The notes beneath the pieces were generated by a model that saw only the letters and a program-made list of their open reading frames with translations, did no database searches and was not told where the DNA came from. A DNA stretch of 62,797 nt, the filler included, from Stramenopiles sp. TOSAG23-6 (Eukaryota), in NCBI GenBank assembly GCA_900128565.1. It is 24 parts of 24 records of this genome, joined end to end, with 100 filler letters (N's around TTAATTAATTAA, not from the genome) between each part and the next. Parts side by side here need not be neighbours in the genome. Positions count along the whole stretch, not along the records: positions 31,526 to 34,045 come from LT637995.1; 23 more parts are not named here. One strand, written 5' to 3'. Shown here in pieces: positions 1-62,797 of this stretch (its first letter is position 1; each line of letters starts with the position of its first letter). Both the position numbers and the translations under genes were made by a program.

Positions 1-54
<54 letters not shown>

Positions 55-145
55 TTTTTTTTTTAAATTAATTTTTTTTTTTTTTTTACATTTAAATTTT
101 TTTTTTGTTAGGTACGAAATTATCTATGATTTTTTTTAAACGTAC

Positions 146-1543
146 ACCTTTAATATCCACATCTTCAATCAGTAATTTTTTTTCAACTAAAGTATCAGAA
201 TTATTACTAGGGTTAGGGTTATTATGGTTGTTAGGGTTAGGGTTCGAATCAGTTGAGAGGGTAGTGGAGACAATTATCGAAGGATCTTCATTTTTGATTA
301 TTTCTTTCAAACATGAAATTGCTTTTTTTGATACATTTCGATCTTCCCAAGTTCCGCCGCGATTCCAGGAACTTTTTTCCAAATTTTTTTTTTCCAGATT
401 TTTTTTTTTTTTTTCCAAATTTTCTTTTTCCAATTTTTTTTTTTCCAGATTTTTTGGATTTTTGTCCAAAATTTTTTTATTCTCCAAACTTTTCTTTTCT
501 CTTGATGGATTTATAGTGTTATACTTACTTATACGACTACGATACGCTCTATGCTTTTTTACACTGTCTTGATTGGTACAAGCAGTTCTGTGCTTAGGTG
601 TAGATGTGCTACTTGCTGTAGTAGTACAAGTAGGGCTAGGGTTAGGGCTATCACCAACTGCGCATTTTTGTTGATGTTTCGTTTTAATTTTTTCTTGTAT
701 TTGATTTAAAATGTAATCACATATTGCTAACAAACCTCCATTTGGTTTTATTAATGCAACATTTTGATGTTTAGTGTCAACCACTTTAGCATTGTCAACA
801 TTTTGAGTAACCAATGGCCCTGAAATCAACTTTATTAACCGTTTACGAGATGTTTTTAATCGTTGTTCATCTTTTTTATCTAAAAGATTTGCTAATAATG
901 CACTTTTCATTTCACATGCTAAAGCATCAAGTTCATTATTTCGTGTTTTCTCAATATTGTGTATAATAAGTTTTGTTTCGTTTTCGATGTCTGACAAAGT
1001 CATACTGTTGACATGTTTTTCATTTATTCGTTTCGGATGAATTTGTATTTGAAGTGTATTTGTATTTTGAGTATTTTGAGTATGTTCATCATCATCACTA
1101 TCAATCACATCGGCAAATTCATCAAACGTATCCCATTTTGATTGTCGTTTGGTTCCATCTGAAGTGAAGAAATAATAATCACTGTTCAATGGACTCCCTG
1201 ACTTTTTTGATTTTTTTGTCTCCAACTTTTCTAGCTTTTCTAGCTTTTCTAACTTGGCAGTTGGAATAGCCTTGAATAATTCAAATATCCTCCTTTTGTG
1301 TATATTTAATCGATATTGAATATCTCGTAGTCGTTTTTTGTACTCTTTCCGTGTACTATTTTGTTTTTGAAGACGTTGACGTTTCATCAAGTTTCCATCC
1401 CAGAAGTACAACAAGGCATCTCGAACATCTTGACGTGTACACACAACGAATAGAGACAATATACCAACACCTACAAGTACTTTGCGTTTTGTATCCAAAC
1501 CTAAAAGTAGTTTACGTTTTATATCAAAGAACATAGCATTCAT
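146..1543 (-). CDS. Protein with N-terminal hydrophobic segment, coiled-coil/low-complexity middle and start of an Aha1 N-terminal-like domain (3' partial)
   Basis: Long ORF; SSWNRGGTWEDRN resembles the SAWN.AGTWEEK motif of Aha1_N proteins; interrupted at 145 by a family intron (GGT|GTACGT..GTACCTAAC). Confidence 0.55.
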
Positions 1544-1854
1544 CTGACAATATGATAGGTTAAGTATGCAGAATGTTTTTATATTTGCTGTAACAAAATA
1601 TACGTACAATATACAGGTAATAAATACATTGGATTGGAACACTTTTTTTTTTTATTGATTTCATTCATTGGTTGGTTTTTTAGATTTTAGTGGCCATAAA
1701 ATATCAACGGTATTTCGTGGTTTTAAAAGTCCCAGATTTCGTGGCCTTGTGTTGAGTACACGAAAAAAACAATTATTTGTAAAAATACAAATATTGTCAT
1801 TTTATCAAATATAAATCATTTATTTAATACCTACAAAGTATAAATATTTTATTT

Positions 1855-2426
1855 TTAAAAATCTTTCTCAGACACTAAAATACAATTCAAATTTTTCAAA
1901 AATCGAGCAAAATAAATATTGTAGGAAAATATTTTTTTCAAAAAAAACTCAAAATTTGTTAGGTATAAAATTTCGTATGAAAAAAAAAAAAAAAAAAATT
2001 TCAAAAAAATTTCAAAAAAAAAAATGAATACACGAAAAACGTACATAAATCTGGATGTATTGACGAAACACCCGAACCCTTCAATTGCTCCAATTGTTTC
2101 CTAAACCCCCATTGGGTGCAACAATCAATTAATGAAATTTGATAAATTTCAGCATAATTTGTAGAAAAAAAACAATTTTGAGAATTTTGAAAATATTGTA
2201 AATCCAAATGTTTTGTGTTTTCGTCAAATGAATTTTTTTTTGTTTTTATATTTTTTATATTTTTTTCATTTTTTTCGTTTTTTGCTAGATTTCGTGGAGT
2301 AAAAGGACGAGGAAATTTTATATTTTTGTATATACATTTACATACTAAAGCACGTTCTTGTATACAATTTGCCCATACTATTGCATCAGTGTTGTCTTGG
2401 GCAACTAATGTTAATGACGTCATTGC
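1855..2426 (-). CDS. Terminal exons of an unidentified gene (possible end of a PH domain)
   Basis: Exon 2045-2426 is open and bounded by family intron ends; LTLVAQDNTDAIVWANCIQ resembles a PH C-terminal helix; last-exon frame is ambiguous. Confidence 0.35.
1912..2044 (-). other. Family intron, AT|GTACGT...; 3' end at 1912 or 1914
   Basis: Contains CATACGAAATTTTATACCTAAC and ATATTTTCCTACAATAT; no AG at the end. Confidence 0.65.
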
Positions 2427-2480
2427 ATATAATTTGAAAAATATTTCAAATATTTTTTTGTTAGGTACAAAATTGTATAC

Positions 2481-2523
<43 letters not shown>

Positions 2524-2534
2524 AAAAAAAAAAA

Positions 2535-2634
2535 NNNNNNNNNNNNNNNNNNNNNNNNNNNNNNNNNNNNNNNNNNNNTTAATTAATTAANNNNNNNNNN
2601 NNNNNNNNNNNNNNNNNNNNNNNNNNNNNNNNNN
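2535..2634. other. Artificial contig spacer (N44-TTAATTAATTAA-N44); 23 such spacers occur about every 2.6 kb
   Basis: Same six-frame-stop linker between Ns throughout; contigs shrink steadily in length. Confidence 0.99.
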
Positions 2635-4026
2635 GGTGAAAGTAAAAATAATAATAATAGTAATTCTGATGCACCAGTATCTCCTTTAAAAGCATCTTCA
2701 ACAGAGTGGTTTCCTTCATGCTATAACTCATTAGCATCTGAAAATAAACAAAGTGATGATCAGAGTGAAAGATGTGCTACTATTCCAAAGGCTGCAGATG
2801 GTGACTGTGCTTTTAATGAAGGGGGTGATGTACCTTATGTGGGTTCTAGGGTCACACCAAGGCATTATATTACTTCAAGCATTTTATCATTATATGATAC
2901 ATATAATACTACTATTCTTTCAAAAAATCCAACGCATAGAAAAATTTTGAAACTAATCTTTGAAAAGATTAGTGAATCAAAAGATATACAATCAGATGGA
3001 CCACAAAAACATCAATATGAGAATATTCTAAATGTAGATGCTGTAAAGGAACTAATGATTAAAGCTAGAGTTAATTGGACTGCAGCTTATTTATTTACCT
3101 TTTTTAATACTAATTTCAAATATAGAGATATGTCAATATTTGAAGAGGTGCTTGATAAGAAAGGATGTGAAAGTATATATCTCATTTTGTACAATATGTT
3201 AGAATGTGATGTAGCTTGCCCTAATACAGATGTAATATCACAATTCAAAGCAGATGTAGAATCTGCAATTCAAGATATTGATGAAAAGATATTTAAACCA
3301 CTTGAAGAACAATGCAAAACTTTAGAACATTGTGGTGAATATGTTGAATTGGGTGATGAAGCTCAACAAAACATTCATGATGATGGTGAAAGTAAAAGTC
3401 AATGTAATGATGATTATAATTATTCATCATTTTCAGAAGAAAATGAAAACAGTGATGATCAGAGTGAAAGTAAAAGTCAATGTAATGATGATTATAATGA
3501 TGGTGAAAGTAAAAGTCATTATGTAGGAAGTCCTAATTGGTATCTTGATAACCCTCAACAAAAGCATAAAAGTGTTGAAAGAATTGCTATAAATTATCGA
3601 GATAGATCTGCAGAAGTAAATGAATACAGTGATGGTAATAGTGAAAGCAAGAATAATACAAATACCAATATTGATTCAAATAATTCAAATCATAAAGATA
3701 TTTTGAAACTAATCTTTAAAATGATTAGTGAATTAAAAGATATACAAGCACATGGACCAGAAGAACGTCACTATGAAGAGGTTCTAAATGATTATATTGT
3801 ACAGGATAGAATGAAGGAAGCTGGAGTTTGTTGGAGTTCATTACACTTATATGAGAAGTTTTATTTTGGTTTCAAAAGAAGAGATATGAGAAGATTTCAA
3901 AATTTTGTTTGTAATAGAGGTTATCAAAATGTTCGTAGAATATTGTGGAATATGTTCCAATCTGAACAACGCCAACAAAACAATAATTATGATGGTGATG
4001 AGTCATCCTATTCAGATGAAATGTAA
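2635..4026 (+). CDS. Hypothetical protein (5' partial) with two copies of a ~90-aa domain and D/N/S-rich linkers
   Basis: Frame is open from the contig start; HRKILKLIFEKISESKDIQ aligns with HKDILKLIFKMISELKDIQ. Confidence 0.7.
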   Translation, partial: GESKNNNNSNSDAPVSPLKASSTEWFPSCYNSLASENKQSDDQSERCATIPKAADGDCAFNEGGDVPYVGSRVTPRHYITSSILSLYDTYNTTILSKNPTHRKILKLIFEKISESKDIQSDGPQKHQYENILNVDAVKELMIKARVNWTAAYLFTFFNTNFKYRDMSIFEEVLDKKGCESIYLILYNMLECDVACPNTDVISQFKADVESAIQDIDEKIFKPLEEQCKTLEHCGEYVELGDEAQQNIHDDGESKSQCNDDYNYSSFSEENENSDDQSESKSQCNDDYNDGESKSHYVGSPNWYLDNPQQKHKSVERIAINYRDRSAEVNEYSDGNSESKNNTNTNIDSNNSNHKDILKLIFKMISELKDIQAHGPEERHYEEVLNDYIVQDRMKEAGVCWSSLHLYEKFYFGFKRRDMRRFQNFVCNRGYQNVRRILWNMFQSEQRQQNNNYDGDESSYSDEM

Positions 4027-4483
4027 AGTATATATAAATCTATGTACAACAAAGAAAAAAGATGGGATAAATAAATAAAATAATAGGAGAGTCATTCTCT
4101 TATAAATCTAATTTATTTAAAAATAAAATATAACACCCAAAAAATATACTATTGTGTAAGTATTTATTTATCATTATTCTTCACAAGTTATGTTTCATTT
4201 TATTGTTGTAGTTTCTATTGTTCTTCTTCATTATAAAAATGGACAATTGGAGTAATAGATTAACATGCCCTTCAGGCGGACTCCTGCGGAGAGCTTCTAA
4301 ATAAAATTATAATAATATACATCTAATCAAAAAACTAATAATCTCCTACAAAAAAAAAATAACCCAGAAAGTAACCCATCACCCTGTATCTCCCCGCCCC
4401 TAAAGCATCCAAGAACCCAAAGTTTTCCGACCCTGTAATCCATCCGTGACCCTGTGTAAAATAGTAATTAGGTTACGGACCCT

Positions 4484-4668
4484 AAACAAAAATATAAAAT
4501 CCTGTGATAAAGAAAAATATAAAATCTTGTGATATACAAAAATCTTGTGATATACAAAAATCGTGTGATAAACAAAAATATAAAATCATGTGATAAACAA
4601 AAATATAAAATCGTGTGATAAACAAAAATATAAAATCGTGTGATAAACAAAAATATAAAATCGTGTGA
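4484..4668. repeat. Tandem repeat, ~25-nt unit AAACAAAAATATAAAATCGTGTGAT with shorter variants
   Basis: About eight consecutive units running into an N gap. Confidence 0.9.
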
Positions 4669-4771
4669 NNNNNNNNNNNNNNNNNNNNNNNNNNNNNNNN
4701 NNNNNNNNNNNNNNNNNNNNNNNAAAAAAATCGAAATCGAAATTGAAAAAAAAAAAAAATTTAAAACATAC

Positions 4772-5115
4772 ATATTCACTACCTCCTTGAAAAGGTGGAC
4801 GACCCGTAAACATGTGAAATATAACACATCCTAAAGCCCAGAGGTCTGATGCAGGCGTTGCCTCTGCATCCATTAAGACTTCTGGTGATACATACTCTGC
4901 TGTACCACAAAATGTATTACAACGTGTCTTACCAATGGCTCTCTGATCCAACGCTGTACCAAAATCTGCAAGTTTTAAATGCCCTTGAGCATCAATTAAA
5001 ATATTTTCTGGCTTTAAATCACGATGTACTACGCCATTCCTATGCAAGTACCGAAGAGCTGTGACTAACTCGGCAGTGTAAAATCTTGACTGTGCAAAAG
5101 TGAGTGCCTGGCCAC
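4772..5115 (-). CDS. Internal exon of an AGC Ser/Thr kinase, PDK1-like
   Basis: [34 protein letters not shown]; flanked by ATATAT| upstream and TAT|GTATGT downstream. Confidence 0.85.
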
Positions 5116-5479
5116 ATATATTGTGAAAAAATATTTTTTTTGTAAAATTTGTTAGGTACGAAATTTCGNNNNNNNNNNNNNNNNNNNNNNNNNNNNNNNN
5201 NNNNNNNNNNNNTTAATTAATTAANNNNNNNNNNNNNNNNNNNNNNNNNNNNNNNNNNNNNNNNNNNNATTTTTAAAAAAAAAATTTTAAAAAAAAAAAT
5301 TTTTAAAAAAAAAAAAAAATTTTCAAAAAAAATTTAAAAAAAAAAACGTTAAGTTCAAAAATTCCTTTTAAATTTTTTTTTTTTTTTTTTTTTTTAAATC
5401 ATAATTTTTTTTTCTTTGTTTAAATTGTAAAACAATTTTTAATTTTTGTACGTGTTTCAAGTATTGTACCACACTATAT

Positions 5480-6425
5480 GGTTTATAAAAGTATATAAAG
5501 AAAATGATAAACCAATCATGTCTTGGCCAGTTCAAAGTATGTATGTTTTAATTTTTGAAAATTTGATTTTTTTTTTTTTTTTTTAATAGTAAATTTTGTA
5601 CCTAACAATTTTTTTTTTATAGAAAATTTTGAAATATTTTTCTAAAATACATGATTACAAGCCATAAAGATCATTCTGAAGGATTCATGACAACCAGTGA
5701 AATATTTACTTCAAAATCAAAATCAAAATCAAAATCAGTAGGGTTAGGGTTAGGGTCAGAGGAAACTACTTCAAAAGGGATGATTTCAAAAGATGATAAA
5801 GATGATAAAGAGTTAGTTATTTCTGGAATTGCATATTCAGGTAATGGTAATGGAATAAGTACTGTTGAGGTTTCAATTGATGGGGGAGAGTCATGGATGG
5901 ATGCAAATTTATTGGACACAAAAAAAAACACGAAAACCCCCAAAAAAAACACAAAAACCCCAAAAAACAACACAAAAAATAAAATTCTGGACAGTACAAC
6001 AAACAAAGATAAAAAAATAAAAGATATTCTTGATCCATCTGTTCAAAACAATAATGATGTGAAAAGGACTACAAATAATAATAATAATGATGATGTAGTA
6101 GAAAATACTACAAATAATTGTGAAGATAGTCATGAAGAAAAAAATTGGGCTTGGACTCGATGTAAGTTTTTTTTTTTTTTTTTTTTTTAATTTTTTTTTG
6201 TACGAAATTTTGTACCTAAAAATTTTTTTTTTTTTTTACAATACATGGCAATCAGATCCTATCAAAATTCAAAACATTAATTCAATAAAAGAATTAAATT
6301 TGGCATGTAAAGCAAAAGATACTGACGGGAATGAACAGCCTAATACTCATGTTGATGCAGTAAAGGCACATCCAAGTGGTTATTTATTCAATGGTATTCA
6401 TCACGTAACTGTTAAAGTAAAATAA
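5480..6425 (+). CDS. Sulfite oxidase-family protein, C-terminal Mo-co dimerisation domain (exons ~5480-5540, 5653-6161, 6247-6425)
   Basis: Spliced WPVQSMITS, GIAYSGNG..I..VEVSIDGGESW, WAWTRW, CKAKD..GNEQP. Confidence 0.85.
5541..5652 (+). other. Family intron AT|GTATGT...ATACAT
   Basis: Removal gives PVQSMITS; using the upstream AG at 5622 would introduce TGA. Confidence 0.85.
6162..6246 (+). other. Family intron AT|GTAAGT...ATACAT
   Basis: Removal rebuilds the split Trp codon T|GG of the WAWxxW motif. Confidence 0.88.
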
Positions 6426-6762
6426 AAAACACTACAATTTTTAAAAATTACAATTAATTTGCTATAAATATATAAATATAGATCCTCTTTGTTACCGGGT
6501 ATCAATAATAAAAACACTATTCACTGAAAAAATATTCAGCGCTATAAAGTTTCGTACCAAATAAGTACGGAACTAGTCGCGCGAATTTTTGACCTAGCTA
6601 GAGATGTAGAGCTCTGTTTCGACTACACACACACCGACACAGCGACAGTAAGTACTACAAACAAACTATATCTCCTCATACATTTTCAAAACATATACAT
6701 TGAATTAGAATTTTCGTTTCTATTGTCTCTTCATCACGTCGTCATAGCTATTGTATACAATA

Positions 6763-7799
6763 ATGAGTACGAATGTGAATGGTATTGGACTGTGGAGTAA
6801 TTGGACGCGTAGTTTCAGAAGTCCATTACAAGCTTTTGACGATCTCATTGACAACGCCGTAGACAACTCAATGTCAGTTGAAGGGGGTCTTGAAAACGGT
6901 AGTTTTGAAGTTGAACCTGATTATTTTTGTGGTGTGAATATCAAGCATGAAAAATCAACCATCTATATACAAAATTCTTGTAGAGGCCCAGTGAGAAAAC
7001 TCCGCAAAGTACTTGATATATTTGATTCCAATAAAGGGGGAGATTCCCAAATGGTTGGCGAGAACGGAGTCGGTTTAAAACAAGGATGTGCCAGTTTATC
7101 AGATCAATCATTTGTATTTTCGTGGAATGCAGACACAAGTACATTAAGTTTTGGTATCATTGCCATGGTGTTACAAAAAACAACAGGCCCTTGGTTGCCG
7201 GATTTTACATTTAAAATCGCTAAAGAAACTTCATTTAAAAAATTTATGTTGACTACTTTTATAGACGAGATTAAAAAAGAAACCGAAAACAATCAAAATG
7301 TACTCAATATCATTGAAAAGTTTGGGGAAAACTTCAGTGGATCTATGAATGTTAACGTCGATCTCAATCTTATCCGTGATGTCAGTGCAAAATTAGTAAA
7401 AGGATTATTAAAATTAGGTGATACAGTTAAAGCTCTTGCCACAAATACATTTGGAAAATACGCGTTTTGTGTAATTATTTCTGAACTTCGAAACTTACAA
7501 GATGATGGTGTTGAACAACAAGTATCTGCATTTATGAAAAATGTCAAGAAAAATATTGAAAAACAGTATATACATTTACCAGTGGATGGTCGGTATAAAT
7601 TTGTAGTGGATGGCAAAAAAGTTGATTTTTTATACTGGCAAAAAAAGTTAGTTAATTTAACTAAAATTACTGTAAATGTTTCAAAAGTAATACCTTGGAC
7701 TATGTTACCTAAAGAGGCTTTAGAACCTCAATATGAAAAAAATGCAAAAAATACAAAAAATACAAAAAATACAAAAAATACAAAAAATACAAAAAATAC
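6763..7799 (+). CDS. MORC-family GHKL ATPase (3' partial)
   Basis: AFDDLIDNAVD and VGENGVGLKQG match GHKL motifs of the MORC type. Confidence 0.75.
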
Positions 7800-7899
7800 N
7801 NNNNNNNNNNNNNNNNNNNNNNNNNNNNNNNNNNNNNNNNNNNTTAATTAATTAANNNNNNNNNNNNNNNNNNNNNNNNNNNNNNNNNNNNNNNNNNNN

Positions 7900-10429
7900 A
7901 AGAGGTTCCGGCAGAATTAACAAGTGACCGCAAATACCCGTCCCATTTTAAACGACCATTGTAGTCACTAGTGCCAGCAACACTCCAAACAAACGTAAAC
8001 ATGAAAATTGGATCAAGGTGGCCCATCAGTTTATCCATTACTTCCGAAGTAGGTGGATCTTGTCCATCTTTGTAGCGATATTTCGCAAAGAAACAATCCA
8101 AAAATCGCATTAGTGATCCTGCAAGATTATTGTTTACAGATGGGACTGCTTCCTTAATATGTCGACGTAAGAAATTCAAAGATCCATGCAAATAAATATC
8201 AAACTTTTCACGCAGCTTCTTTTTAAATTCAGCGCTGAAAGCGCGGGGTAAAATACTAAACCATGAGTCAATTGCTGGGTCAAGACCAAGGGAGTACAAA
8301 CACGAATCATATTTGCAAGAACTCCATCACGCCACTCATGTGTATTAGGGTCAAAACTGCCATAGAGCTGACCCATTGTAATAGACTTTGGATTTATATA
8401 CTTCACCCACACTGTTTCAAAACGCTTTCCTGTGACATTGTATTCTTTCAGCATCGTCAAAGCATCCTGTAATACATAGATGTTACTACTTTTTCCACCT
8501 CCAGTTGGACCAACGACCATGAGACCATGGCGTACCACAATCATTTCATACAATTGAATCACTTTGTCAATAAACCAAGGGTGTTGCTGTAAATTCTTTT
8601 TTTTGCACACCGTTTTTATACATGCAAGAAGGGCACCATAATCAATTTCTGGCTTCTTCTTCCCTGGAAAGAGATCGGACATAATACCCTGGAAAAGTGG
8701 CAAATCATGACTGAGAAATTTAGGTTCATTTACATCAATGAGACCTCGAAGCATGAGAACTTCTTCATCTTCGTCGGGTTCTTCCCCTTTTAAATTACCT
8801 GCAGCAACAATTACAGTTTTCACAGCGCGCATCCCATAATCGTAGTGATCTTGCGATGATAGCTGTTCTGAACACAGACGAAATGTGGCAACCATCTTTT
8901 GTGCATTTGATCTCGCTTTGCTGAACCCATACGCAAAGAGCATAATTTCTCCAATCAAAGCATAATCGGGAACCATCATAGCAATTGGACGGAATAAGGC
9001 AGCAAGATTATCTGGTAAAGCAGTTCGACCAGCATAACCGGGATTCATAGTGATGAAAACAGCAAATTGCCAGTTTAATTTAATATCAGTTTCATCAAAC
9101 ATGATTCTTGTTTGTCCAGCTCGTACACCACCTTGAAGTGTCATAATTTGTTGTGCAATTACTGAGAGAACTTCGATGAGAATCCGATTAAATTCGTCAA
9201 AACAACACCAGGCACCGCAAGATGCCAAACCCTTGAAGAATTTTGCGGTCATTTTGAAATCCATGCCATCAGAACAATTAAACACGACACATTGTTTAGC
9301 TAAACCCTTAGCCATATCCTTCACAGTCTCTGTTTTGCCTGTACCAGCAGGCCCCGCAGGAGCGCCGCCGAGAATATTTTCGATTGCACTCATAAGAGTT
9401 ATATAGCACTTGTCTGTAAGTGGTGTAATTACAAGACGGAAAGAGTTGCCGAGATATTCGTATGAATATGGTCGCTTAGATGTTACCATAATAGCCCCCA
9501 AATCTCCTGCGACGCCTTCTGGAGTTCCATTTTTCCAATCTCCATCAGTCCAATAGTATCGCAACTGAGTCAACCACGCAAAATCATTTTTACTACATAC
9601 TCCATTTGCTACCATTTTTTTACTAACATCCTTTGCGTGGACATCAATTACAGCAAGTGCGCCGGTAGATGTTCGACCAAGTTTTGATAGATTGGGATTC
9701 CGGACAAGGCGAACCATATCTTCAAGCTGGTTTAGTTGAATTTGATAGTACTTCTTTAGTCCTTCAAATCCCTCAGTGTCAAAGAATTCTTCAAGTTCCG
9801 AAGTCCAATGAACTTGACTACCATTGAGCACACACTGACCAGGCCATTTTTGCATCCATTCAGTACGGGAGATCTTGGTATAATCTATAATTGACTCCCA
9901 CATACGAGCGCGTATTGCTAAACACATACCTGTTTCAACGTCATTCATCCAATCTTCGACATTCACACCAGCTGTTTGAACTTTTTCGACGAATTGAACT
10001 TCTTCTTTTTCCCTAGATTTCATACTGGTGATTCCATTATCTTCGGGATCAAAATGGACTTCTTTAATTGCCTCAAAACACTTCTTCAGATGTGGCTGTA
10101 CTAAAGTAGGATCTTTAGTTTCAGAAAGGATTTCAAGCAACTCATCATTGGCGAGAAAATAAAAACGTGAAAAACCAGCTCTCTTTGTTTCAAGATAATC
10201 ACTTAAACCTTTCATGACGAGATCAAGAAACTTGTTGCTTTCCTGAAACTTTTCACATAATTGGGGATTGTCACAGAATTCAACAGCTTTAGATCGTTTT
10301 ATAGCTTGAAGCATCACTTTGCGCCAATTTTTATCCACTGTGAAAAAACGTTTGCTCTCTACAGGAAGCTGTTTTTTAATATCATCACTGTCAAAAATAG
10401 GTTGCAGATATAACCAATTGCGTTGAACG
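7900..10429 (-). CDS. Axonemal dynein heavy chain fragment (linker, AAA1, AAA2) with an apparent internal deletion/frameshift near 8295
   Basis: RLVITPLTDKCY, GPAGTGKTETVKD, WCCFDEFNRI, ITMNPGYAGR, QLSSQDHYDYGMRAVK, VGPTGGGKS. Confidence 0.97.
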
Positions 10430-10724
10430 NNNNNNNNNNNNNNNNNNNNNNNNNNNNNNNNNNNNNNNNNNNNTTAATTAATTAANNNNNNNNNNNNNNN
10501 NNNNNNNNNNNNNNNNNNNNNNNNNNNNNTTTTTTTTTATTTTTTTTTTTTTTTTTTGTGAATTTTTTTTTGAAATTTCGATTTTTTTTTTTTTTGTACG
10601 AAATTTCATACCTAACGTTTTTTTTTTTTTTGAAATTTTTTTTTGAAATTTTTTTTTTTGAAAATTTTGTACCTAACATTTTTTTTTTTTATAGTAAATT
10701 TTGAAATATGTTTTTACAATTAAT

Positions 10725-11003
10725 GTACTACAAAAGAATGGATAAAACAAAATTCACCAGATGGAAAATTAACTGGTTTGAAAAAAACGTTTGAAAAAAT
10801 AAAATTGTTAAATTATGAACATTGCGCAACTTCATCTGGACCTGTAACCGTCGGAGGTGCAAAAACTATATATGTTTAATTTTTTTTTTCAAAAAAATCG
10901 AATTTTTTTTTCGTACGAAATGTTGTACCTAACAATTTTTTTTTTTTTTTGAAATATTTTCCTAAAATATAGACGTGATATTGTTGAATCAAATATGAAA
11001 TAG
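10725..11003 (+). CDS. Last two exons of an unidentified gene
   Basis: Open exon 10725-10869 lies between family introns; short terminal exon of uncertain frame. Confidence 0.4.
10870..10972 (+). other. Family intron with non-GT start, AT|ATATGT...ATAT(AG); 3' end at 10970 or 10972
   Basis: Contains TTCGTACGAAATGTTGTACCTAAC and GAAATATTTTCCTAAAATAT. Confidence 0.6.
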
Positions 11004-11045
11004 ATTTAATTTTTACACTGTAAAAATAACAAAAATAAAACATAG

Positions 11046-11174
11046 ATGTATTGTGAAGAACATTTTTTTTTGTTTACAATTTACATTCGTTAGGTACAAA
11101 ATTTTCATAGTTAAAAAAAAAATAAATTCGAAATTCAAAAAAAAAAAAAATTAATTTTATTTTTTTTTCAGAAC
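11046..11174 (-). other. Family intron TT|GTTCTG...ATACAT (5' end tentative)
   Basis: GAAAATTTTGTACCTAAC and TTCACAATACAT present; starts just before the apparent stop of the NPNP-rich ORF. Confidence 0.55.
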
Positions 11175-12948
11175 AAATTTTCCTTTACCATTTCTAAATA
11201 TTGTTTTGAATTTCGCCCAATGTGTTTTGCCATAATTTCATCCATTTCTGCTTCTAAAGTGGCAGTTTTAAAATCTGTATCGGCTAATAAGGCATCAATA
11301 TCACTTGTAATGCTAGGGTTAGGGTTATCTCTCTCGGCTAATAAGGCATCAATATCATTTGTAATATCATTTGTAATGCTACTAGGGTTAGGGTTGTTTG
11401 TCTTGGTACAATTTTTTGTAGGTGAAGAAAGTCCATATTTCAAATGATTATTCATTGTACGTAAAACAGCTGTCTCTCTTTTCAGCATTTCAGACCATTC
11501 TGTAGGGTTAGGGTTACTATTGTTATCAGAAAATATATTTTTATCTATTGTTGACGGTTTGCTGTTTAAACTATTTTCAATTCCTGGTGTATTTTCATCA
11601 TTAAAAACATCAAAAATAATTTTTTCATCAACTAATATTTTTTTCATATTTCGTGATTGATGGAATTCAAATGATTTAAAGGTGTTTTGATTTTCTTCAT
11701 TCAATGTTGAAATATTTTTAGTTGGGTCTATACTCTCATTTTGTTGATGATTTGGCGGTTCATTCATGGAATAGTTTATTTTATGACAATCTTGTATCGT
11801 ATCAGTAGGGTTAGGGTTATACGATTCATTTATCTTTTTTGAAAAAAAATCGGTATTTCGTATTGTATCATCAGTACTAGGGTTAGGGTTATAGTATTCA
11901 TTAGGGTTAGGGTTTTCACTATACGCTGTTGTGTCCAAATCAGTATATGATTCATCAATAGTATCATGATTAGGGTTAGGGTTATTTGTTGTGTCCAAAT
12001 CTATACCAAGATCACCAAGATTTGTTGGATGATTGAGTTCTGTTTCATAGTCATCATTCACATCATTAGGGTTAGGGTTAGTATATGAAATATCATCGAC
12101 ATCACTACTAGGGTTAGGGTTATACGAAACATCAGTCACATCATTAGGGTTAGGGCTATCATTTTCAAATGAAAATGAACTTGAATAATCATCATTTATG
12201 TCCCTAATAATATCATCATATAATGGTCGTGATTGTACTAAAGTTGTTGTGTTCTTTATAGTGACTTCATTCATGTTTATTTTTTCTACTTTATTTGATT
12301 TATTTTCATCACTGTTCAGCCCTAACCCTAGTATTGTTGTTGATTCTTCAAAATTATCATTTCGTGTATTTTTTATTTCATCGGAAATCAATTCTTCATG
12401 GTTAATATCATGATGAACAGTATCATCATCGCTATTATACATCTTGATTATAGGAGTCGTCGCAGTTCCATCATCAGTTGTCGTACTCATCACAATAGGG
12501 TTAGGGTTACTCATCACAATAGGGTTAGGGTTACTCATCACAATAGGGTTAGGGTTAGGGTTAGGGTTCAATGGTATCGACGACCAAGGCCATTTTTTAC
12601 ATGGAACATTTGAATCATTGTCACCACTAGAATCACTTTTAATACTACAATCACTGAAATCACTGAAATTACTATAGTCAATGTCATTTTCATCTATTGT
12701 GTTTTCTACAGAATTTGAACTGTAGAAAGAAGAACGATATTTTTCTGTATTTTTGGAAAATATTTCAAAATTTACGAAAAAATAAAAAGCTTAGGTACAA
12801 AATTACGTACGAAAAAAAAATTACCAAAAAAATTACCAAAAAAATAAAAATCGAATTTTAAAAAATAAAAAGATACCTGAAATTCGTGTTAATTTCGTTA
12901 GTTCTCTCATTCGTTTTTTCTGTCTTCGATCCACGTCATACAAGACAC
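11168..12948 (-). CDS. Low-complexity D/N/P-rich protein with many NPNP motifs (5' partial; exon 12877-12948, then a long exon from 12744)
   Basis: Frame is continuous after removing 12745-12876; NPNP is encoded by AACCCTAACCCT. Confidence 0.65.
12745..12876 (-). other. Family intron with canonical ends, AG|GTATCT...ATACAG
   Basis: Same internal motifs as the AT-ending copies; in-frame join RISE-KYRS. Confidence 0.85.
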
Positions 12949-13157
12949 ATGTATTGTGAAAAAATATATATATTTTTTTTTTACCGAAAAAAAAAAAAAA
13001 AAAANCGTTAGGAAAAAAATTTCGTATGAAAAAAAAAAAAAAAAAAAAAAAAATAAANNNNNNNNNNNNNNNNNNNNNNNNNNNNNNNNNNNNNNNNNNN
13101 NTTAATTAATTAANNNNNNNNNNNNNNNNNNNNNNNNNNNNNNNNNNNNNNNNNNNN

Positions 13158-14655
13158 ATTCTTCACATGTCGCATTTGCAGTTGTTTGTTCATTACATAT
13201 TTTTGTATTTTCAGCATTTGTGTCATTTGGAGGCACATAACTGCTCTGTCGTACTACAACTAAATCAAATAATTTATTTGATATATCTTGAGCTACTTTT
13301 TTAGAGTTTTTATTATTATTTCGTATTTCAGAAATTCCATTGCTTTTCATATAAAGACACTGCCAATCTTCACGAGATACACCATTTATACCAAATACTT
13401 GATCACATTTCGCTAATGCATTAAATGCCAATGTAAATGCATCTTTTCGTGCTTTATAATGTCTCTCTATAAATAAATGTCGGTTATGATTAAATCGTCT
13501 TACTGCAATAGCAACCATGTATTGTGAAAAAATATTTTTTNNNNNNNNNNNNNNNNNNNNNNNNNNNNNNNNNNNNNNNNNNNNNNNNNNNNNNNNNNNN
13601 NNNNNNNNNNNNNNNNNNNNNNNNNNNNNNNNNNNNNNNTACAAAATTTCGTATGGAAAAAAACATAAATTCAAAATTGAAAAAAAATAAAACATACATA
13701 ATACGAAATAGAAACATTTTTGTCAGTAAAAAAAATGTCACAAAAAAAAAAGCATTAAAATCTCCTCCAGTTTCAACTGATTCCTTACCATCATTATAAT
13801 ACGATGTATGCATTGCTAATATTTGTGAACTTGACATAAATAATAAGAACATTTCATACAATCCAATCAAAAAATTCTGAAAATACATTTTTGGTTCAGA
13901 AGAATGAAATATTAAATATCCAAAATAACTGTAACCAATAACGACCAGTAAAATAAGAAAAAGTACAACAAATACACAATCAACAACTTGTAATACATTC
14001 GATAATATTGAACGAACATTCGTCAAACGAAATAGTACAATAAGTGGTATTAAACATGTTGAATATCGAATTTCCGTCCAACCTAAAGTAAAAGTGAATA
14101 AATCTAGAGCTGTCAAAATACTAACAAATAACCGCGCAATTGTCCAATGACAAATTTGTTTTCTTGATCTTGTTTTCATTCGTAGTATACAGTCAAATAT
14201 ATAGATCCAAATAAAACATGCTTCTAATAGAGCCACTAAGATTTCTGTACTATTATCTTTTAGGATAATACTATTTTTTGTTTTACTCAATAAAAGCCCT
14301 GTAAAAGGTATAAGAATTCCATATTTGTAATTAACACTGCCTCTTCGTTACTAACATTTAAATCATTCAAACCATTTTCATCACTAAACGCTACAGCAAC
14401 AAGTTTCCCTTGACTCACATTATAATCAACATCTGTGATGGTATTGCGAGGAGGCGCTTCACAAAAATCGTTCAAATTTACTGCTGAAGACAATCGTTCT
14501 TGCTTTGTTTCTTCAATCTTTGAAACTTCAGCTCTCACACGCGTTCTTTTCCTACAAAATACACCACGAATGAATGCCTGAATTTTACGTGCTTCATGCC
14601 ATCCTTCAACATGTATAGACAAGTCCTCAGATGACACTGAGGCCTCGTCTTTCAT
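13158..14655 (-). CDS. Two-pore channel-like cation channel with an N-terminal IQ-like motif (3' partial; frame break near 14290-14350)
   Basis: TM helices LEACFIWIYIFD, S4-like FRLTNVR, pore YFQNF..GLYEMF, S6; ARKIQAFIRGVFCRK. Confidence 0.6.
13517..13697 (-). other. Family intron AT|GTATGT...ATACAT (contains an N gap)
   Basis: Removal gives a continuous S6 helix, FLFRIMVAIAVRRF. Confidence 0.75.
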
Positions 14656-14931
14656 AATCTCAAATCTTGATTTATAATATTATTTTCGATAAAGAGAGTG
14701 AACTTTTCAAAGGTAATTGCCAGCATTTTTCAGAAAAATCGAATAATTTCGTTTTCGATTTTTCGTGTTTGAAACTGTCATCTATCAGGTCATATAAGAG
14801 TACCTCGTAAAATACTCACTACCACAGGTATCTTTAGCATAATATTGCAGTTCTCATTATAAAGATTCAAGTAAATATCATACAATGATACGAATATTAT
14901 AACACTTGTTTTACACATTCTACAACTCTTA

Positions 14932-15685
14932 ATGATGAATGTGTCAGAGGGTAAACTACAGTCAAAACGTCATCACATTATTCGAGAGATCATCAATACA
15001 GAAAAAAAATATGTCACTAACTTGACAACATTAGTAAATGAATATTATGGTCCACTAGCAATGGTACAGGAAGTAAAAGTTGATTTACAGACTCTTTTTG
15101 GTAATTCAAAGATGCTCCTTGAACTTAATTCTCATTTTGTAAATGATTTAGAAGGTGCGGCAAACCACGCAACTGTTGACGACGTCTCTAAACAACTAGC
15201 GAATGTATTCAGTCGATTTGCTCCTTTTCTTAAAATGTATACAAGCTATCTTGCTGGTACAAGTGCAGCGATGAAAGAATACAGCGTTGGCATGAAGTGC
15301 GATAAATATTTTCGAGCTTTTTGTAATGATAAATATCAAAAATGTGGCTCAACGCTAGATTCACTTTTGATCAAACCTGTTCAAAGATTACCACAATACG
15401 GTTTGATGCTGAAAGAACTTGTTAAATATACAAAAAATCCAAATGTCAAAAATATTGTAAAATGTGCATTGGATGCAGTGAACAAGACAGCACAACACTG
15501 TGATGATAATTTGAAATCTCTTCAATATTTTTTAGATGTACAAACAACAAGAGAACGGTTTGGAAGTCAAATAGCTCTGATTAAACTCGACGAGGAAATA
15601 AGACAATGTCAGCTTCTAAAAAAATCGCATAAAGATAAAGATGAATATTCTTCACAAACGAAAAAAACGAAAAACAGTGAGATGA
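14932..15685 (+). CDS. RhoGEF Dbl-homology domain protein (3' partial)
   Basis: REIINTEKKYV..L, LKMYTSY, LDSLLIKPVQRLPQYGLMLKEL. Confidence 0.92.
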
Positions 15686-15865
15686 NNNNNNNNNNNNNNN
15701 NNNNNNNNNNNNNNNNNNNNNNNNNNNNNTTAATTAATTAANNNNNNNNNNNNNNNNNNNNNNNNNNNNNNNNNNNNNNNNNNNNTTTTTTTTTTAAATT
15801 TTTTTTTCATACGAAATTTTTTACCTAAAAAAAAAAAAAAAAAAAAAATATTTTTCACTATATAT

Positions 15866-16104
15866 ATAAACGATGTCTTCAATTATTAAAACCCAAAGGT
15901 GGTTGGTTACATATACATGCTAATGTAAATGTAGATGAAGTTACTCAATGGACAAAAACATTATGTACAACATTAGAGAAATATGCTCATGAGTTGGGTC
16001 ATACTTCATGGTTTATTACAGTAGAGCATATTGAAAATGTTAAAAGTTATGGACCAAGAATTGATCATTTAGTGTTAGATGTGAAATGTCAAAAATGTAT
16101 ATGA
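15866..16104 (+). CDS. TYW2: Last exon of a tRNA wybutosine-synthesizing protein 2-like (TYW2/TRMT12, Met-10+ family) gene
   Basis: GGWLHIHANV...HIENVKSYGPRIDHLVLDVKC; preceded by a family intron 3' end; start approximate. Confidence 0.7.
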
Positions 16105-16313
16105 TGGATGTGTAGTGTAGAGATGATTCATTATAAATAGTACAATACTAAATTATTTCAAAAATATCTTAATTTTTTTTTATTTTTTTATAACAATTAT
16201 GCAAACCACATAAAGAAAACTTCTTCATATTTAATCTAAAAAATTCACAAAAGAATTATCCCATCCCATAACAACCCCATCCCAATGTAAGGAAAGTTAT
16301 ACCAAAGTTTACT

Positions 16314-16555
16314 AATCTCTATAGAATATGTCAAAAGTGATTGAAATAAATATACATTTTCATCATGTAAAAGCAAACATCATTCAATGTTTGAATAAAC
16401 AAAAAAATACTCGCAATAATCTATACAATATGTCAATAGTATTTGAAATAAATCAACATGTTTCTCATGTAAAAGCAAACATCATTCATTGTTTGAATAA
16501 AAACAAAAATACGGGCAATAATCTGTACAATACGTCAGTAGTATTTGAAATAAAC
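16314..16555. repeat. 102-nt tandem repeat, ~2.4 units
   Basis: CATGTAAAAGCAAAC at 16364 and 16466. Confidence 0.9.
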
Positions 16556-16869
16556 GAGGATAATTTTTTTAACTTCTCGCATGGTTTTCTTTGAATTTTT
16601 TTTTTNATNGATTNATTTNCTTGTTTGCACGGATTGAAGTAATATTATATACTATATAAAGAGAATTTTAAGAAACGTGATTTTGTTGTATACTTTGTTG
16701 AGTTAAATGAGTAGTATGTAATAGTATTATTATTTTTGAATTATTTTTAAAATGTTGGTATCATTTTTTTCAGAATAAAGGCAATAAATGTTAGTGACGT
16801 ACAAACTTGAAGTGAAAATTTGAGAATGGTATATTTTTATTATTTATACAAATTAAAAATGTTTATTTT

Positions 16870-17552
16870 GTGTGTGTGTTTTTTTTTGTTGTTATTTTGC
16901 ATCCTTCTGATTCTAAACGACATTTTATTGAAAAATATGATCTTATGAGTATTGCACTTTTGAATAATCATATGCATGTTGCTAAATGGCTCAATCGTCA
17001 AACTTGGTATTGTAATACGTTTGATTGTGAACAGGCTATTAAAATCAATAATTTAGAATCCTTAATATGGTTGAAAAATGAAAATTCAAATTTTTATTTT
17101 CAAAATAGATTTTGCCGTGCTGCAGCAAAATATGGTCATATATTTTAAAATGGTTACCACATCACGACCCACCATGTCCATGGAATGTGAAAACATGTAG
17201 GGAAGCAGCATTTAATGGTCATTTAAAAACGTTGAAATGGTTAAGAAATCAACAGCCGCCATGTCCATGGAACAAAGATACAACTACAGCAGCAGCTGCT
17301 AAAGGATATATGAAAACTTTAAAATGGTTACGAAAACAAAAACCTCCATGTCCATGGAGTGAAAGAACATTTTTAGCCGCGGCTGCAAAAGGTCATGTTG
17401 AACTTTGTGCATGGTTAGTTAAACAAAAGTGTCCTCGAAATGACAGAAAATGTTACTACCATTTTACTTTCGAATCTTTAGAATATCCTCTTGCTGGTGA
17501 ATATTCACCAATCGAAGCAGCACCAATTACATTTTTTTCTCTCTTATGGTAA
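16870..17552 (+). pseudogene. CPW-type ankyrin-like repeat gene with a frameshift at ~17140
   Basis: Repeats CPW..TC..AA..GHL..LKWLR; the first GH(I)..LKW is broken by a short deletion. Confidence 0.7.
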
Positions 17553-18160
17553 AGTTGTGCTAACGTGGTTAATAGCATCTTACTAATAGCGGTCAATCGC
17601 GGTCAATCGAGGCCAACGAACAGGTTCCAACTTGTTATCGTTTCATACGAATTTATTGTTAACGAATGTGTAATTTTTATGAAACAACTGCAAATTGTAT
17701 ACATAAAACTACGTTTTTCCAAACCAACACAGACTTTTGAATAAATTCACACTGTGTATTGCTGTGGAGGGGCATGTTCGAACTACATGTACTTTTTATG
17801 ACGGAATACATTTCCAACAACGAATCACTCTAATATACGGAGTACGTACCAAAACACTACCAAACTTTGATATCATTTTCGTAACATCATGTAACATCTA
17901 TATATTTATTACTTCAACTCTAATATTTCTAAAAATGCATTTATTTTAAAAATAATCAAAAAACGACCAATACCCTATTTATTACGACCGGTAACAAAAC
18001 AATCACGACACAATACCGATATTAAAAAATCAAAAATATCTTTGCAAAATAGTAATAAACTTATTCACGACTCCTCGCCGTATGCTATCAATAATTAAAT
18101 TCCGAAATTGGGATATATTGTATTTCTGTATAATTGTACATCGATATCATGCGAGAAGGA

Positions 18161-18312
18161 TAAACATTTTTATCATGTAAAAGCAAACATCATTCATTGT
18201 TTGAATAAAAGCAAAAAAACACCCAATAATCTCTACAATATGTAAATAGTATTTGAAATAAATAAACATTTTTATCATGTAAAAGCAAACATCATTCATC
18301 TTTTGAATAAAA
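18161..18312. repeat. Second array of the same 102-nt repeat, truncated by the contig end
   Basis: CATGTAAAAGCAAAC at 18174 and 18276. Confidence 0.9.
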
Positions 18313-18412
18313 NNNNNNNNNNNNNNNNNNNNNNNNNNNNNNNNNNNNNNNNNNNNTTAATTAATTAANNNNNNNNNNNNNNNNNNNNNNNNNNNNNNNN
18401 NNNNNNNNNNNN

Positions 18413-19210
18413 ACGGATAGTTTGTAAAACGCAATTTATAGGACTTGTATAATTAGCTGCCCCTTTAATTGTTTTCTGCATGTTCATTATTCTTGTTTTC
18501 ACTACATCTACAGGACACGTTACCACAGTAGCAACAAAGCCGCTAAATGTTGATGCTAGGAAATGTGTACTTGTTGTATCTGAGAAATATCCAGAGTTGA
18601 TCATCCATCCTTTAGCCAGACCATAAGAGGGGAGCTGTGCGGATGTGACAAGCATTGCACGGAAAACAGTTGGTGTGCAACCTCGCCATAATCGTGTGAC
18701 ACCTTCTTCTGTATATGTTCGATATAGGCCATTAAATAAACTTGTGTAACCACGGCGTTGTTCCTTTGGCCAGTGACCATCCGCCTGCATTCTCACTAAA
18801 ATAACATCACAAGGATTTGCTATGAACGCAGAGACTCCACCGATAAAACTTGCTGCACCTATTTGTTGCATGAGATTCATACCAGGATTTTCATGACGAC
18901 ATATATTATATGTACCGTGACGAAGAGTGGAGAATATGGCTTGTCTACCAACTGATGCGCTAAGTCCGTAATATAACCCTGTACGATTAAAGTGGGAAAC
19001 ACCTTCTGTTTTCGCGATCGATGCCAGTGTTCGAAACACATTAGCTAAACCAGATGGCTGTTTTATTCCCGACAACTCCCCTTTTAATTGACATCTCACT
19101 TTTACAACATCTAAAGGATGGCTGAAGTTACATGCCATCATCTCCCCCAATCCACCGGCTAGATACATATACCAATATGGATCACGTTGACGGTTTGAAG
19201 ATGGTGCCAT
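18413..19210 (-). CDS. Mitochondrial carrier, dicarboxylate or oxoglutarate-malate type (3' partial)
   Basis: Three PxDxxKxR motifs; VRMQADGHWPKEQRRGY; LWRGCTPTVFRAMLVTSAQL. Confidence 0.92.
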
Positions 19211-19675
19211 ATTTTGCCTTGTTTTCGTAAGTTTGTTGTCTTTTTGTCTTTTTCAAAAAATTGATCTTTTCCCAACTATCAATGATAAGAAATATATATA
19301 AGTGTAATCGCTAACTTGTATAAATACGTGATTATTTGTATACCGTAGATACCTTTTAATATACTCTATAGAAATCTTGCGCAATTGGTGGTGGTCACAT
19401 GATACACTTGTGACTTGATACGCACAAATGTCATATTTTTTATTTTTTTGGCACACGTCACGTGTTTTTTCTCTTTTTAAGGGAGCAGCTTTGTTCCGAC
19501 GATCGAAAAAAAGAGGTTTTTTTTTGTTGTTGTTACTGTTTCTTTTTTTTCTTTCATGTGTTAAAAAAAACTCTAAAGTGTTATATTTTTGATCTTTTTT
19601 ACACGTCTTTAGATTATAGCTACAAGTAAATAGTACCTTCAATTAATTTACAAACACTGTAGATGCAATACTAAA

Positions 19676-20551
19676 ATGTTTACTGATGATGTCATTGTAT
19701 CATCTGGTTTGTTTGGTCTTGTAGATGAATCTGACACAGGTGTTAGTGATTCAAAATGTAGTGAAGAAGAGTTAACCTCCTTGGGGACAAACAAAACTAA
19801 TAAAGAACTTTTGGAAGTAGATAAAAGAAGTGATATAAAAGAGCCAACGACGCCAAATCAGTACGCTTTTAACTTACTTAACGGGGGTAATCGCAGTAAA
19901 GGATTTGCTGATGCTCTCAAAGAGGATCAAAATTATCAAAAAGAAAGTTCATGCTCCTCCTCGACTTCAATGTATTATCCTACTTCATTGGGGGAACACA
20001 ATTGGCAAGATAATCAATCACATGAAAACTCTGTCGTTTCTACTGATAAGGGAGTTAATTTAGCTTCGTATAGAAGTAAATCCAGTATTGAAGATAGTAA
20101 GATGGGTGGATATGCTAGTTGGGGAGCTTTAATGAGTTCATGTGGAAGTAATGAAAACTCCAACTCTAGTTCAATATATAAAAAGTATTCTACAAATACT
20201 CAAAGACCGTCCAGTGGCATCACACAATCAATGTTGTGTAATACTAATAAAATGAATGAGTATGTTTGTTCTACTTCAAATAAGCAAAATGATAAGCAAA
20301 ATAATGAGCAAAATGATGAGCAAAATAATGATTCTTCCACTTTTAGAGTACACACTCAAAAAAACACGAAATGTAGTACAAAAAACAAAAAGGAATGTGG
20401 TACAAAAACTAACGACAAAGAACAGCAAAGACTCAATCATTTGGATAAAAACACAAATCAATCTCATGAGGATGATGATGAAGATATTTCATATACAAAT
20501 TGTCCTGGGATGATTGAAGTAGAAAATATCACAAATTGTGTATTATTTTAA
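19676..20551 (+). CDS. Hypothetical S/N/K-rich protein
   Basis: 291-aa ATG-initiated ORF; no recognisable domain. Confidence 0.55.
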   Translation: MFTDDVIVSSGLFGLVDESDTGVSDSKCSEEELTSLGTNKTNKELLEVDKRSDIKEPTTPNQYAFNLLNGGNRSKGFADALKEDQNYQKESSCSSSTSMYYPTSLGEHNWQDNQSHENSVVSTDKGVNLASYRSKSSIEDSKMGGYASWGALMSSCGSNENSNSSSIYKKYSTNTQRPSSGITQSMLCNTNKMNEYVCSTSNKQNDKQNNEQNDEQNNDSSTFRVHTQKNTKCSTKNKKECGTKTNDKEQQRLNHLDKNTNQSHEDDDEDISYTNCPGMIEVENITNCVLF

Positions 20552-21098
20552 TGTATTAGGGTTAGGGTTAGAGGTGAAGTAGACAATATCACAAATTATT
20601 ATAAACAATATTTATTGCACTATTAATTAATTTCTTTATTGTGTATTATTCCAACTATATGCTGCTTTTTTATTGATATTTAATTTTTTGATATTTAATT
20701 TCATGAAAAAAAAAAATATATATATTTTTAATTTTTTTGTACATTAGGGTTAGGGTTGATATGTAAACCAGTCAAATTACTCGATGAAAATTTTCTATCA
20801 AATGACTGTACTGCTTTTTTCGCTGTTTTTTTCAATTCTGGGGATGATAATGGTGAGGTACAAAAATTCGTATTTGAATATTTGTAATCTGGACGATGTA
20901 TTGTGAAAAAATATTTTTTTTTTTTTTTTTTTTTTTTTNNNNNNNNNNNNNNNNNNNNNNNNNNNNNNNNNNNNNNNNNNNNTTAATTAATTAANNNNNN
21001 NNNNNNNNNNNNNNNNNNNNNNNNNNNNNNNNNNNNNNCGTTAGGTACAAAATTTCGTACGAAAAATAAATTTGAAATTGAAAAAAAATAAAATTTAC

Positions 21099-21617
21099 AT
21101 TTTTGCTCCCACTTCCTTTTTTACCATATCCTAGTGTAGGAGGCACCTTCAAACGTCTTCTGCCTCCCACTTTCATACCAATAATTCCTTGATCCCAGCC
21201 TTTAATTACATCACCAGCACCTAAAACAAAAGTAAACTTATTTGCAGCATCAAATTGTTCTCCACTATCTTCAAGAGTACCACGATATTTTACAGTTACT
21301 GTGCTACCTTCAACAGCAGCATCTCCGGTGCCAATGACTTCCTCATTTATTGTGCAAGATGGAGTTGTATCCAAATACTCACTGTCCATAGCAACTTTGA
21401 AGCTTTGTTTATCTTGAGATAGAAGACCTGCAGCTACCCCCTTTTTTAATGCATTGCGTAATGCCACAGTATTTACTTTGATTGCGAATTCAGATTCAAT
21501 ATAATTAGAAATAGCCTTTCGAGAAGAACCCTTATATTGTTTCAAACTTCTTATTGCAAAAACTACCCGATCAAGATAACTCTTAGACGCAGACTTTGAC
21601 TTTATTTTGAGTGTCAT
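21099..21617 (-). CDS. Linker histone H1/H5 globular domain fused to an FKBP-type PPIase (3' partial)
   Basis: AIRSLKQYKGSSRKAISNYI..LRNALKKGV..G.L.Q...SFKV, then VKYRGTL..G..FD..F.LG.G.VIKGWDQG..GMKVGGRRRL.VPP.LGYG; family intron starts at 21098. Confidence 0.9.
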
Positions 21618-21923
21618 TTGTGAAAAAAATTGTTTATTGAAAAGAAACAATTAAAGAGTTAATCCGGGCGAGGTCCTTATCACTTCCTTTGTAGTTATGA
21701 AAAATTTCGCGTGATGGCGTTGGCCGATGTCAATCAAATCACAAATCCGTCGGTTATGCGTATCAAATAGTCGTTCAGTTTGGTCGGTTAAAATTTCCGT
21801 ATATAATAAGTACGAATTCCTTAACCGCCGCTCTGTTTCTCTCCATGAAATTTCTCGCAAGGTAATATTTTACAAACAACCGTTCACGCTAATCCATTCA
21901 TTATTGATATTTGTCATTACAAA

Positions 21924-22913
21924 ATGTTCATATTTATATTATGTACAATGTTACTTTTATCTCAACGTGTATTTCATATTGAAGCAGCCAAAGGCCTGCC
22001 CAAAAAAGTAGCACCAAACACTCCAAACCGTCTAACCCGCGAACAACTTCAAGGACTTCAGGACTTCAAGGTGAGCAATACTTTTGAAAACAAAGTTTTT
22101 AGAGATCAACTCGGAGCCAATCTATTAAGTGATGATGCACTTCAACTTAGGGCTACTGCACGTAAATTCGAAAATATTCAGTATGGAAGGTGGGAAAAAA
22201 ACGACCAAACAGCCCAAACAGTGTACCGAAGATATCAAAAAATTCTCGAGTTTGCCATGAGAGGAGAAGTTGACAAAGTTAACTTATTTTTGAACATTGG
22301 TGCTGATGTCAATATGGCTAACATGTGGGGAGATACCGCGTTGTCCATTGCTTCATTTTACGGTCAACATGAAGTAGTTCAACTACTTCTTCGTCGTGGT
22401 GCTGATTTCAATCATGCTAATCGAGACGGAAGAACCCCATTGTATTTTGCTTCAACGAGAGGTCATCTTGGAGTAGTTGCACAACTTATCACGGCAGGTG
22501 CTGACATCAGCGTCTTGTCAGAGGACCAAAAAAACGATGCATTGCGTTTTGCTTCACGTAGAGGTAATGCAGGAGTAGTTGAAGAACTTCTCGCTGGTGG
22601 TGCTGATGTCAATACGGCTAGTCGATTTGGAGCTACCTCATTGTTTACTGCTTCAGCGAGGGATCATGAAGAAGTAGTTCAAATACTTCTGGAGCATGGT
22701 GCTGATGTCAATGATGCGGACAGATTTGAAAGAACCCCATTGTATATTGCTTCAGAAAGGGGTCATGAGGGAGTAGTTCGACTACTTATTGATGCTGGTG
22801 CTGATGTAATGACGGCTAACAGACGCGGAGAAACACCATTGTTTATTGCTTCAAGGAGAGGTCGTGTGGGAATAGTTCAACTACTTATCGCTGCTGGAAA
22901 TCAATCACATTGA
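21924..22913 (+). CDS. Ankyrin repeat protein with a putative signal peptide
   Basis: About six G.TPL..AS..GH..VV.LL...GADVN repeats. Confidence 0.9.
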   Translation: MFIFILCTMLLLSQRVFHIEAAKGLPKKVAPNTPNRLTREQLQGLQDFKVSNTFENKVFRDQLGANLLSDDALQLRATARKFENIQYGRWEKNDQTAQTVYRRYQKILEFAMRGEVDKVNLFLNIGADVNMANMWGDTALSIASFYGQHEVVQLLLRRGADFNHANRDGRTPLYFASTRGHLGVVAQLITAGADISVLSEDQKNDALRFASRRGNAGVVEELLAGGADVNTASRFGATSLFTASARDHEEVVQILLEHGADVNDADRFERTPLYIASERGHEGVVRLLIDAGADVMTANRRGETPLFIASRRGRVGIVQLLIAAGNQSH

Positions 22914-23663
22914 TGATTGGAAGAAAGAGATATCACTTCAACGTAGCTGCTAAACTTCGCGCAGCAGGTGCATTGTAAAAAATAATAGAAATAGAAAAAG
23001 ATATTAGTTTATTGAATGTAATGAATAGTAAGAAGAGTCATCTATTGAGCGCACATTGTTAGTGTTACATATTATTCATTTTCCACTGGTTCATTCAGTA
23101 AATATTGACTTTTTAAATATAACTTATATTTAGTTGGTGCAACACCTTGATTGAATATAAAACATATTATCTGCCTTTTTTTTTTAATACATTTATATTA
23201 TATATATCGCATGATATTCGATTATATTACACACAATTACCCGCTGGCAACTAATCGAAGCAAATTTAAAAATCAGTTCTACAATGATATTACATTGGAT
23301 GAATTTATCAAGCTGATTTCAATGCCACCACGTCATAAGCAAATTAAAGTGAGTAAGATACAAAGAGCTAAGAATATAGGACATGAAGCCAAGTATTCTA
23401 AAATTTCAAAATTTCAAATTTTAGAATACTGGTAGAAATCGCTGCAGCGGAGCTTACTTCCCGTAAACGGAAGTATCCCTATTAAACTGTAGAAGTTTTA
23501 AAAAAATGAAAAACATTTACTACATCATTTACATTCTTTTATTTTTTTCTACGTTTGGGTGGANNNNNNNNNNNNNNNNNNNNNNNNNNNNNNNNNNNNN
23601 NNNNNNNTTAATTAATTAANNNNNNNNNNNNNNNNNNNNNNNNNNNNNNNNNNNNNNNNNNNN

Positions 23664-25115
23664 TCTCAGAATAAAACAAAAGAACAAATTGAAACCCAAA
23701 AACGAAAAATGAAGGAAATGAGTAAAAAAATGGAAGAAATGCGTCTCAAAAAAGAAAAAGTACTGAAAGTGAAGTTCGAGCAACACCAAAAAGAAATGAA
23801 TCTCAGAAAACAACAACTTGTACAACAGTTAAAAGAAAAACGAAATAAAACAAATGAGATTTCTCCGATAGTTACAAAAAAAGAGTCAATAGTCAATAAA
23901 AGAATGAAGGAATTGCTTCTCAGAAAACAACAAGTGATACAGCAATTAGAAGAAAAACGAAAAAGAGTAAATGAAGCAAAAGATAAAAAACGAAACACAG
24001 CAAAGGAGAAAAGTTTTGATTTAACTCCAAAGAAAACTGTTGAAAATATTTTAACACAATTTTCTCGGAAGAACCAAAATCTTCCGAAAATCAATGAAAA
24101 AGGTGATAAATTAGTATCGTTGTTAGATTTTACTACTCATAAATTTGGCACAGAAAAAGATTTCAAAGATTTTGACGTTGATGGTACTGGTGCAATTAGT
24201 TTGAACGCTTTTAGAACAGCCCAAGCGCATGACTTTATTGATCTCAAAAGAAAAGTTTCGAGAGTATACAAAACTGTTCATGAAGCTGTCACAAAGCTAC
24301 AGAGTATACAGAGAGGGCATTTAATACGCAAATCCGCGGAAGATGAGTCTGCAGATTTATTCAAGAGGAAAAGAGAAGCATATCGAATGGGCCTTGGCAT
24401 GTTAGGGTATTGGTGTGAGGGGAATGAAGATTTGGGCGGACCACATGAAAGAGGCCAATATTTACTTGTGATTTTGGAAAATCTCTTGAACTTTAGCGAG
24501 GATGCATTTCGACAAAGCGAAAATATAAGTATTTACATGATTCTCTCTGATCACTTGATGAATTCCAACAAGGAATCAAATCATGATCGCATTCGCCATA
24601 TTATTCGGCAGCATTTATCTACCAAATGCAGTAGTAAATCAACAGATAATCTCCAGTATATAAAGATCCCTGTCAAAAAGCTTAGGGAATCAGACTCATT
24701 CAGGATTCGAAAGGAATACATATTTCATTTTGGAAAAAAAATTCGCAATACAGAGCTAGTTTTAGGGATTGTTGACGATAGTGCTGAAGTACCGATTATT
24801 TCTGGTACTTATTCAGTAAAGGTTGGAGGGTTCAATAGTATCTGCTCAGCTGGTTTGAAAAGTATTGATTTGGAAGATAGTGGTAAATTTATTGCAATGC
24901 TTGAATTTGCATGGACCCGAGTTAACGAAGTAAAGAAATTCAGCAATGCTAAAATAAAAGGCCTTACCTCCATTGCAGCAGGAATGAAAATGAAACAAAA
25001 ATTAAAACAAATAAGACTTCGTGAGGCAAGAAAAATGAAAAATAAATTAGAAAAAAATGCGAAATTACTCAAAAATGCAGAAGAGAAAGGTAAATTTGTC
25101 ACAATGTATAGATAA
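23664..25115 (+). CDS. Coiled-coil protein with EF-hand-like and IQ-like motifs (5' partial)
   Basis: FDVDGTGAISLNAF and AVTKLQSIQRGHLIRK in a long ORF. Confidence 0.6.
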   Translation, partial: SQNKTKEQIETQKRKMKEMSKKMEEMRLKKEKVLKVKFEQHQKEMNLRKQQLVQQLKEKRNKTNEISPIVTKKESIVNKRMKELLLRKQQVIQQLEEKRKRVNEAKDKKRNTAKEKSFDLTPKKTVENILTQFSRKNQNLPKINEKGDKLVSLLDFTTHKFGTEKDFKDFDVDGTGAISLNAFRTAQAHDFIDLKRKVSRVYKTVHEAVTKLQSIQRGHLIRKSAEDESADLFKRKREAYRMGLGMLGYWCEGNEDLGGPHERGQYLLVILENLLNFSEDAFRQSENISIYMILSDHLMNSNKESNHDRIRHIIRQHLSTKCSSKSTDNLQYIKIPVKKLRESDSFRIRKEYIFHFGKKIRNTELVLGIVDDSAEVPIISGTYSVKVGGFNSICSAGLKSIDLEDSGKFIAMLEFAWTRVNEVKKFSNAKIKGLTSIAAGMKMKQKLKQIRLREARKMKNKLEKNAKLLKNAEEKGKFVTMYR

Positions 25116-25230
25116 ATGGATAACAAAAACAATAACTATGTCTGATATTTTACATTTTGGTACCATTCGAAAAATAAATATTAAAATTCAATTAAAATTT
25201 GTTGAATACATCAAATCTTTCAAGTAGTAT

Positions 25231-26184
25231 TTATTTAAAATATGCATAAGCAGTTGATATCCGTTTAAAAGTCTCTTCAGCTCCAGGCGATTTATTCTTA
25301 TCTGGATGAAACTGTTTTGCAAGGAGTTTATATCTAGCTTTGATTTCTTGTTGTGTTGCGCGAAAATTTCTCAATCCTAAAACTTTTAACGCATCAAGGC
25401 GTTTTTTGTCCTGTTTTGAAGTATATCTTTGATTTGAGTTACCCTTCTGTTTATTTTGTTCTGACTGATGATACGTATTCCATTGGCTTTTCATCTTTCG
25501 TTTTGCTTCTTCGAATAATTCTGCTTGAGTATTTCGAGCAGTATTTCTCCACTGAGCTTCTCTGTCATATGCATTTGTGGCATTACGACACACTGGACAA
25601 GAACGAGTTCTCACCATTTTAGCAATGGATGCTTTGAAATTGTGAGTTAAATTACACTGCCATTGAAGTATGTCTTGATCCGAAGTGATAGCACTGGGAT
25701 TATGATTAGCAGTTACACAACGGCCTTGGAAAAATGATTTCGCAATACGGGAAGCAAGTTGGGGAAATATATTTGGTTTTGGTTTTGGTGGTTCACGTTT
25801 AGCAGGGTTAGGAATATATTGTACATCTCTTTCGTGTGGACGTCGTCTCATGACTGGTACACATTTAGGTTTCTTTGCAAAATTTCTTTTGGTATATGTT
25901 TTGTTTTCACTATAACCTGCAAACATTCCCATAGTAGCGGCTGGACTTGATATTTTAATATTTGTTTTTATACGCTTGCATGTACCTATTTTGGTATTTG
26001 GCTTTCTTACATATCCTTGAGTTCCAAGAAAAGACTTTGAATACGCAATGACATCATCGTCAGATAAACATATTGCATCATTTGCAGAAGTCCCACTATT
26101 TAACTTTCGTTTTTGACTTTTTGTTCTCGCTGAAGCACCCACAAAATTTATTCCTTTTTTATTATTACTATTATATTCTTTTTT
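25231..26184 (-). CDS. Protein with a zinc-ribbon motif and C-terminal DnaJ domain (5' partial)
   Basis: WQC..HNF..CPVC; VLGL..EIKARYKLLAKQFHPDKNK..AEETFKRISTAY. Confidence 0.88.
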   Translation of the reverse strand, partial: KKEYNSNNKKGINFVGASARTKSQKRKLNSGTSANDAICLSDDDVIAYSKSFLGTQGYVRKPNTKIGTCKRIKTNIKISSPAATMGMFAGYSENKTYTKRNFAKKPKCVPVMRRRPHERDVQYIPNPAKREPPKPKPNIFPQLASRIAKSFFQGRCVTANHNPSAITSDQDILQWQCNLTHNFKASIAKMVRTRSCPVCRNATNAYDREAQWRNTARNTQAELFEEAKRKMKSQWNTYHQSEQNKQKGNSNQRYTSKQDKKRLDALKVLGLRNFRATQQEIKARYKLLAKQFHPDKNKSPGAEETFKRISTAYAYFK

Positions 26185-26284
26185 NNNNNNNNNNNNNNNN
26201 NNNNNNNNNNNNNNNNNNNNNNNNNNNNTTAATTAATTAANNNNNNNNNNNNNNNNNNNNNNNNNNNNNNNNNNNNNNNNNNNN

Positions 26285-28805
26285 ACTCTTCTTGTGTGCC
26301 CAAAAAGGCTTTGTGTAAATCGCTTTGTACTACTGAAAGTATACCCACTTGTGATTCTTCATCTATTATATCTTTTCTCATCTCGTCTAGATATCGTTTT
26401 GGAAGAGACGAAAAACTGTAACTCTGAAACTTCTGCAAATGTTCTTTTTGATTAGGTGCCATCAAACGTAAATCATGAATATCAATTGTATCTATGTCAG
26501 CAGGGACAGTCAAAGGATTAGCCCATGCCATATAAGATTTCCATAAACCTTCTCTAAACTCTTGTTTTTTTTTAGATTCACACATCAAGGAAATAAATTC
26601 AACCAGAGACAAAGAATTTTCTGATGGCTTACACCAAATCTTGAATAATGCTTTCGATAATTCTTTTGTTTCAAGAATATCTTCATATGTACACTCGTCG
26701 AAATATAACGCCAGCAACAACTTTGACAACTGCTCCATAGATAGAGAATTTGATGATCCGAACGATTCGAATATAGTTTTAAAATCAGCCATATCTTTCT
26801 CTGTAGGCGGAGACAATGTAGAGGCGGTAATAACCTCTATAAATTGGTCAGCAGTGATGCTTCCATTTGTCATATCATACGACTTTTCTTGTAGAGCTGC
26901 TCCATATGTAGTAACTGTTCTACTATTTGAATTTGAATCGGTTGATGTATGATCATCATCTTTTGGAAACAAACTAAATAACATATCATCTAGAATATGT
27001 TTAGGTCTAAATATCCCCATCATTGTCAATGCATTATTCAAACGTGATAAAGGTAAGCTCTTTTCTTTGCATGAATTACACACATCCGCATATATTCGCC
27101 TTGCATTTTCCTCAAGAACTTTTGGTATATGTATTTTGCATAAAGAAGAAGCTAGATGCATATTATTCGTTGTGTAATCATATTCACCTTTCATCCAAGA
27201 TGTCCAATCATCAAAAATATGTTCACTCTGAACACTTGCTGATATAAGCTTTTGATTCTTTAAAAGAAGCCCACTCACTTCAAGTCTTGCTGATTTTATT
27301 TCGCCTTTTAGTTNAGCTTTATGTATCCGTTGAGACAAAGAAAGTTTCATATTATTATCACTGCCATTACTTGAATTTGTTTTTATCTTAAGTACTACTT
27401 TCTTTCCACGGTTGCTTTTACGGAAAAAATATTTCAATGCAGTGTATAACTTAGAAGAAGAAACTTCTTGTTTTACAATACGCTTATTTTCCTTTTTCAC
27501 TTCAAAGGATTTCACTATATACTTCATTTCTATATCTCGTTCGTACTCTTCTGTTCTTTCTTGTAATCCGTGTAAAGACTCAAATTGATGTTCTAAAACA
27601 GTTTTCAAGAGTATACTATAAATTCCGGGACATTCTTGTTGAAGACGTAAGATGTTGATAGACGTCATAACCAATAAATCTGCGGGTATCGTACATATTA
27701 TCGGGTGTAGTGCGGGGTATTCACTGAAAAATACACTATGATTGATAAAACTACCTCGAGAATACGTACAGGTTGCGACATTTTGATATGCACCGTCGCC
27801 GATGTGTAATTTTGCCATTCCTGCTAATCTACCACATCGAACCATATAAAAATTAGAATCACTTTCACCTGCTTGTACTAAAATTTCGCCCTTTTTTAAC
27901 CTTACTTTTTGCATGTATTTCCACAATTCACTTTCTTTGCCATCTACATTTAAAATATCACTAAAAGCTTGATAAGTAGCCTTTTGAACAGCCTCGAAAT
28001 GATGATGCTGTAACGACTCAAACACTAGCCATCTTCTTCTTATAATAGATGCTTTCTGTAATAACAAATCTTCAATCATTTCCACGGCCATATCAATAGA
28101 TGGAAAATTAGAATGCAACAGACTCATTACTCCGGCGACCTCTAATTTACAAAAATTTGGATTAGAAAGTCCAGTTTCTTTAAATTCTTTAGCACTGGTA
28201 TAGTCCATTCCATCAACATGAGCAAAATCTATAATCACAAATCGCAAATTAGGAAAACATCCATCAGGTGCGTCTATAAGGGATTCTGTATTCTTATTTT
28301 TGTTTTTATCCGAAGTTTTGTTTTGAGTACAAAAAATTTGTTGTAAAATGTCGTGTGCTTCATAAACACTACCAAAAAAGAGATAGCGGTGTAACTCTAT
28401 GACACACCAAAGTTTACCCAATTTATGGAGTCGATGCTTTGACGTTGGGTGTCTATGTACTATAGATTTGTATAATACACCACTTCGAGTACTTTTAATT
28501 ACGCCCCTCCTACCATNNNNNNNNNNNNNNNNNNNNNNNNNNNNNNNNNNNNNNNNNNNNNNNNNNNNNNNNNNNNNNNNNNNNNNNNCATATCACTAAA
28601 TATTCGAAAACATCCATTTGATTCCAATTTGAAAGTAAATTATCATCGAGAAATCCAAACCCTGCATAAAATACTAGACTACCTACCCAAAAACGTGGCA
28701 TGTAATTAATAGCCATTACTCCAGATGCAAAACAAACGCCATTGATACCAGAGCAAATGAAACCAGGTAAAGTATAGTCAAGAATGGTACAACAGGAAAT
28801 AATAC
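26285..28805 (-). CDS. SulP/SLC26 anion transporter with STAS, cNMP-binding and EF-hand-like regions (partial, gapped)
   Basis: NYMPRFWVGSLVFYAGFGFL TM segment; LHRYLFFGS and FVIIDFAHVDGMDYTS (STAS); LKKGEILVQAGE (cNMP). Confidence 0.8.
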
Positions 28806-28905
28806 NNNNNNNNNNNNNNNNNNNNNNNNNNNNNNNNNNNNNNNNNNNNTTAATTAATTAANNNNNNNNNNNNNNNNNNNNNNNNNNNNNNNNNNNNNNN
28901 NNNNN

Positions 28906-28982
28906 GTCCTGGGAAGCCTTCATTTTTATGTATTTGTCAAAAAAAAAAAAAAAAAAAATTTTTAGGAAAAAAATTTTTTTAC

Positions 28983-29015
<33 letters not shown>

Positions 29016-30111
29016 ATTGAAAATGTACATTTTTTGCTTTCATTATTTTAAGAATGGTATTTGTTTTTTTGAACGCCCAAAGAAAAATGGTACGCACACT
29101 TGCAAATGCTAAGATTTCGTGTATTGGATGAAATGCAAGTGAAACGACGTGCTTATCTACATGGATACAATGAATACATGTAATATATGAAAATATACCA
29201 AATGTTTGATTTTTTAAGAAAAAAAAATTTAAAAAAAAAATTTTAAATGAAATAGGTTAGGGTTAGGGTTAACATACAAGCACTTGTTGATATTTTCCAA
29301 ATACGAACTTCAAACGCTAAACAACCAGACGCGACGATATCATTATTACGAGGATGAAATTTGACTGTCCATATATAGTAAAAAAATATTTTACATTTTG
29401 AAATGGGTCAAAATATTTTGTTAGGTACAGAATTTTCTATAAAAAAAAAAATACATAAGAATTAGGGTTAGGGTTTGAAAACGTACATGGAGTTCGACGA
29501 TGTCCCTCCAGCACAGCTTTATTTTTACCTTCTGGAAAAGTTGTCACCTTCACTGTATGGTCACCATGTGTAGATGCAAATAATGTTCCATCAGTACTAA
29601 AAGAAACAGATATTGTTGATTTTGTTACACCTGGCATTTTCACATATTTAAAGGAGTGGTGTTTCATTGACGTTTCTTCACACCAATATCGAATTTGTTC
29701 TTTACTCTCATTGATACCAAAAATACGATTTTGTATAGTTTTAGAAATGTTTGTATATTCATTTGATGTTGATGTTGGTAATGATCCAAAAGATGTACTA
29801 TTATTTAGAGTTCTAGATACAATATTTGGAATAGAGGAGGTCAACGCGTCTTTTGTTTTGTTAGGGGAATTGAATGGAAGGACTTCAATAGGTTTCGTGN
29901 CCATCACTGAAAAGTCGTCGTTTTTATCCTCTAAAGAGACTGAATCTCTATCTTCTAAATCATTTAGACGTCTTCGACACATTGGACGTATGGTATGATC
30001 GTTTCTGTGTGTCGTATCATTACACATTTTGGTTTTCAACAAAGTTACATCAAAACCAGCTGTACAACGTTCATGTGCAAATGCTGACGACGAGACATAT
30101 GAGTTGATCAT
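28906..30111 (-). CDS. AMBRA1-like WD40 protein (exons 29487-30111, 29278-29370, 29029-29177, 28906-28927; 3' partial)
   Basis: Spliced FASTHGDHTVKV..LEGHRRTPWTVKFHP..IVASGCL..EVRIW..SLAFHP. Confidence 0.85.
28928..29028 (-). other. Family intron AT|GTACAT...ATACAT
   Basis: Family termini; in-frame join KAKN-KNEGF. Confidence 0.7.
29178..29277 (-). other. Family intron TT|GTATGT...TTACAT carrying telomeric repeats
   Basis: Removal gives IWKISTSACIHC and keeps the WD40 frame. Confidence 0.8.
29371..29486 (-). other. Family intron AT|GTACGT...ATATAT
   Basis: Removal rebuilds the conserved GHRRTPW (T|GG). Confidence 0.9.
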
Positions 30112-30696
30112 TTCAAACAATAATCAAAATAAGTCTTACACTATTTTAATGTAAAGGGTATACTACAATTGTCGTATAGAATACCAGAAATACAATCAAA
30201 CAATAATTGTGTCTTGAATGATGATGCTTTGTAGACAAAATTTTAAGAGAGAGAAGAGAGGAGGAGACAATGAAAAAGTTTTACTAGTCAAATATTTGTG
30301 TGTCATATTTTTTTCAATTTTTTTTTTTGAAAAGACAGGTTTGTACAAAAATTTTCTTTTTTTTTTGAACTTTTCGTAATAATATTATATCGATGAATAT
30401 CGTTGATGAATATCGACTTGTTATACACCAGGTTTCCCACCCAAAATATAGTAAAAGTCACACTTATTTGCATCTGTTAGAAAATAAATTATATTTTTTT
30501 TGGTTTTCTCAAAAGACTTATTTATCAATTTTACCTTTTTTTTTAAGAAAATTATAAAAAATTTTATTTTTGAGAAAAATTAAATAAAATATTTTGCATT
30601 GTGAGCCTTTTGAGCACCATCACTAGTTAGTCTTTGGTTGAGCAATACCTTCAACAGCATCATCGGCCTCAGCATGGTTAAGCAGTATCAACAGCA

Positions 30697-31212
30697 TCAG
30701 AAGTCACCACCACCATCACCACCACCATCATCACCACCATCATCACCACCAGTACCACCATTATTATCACCGCCAACAGCAGCGTCTTCACGTGCGTTTT
30801 TCTGGTTCTTCTGTTCTTCGCCTTCCTCGTCTTCCCCGCCACTAGTTGGTGCTGGTGGTGGTGGTGGTGCTGATGATGCTCCTGATGATGGTGGTGGTGC
30901 TGATGATGTTGCTGGTGCCGGATTCGTCGGATGATTGTGTTCAGTACCAGTAGCACCACGAGCACCACCAGTACCACCAGCACCAGGAGTACCAGCACCA
31001 TCTTCATCATCATCATCATCTTCATCATCATCATCATCAGCAGCAGCAGCAGCAGTCTTAGCAGCAGCATCATCGCCTTCATCTGCTTCCTCACCATCTG
31101 GACCTGTCATAAGACTTTGTTCCGCTCGAATAAGACGAGAGTGTACGTGAATACTAATACTACACAAAAGTATCAGTAAAGAAATGACGACAATGTTTCT
31201 TAGTTTCATCAT
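30697..31212 (-). CDS. Small secreted low-complexity (D/G/A/P-rich) protein
   Basis: Signal peptide-like N-terminus followed by a trinucleotide-repeat body. Confidence 0.6.
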   Translation of the reverse strand: MMKLRNIVVISLLILLCSISIHVHSRLIRAEQSLMTGPDGEEADEGDDAAAKTAAAAADDDDDEDDDDDEDGAGTPGAGGTGGARGATGTEHNHPTNPAPATSSAPPPSSGASSAPPPPPAPTSGGEDEEGEEQKNQKNAREDAAVGGDNNGGTGGDDGGDDGGGDGGGDF

Positions 31213-31356
31213 ATTTATAATATTCCCTCTTGAATTGATTGAACTGATTAAATCAAGATTAAATCAAGATAATGTTTGCTAAAGACGAGAAGAGATGTAG
31301 TTCAAAATTGAAAATGTTTCTCTCCAACAACAACGTAAAAGAAAACAAAAACACGC

Positions 31357-31393
<37 letters not shown>

Positions 31394-31532
31394 GAAGGTT
31401 TGACAAAAATTTTTTTTTTTTTTTTNNNNNNNNNNNNNNNNNNNNNNNNNNNNNNNNNNNNNNNNNNNNTTAATTAATTAANNNNNNNNNNNNNNNNNNN
31501 NNNNNNNNNNNNNNNNNNNNNNNNNCGCCATA

Positions 31533-32828
31533 ATGAAGAAACATGTACTACTTATTCTACTATTATCAACGTGTCTTTCTGGGACACTTGTAAAGGGGGT
31601 GATGGACGGTGGCAGCAGAAGTGTTGCTGTTGACGCTTCCGCCATCAAAAATAAAGCCGATGCCGAAGCCGTAGCAGAGGAGCACTTCTTTGCGGAAAAG
31701 GAAAAGGACGAATCCGCCCGAGAAACACACGCAAAAAAAGGTTTTTTCTCCAGATCTAAACATTTCTTGACCAGAACAGGAACAAGAATCAAAAGATTTT
31801 TCAAAAGACATTTTAGAAGAGGTTGTGACAAAAAATACGATAATTGTGAGGATTGTATGGGGAATGAGAAGTGTTCTTGGAATGGTAACAAGTGTGTTAA
31901 CGCAGACGAAGATAATGATGAGTCAACAAAGAATTATTATGATGATGATCGCACTGACAAATGTTACTGGTTGGCTGACAAAAATAAGTTCTCAAAACTA
32001 AACGAATACAAAGACGAAGACGAATGGAAAAAAACTTACATTCAAAAGAAAAAAGATTTGAAAAGAGTTGACGACATAAAGAACGATCCAAACTTATGGA
32101 GAAAATTATATCGTATTTGGAGATATATAAAAGAGAAAATTAATGATGGTGCCGACGAAGACGACATGGCTGAAACGGTAAAAACGTTTTTTGAAGAGGA
32201 AGACGAAAAGGAGGAAATTTTATGTACTATGGTAAGACATCTTTCAAAAAAGTACTTTACAACTCGACGGGTTGTTACCGGACTGATTGAAAGAGTTTTT
32301 CGAAAGCTAGAGGACGCAGCTGATGATGGTGCTGAAGTTGCTAAAGGTGATGATGTCATAACTGCAGTGAAAAAATTGGAACTGAAGTTAAAGGATGTTT
32401 TGGACGTAAATTTCAATCCCAATAAAGATGCGACAATGGATTTTCTTTCAAAGTGCCCACAATCTGAAAAAGTCGATACATTCAGATTTAAGAGCACACG
32501 TCAATTATCTGGGGCATGGTCGATTAGGGGTATGTCCTCTAAAACGATGAAATTATTTATGATGTTTGTTTTGTCGGTAGCATTTATTTTTTTGCTTCCG
32601 ATAAGTGCTCTTTTTGGTGGTTATCTCATTTCTTATAATAGTTTGTGTATTATACGGGGAAACGAAATTCCAAATTGTCTTAGCCAAATGGTGCGTGATA
32701 GTAAAAAACTTTTCGTAGGAATGGGTAAAGCGTTGAAAAAAGAGAAAACTGGCGGTGATGACGTCGATGACGTTGGAGCTATCGCTGCTCGAGCTATCGC
32801 TGCTAACGTGATTCGTCAAGGCATGTAA
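31533..32828 (+). CDS. Hypothetical protein with signal peptide, PSI-like Cys motif and C-terminal TM helix
   Basis: 431-aa ORF; C...DNCEDC....CSW....C; hydrophobic LFMMFVLSVAFIFLLPI. Confidence 0.7.
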   Translation: MKKHVLLILLLSTCLSGTLVKGVMDGGSRSVAVDASAIKNKADAEAVAEEHFFAEKEKDESARETHAKKGFFSRSKHFLTRTGTRIKRFFKRHFRRGCDKKYDNCEDCMGNEKCSWNGNKCVNADEDNDESTKNYYDDDRTDKCYWLADKNKFSKLNEYKDEDEWKKTYIQKKKDLKRVDDIKNDPNLWRKLYRIWRYIKEKINDGADEDDMAETVKTFFEEEDEKEEILCTMVRHLSKKYFTTRRVVTGLIERVFRKLEDAADDGAEVAKGDDVITAVKKLELKLKDVLDVNFNPNKDATMDFLSKCPQSEKVDTFRFKSTRQLSGAWSIRGMSSKTMKLFMMFVLSVAFIFLLPISALFGGYLISYNSLCIIRGNEIPNCLSQMVRDSKKLFVGMGKALKKEKTGGDDVDDVGAIAARAIAANVIRQGM

Positions 32829-33325
32829 AAGTAATATACCGCAGCCAAGCAAAAATATGTCATTTTTATTTTTGTAGTTAATTGTTTTTTATAAAAAAAT
32901 GGCATTATTTGAGGAAGTTTGTGATTTTGTAATTGTTTTGTAATTGTTTTGTTTTAAATGTTGAAAACTTCCCTCCCCTCTATTAAAAAAGTGTCCTATA
33001 TATTAAATATCGACATTATATAGTGTTGTAGAATATTTTTGATGGTTTTTTTTTATAATTCCTTCTCTCTCATTCTTTTTTCAAATTAAAAAAATTTAAA
33101 TTCGAGAAGATAAGAGAACAGGTTTGTGACGACATTTTTTGAGTGCATTTTTTGACGCGGTTCGAGAGAGAATCGATCATTGATGTCCTACTAATAAATC
33201 TCAAAATCGTAATAGATAGTTGAAATCGTAATCCTGTACTAAAAAGTTAAAGGAGATTACACTTTTACACATTAGCAGTGACATACTAGTAGTTTCCTCT
33301 TCAATCTTGATTATTTATCATAGTA

Positions 33326-33960
33326 ATGTCGTCTCGCACAGCAAACAATGGTACAATTGTGCATAGTAGTGACAGTAAATCTTTATGGAACTATACGCTC
33401 TCTCCCGGCTGGACTCATGCCGAGGCTGAAGTATATAAACTAGCTTTGATGAAGTATGGTATCGGTAATTACAAACGTGTACTTACAGAGCGTATTTTGC
33501 CAGGAAAGACTGTTGCGCAGCTGAACAATCAATGTCAGCGTTTTTTGGGTCAGCAATCGACAAAGGCATTTCAAGGACTCAGGGTAGATTTACAAGCTGT
33601 TTTTGTTGCCAATGGAAAGCGTACTAATGTGAAAAGAAAAAATAACTGCATTGTAAATACAGGTGATAATCCAACTACAGAAAGTGTACGTATAGCAAAG
33701 GAAAAAAATCGTACATCATATGGTTTGAAACAGGAACGAATCGATGCAATTGTCATGTACGTTTTCATCATTTTTTCAAAAGACAAATTTTGTACCAAAT
33801 GTTGTACCAAATGTTGTACCAAATGTTGTAATTAACGAATTTCGAATTTGACATATTTTTTTTACAGTACATACCAACTCTTCGTCAAGAAGATCTTTCT
33901 TCTGTTTTTGTGAAAACTGATGCGTCCAAGAGACAGACAAAAATCGAAAGGCTTAAGTAT
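33326..33960 (+). CDS. Homolog of the p1 (Myb/homeodomain-like) subunit of the MTA1c/AMT1 DNA 6mA methyltransferase complex (exons 33326-33756, 33873-33960; 3' partial)
   Basis: SKSLWNYTLSPGW, ALMKYGIG, LPGKT, QRFLGQQS and RKNNCIVNTGDNPT match ciliate p1 as recalled; not checked by search. Confidence 0.8.
33757..33872 (+). other. Family intron AT|GTACGT...GTACAT
   Basis: Removal gives IDAIVIPTLR; the CAG at 33867 would lead to a stop. Confidence 0.85.
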
Positions 33961-34145
33961 GTATGTTTTATTTTTTTTCAAATTCGAATATTTTTTCGTA
34001 CGAAATTTTGTACCTAACGAATTTTTTTTCAAATATTTTTCCAAANNNNNNNNNNNNNNNNNNNNNNNNNNNNNNNNNNNNNNNNNNNNTTAATTAATTA
34101 ANNNNNNNNNNNNNNNNNNNNNNNNNNNNNNNNNNNNNNNNNNNN

Positions 34146-34524
34146 CATTGGGGAGGGCGCTGGCGGCGGTCCAGGGGGCAACATGGGGTTTATATTGAAG
34201 GAAGTCGTGGACGGCGTCGATAAAGACAGTGTTAAAGGGCGGTACGATGAGTTGGCTAACAACGAATACGAAGCAGCAAAGTTTAGAATTGAAGAGGCTG
34301 CTAAACTGCGGTTGAAGATCAAGATGCAGAACCAGCTGTGGGAAGCTCAAAACGAAGCAACTTCCGGTGCAAACCAAGACCCGCTGGATTTGATTGCGAA
34401 ACTCGACGATCCCAGCCACGAGGGGGAACTGAAAGATGGAATGATGAAGAGTATTGAGGAAGAAATCTATTTAATCAGGCATATGCAGGGGGAAAAGACA
34501 TGGGAGCACGAGCGATGCGATTAG
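34146..34524 (+). CDS. 3' end of an unidentified gene (higher GC)
   Basis: Frame is open from the contig start to TAG. Confidence 0.5.
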
Positions 34525-58720: not shown

Positions 58721-58916
58721 GTTTAACTACGCGTTTCTGGTGTAGAAGTATGAAGTGATCACTAAGATACCTATGATAGGAAAATGTAACTGTGAGATCA
58801 GATGAGATGAGTCAACATTACGGGAAAAAAAACAGGTTTGTCTGGTCAAAAGATTTTTTTATTCTTTATTAAAAGTTCTTTAAAATATTATTTCGTCCTT
58901 ACTCTTGACCGATAGT

Positions 58917-60098
58917 TTAGTGTTTCAGTTTCATCCTCTTATTTCCTCGACGACCTTGTCGTAATTTCCGTTGTGGTCGTTTTTTTCGTTTTCTTCGTTT
59001 TTTTCGTTTTTTTCGTTTTTGCTGTTTTTGTTGTTTTTGTCGTTTTTGTCGTTTTTGTTGTTTTTGTTGTTTTTGTCCTTGTTCGTCAGCATCTGAATCT
59101 TCTTCACTTTCATCTTCTAAGTCTTTTACATCTTTTACCACTTCCTGGGTTTCTTTTGCAGCGTCATCTTTATCAACCTCTGCTTGACGCGCCTCCCTTT
59201 TGGCTTTTTCTTCATCTGCTGCAGCAGCTTTCAAATCTTCTTGATTTTCTCCCTTTTCATCATTTGATTCTGCATAATCATTTTTAAGTTCTTTGTGTAA
59301 TTCATCTGTCTCTTCCTTGTGAGCTGCCTCTAAATCTGCCTTTTCTTTTTCAACTTTTTCTCCAAGTTCTGAAACTCTTTTCTCAACAAAGTCACTGGCT
59401 TCTTTTTTTTCTTTCGAATGTTTTTCCCGAAGTTTGTCTAACATTTCTGTTTTTTCTTTTTTAAATTTCAAATGTAAATCTTTTTTTGCTTTTTTCATTT
59501 CTTGTGATAGATCTGCCTTTTCTTTTTCAACTTTTTCTCCAAGTTCTGAAACTCTTTTCTCAACAAAGTCACTGGCTTCTTTTTTTTCTTTCGAAAGTTT
59601 TTCCCGAAGTTTGTCTAACATTTCTGTTTTTTCTTTTTTTTGTTTCAAATGTAAATCTTTTTTTGCTTTTTTCATTTCTTGTGATAGATCTTCTTGTTCT
59701 TTTTGGTGCCCTTTGCTTTGCTCTTTCTTCTGTTTTAATTGATGGGTCTTAAGTTTAGCTTTCACCTCCTTAACTTGAGTTTTTTTAATCTTTGGCTTTT
59801 CTTCTTCAGGAATTGTAGGACCTGTTGGTTTTTTGTTTGTGGGACTTGTATGTCCTGTGCTTGTTACTGCAGGAGGTTGCAATAATGTTTTTATTTGTTG
59901 CCCTTGATGTTGTTGCTGTTGTTGAGATTGTGGATTTCTTTGTCCCTGTTGCAATAGTTGTTGTGATTGTTGTGGTTTTTGTTGTTGTTGTGGTTGCTGT
60001 TGTTGTTGTTGTGGCTGTTGTTGTTGTTGTGGTTGCTGTTGTTTGTGTTGTGGCTGTTGTTGTGGTTGTTGTTGTGGTTTTTGTGGTTGCTGTTGTGG

Positions 60099-60138
<40 letters not shown>

Positions 60139-60140
60139 GG

Positions 60141-60193
<53 letters not shown>

Positions 60194-60194
60194 G
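58917..60194 (-). CDS. Q/K/E-rich low-complexity coiled-coil protein with poly-Q and a ~59-aa duplication (5' partial)
   Basis: Open frame; (CAA)n tract ~59955-60194; DLSQEMKKAKKDLHLK..VEKEKA occurs twice. Confidence 0.6.
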
Positions 60195-60308
60195 NNNNNN
60201 NNNNNNNNNNNNNNNNNNNNNNNNNNNNNNNNNNNNNNTTAATTAATTAANNNNNNNNNNNNNNNNNNNNNNNNNNNNNNNNNNNNNNNNNNNNGAAATA
60301 ATTAAGGT

Positions 60309-62251
60309 ATGTTTTGCACTTTTCTTCTAGCATCCTTGTATATTTTTACAACTTCGTTTGCGGCGATACTGCCTTATGGAAATGATCGACAATTGGCCCT
60401 TGAAAAACTCGAAAGGAATGGTTTAGCGTTGGAATTTCTTCCAGAATATCAAGGCGACGTTTATCTTGTAGATGCTGCCGTATTTCAGAATCCTGATGCT
60501 ATCCAATTTGCTTCTTCACTTGTAAAAGAGCAATATAAATTACGAGATGAAGAGCAAAGGGCTACATTTAAAAAAAATGCTGAACAAAGAGAGCAAAAGG
60601 AGAAAGCTTTAAAAAGGGAAAGTCGCCTATTGGCATTTGAAAAGGGTGCGATGTCGTTTGAAGACCTCAAAGAAGAGGAAAAAAATGATCCAGAATTTCT
60701 ACTTGCTGCAGTGAAAATCGGACAATTTCATTCAGATGCATTGCCAGACAAATATAAGAGCGATGTAAATTTGGCGAAACCTTTCGTTCACCAAAATTTC
60801 AAATTTCTCGAGAAATGTGCAATGTCTATTAAAAATGACAAGAACGTTGTGTTAGAGGCGTGTAGGATGAGTCAATTAAAAAAGATGCAGGGTGGAAATG
60901 GTAGTTTTAAGGCATTTAAGTATGCTAGTCTTGACTTAAGAAATGATGAAGATACAGTAACTGAAGCAATAAGAATTGATTTTCGAACTTTTCAATTTGC
61001 TTCAGATAAACTCAAATCAAACTTAGATGTAATGGTGCGTCTATATCAAGTTGAACCTCGCGTCTTAAAATTCTGTCATAACTCAAAAGTACTTCTGTAT
61101 TTTATACAAAAAGTAGGTTATCAAGTGTTTGAGCTTGGTAGTAGAGATTTAAGAAATAATGAAAATATAGTAACTGAAGCAATAAGAATTGATTATCGAA
61201 CTTTTCAATTTGCTCCAAAGAAATTCAAATCGAGCATAGATGTGATGATGCGTCTATATCAAGTTGAACCTCGCATATTAAATTTCTATGACAACCCAAA
61301 ATATATTCTTCACCTTATTACAAAAAACGGCTACAAGGCATTTGAATATGCAAGTCGTGATTTGAAAGAAGATGAAGATACTGTAACTAAAGCAATGAGA
61401 ATTGATTTTCGAACTTTTCAATTTGCTTCAGAGAAACTTAAATGGAACATAGATGTGATGATGCGTCTATATCAAGTTGAGCGTCGCATACTAAAATTCT
61501 GTCATAACTCAAAAGTTCTTCTGTATTTTGTACAAAAAGAGGGTTATCAAGAGTTTGCGATTGGTAATTTAGGGTTAAGAAATGATGAAAATACAGTTAC
61601 TAAAGCAATAAGAATTGATTATCGAACTTTTCAATTTGCTTCAAAGAAACTCAAATTAAATACAGATGTCGTGATGCGTCTCTATCAAGTTGAGCCTCGG
61701 ATATTACAGTTTGTACATAATGCGATAGTGTTTGCCCCNGAATTTTTTTTNTGCANATTNTTGCGAAGGAGGGCTTGATAGACATTTTCAAGTCAAGCGA
61801 AGTAATTTGGATAAAATTATTTAAAGATCAAAACTTTTCCTCCTCAGATCAAAGAAAAGCTGAAATTGTGCTCTATTTGATGAATCAAATCAAATACGAT
61901 AGAAGTTTCCTTCCAAATCCTCTTTCAACAGAAATGTGGCGTCTTGTCATGTTTGCGAACTTTATGATTGATCTTTTAAAGCCTGTACCAACGGATCCCC
62001 GTGTTCCGGAAAAAGCTGTTGCGAAAGAAATGCCCCTAAATAAGAAAAGAAATAGTATTACACAGGATTCTTCTGTTCAACGTGCTGAGGAAGATTCTGA
62101 AGCAGTGTCAAAGAAAAGAAAGGTGGAACACTTGACGGGACAGATAATGGATTCTTTTGAAATGAAGTCTCTTATTCGACGTGCTACGGAAGATGCTGTC
62201 GAAAAAANAANGCAAAANTATCAAAAAAAAAANGCTANTGNATNCTTTTGA
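60309..62251 (+). CDS. DUF4116-like repeat protein with a putative signal peptide; frame break coincides with N bases near 61740-61760
   Basis: ~70-aa repeats AF.YAS.DLRNDE.TV..AIRID.RTFQFAS.KLK...DVM.RLYQVEPR. Confidence 0.7.
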
Positions 62252-62413
62252 AATGGAGTCTCTTCTTTGACGTGTTACAGAAGATGCTGTCGAAAAAAAA
62301 ATGCAAAAGTATAAAAATCACTGTGTGTAGTATAAAAACATATCAATCATATATCCTTCATAATCTTTATTCTTGAAATTATTAAGTGTTATATCTTTCA
62401 CCATTAAAGTCTG

Positions 62414-62797
62414 TTAAAAAGGCCTTGATGTTGAAGGGTCATTTCCTGTATTGTAACGTAGAAAATGACTTGCATCTCCACGAGAAAGTGCATTATTCAC
62501 ATTACCATTATATTGCTGGTATGGAAATTGAACATTTTGCTGCGACACAAATTGATGACTGTTATTAGGTGTATTCGGCATTACTCTTGATTGTGGTGGC
62601 ATATACGGCGGTGCAAAAGAATTATTATATTGCATGTTTGGTAGATTTGACACATGTGGTGGTCTGTACTGTTGATGGGAGAAGCGACTATTAGTCATTT
62701 GGTGGTGAATTGCTTGAAAATTACCCTGTCTAAATGAACGAGGATTCATATTCTGATTCATATTTTGATGCATATTCTGATTCATATTCTGATTCAT
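62414..62797 (-). CDS. N/Q/M-rich low-complexity protein fragment
   Basis: Open frame with MNQN repeats at the window edge. Confidence 0.45.
   Translation of the reverse strand: MNQNMNQNMHQNMNQNMNPRSFRQGNFQAIHHQMTNSRFSHQQYRPPHVSNLPNMQYNNSFAPPYMPPQSRVMPNTPNNSHQFVSQQNVQFPYQQYNGNVNNALSRGDASHFLRYNTGNDPSTSRPF

Follow-up and report, generated by a model that had tools for sequence, protein, structure and literature searches.

The stretch flagged at 12745-12876 probably belongs to a high-copy family of short introners housed in the genes of a marine stramenopile, whose copies would have spread by insertion. The window, by which we mean the whole 62,797 nucleotides analysed, consists of 24 small contigs joined together, from an uncultured, AT-rich organism. 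It holds one homologous intron family, with 23 unique complete copies and about 16 more truncated at contig ends (among them 57785, flanked by TT, and 5118, whose 3' end is not C). Nearly every intron of the sample belongs to this family, an automatic search of ORF pairs for other introns having proved noisy. Like introners, these introns resemble one another in sequence yet occupy non-homologous positions in genes that are unrelated: HECT ligase, JmjC, quinone oxidoreductase, WD-repeat, ion-channel, FGAM synthase and others. The original prediction had spoken of introner elements, and motif counts and alignment bear out that these introns are mutually homologous members of a single repeat family.

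Copies have the form GTATGTTT..TTTGTACCTAAC..AAATATTTTTCCAAAATAC, are about 85-220 nt long and are very AT-rich. Compared with expectations from shuffles, GTATGTTT matches the window 19 times instead of 4.7, the 3' block 32 times instead of 0.97, and the internal block with GTACCTAAC 41 times instead of 1.5, the last two exceeding the chance level 20-30 fold; in an alignment of 16 copies the conserved blocks reach past the splice signals. The 5' site is GTAnGT, mostly GTATGT, and the element starts with GT in 20 of the 23 complete copies. At 35-56 nt from the intron end stands a branch-site-like TACCTAAC, with GTACCTAAC as its family consensus and the A of CCTAAC as the predicted branch point; a T-run and the conserved 3' block ..AAATATTTTTCCAAAATAC come after it. 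This distance holds for 13 of the 18 copies scored by script; in the other five, no motif was found (two copies), the CTAA of the 3' block was picked (two), or 112 nt was obtained (47852, measured across a copy with a duplicated internal block). C or T precedes the final AT or AG in 21 of the 23. Taken together, such features make it likely that each copy is an introner carrying its own signals of the major-spliceosome type. All copies seen are on the sense strand of genes, in a gene-dense window where none was seen outside genes or in antisense.

The focal copy comprises the following features.

12745 to 12876, minus strand: focal intron, 132 nt, GT-AG, phase 1
12790 to 12798, minus strand: branch-site-like motif GTACCTAAG, 47 nt from the intron end
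12747 to 12764, minus strand: conserved 3' block AATATTTTCCAAAAATAC, 2 differences from the family consensus

Read on the minus strand, it runs ..TTTCAG, GTATCTTTTT ... CCAAAAATAC, AG, AAAAAT.., that is AG/GTATC..ATACAG/ (slashes marking borders), and so read it agrees with the sequence description first given for 12745-12876. The GTATCT start is at 12876, ATAC at 12750-12747, the following AG at 12746-12745 and the AG of the upstream exon at 12878-12877. As AG comes directly after ATAC, this copy is an ordinary GT-AG intron, with the ends foreseen for an element landing on AG. No further AG lies between branch motif and end, and once the element and 2 nt are taken out, open frames of 42 and 524 codons become one.

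The same unit applies to the family at large. Removing the GTAT..ATAC element together with two bases, the unit originally proposed, restores the reading frame in 17 of the 23 copies (4 ambiguous, 2 exceptions); the two bases are AG in the focal copy and AT in about four fifths of copies. Conserved protein is rebuilt at the oxidoreductase junctions (..AVAKG/MNVITTAGS, ..VINY/KKQDF and ..GGDY/LQNN) and at one in the WD-repeat gene (RTP/WTVKFHP). In copies 47590, 49040 and 49254, stopping at the AG that follows the branch motif would retain 31 nt and shift the frame; with 33757 this makes four copies in which an upstream AG is excluded as 3' site. The second GT of GTATGT was considered as 5' site and dropped, being out of frame. 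The other copies are listed here.

47590 to 47723, plus strand: HECT ligase gene copy, flanks CT..AT, proper ends only as GT-AT
47852 to 48022, plus strand: HECT gene copy, AT..AT, internal block duplicated
48127 to 48344, plus strand: HECT gene copy, element ends ATAG at 48338, AGAAAAAGGTA on both sides
48843 to 48973, plus strand: HECT gene copy, AT/GTATG..ATAA/AT, last element base A, not C
49040 to 49140, plus strand: HECT gene copy, AT..AT, internal AG gives a frame shift
49254 to 49356, plus strand: HECT gene copy, AT..AT, internal AG gives a frame shift
55703 to 55797, plus strand: JmjC (NO66-like) gene copy, CT/GTGTG..ATAC/AT, joins frames of 207 and 215 codons
37453 to 37547, minus strand: quinone oxidoreductase intron 1, GGA AT/ATATTTCG..AAAATAC/AT G, no GT, proper only as AT-AC; identical copies at 40071-40165 and 42689-42783
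37255 to 37373, minus strand: quinone oxidoreductase intron 2, AT..AT; duplicates at 39873-39991 and 42491-42609
37066 to 37170, minus strand: quinone oxidoreductase intron 3, AT..AT; duplicates at 39684-39788 and 42302-42406
33757 to 33872, plus strand: family copy, AT/GTACG..TTTTACAGTAC/AT, ACAG 5 nt before the frame-keeping end unusable
5541 to 5652, plus strand: family copy, AT..AT
6162 to 6246, plus strand: family copy, AT/GTAAG..ACAATAC/AT
10870 to 10972, plus strand: family copy, AT/ATATG..ATAT/AG, precedes a short last exon
51936 to 52067, plus strand: FGAM synthase gene copy, AT/GTACA..ATAC/AT, frame exception
52705 to 52805, minus strand: family copy, TT..AT
52821 to 52933, minus strand: family copy, AT/ATACG..ATAC/AA, then a 15-17 nt micro-exon, frame test ambiguous
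13517 to 13697, minus strand: ion-channel gene copy, AT..AT, 99-N gap inside
1914 to 2044, minus strand: family copy, AT/GTACG..ATAT/TT, putative 3' boundary
29371 to 29486, minus strand: WD-repeat gene copy, AT/GTACG..TATAT/AT, last element base T
29178 to 29277, minus strand: WD-repeat gene intron, TT/GTATG..TTAC/AT, internal CCCTAA repeats
28928 to 29028, minus strand: WD-repeat gene copy, AT/GTACA..AATAC/AT

At 48843-48973 the frame comes from the exon chain, the HECT domain being found in a later exon (49357-49665), while at 10870 the frame test says little because a short last exon follows.

Two copies sit badly with the introner reading. That at 51936, in the conserved FGAM synthase gene, breaks the rule of element plus two, its frame requiring element +1 or +4; alignment with the homologues ends at the exon end, and FGAM synthase matches carried no taxonomic signal. 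That at 48127 has a deviant 3' end, ..CCAAAATAG and then AAAAAG, and is bracketed by the 11-nt direct repeat AGAAAAAGGTA; the frame is kept whether the intron stops at 48338 or at 48344. The assembly is of low quality – fragmented, with scattered N, triplicated contigs and many contig ends inside the repeat – and some deviant intron ends may for this reason be errors.

Where exactly the AT-ending copies are cut may be argued from their variants. We lean, if only somewhat, towards splicing as GT..AT; the register two bases to the left, AT..AC, is a possible but distinctly less probable reading. The first leaves 3 exceptions among the 23 complete copies, the second 8. Element position 1 is not G in only three copies (oxidoreductase intron 1, 52933 and 10870). 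Four complete copies flanked by CT or TT keep their GT (47590, 55703, 52805 and 29277, in genes with open frames), and in the AT-AC register they would begin with C or T; contig-truncated 57785, flanked by TT, is a fifth. Four AT-flanked complete copies have a last element base other than C (48971, 29373, 10970 and 1916), the partial copy 5118 being the fifth such 3' end. The predicted joints of 47590 are ..ACGACT/GCACAA for GT-AT and ..ACGA/ATGCACAA for the left-shifted register, those of 55703 ..TCACT/GTGTGT and ..TCA/ATGTGT. In copy 29277 the changed base, if exonic, is a synonymous third codon position (GCT vs GCA), with Ala-Cys at the junction in both registers. The JmjC junction gives L in one register and M in the other, and the aligned residue is S in a homologue of 48% identity which, with the ORF itself in another assembly (99% identity), was all that a search with exon 2 returned. 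The expectation that elements landing on AT would splice as AT-AC fits the copies less well than GT-AT, with 8 misfits of 23 against 3; still, at least one copy, oxidoreductase intron 1 in a conserved gene, would by its sequence fit AT-AC only.

In yeast and mammalian splicing the first and last intron nucleotides are paired as G..G or A..C. This rule allows an AT..AC reading of 14 of the 23 copies and a GT..AG reading of the focal one, whereas 8 of the 23 complete copies violate it in the AT register; in that register, moreover, the family 5' site, ATGTATGT, resembles none of the known AT-AC classes. Work on the same rule in yeast leads one to expect that an intron starting with A leaves upstream AGs unused. 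The non-use of upstream AGs speaks for AT-AC here, since an A..C intron would skip them. With G at intron position 1 and a normal spliceosome, upstream AGs would be expected to be preferred; that they are unused points either to AT-AC or to altered recognition of the 3' site.

RNA sequences from seawater touch the family mainly through its introns. The libraries share 5-12% of sampled words, and contigs matching intron parts number 813, 777, 84 and 1295 in four of them, hundreds being distinct; many copies there are unspliced. Over 47237-49753 the RNA contigs, hundreds of them, fall on the intron repeat with hardly any touching an exon, and those listed for this interval, where coverage is mainly intron repeat, include no clean exon-exon joint. 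In run X4, nine contigs align past the AT at 48021-48022 and then diverge. Searches for further copies gave 0 stretches with the gapped family pattern in viral, metagenome and genome contigs. A 19-mer of the 3' block hit 115 metagenome loci, of which one had a branch motif with one mismatch allowed and was unrelated; all were taken as chance.

As for the mode of spread, the introner reading would accommodate insertion with a 2-bp duplication of an AT target, or insertion, next to an exonic AT, of a unit already ending in AT. Directly ahead of GTAT, the 23 unique complete copies have AT 17 times, CT twice, TT twice and AG twice; with the partial copy 57785 (TT) this reproduces the 17, 5 and 2 of 24 counted at the outset. 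AT is enriched over its frequency of 9.35% in the coding sequence of the window (P=2e-13). AG, with 2 of 23, is not above its coding background of 6.1%, so that only AT dominates as a target and the notion that spliceable targets dominate fails for AG. AT is found on both sides in 14 of the 23 copies, AG on both sides in the focal copy. The two flanking dinucleotides are identical in 15 of 23 copies, where reassigning 3' flanks at random between copies leads one to expect 13.6 (P=0.20); positions -1 and +2 match in 20 of 23, compared with 17.5 in shuffles (P=0.02). The sole informative match is the focal AG..AG: there the end of the intron does copy the end of the exon, as had been claimed, but across the family the match is not locus-specific. 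A 3' AT is present in 18 of the 23 complete copies and is kept alike behind 5' flanks of AT, CT and TT. Of the two copies singled out as clear AG cases, 12745-12876 stands and 48127-48344 does not, as it ends in ATAG instead of ATAC+AG. A 2-nt target duplication of a DNA transposon is possible on this pattern of flanks; in the part of PMC9860276 drawn on here, a consensus across copies with a single locus-specific case is treated as undecidable. Other duplications were tried and set aside. TA, which Tc1/mariner elements duplicate, does not flank the element; for a duplicated NAT of 3 nt, the base at -3 and the final base of the element agree in 7 of 23 copies, with 5.5 expected (P=0.25); and inspection by eye showed no duplication outside the AT pair.

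The predicted terminal inverted repeat shrinks to GTAT/ATAC, extended by three A:T pairs with a bulged G, and in this T-rich and A-rich context the pairs past GTAT/ATAC match no better than composition allows. The ends are complementary over 4 nt, short of a repeat of at least 6 nt; reaching 6 would require the flanking AT to lie inside the element, and that AT could then no longer be read as a duplication. RNA folds of 8 copies gave no stable pairing of ends in any of the 8 (z-scores +1.0 to -2.5), a 4-bp end helix appearing in the minimum-energy fold of 2.

These data bear first on the explanation initially put forward, a non-autonomous DNA transposon GTAT..ATAC with a 2-nt duplication, giving AT-AC on an AT target and GT-AG on an AG target, which we regard as doubtful though the best placed of the alternatives. 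It accounts for the element plus 2 nt as the piece to be removed, for the AT at either end of 14 of 23 copies and the AG at either end of the focal one, for the -1/+2 match, for the clean AT-AC ends of oxidoreductase intron 1, and for the unused upstream AGs, as expected of an intron starting with A. Introners of other algae are indeed described, in the sections used of PMC11282704 and PMC9860276, as DNA transposons whose duplication gives a splice site. Against it, the dinucleotide match is not locus-specific, and the 4-nt inverted repeat falls below the 6 nt that PMC9860276, in the portion cited, takes as threshold for a clear call. The four complete CT/TT copies and the partial 57785 would become CT-AC or TT-AC, and four AT-flanked complete copies AT-AT or AT-AA. 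AG flanks are not enriched, and a splicing filter alone therefore leaves the target spectrum unexplained. The second AG copy lacks the predicted ATAC+AG end, and neither a transposase nor a non-genic or antisense copy was seen in the window.

Somewhat less credible still, and in our view unlikely, is a mobile unit that is the intron itself, GTATG..ATACAT or ATGTATG..ATAC, inserted without duplication at sites that it favours immediately behind (or ahead of) an exonic AT, for instance through reverse splicing and then reverse transcription with recombination, or else directly in some other way. The near-constant 3' AT, independent of the 5' flank, would follow naturally, as would the nine X4 contigs that align through 48021-48022 before diverging and the presence of every copy seen on the sense strand of a transcribed gene; introner families devoid of duplications or inverted repeats are known from the part of PMC9860276 considered. 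However, the focal AG on both sides would then need a T-to-G change and a coincidental AG at the exon end, selection acting on a DNA transposon in a gene-dense genome would leave the same sense-only pattern, and no RNA intermediate or reverse transcriptase was seen.

U12-type introns have RTATCCTT as 5' site consensus. We consider multiplied minor-spliceosome AT-AC introns of this type highly improbable here, although 14 of 23 copies could have AT..AC termini and the starts of the focal copy (GTATCTTT) and of oxidoreductase intron 1 (ATATATTT) partly resemble that consensus. The family consensus is (AT)GTATGTTT, that is, in the AT register, ATGTATGTTT and not ATATCCTT. The branch site of U12-type introns lies about 10-15 nt from the end, with no pyrimidine tract, in the text of PMC11282704 used here, whereas the family has its branch-like TACCTAAC at 35-56 nt, ahead of a long T-run. 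The window had no Rfam match, nor was a minor snRNA found there, which in only 63 kb is weak evidence. Least credible of all is a non-functional dispersed repeat disrupting genes, or an artefact of poor assembly, for in spite of the fragmented assembly, with its N, triplicated contigs and contigs ending in the repeat, and of the many unspliced copies in RNA libraries, taking out exactly the element and 2 nt gives back long frames in 17 of 23 copies, with conserved motifs in several unrelated genes, and random disruption would keep neither this rule nor the sense orientation.

Returning to introners, those of marine algae (Micromonas pusilla, Aureococcus, Chrysochromulina and dinoflagellates; PMC11282704, PMC9860276, PMC12130899, main texts in part) share with this family a large number of short, nearly identical introns scattered over unrelated positions and genes, a GC content below that of exons, splice signals brought along in part or in full, a host among marine protists, and an mRNA whose length would stay the same after removal. 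As far as the main texts tell, they differ in their GT/GC-AG ends and in duplications of 3-9 bp or none; the stramenopile family has mostly non-AG 3' ends or AT-AC, and at most 2 nt repeated. The 2025 survey, in the passages relied on here, dropped families with mainly non-canonical sites unless supported by RNA (PMC12130899), so that such a family could have been missed. The introners of Amoebophrya (PMC7789003) are likewise repeated non-canonical introns with short direct repeats over the exon-intron borders and complementary ends. Their direct repeats, however, are 3-5 nt long, their inverted repeats of 8-20 nt form hairpins and their borders are highly variable, whereas here there is 4-nt complementarity, no stable fold and one fixed border pair. 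The end-joining secondary structure of the euglenid or Amoebophrya type was absent from the 8 copies folded, the end helix never exceeding 4 bp.

Bursts of intron gain are at present best explained by introners, and nearly all described families are GT/GC-AG, surveys filtering out the others. In the present family AG would be unusable in most copies, yet 5' site, branch site and T-tract are otherwise those of a textbook. We tentatively propose, at rather less than even confidence, that one introner burst made GT..AT the commonest intron type in this stramenopile, its major spliceosome choosing a C-A-U 3' site in a fixed position behind a conserved 20-nt block and ignoring upstream AGs, but still accepting C-A-G, as in the focal copy, and A..C where the first G has been lost, as in oxidoreductase intron 1. 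If true, this would be a second, independent use of non-AG 3' splice sites, outside the Fritillaria tunicates, and tied to a single mobile element. Were the non-AG 3' ends confirmed, the family would be an interesting variant of known introners: a genome with such a family would show how far 3' site choice drifts under a flood of mobile elements, and the natural series GT..AT, GT..AG, AT..AC and AT..AT would be an in vivo test of the first-last nucleotide rule. Should the flanking bases prove to be a duplication, none shorter that supplies a splice site is described in the papers cited here.

The nearest likeness in splice sites comes from animals. In two Fritillaria tunicates 3' AT ends make up 34-44% of introns, with Y-A-Y as the last three bases (PMC13326754, in the sections drawn on, as for what follows). 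AT or AC there replaces AG at the 3' end with a T-rich tract kept (see also the part of PMC11282704 used), the Y-A-Y triplet often stands just before the 5' site as well, and the proposed origin is again in small transposons whose duplication forms the splice site. In the GT register our family ends in CAT or TAT in 17 of 23 copies, and has TAT, CAT or AAT directly ahead of the element in 17 of 23, so that it would share the Y-A-Y arrangement, as a resemblance in pattern only. Fritillaria differs in 5' ends that are mostly AG and not GT, in a duplicated triplet TAC, and in being an animal with duplicated U2AF genes where the present host is a stramenopile. A dynein fragment of the window rules out the tunicate or diplonemid host that had been considered, its best named matches being oomycetes and Pteridomonas at 64-66% identity, compared with 55% for Oikopleura.

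The focal copy, the minus-strand intron at 12745-12876 (..TTTCAG|GTATCTTTTTATTTT ... GTACCTAAG ... GAAATATTTTCCAAAAATAC AG|AAAAATATCG..), is an ordinary-looking GT-AG intron within an extraordinary family. It belongs to a repeat family with motifs standing far above chance in the window: the 5' motif GTATGTTT has 19 matches where 4.7 are expected, the 3' block AATATTTTTCCAAAATAC has 32 against 0.97 (with at most 3 mismatches), and for the internal block AAAATTTTGTACCTAAC the figures are 41 and 1.5. We call element the unit running from GTAT to ATAC. An alignment of 16 copies displays three conserved blocks, with variable T/A runs between them:

Block 1: (AT)GTATGTTT
Block 2: AAATTTTGTACCTAAC(A/G)A, then a T-run
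Block 3: GAAATATTTTTCCAAAATAC(AT)

Contig ends often fall within a family copy; short-read assemblies are expected to break in this way at high-copy repeats. RNA contigs from four seawater libraries (813, 777, 84 and 1295), aligned on the HECT gene region 47237-49753, match almost solely its intron parts. Taken together, these two features point to a very large family.

The window is not one natural stretch. It is made of 24 contigs of about 2.5-2.6 kb each, ordered from longest to shortest and joined, between 2535 and 60294, by spacers recurring every ~2.6 kb and consisting of 44 N, TTAATTAATTAA and 44 N. As the joining is artificial, neighbouring genes are not true neighbours and gene neighbourhood is uninformative. 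Three contigs are identical (36765-39282, 39383-41900 and 42001-44518), and their triplicated intron copies were counted once. GC content ranges from about 25 to 40%. The top named matches of a 750-residue dynein heavy-chain fragment come from oomycetes and the dictyochophyte Pteridomonas (64-66% identity), while Ectocarpus reaches 61% and Oikopleura 55%; this rules out a tunicate genome. In a search of RNA runs, sequence words of the window were found in seawater libraries only. Because of these dynein matches and this marine distribution, we regard the host as an uncultured marine stramenopile. The dynein reading frame itself is broken at 8176-8326 (minus strand), into two overlapping open reading frames in different frames. 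About 90 residues, which dynein sequences would lead one to expect between the first and second ATPase modules, seem absent there, perhaps through a misassembly or a deletion, or because an intron went undetected.

Judging from reading frames, family copies behave as introns. With the element and the two bases after it removed, the exons connect as long open frames in 17 of the 23 unique complete copies that form our curated set (at 48843 and 49040, the frame was deduced along the exon chain, the next exon having a HECT domain). The test is ambiguous in four (52933, 29028, 2044 and 10870), because of micro-exons, contig ends or terminal exons that are short. Two copies are exceptions, in which the frame calls for the element with +0 or +6 bases (48127, HECT gene) or with +1 or +4 (51936, FGAM synthase gene). 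Predicted junctions of a quinone oxidoreductase (..IQLAVAKG|MNVITTAGS.., ..LVINY|KKQDF.., ..MVGGDY|LQNNIDIL..) and of a WD-repeat gene (..GHRRTP|WTVKFHPRNNDIV..) restore sequence typical of the respective protein families. Host genes are mutually unrelated (HECT ligase, JmjC/NO66-like, oxidoreductase, WD-repeat, ion channel, FGAM synthase and others), and every assignable copy lies in the sense orientation of its host gene. We regard the family as solidly established, along with its anatomy and the element-plus-2 rule. Some loci have features of their own. A micro-exon of 15-17 nt (52806-52822, minus strand) separates the family introns 52933 and 52805. At 10724-11060 two convergent genes overlap by their last exons on opposite strands, each with a family intron directly before its short last exon. 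The plus-strand copy at 33757 apparently skips a conventional 3' site: a T-run and then ACAG (33860-33872) come 5 nt before the end ..TACAT that keeps the frame.

The two bases preceding the element are AT in 17 of the 23 complete copies, CT in two, TT in two and AG in two; adding the partial copy 57785 (TT) reproduces the 17, 5 and 2 of 24 reported in the original prediction. The element starts with GT in 20/23 and AT in 3/23, ends with AC (18), AT (3), AG (1) or AA (1), and is followed by AT (18), AG (2), AA (2) or TT (1). AT before the element far exceeds its 9.35% frequency in coding sequence of the window (P=2e-13). AG does not (2/23, against a coding background of 6.1%), so that the proposal that AT and AG targets dominate since only these can be spliced fails for AG. 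Nor is copy 48127 the second clear AG case that it had been thought to be: its element lacks the usual ATAC, ending in ..CCAAAATAG, and an 11-nt direct repeat, AGAAAAAGGTA, brackets it on both sides (48116-48349). No 2-nt duplication model explains this repeat and variant end.

Which bases mark the intron ends? With AT on both flanks, AT..AC, TG..CA and GT..AT yield identical mRNA, hence the register was judged from variant copies. We lean, by a little better than an even chance, towards GT..A[T/G]. The element then opens with a standard GTAnGT 5' site, C or T precedes the final A[T/G] in 21/23 copies, as in an ordinary YAG site, and the exceptions number 3 among the 23. The five CT- or TT-flanked copies (four complete, plus partial 57785), all in open-frame genes, retain GT, whereas under AT..AC they would start with C or T. 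The last element base is not C in four AT-flanked complete copies and in the partial 3' end at 5118. In the WD-repeat copy 29277 the deviant base, if exonic, falls at a synonymous third codon position (GCT vs GCA), and a constant GT register gives, in the HECT gene alone, five GT-AT introns and one GT-AG.

The AT..AC register, which the original prediction had for AT targets, is a less probable though serious contender, at somewhat under one chance in three. It is clean in the first intron of the conserved oxidoreductase gene (GGA AT|ATATTTCG..AAAATAC|AT G) and would suit the three copies without the G. An intron beginning with A is expected, from yeast work on first and last intron nucleotides, to ignore AG, and AGs 3' of the branch motif are demonstrably unusable in four copies; using the AG 31 nt before the end of 47590, 49040 and 49254 would shift the frame, and the fourth is 33757, with the ACAG described above. 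Yet it meets 8 exceptions among the 23 complete copies. What likelihood is left goes to a mixed or other arrangement. The RNA contigs aligned to 47237-49753 hardly cover exons, and no clean exon-exon joint is listed among them.

As for the origin of the flanking AT, the data allow a hypothetical 2-bp duplication of an AT target; they fit equally well a mobile unit whose own end is AT and which inserts beside an exonic AT. An excerpt of PMC9860276, the largest introner survey, notes that motif matching across all introns cannot separate duplication from insertion preference, and that a locus-specific match is required. Here identical dinucleotides flank 15/23 copies, where random reassignment of 3' flanks to copies gives 13.6 (P=0.20). 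Position -2 compared with +1 gives no signal in the 23 copies; position -1 compared with +2 gives 20/23 matches against 17.5 expected (P=0.02), a result owed to one G/G pair, that of the focal copy. A 3-nt duplication is unsupported (7/23 vs 5.5, P=0.25). CT- and TT-flanked copies are all followed by AT after ATAC, never by CT or TT.

The short terminal inverted repeat that had been proposed is no real evidence. Complementary ends are limited to GTAT/ATAC. A bulged G allows three further A:T pairs, which carry no weight given a T-rich 5' side and an A-rich 3' side. Eight folded copies gave z-scores from +1.0 to -2.5, with the 4-bp end helix in the minimum-energy fold of two. By the working criterion quoted in the same excerpt of PMC9860276 (at least 6 nt for a clear inverted repeat), the case is ambiguous at best: to get six complementary bases (ATGTAT/ATACAT), the flanking AT has to be assigned to the element, and then AT cannot be a duplication. 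The intergenic foldback element at 45653-46052 is, unlike the intron family, a true long-inverted-repeat element, with nested repeats of 61 nt (89% complementary), 39 nt (100%) and 35 nt (100%).

The family is not U12-type. Its 5' end departs from the U12 consensus, and a conserved branch-like TACCTAAC, in those copies (13 of 18) where its position was assigned, sits 35-56 nt from the end with a T-run after it, unlike the U12-type features given in PMC11282704. Structured non-conventional introns of the euglenid or Amoebophrya type (cf. PMC7789003) are rejected, as folds contain no stable end pairing. The closest precedent for the ends, though the host is no tunicate, is in Fritillaria: according to PMC13326754 (section 21), 34-44% of introns end in AT, with a Y-A-Y triplet as the last three intron bases and often also before the 5' site. 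No account of such a family came up in literature searches covering introners with AT-AC and target site duplication, introners with GT-AT (no paper at all), or introns and splice sites of MAST-4 or stramenopiles, though supplementary tables might list it. According to the 2025 survey PMC12130899, families whose sites were mainly non-canonical had been discarded except where RNA supported them. In many family copies a 12-nt palindrome, TTTCGTACGAAA, sits directly 5' of the branch-like motif (e.g. 33995-34006 and 10911-10922).

Finally, the window carries a telomere-like repeat, CCCTAACCCTAA, with 31 occurrences against 0.08 expected (at most 1 mismatch), for example at:

11313-12566, minus strand
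207-647, minus strand
5738-5755, minus strand
49599-49610, plus strand
29257-29268, minus strand
37347-37358, minus strand

At the sites checked (the gene at 11168-12790, the HECT exon at 49599, the introns at 29257, 29462 and 37347) the repeat has the sense orientation of its host gene. Besides its presence within introns, it makes in-frame Asn-Pro runs (NPNPNP) in exons of several unrelated proteins, and it seems to be a second insertion-prone repeat, a tiny one that coding sequence tolerates.

Follow-up and report, generated by a model that had tools for sequence, protein, structure and literature searches.

A 116-nt GT..AT intron in a stramenopile genome probably belongs to a large spliceosomal family with a matching U1 snRNA

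Results

The locus and its transcripts

The window, meaning the whole 62,797-nucleotide stretch that was analysed, consists of ~2.5-kb contigs of Stramenopiles sp. TOSAG23-6 joined by N spacers. The assembly comprises 21 Mb in 6236 contigs, some of them duplicated or palindromic. A conserved protein gene at 33326 is interrupted by two introns of the same family (Table 1). Homologues of this gene are annotated with Pfam PF00249 (Myb); the predicted protein has no Pfam match of its own. The best homologues are 55–60% identical, and one homologue cluster includes a protein labelled Stramenopile MAST-4. The source is probably an uncultured marine stramenopile that has MAST-4 as a relative without belonging to it.

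Table 1. Features of the locus at 33326–34045, with positions counted along the window. A slash marks the exon-intron boundary.
Feature	Position	Strand	Evidence or remark
Exon 1, conserved protein gene	33326..33756	+	Difference-free RNA contigs of runs X1 (33272-33754) and X2 (33464-33748)
Rival GT donor, giving an in-frame canonical GT-AG intron with the CAG	33752..33753	+	Unused in RNA contig
Donor site CAT/GTACGTTT	33754..33764	+	11/11 Watson-Crick pairs with the organism's own U1 5' end
Left copy of 2-nt direct repeat, exonic AT (putative target duplication)	33755..33756	+	
Intron, 116 nt, GT..AT, genome-wide family member	33757..33872	+	RNA joint, frame, homologues
12-nt tandem repeat, 3.9 copies, 97% matches	33784..33830	+	Sits before branch motif
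Branch-point-like TTAAC (family: CCTAAC)	33832..33836	+	Putative branch A 33835, 37 nt from intron end
T-tract, ending 9 nt before intron end	33856..33863	+	Family 9-11 nt in 174/181
Skipped CAG	33865..33867	+	Family end changed A-to-G at -6; use leads to a stop at 33911
Acceptor used, CAT	33870..33872	+	AT forms the right-hand direct-repeat copy
Exon 2	33873..33960	+	X6 contig difference-free over 33870-33960
Second family intron	33961..34045	+	Truncated at contig end

The preliminary description, made from the sequence alone, held that the intron must pass over a good TTTACAG acceptor and end 5 nt later. The reading frame bears this out. The T8-ACAG stretch ends at 33867, and joining GT33757 there reads ITYQLFVKKIFLLFL-stop with a TGA at 33911. 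Joining after 33872 instead reads IDAIVIPTLRQ... and leaves the frame open to the donor at 33961.

Four seawater RNA runs were compared with the window. One contig (247 nt, depth 11, no other letters) of X6, a polyA metatranscriptome run, skips 116 nt with a joint from 33753 to 33870. Three letters fit both sides of this joint, which corresponds to removal of 33757–33872. The contig departs from the window sequence at 33960, as the donor at 33961 predicts. Between junctions at 33867 and 33872, only the latter is present, in one X6 contig; no joint at 33867 is listed among the RNA contigs of the four runs. The other 3/4 runs contain no joint, the X1 and X2 contigs ending at 33754 and 33748, respectively. 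Skipping of the CAG at 33867 is thus confirmed at low depth, one contig from one run demonstrating presence and not quantity. RNA depth over 33962–34045 is high because of other family copies and is therefore uninformative on the locus at 33757.

The opposite strand of 33757–33875 likewise resembles a family intron, with a GTATGT start and a GTACAT end, because the ends are symmetric.

A genome-wide intron family

The branch motif TTTTGTACCTAAC occurs in 7547 exact copies genome-wide, a count inflated by duplicate contigs, compared with 1 copy for the control. There were 401 motif clusters in 0.99 Mb of genome DNA. Intron ends were called with the tested positions masked, which generated 203 introns with both ends above threshold. 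Excision at the predicted ends gave an open frame in 191/203, compared with 56–73 at shifted ends and 22 unspliced. One of the 191 (window, minus strand near 12750) was dropped from the later analyses, its 3' end having been misplaced by the matrix, and left a sample of 190.

Family introns have a median length of 100 nt. Their ends (n=191) are GT..AT in 154, GT..TT in 9, GT..GT in 5, AT..AT in 4, GT..AG in 4 and others in 15. A strict genome-wide pattern recovered 1977 AT-ending copies and 66 AG-ending copies, and T is the last base of >90% of family introns. The 3' consensus is a T-tract followed by about ten bases that end A-A-T-A-C-A-T; intron 33757–33872 differs from it by an A-to-G change at −6, which creates the CAG. 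The distance from branch motif to intron end is 33–52 nt across the family. Donors (n=190) include 7 that start with AT, for example at window 52821–52933 (minus strand), 3 with GC and 1 with GG. The 3' ends TT, GT, CT, AA and AC are also seen, so both termini are loose.

The preliminary description also reported a 12-nt tandem repeat in the branch region. The repeat is real (Table 1): most members have one or two copies of the unit, which has expanded locally here.

Several side observations concern the distribution of introns. The family motif is absent from 8/81 stretches of 9–10 kb, and others hold up to 17. A family intron in a Myb gene (L070:492-582) begins with 8 bases identical to the first 8 of the next exon, the usual donor having been replaced. 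An ordinary intron outside the family, AG/GTAAGT..TACTAAC..CAG, lies at L038:8182-8284. There are several further AG/GTAAGT donors in the genome, whose pairing with the changed U1 described below is weaker.

U1 and other spliceosomal components

The only U1 found using Rfam is one gene on two duplicate contigs. U5, U2, U1 and U4 lie head to tail within 640 nt (L001:9-645; G000:C1146), and U6 is on a separate contig. The candidate U1 aligns over the full model with 54.1 bits (E 6e-13), the Rfam cut-off being 69.5. It starts AAACGUACAUGG where the Rfam model has AUACUUACCUGG, giving a 5' end of AAACGUACAUG in place of the consensus AUACUUACCUG. It thus differs at three positions, which lie opposite donor bases +7, +4 and −1. 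Family donors (n=190) have T at +7 in 188, T or C at +4 in 186, and T at −1 in 164. Of the 190 donors, 184 bind their own U1 better than a consensus-type U1, with a family mean of 10.1 of 11 pairs. Since G5 of this U1 pairs with C and wobbles with U, GTAC donors beside GTAT donors are accounted for without involving the 3' end.

Sequences matching canonical U1 were also sought. ACTTACCTGG occurred 24 times compared with 21 for the control, and the 12/24 sites scanned with Rfam, which include all three places with the full ATACTTACCTGG, held no U1. No canonical U1 was found by the Rfam search of this incomplete assembly, in which 41/253 candidates were scored. From these sequences, U1 appears to have changed to match the family donor start.

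The U2 branch-pairing sequence, the U5 loop and the U6 ACAGAGA box match the Rfam models. Prp8 is a close match to the human protein over the 600 residues compared, a stretch that includes the part contacting the 3' splice site. The Prp8 contig carries a family intron; Prp8 itself (L129-L130; G000:C84:10727-18150) has none over ~7 kb. U2AF35 was absent among 15 CCCH matches (23/23 candidates scored) and was not recovered using a motif pattern; the gene may truly be lost, fall in a gap of the assembly or have a match split by an intron. A changed 3'-end factor was thus not found in this search, Prp8 being ordinary over 600 residues and U2AF35 not recovered.

The family introns share with U2-type spliceosomal introns precise removal from mRNA, judged by the one RNA contig and the frame test, a GT donor complementary to U1, and a branch motif with a pyrimidine tract, the branch being predicted. 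They depart from that type at the 3' AG: the intron at 33757 ends in AT, and only 4/191 family members end in AG.

Acceptor choice

The skipped CAG in the RNA contig, together with the family statistics, upholds the earlier suggestion that the acceptor is not chosen by simple first-AG scanning. An AG lies between branch motif and intron end in 60/191 introns, mostly near the branch. An earlier YAT is skipped in 168/190, so the acceptor is not the first YAT. Nor is it set by a fixed distance from the branch, since that distance varies from 33 to 52 nt. What is constant is the 3' motif and a spacing of 9–11 nt from T-tract to intron end (174/181).

An AG at −5 is present in 8/190 introns, and its use would lead to a stop within 25 codons in 7/8. 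G is at least as frequent at −6 (8/190) as at neighbouring A positions (3–5/190), which indicates that new AGs are not purged. A few ordinary AG/GTAAGT..TACTAAC..CAG introns persist, so AG still works as an acceptor within its own context. In family introns, a fixed motif downstream of the T-tract seems to determine the acceptor irrespective of AG.

A mechanism can be proposed on this basis. The major spliceosome would do the cutting, with U1 marking the donor and U2 reading the CTAAC-type branch. The acceptor would be picked by a long fixed motif and its spacing, namely the T-tract followed by about ten bases ending in YAT, with no preference for AG. A U2AF-type or other changed 3'-end factor probably binds tract and motif and sets the end, and the catalytic core would tolerate G+1 against U−1. 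The CAG at 33867 would then be a tolerated drift mutation at −6, and a textbook CAG after a pyrimidine tract would lose to the family end.

The alternative that survives best is that both acceptors are used and that the CAG product is frequent but destroyed for its early stop, which would make the spliceosome permissive instead of blind to AG. Use of the CAG does put a stop ahead of the next intron, and the genome has ordinary AG introns. The RNA evidence consists of steady-state polyA contigs; contigs drop minor forms, and decay could hide the CAG product. However, if much transcript were lost in this way, G at −6 should be depleted. It is not, even though 7/8 copies with such a G would meet a stop within 25 codons. 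We consider this alternative unlikely.

Pairing of the intron ends

The preliminary description proposed that pairing between the intron ends may select the acceptor, pointing to a co-varied pair of termini. In a model of this kind, base pairing of the 6-nt inverted ends would bring in the acceptor. This could happen within the spliceosome, where the 3' end, being similar to the 5' end of U1, could replace it, or in the manner of euglenid nonconventional introns. The consensus ends are reverse complements, and ATGTAC (33755–33760) and GTACAT (33867–33872) are exact reverse complements, as had been described. The helix occurs in the best fold of intron 33757–33872 with a mean pair probability of 0.28. 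Across the family, however, the end-pair probability has a median of 0.0006 and exceeds 0.5 in 19/190 introns, and the 33757–33872 region folds worse than 178/200 shuffles.

Covariation analysis of the termini is unfavourable to pairing as the acceptor mechanism, with no significant +4/−6 signal in the sample or genome-wide, an outcome that the preliminary description had named as refuting it. At +4/−6 the 190-intron sample contains C/G 5, C/A 67, T/G 3 and T/A 105 (p=0.27). The genome-wide counts are 18/567/27/1410, which lean weakly towards pairing (OR 1.66, 95% CI 0.91–3.03, p=0.13; p=0.30 without duplicate G rows). G at −6 is found in 18/585 GTAC-starting and 27/1437 GTAT-starting copies, and 567/585 (97%) of C-donors keep a C.A mismatch. 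The weak trend could be explained by a subfamily mark, −8 C, which accompanies +4 C. Among 10 inverted positions, +3/−5 (p=0.048) and +5/−7 (p=0.009) favour pairing, but these values rest on 2–4 sequences. Exon −2/−1 and intron −1/−2 have no pairing excess (p=0.98, 0.79). The co-varied ATGTAC/GTACAT end of this intron is therefore at chance level. Because AT is self-complementary, AT+GTAT..ATAC+AT yields a 6-nt inverted match without any pairing function. End pairing is rejected as a likely mechanism, and we regard it as improbable.

The register of the cut

The X6 joint is compatible with four registers alike: CA..TA, AT..AC, TG..CA and GT..AT. A cut 2 bases to the left, giving AT..AC, would place the intron in a known class and would point to a minor or AT-AC-tolerant spliceosome; the RNA joint fits it equally well. 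The U12 donor consensus is RTATCCTT. No donor of that type is present, and U12 snRNA was not found in the incomplete assembly (42/1595 candidates scored). Mean U1 pairing across the family, of 11 pairs, is 10.1 in the GT register, 5.9 in AT..AC and 3.1 in TG..CA. The AT..AC register creates in-frame stops in 3/203 introns and rescues none. In a Myb-repeat intron, the R of c-Myb KQCRERW is retained only if the 3' AT is intronic, and family members with GT..AG ends align with the GT..AT register. A synonymous-site register test found 10/45 synonymous (null 7.8, p=0.24), with a third-position excess of p=0.044 at −2 and p=1 at −1. The AT..AC register is very improbable, and U12-type or AT-AC identity was rejected on both register and donor. 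The GT..AT register predicted for 33757–33872 is well supported.

Enumeration of all GT/GC..AG pairs that keep the frame open revealed a candidate absent from the first reading, a canonical intron from GT33752 to AG33867, also 116 nt, that has textbook ends, stays in frame and gives IDAIYIP; the chance that it is the main form is slight, as X6 carries the other joint with no differing letters, its donor makes 4/11 pairs with U1 compared with 11/11 for the donor at 33757, and the residue concerned is V in 11, I in 2 and Y in 1 of the 22 homologues aligned (of 44 matches), the 7 best having V or I. As the main form it is disfavoured, the RNA contig already contradicting it.

Origin of the family

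The last two bases of the exon are identical to the last two of the intron more often than expected (p<0.0005 each at −2 and −1), with no such identity at −3 or −4. AG-ending copies are preceded by an exon AG in 9/66 cases, compared with 12/1977 for AT-ending copies; the 9 include duplicates and are all on one strand. The covarying ends, read from these sequences, are a 2-nt direct repeat of the kind left by target duplication and not an inverted pair; an empty-site allele was not seen. A non-AT exon end combined with an AT intron end was found in 45/188 copies, so the constancy of the 3' AT goes beyond what duplication by itself would give. We infer that selection holds the 3' AT as acceptor.

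The copies probably spread through the genome as a short DNA element that has inverted ends of 4 nt (GTAT..ATAC) and duplicated 2 nt of its target, in most cases AT. The element would supply the GT donor and the right copy of the target the acceptor, which gives a GT..AT intron. Among 14 related loci for this one gene, 11 are continuous across the 33757–33872 junction, 3 are uninformative and 0/14 have the family motif, so the intron is lineage-specific. Like introners, the family consists of many similar introns at unrelated loci, with a position absent from orthologues and a target duplication, and by this analogy the element acts as introners do.

Family copies are similar and none is near-identical; neither an autonomous element nor near-identical young copies were found. 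An intact 420-codon DDE_Tnp_4 ORF lies at L161:389-1651 (G000:C4153), accompanied by two similar direct repeats of 13 nt, one near 210 and the other near 1731. Family ends were not found at this ORF, in a search of one transposase family with 1/5 matches read. Four duplicate contigs carry another DDE_Tnp_4 ORF. The family motif was found 0 times in viral contigs. At about 45775–45970 in the window, a family-like motif lies inside ~35-nt inverted arms, possibly an amplification chimera or a miniature element.

Discussion

The intron at 33757–33872 quite likely belongs with thousands of other spliceosomal introns, each ~100 nt long and probably dispersed as a mobile element, with GT..AT ends, a donor matched by U1 and an acceptor set by a motif. 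Few features of eukaryotic gene expression are as fixed as the 3' AG and the 5' end of U1. In this genome, AT ends most introns and three pairing positions of U1 are changed, with the U2, U5 and U6 motifs and Prp8 unchanged. These features suggest that the splicing apparatus was remodelled to suit a mobile element. A fuller version can be offered tentatively, at somewhat less than even chances: a transposon wave would have rewritten the code of the major spliceosome at both ends, refitting the single U1 to the element end and its target duplication and moving the acceptor from YAG to a motif-set YAT so completely that a perfect CAG after a pyrimidine tract, five bases upstream, is passed over. 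The catalytic core would be unchanged, and U2AF35 might have been lost or replaced.

Two testable questions follow: which part of the spliceosome imposes the AG requirement, and whether the machinery adapts to mobile elements or the reverse. The ~2–4% of copies that have gained an AG at −5 are natural competition experiments. Gene prediction based on AG would misread this genome.

The closest precedents are the AT-ending introns of Fritillaria and the co-evolved U1 of Entamoeba. AT is the commonest 3' end in F. borealis and F. pellucida, at 34% and 44% (PMC13326754; PMC11282704). As far as those accounts go, Fritillaria also resembles this genome in having YAY upstream of the donor and as the last three bases, a transposon origin with target duplication, the major spliceosome and few canonical introns. 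In the stramenopile the 3' end is YAT and the exon ends in AT in ~3/4 of cases, with −3 only loosely pyrimidine. The Fritillaria donors are diverse, mostly AG, with a strictly conserved U1 5' end and a duplicated U2AF (PMC13326754), whereas the stramenopile, an unrelated lineage, has one family, GT donors and a changed U1. Assignment to a Fritillaria-type system of non-GT donors with unchanged U1 was rejected on these last two points.

In Entamoeba and Mastigamoeba the U1 5' end co-evolved with an atypical but uniform donor consensus, to which it is fully complementary (10.1101/2022.06.08.495308). There, the intronic pairing bases changed in intron-poor genomes, and the portion of that text available makes no tie to a repeated element or to AG loss. 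In the stramenopile, the change extends to the base opposite exon −1 and fits the element end together with the target duplication.

Introners of Micromonas, Aureococcus and others likewise comprise numerous short introns that resemble one another and occupy unrelated sites specific to each lineage (PMC11282704, PMC12130899), and one splice site is described as coming from the element and the other from target duplication. A 2025 introner survey gives 3' sites as AG and AC only, and its main text, as far as available, mentions no stramenopile or MAST (PMC12130899). The stramenopile family differs in a 2-nt duplication that yields AT and in inverted ends of only 4 nt.

Euglenid nonconventional introns share non-GT-AG ends, complementary termini and short direct repeats with this family, according to the excerpts available; they require CAG/CTG pairing, which covaries (PMC12501133; PMC11282704). 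Here no such pairing covariation is seen, and the donor, the branch motif and the T-tract are all of the spliceosomal kind. A euglenid-type intron was rejected on the lack of covarying end pairing.

ISL2EU elements are described with a 2-nt AT target duplication (PMC4482050), and DDE_Tnp_4 ORFs occur in the stramenopile genome. The ISL2EU target is given as A/AT/T (PMC4482050). The family flanks do not fit it, position −3 being C in 65, T in 50, A in 43 and G in 32 of 190 and +1 being G in about half, and this candidate was rejected. No report of a GT-AT-dominated stramenopile or of a matching U1 was found in the literature covered, which lay mostly outside subscription papers and survey supplements.

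Some minor features of the assembly were also recorded. Three identical contigs stand in series at window 36665–44618 and, with palindromic contigs elsewhere, point to amplification or assembly artefacts. Telomere-like TAACCC runs occur within exons (NPNPNP) and family introns, for example at window 11168–12790 and in the 29432 and 37309 regions. Stretches L131 and L132 carry partial 18S rRNA and mitochondrial-type rRNA genes.
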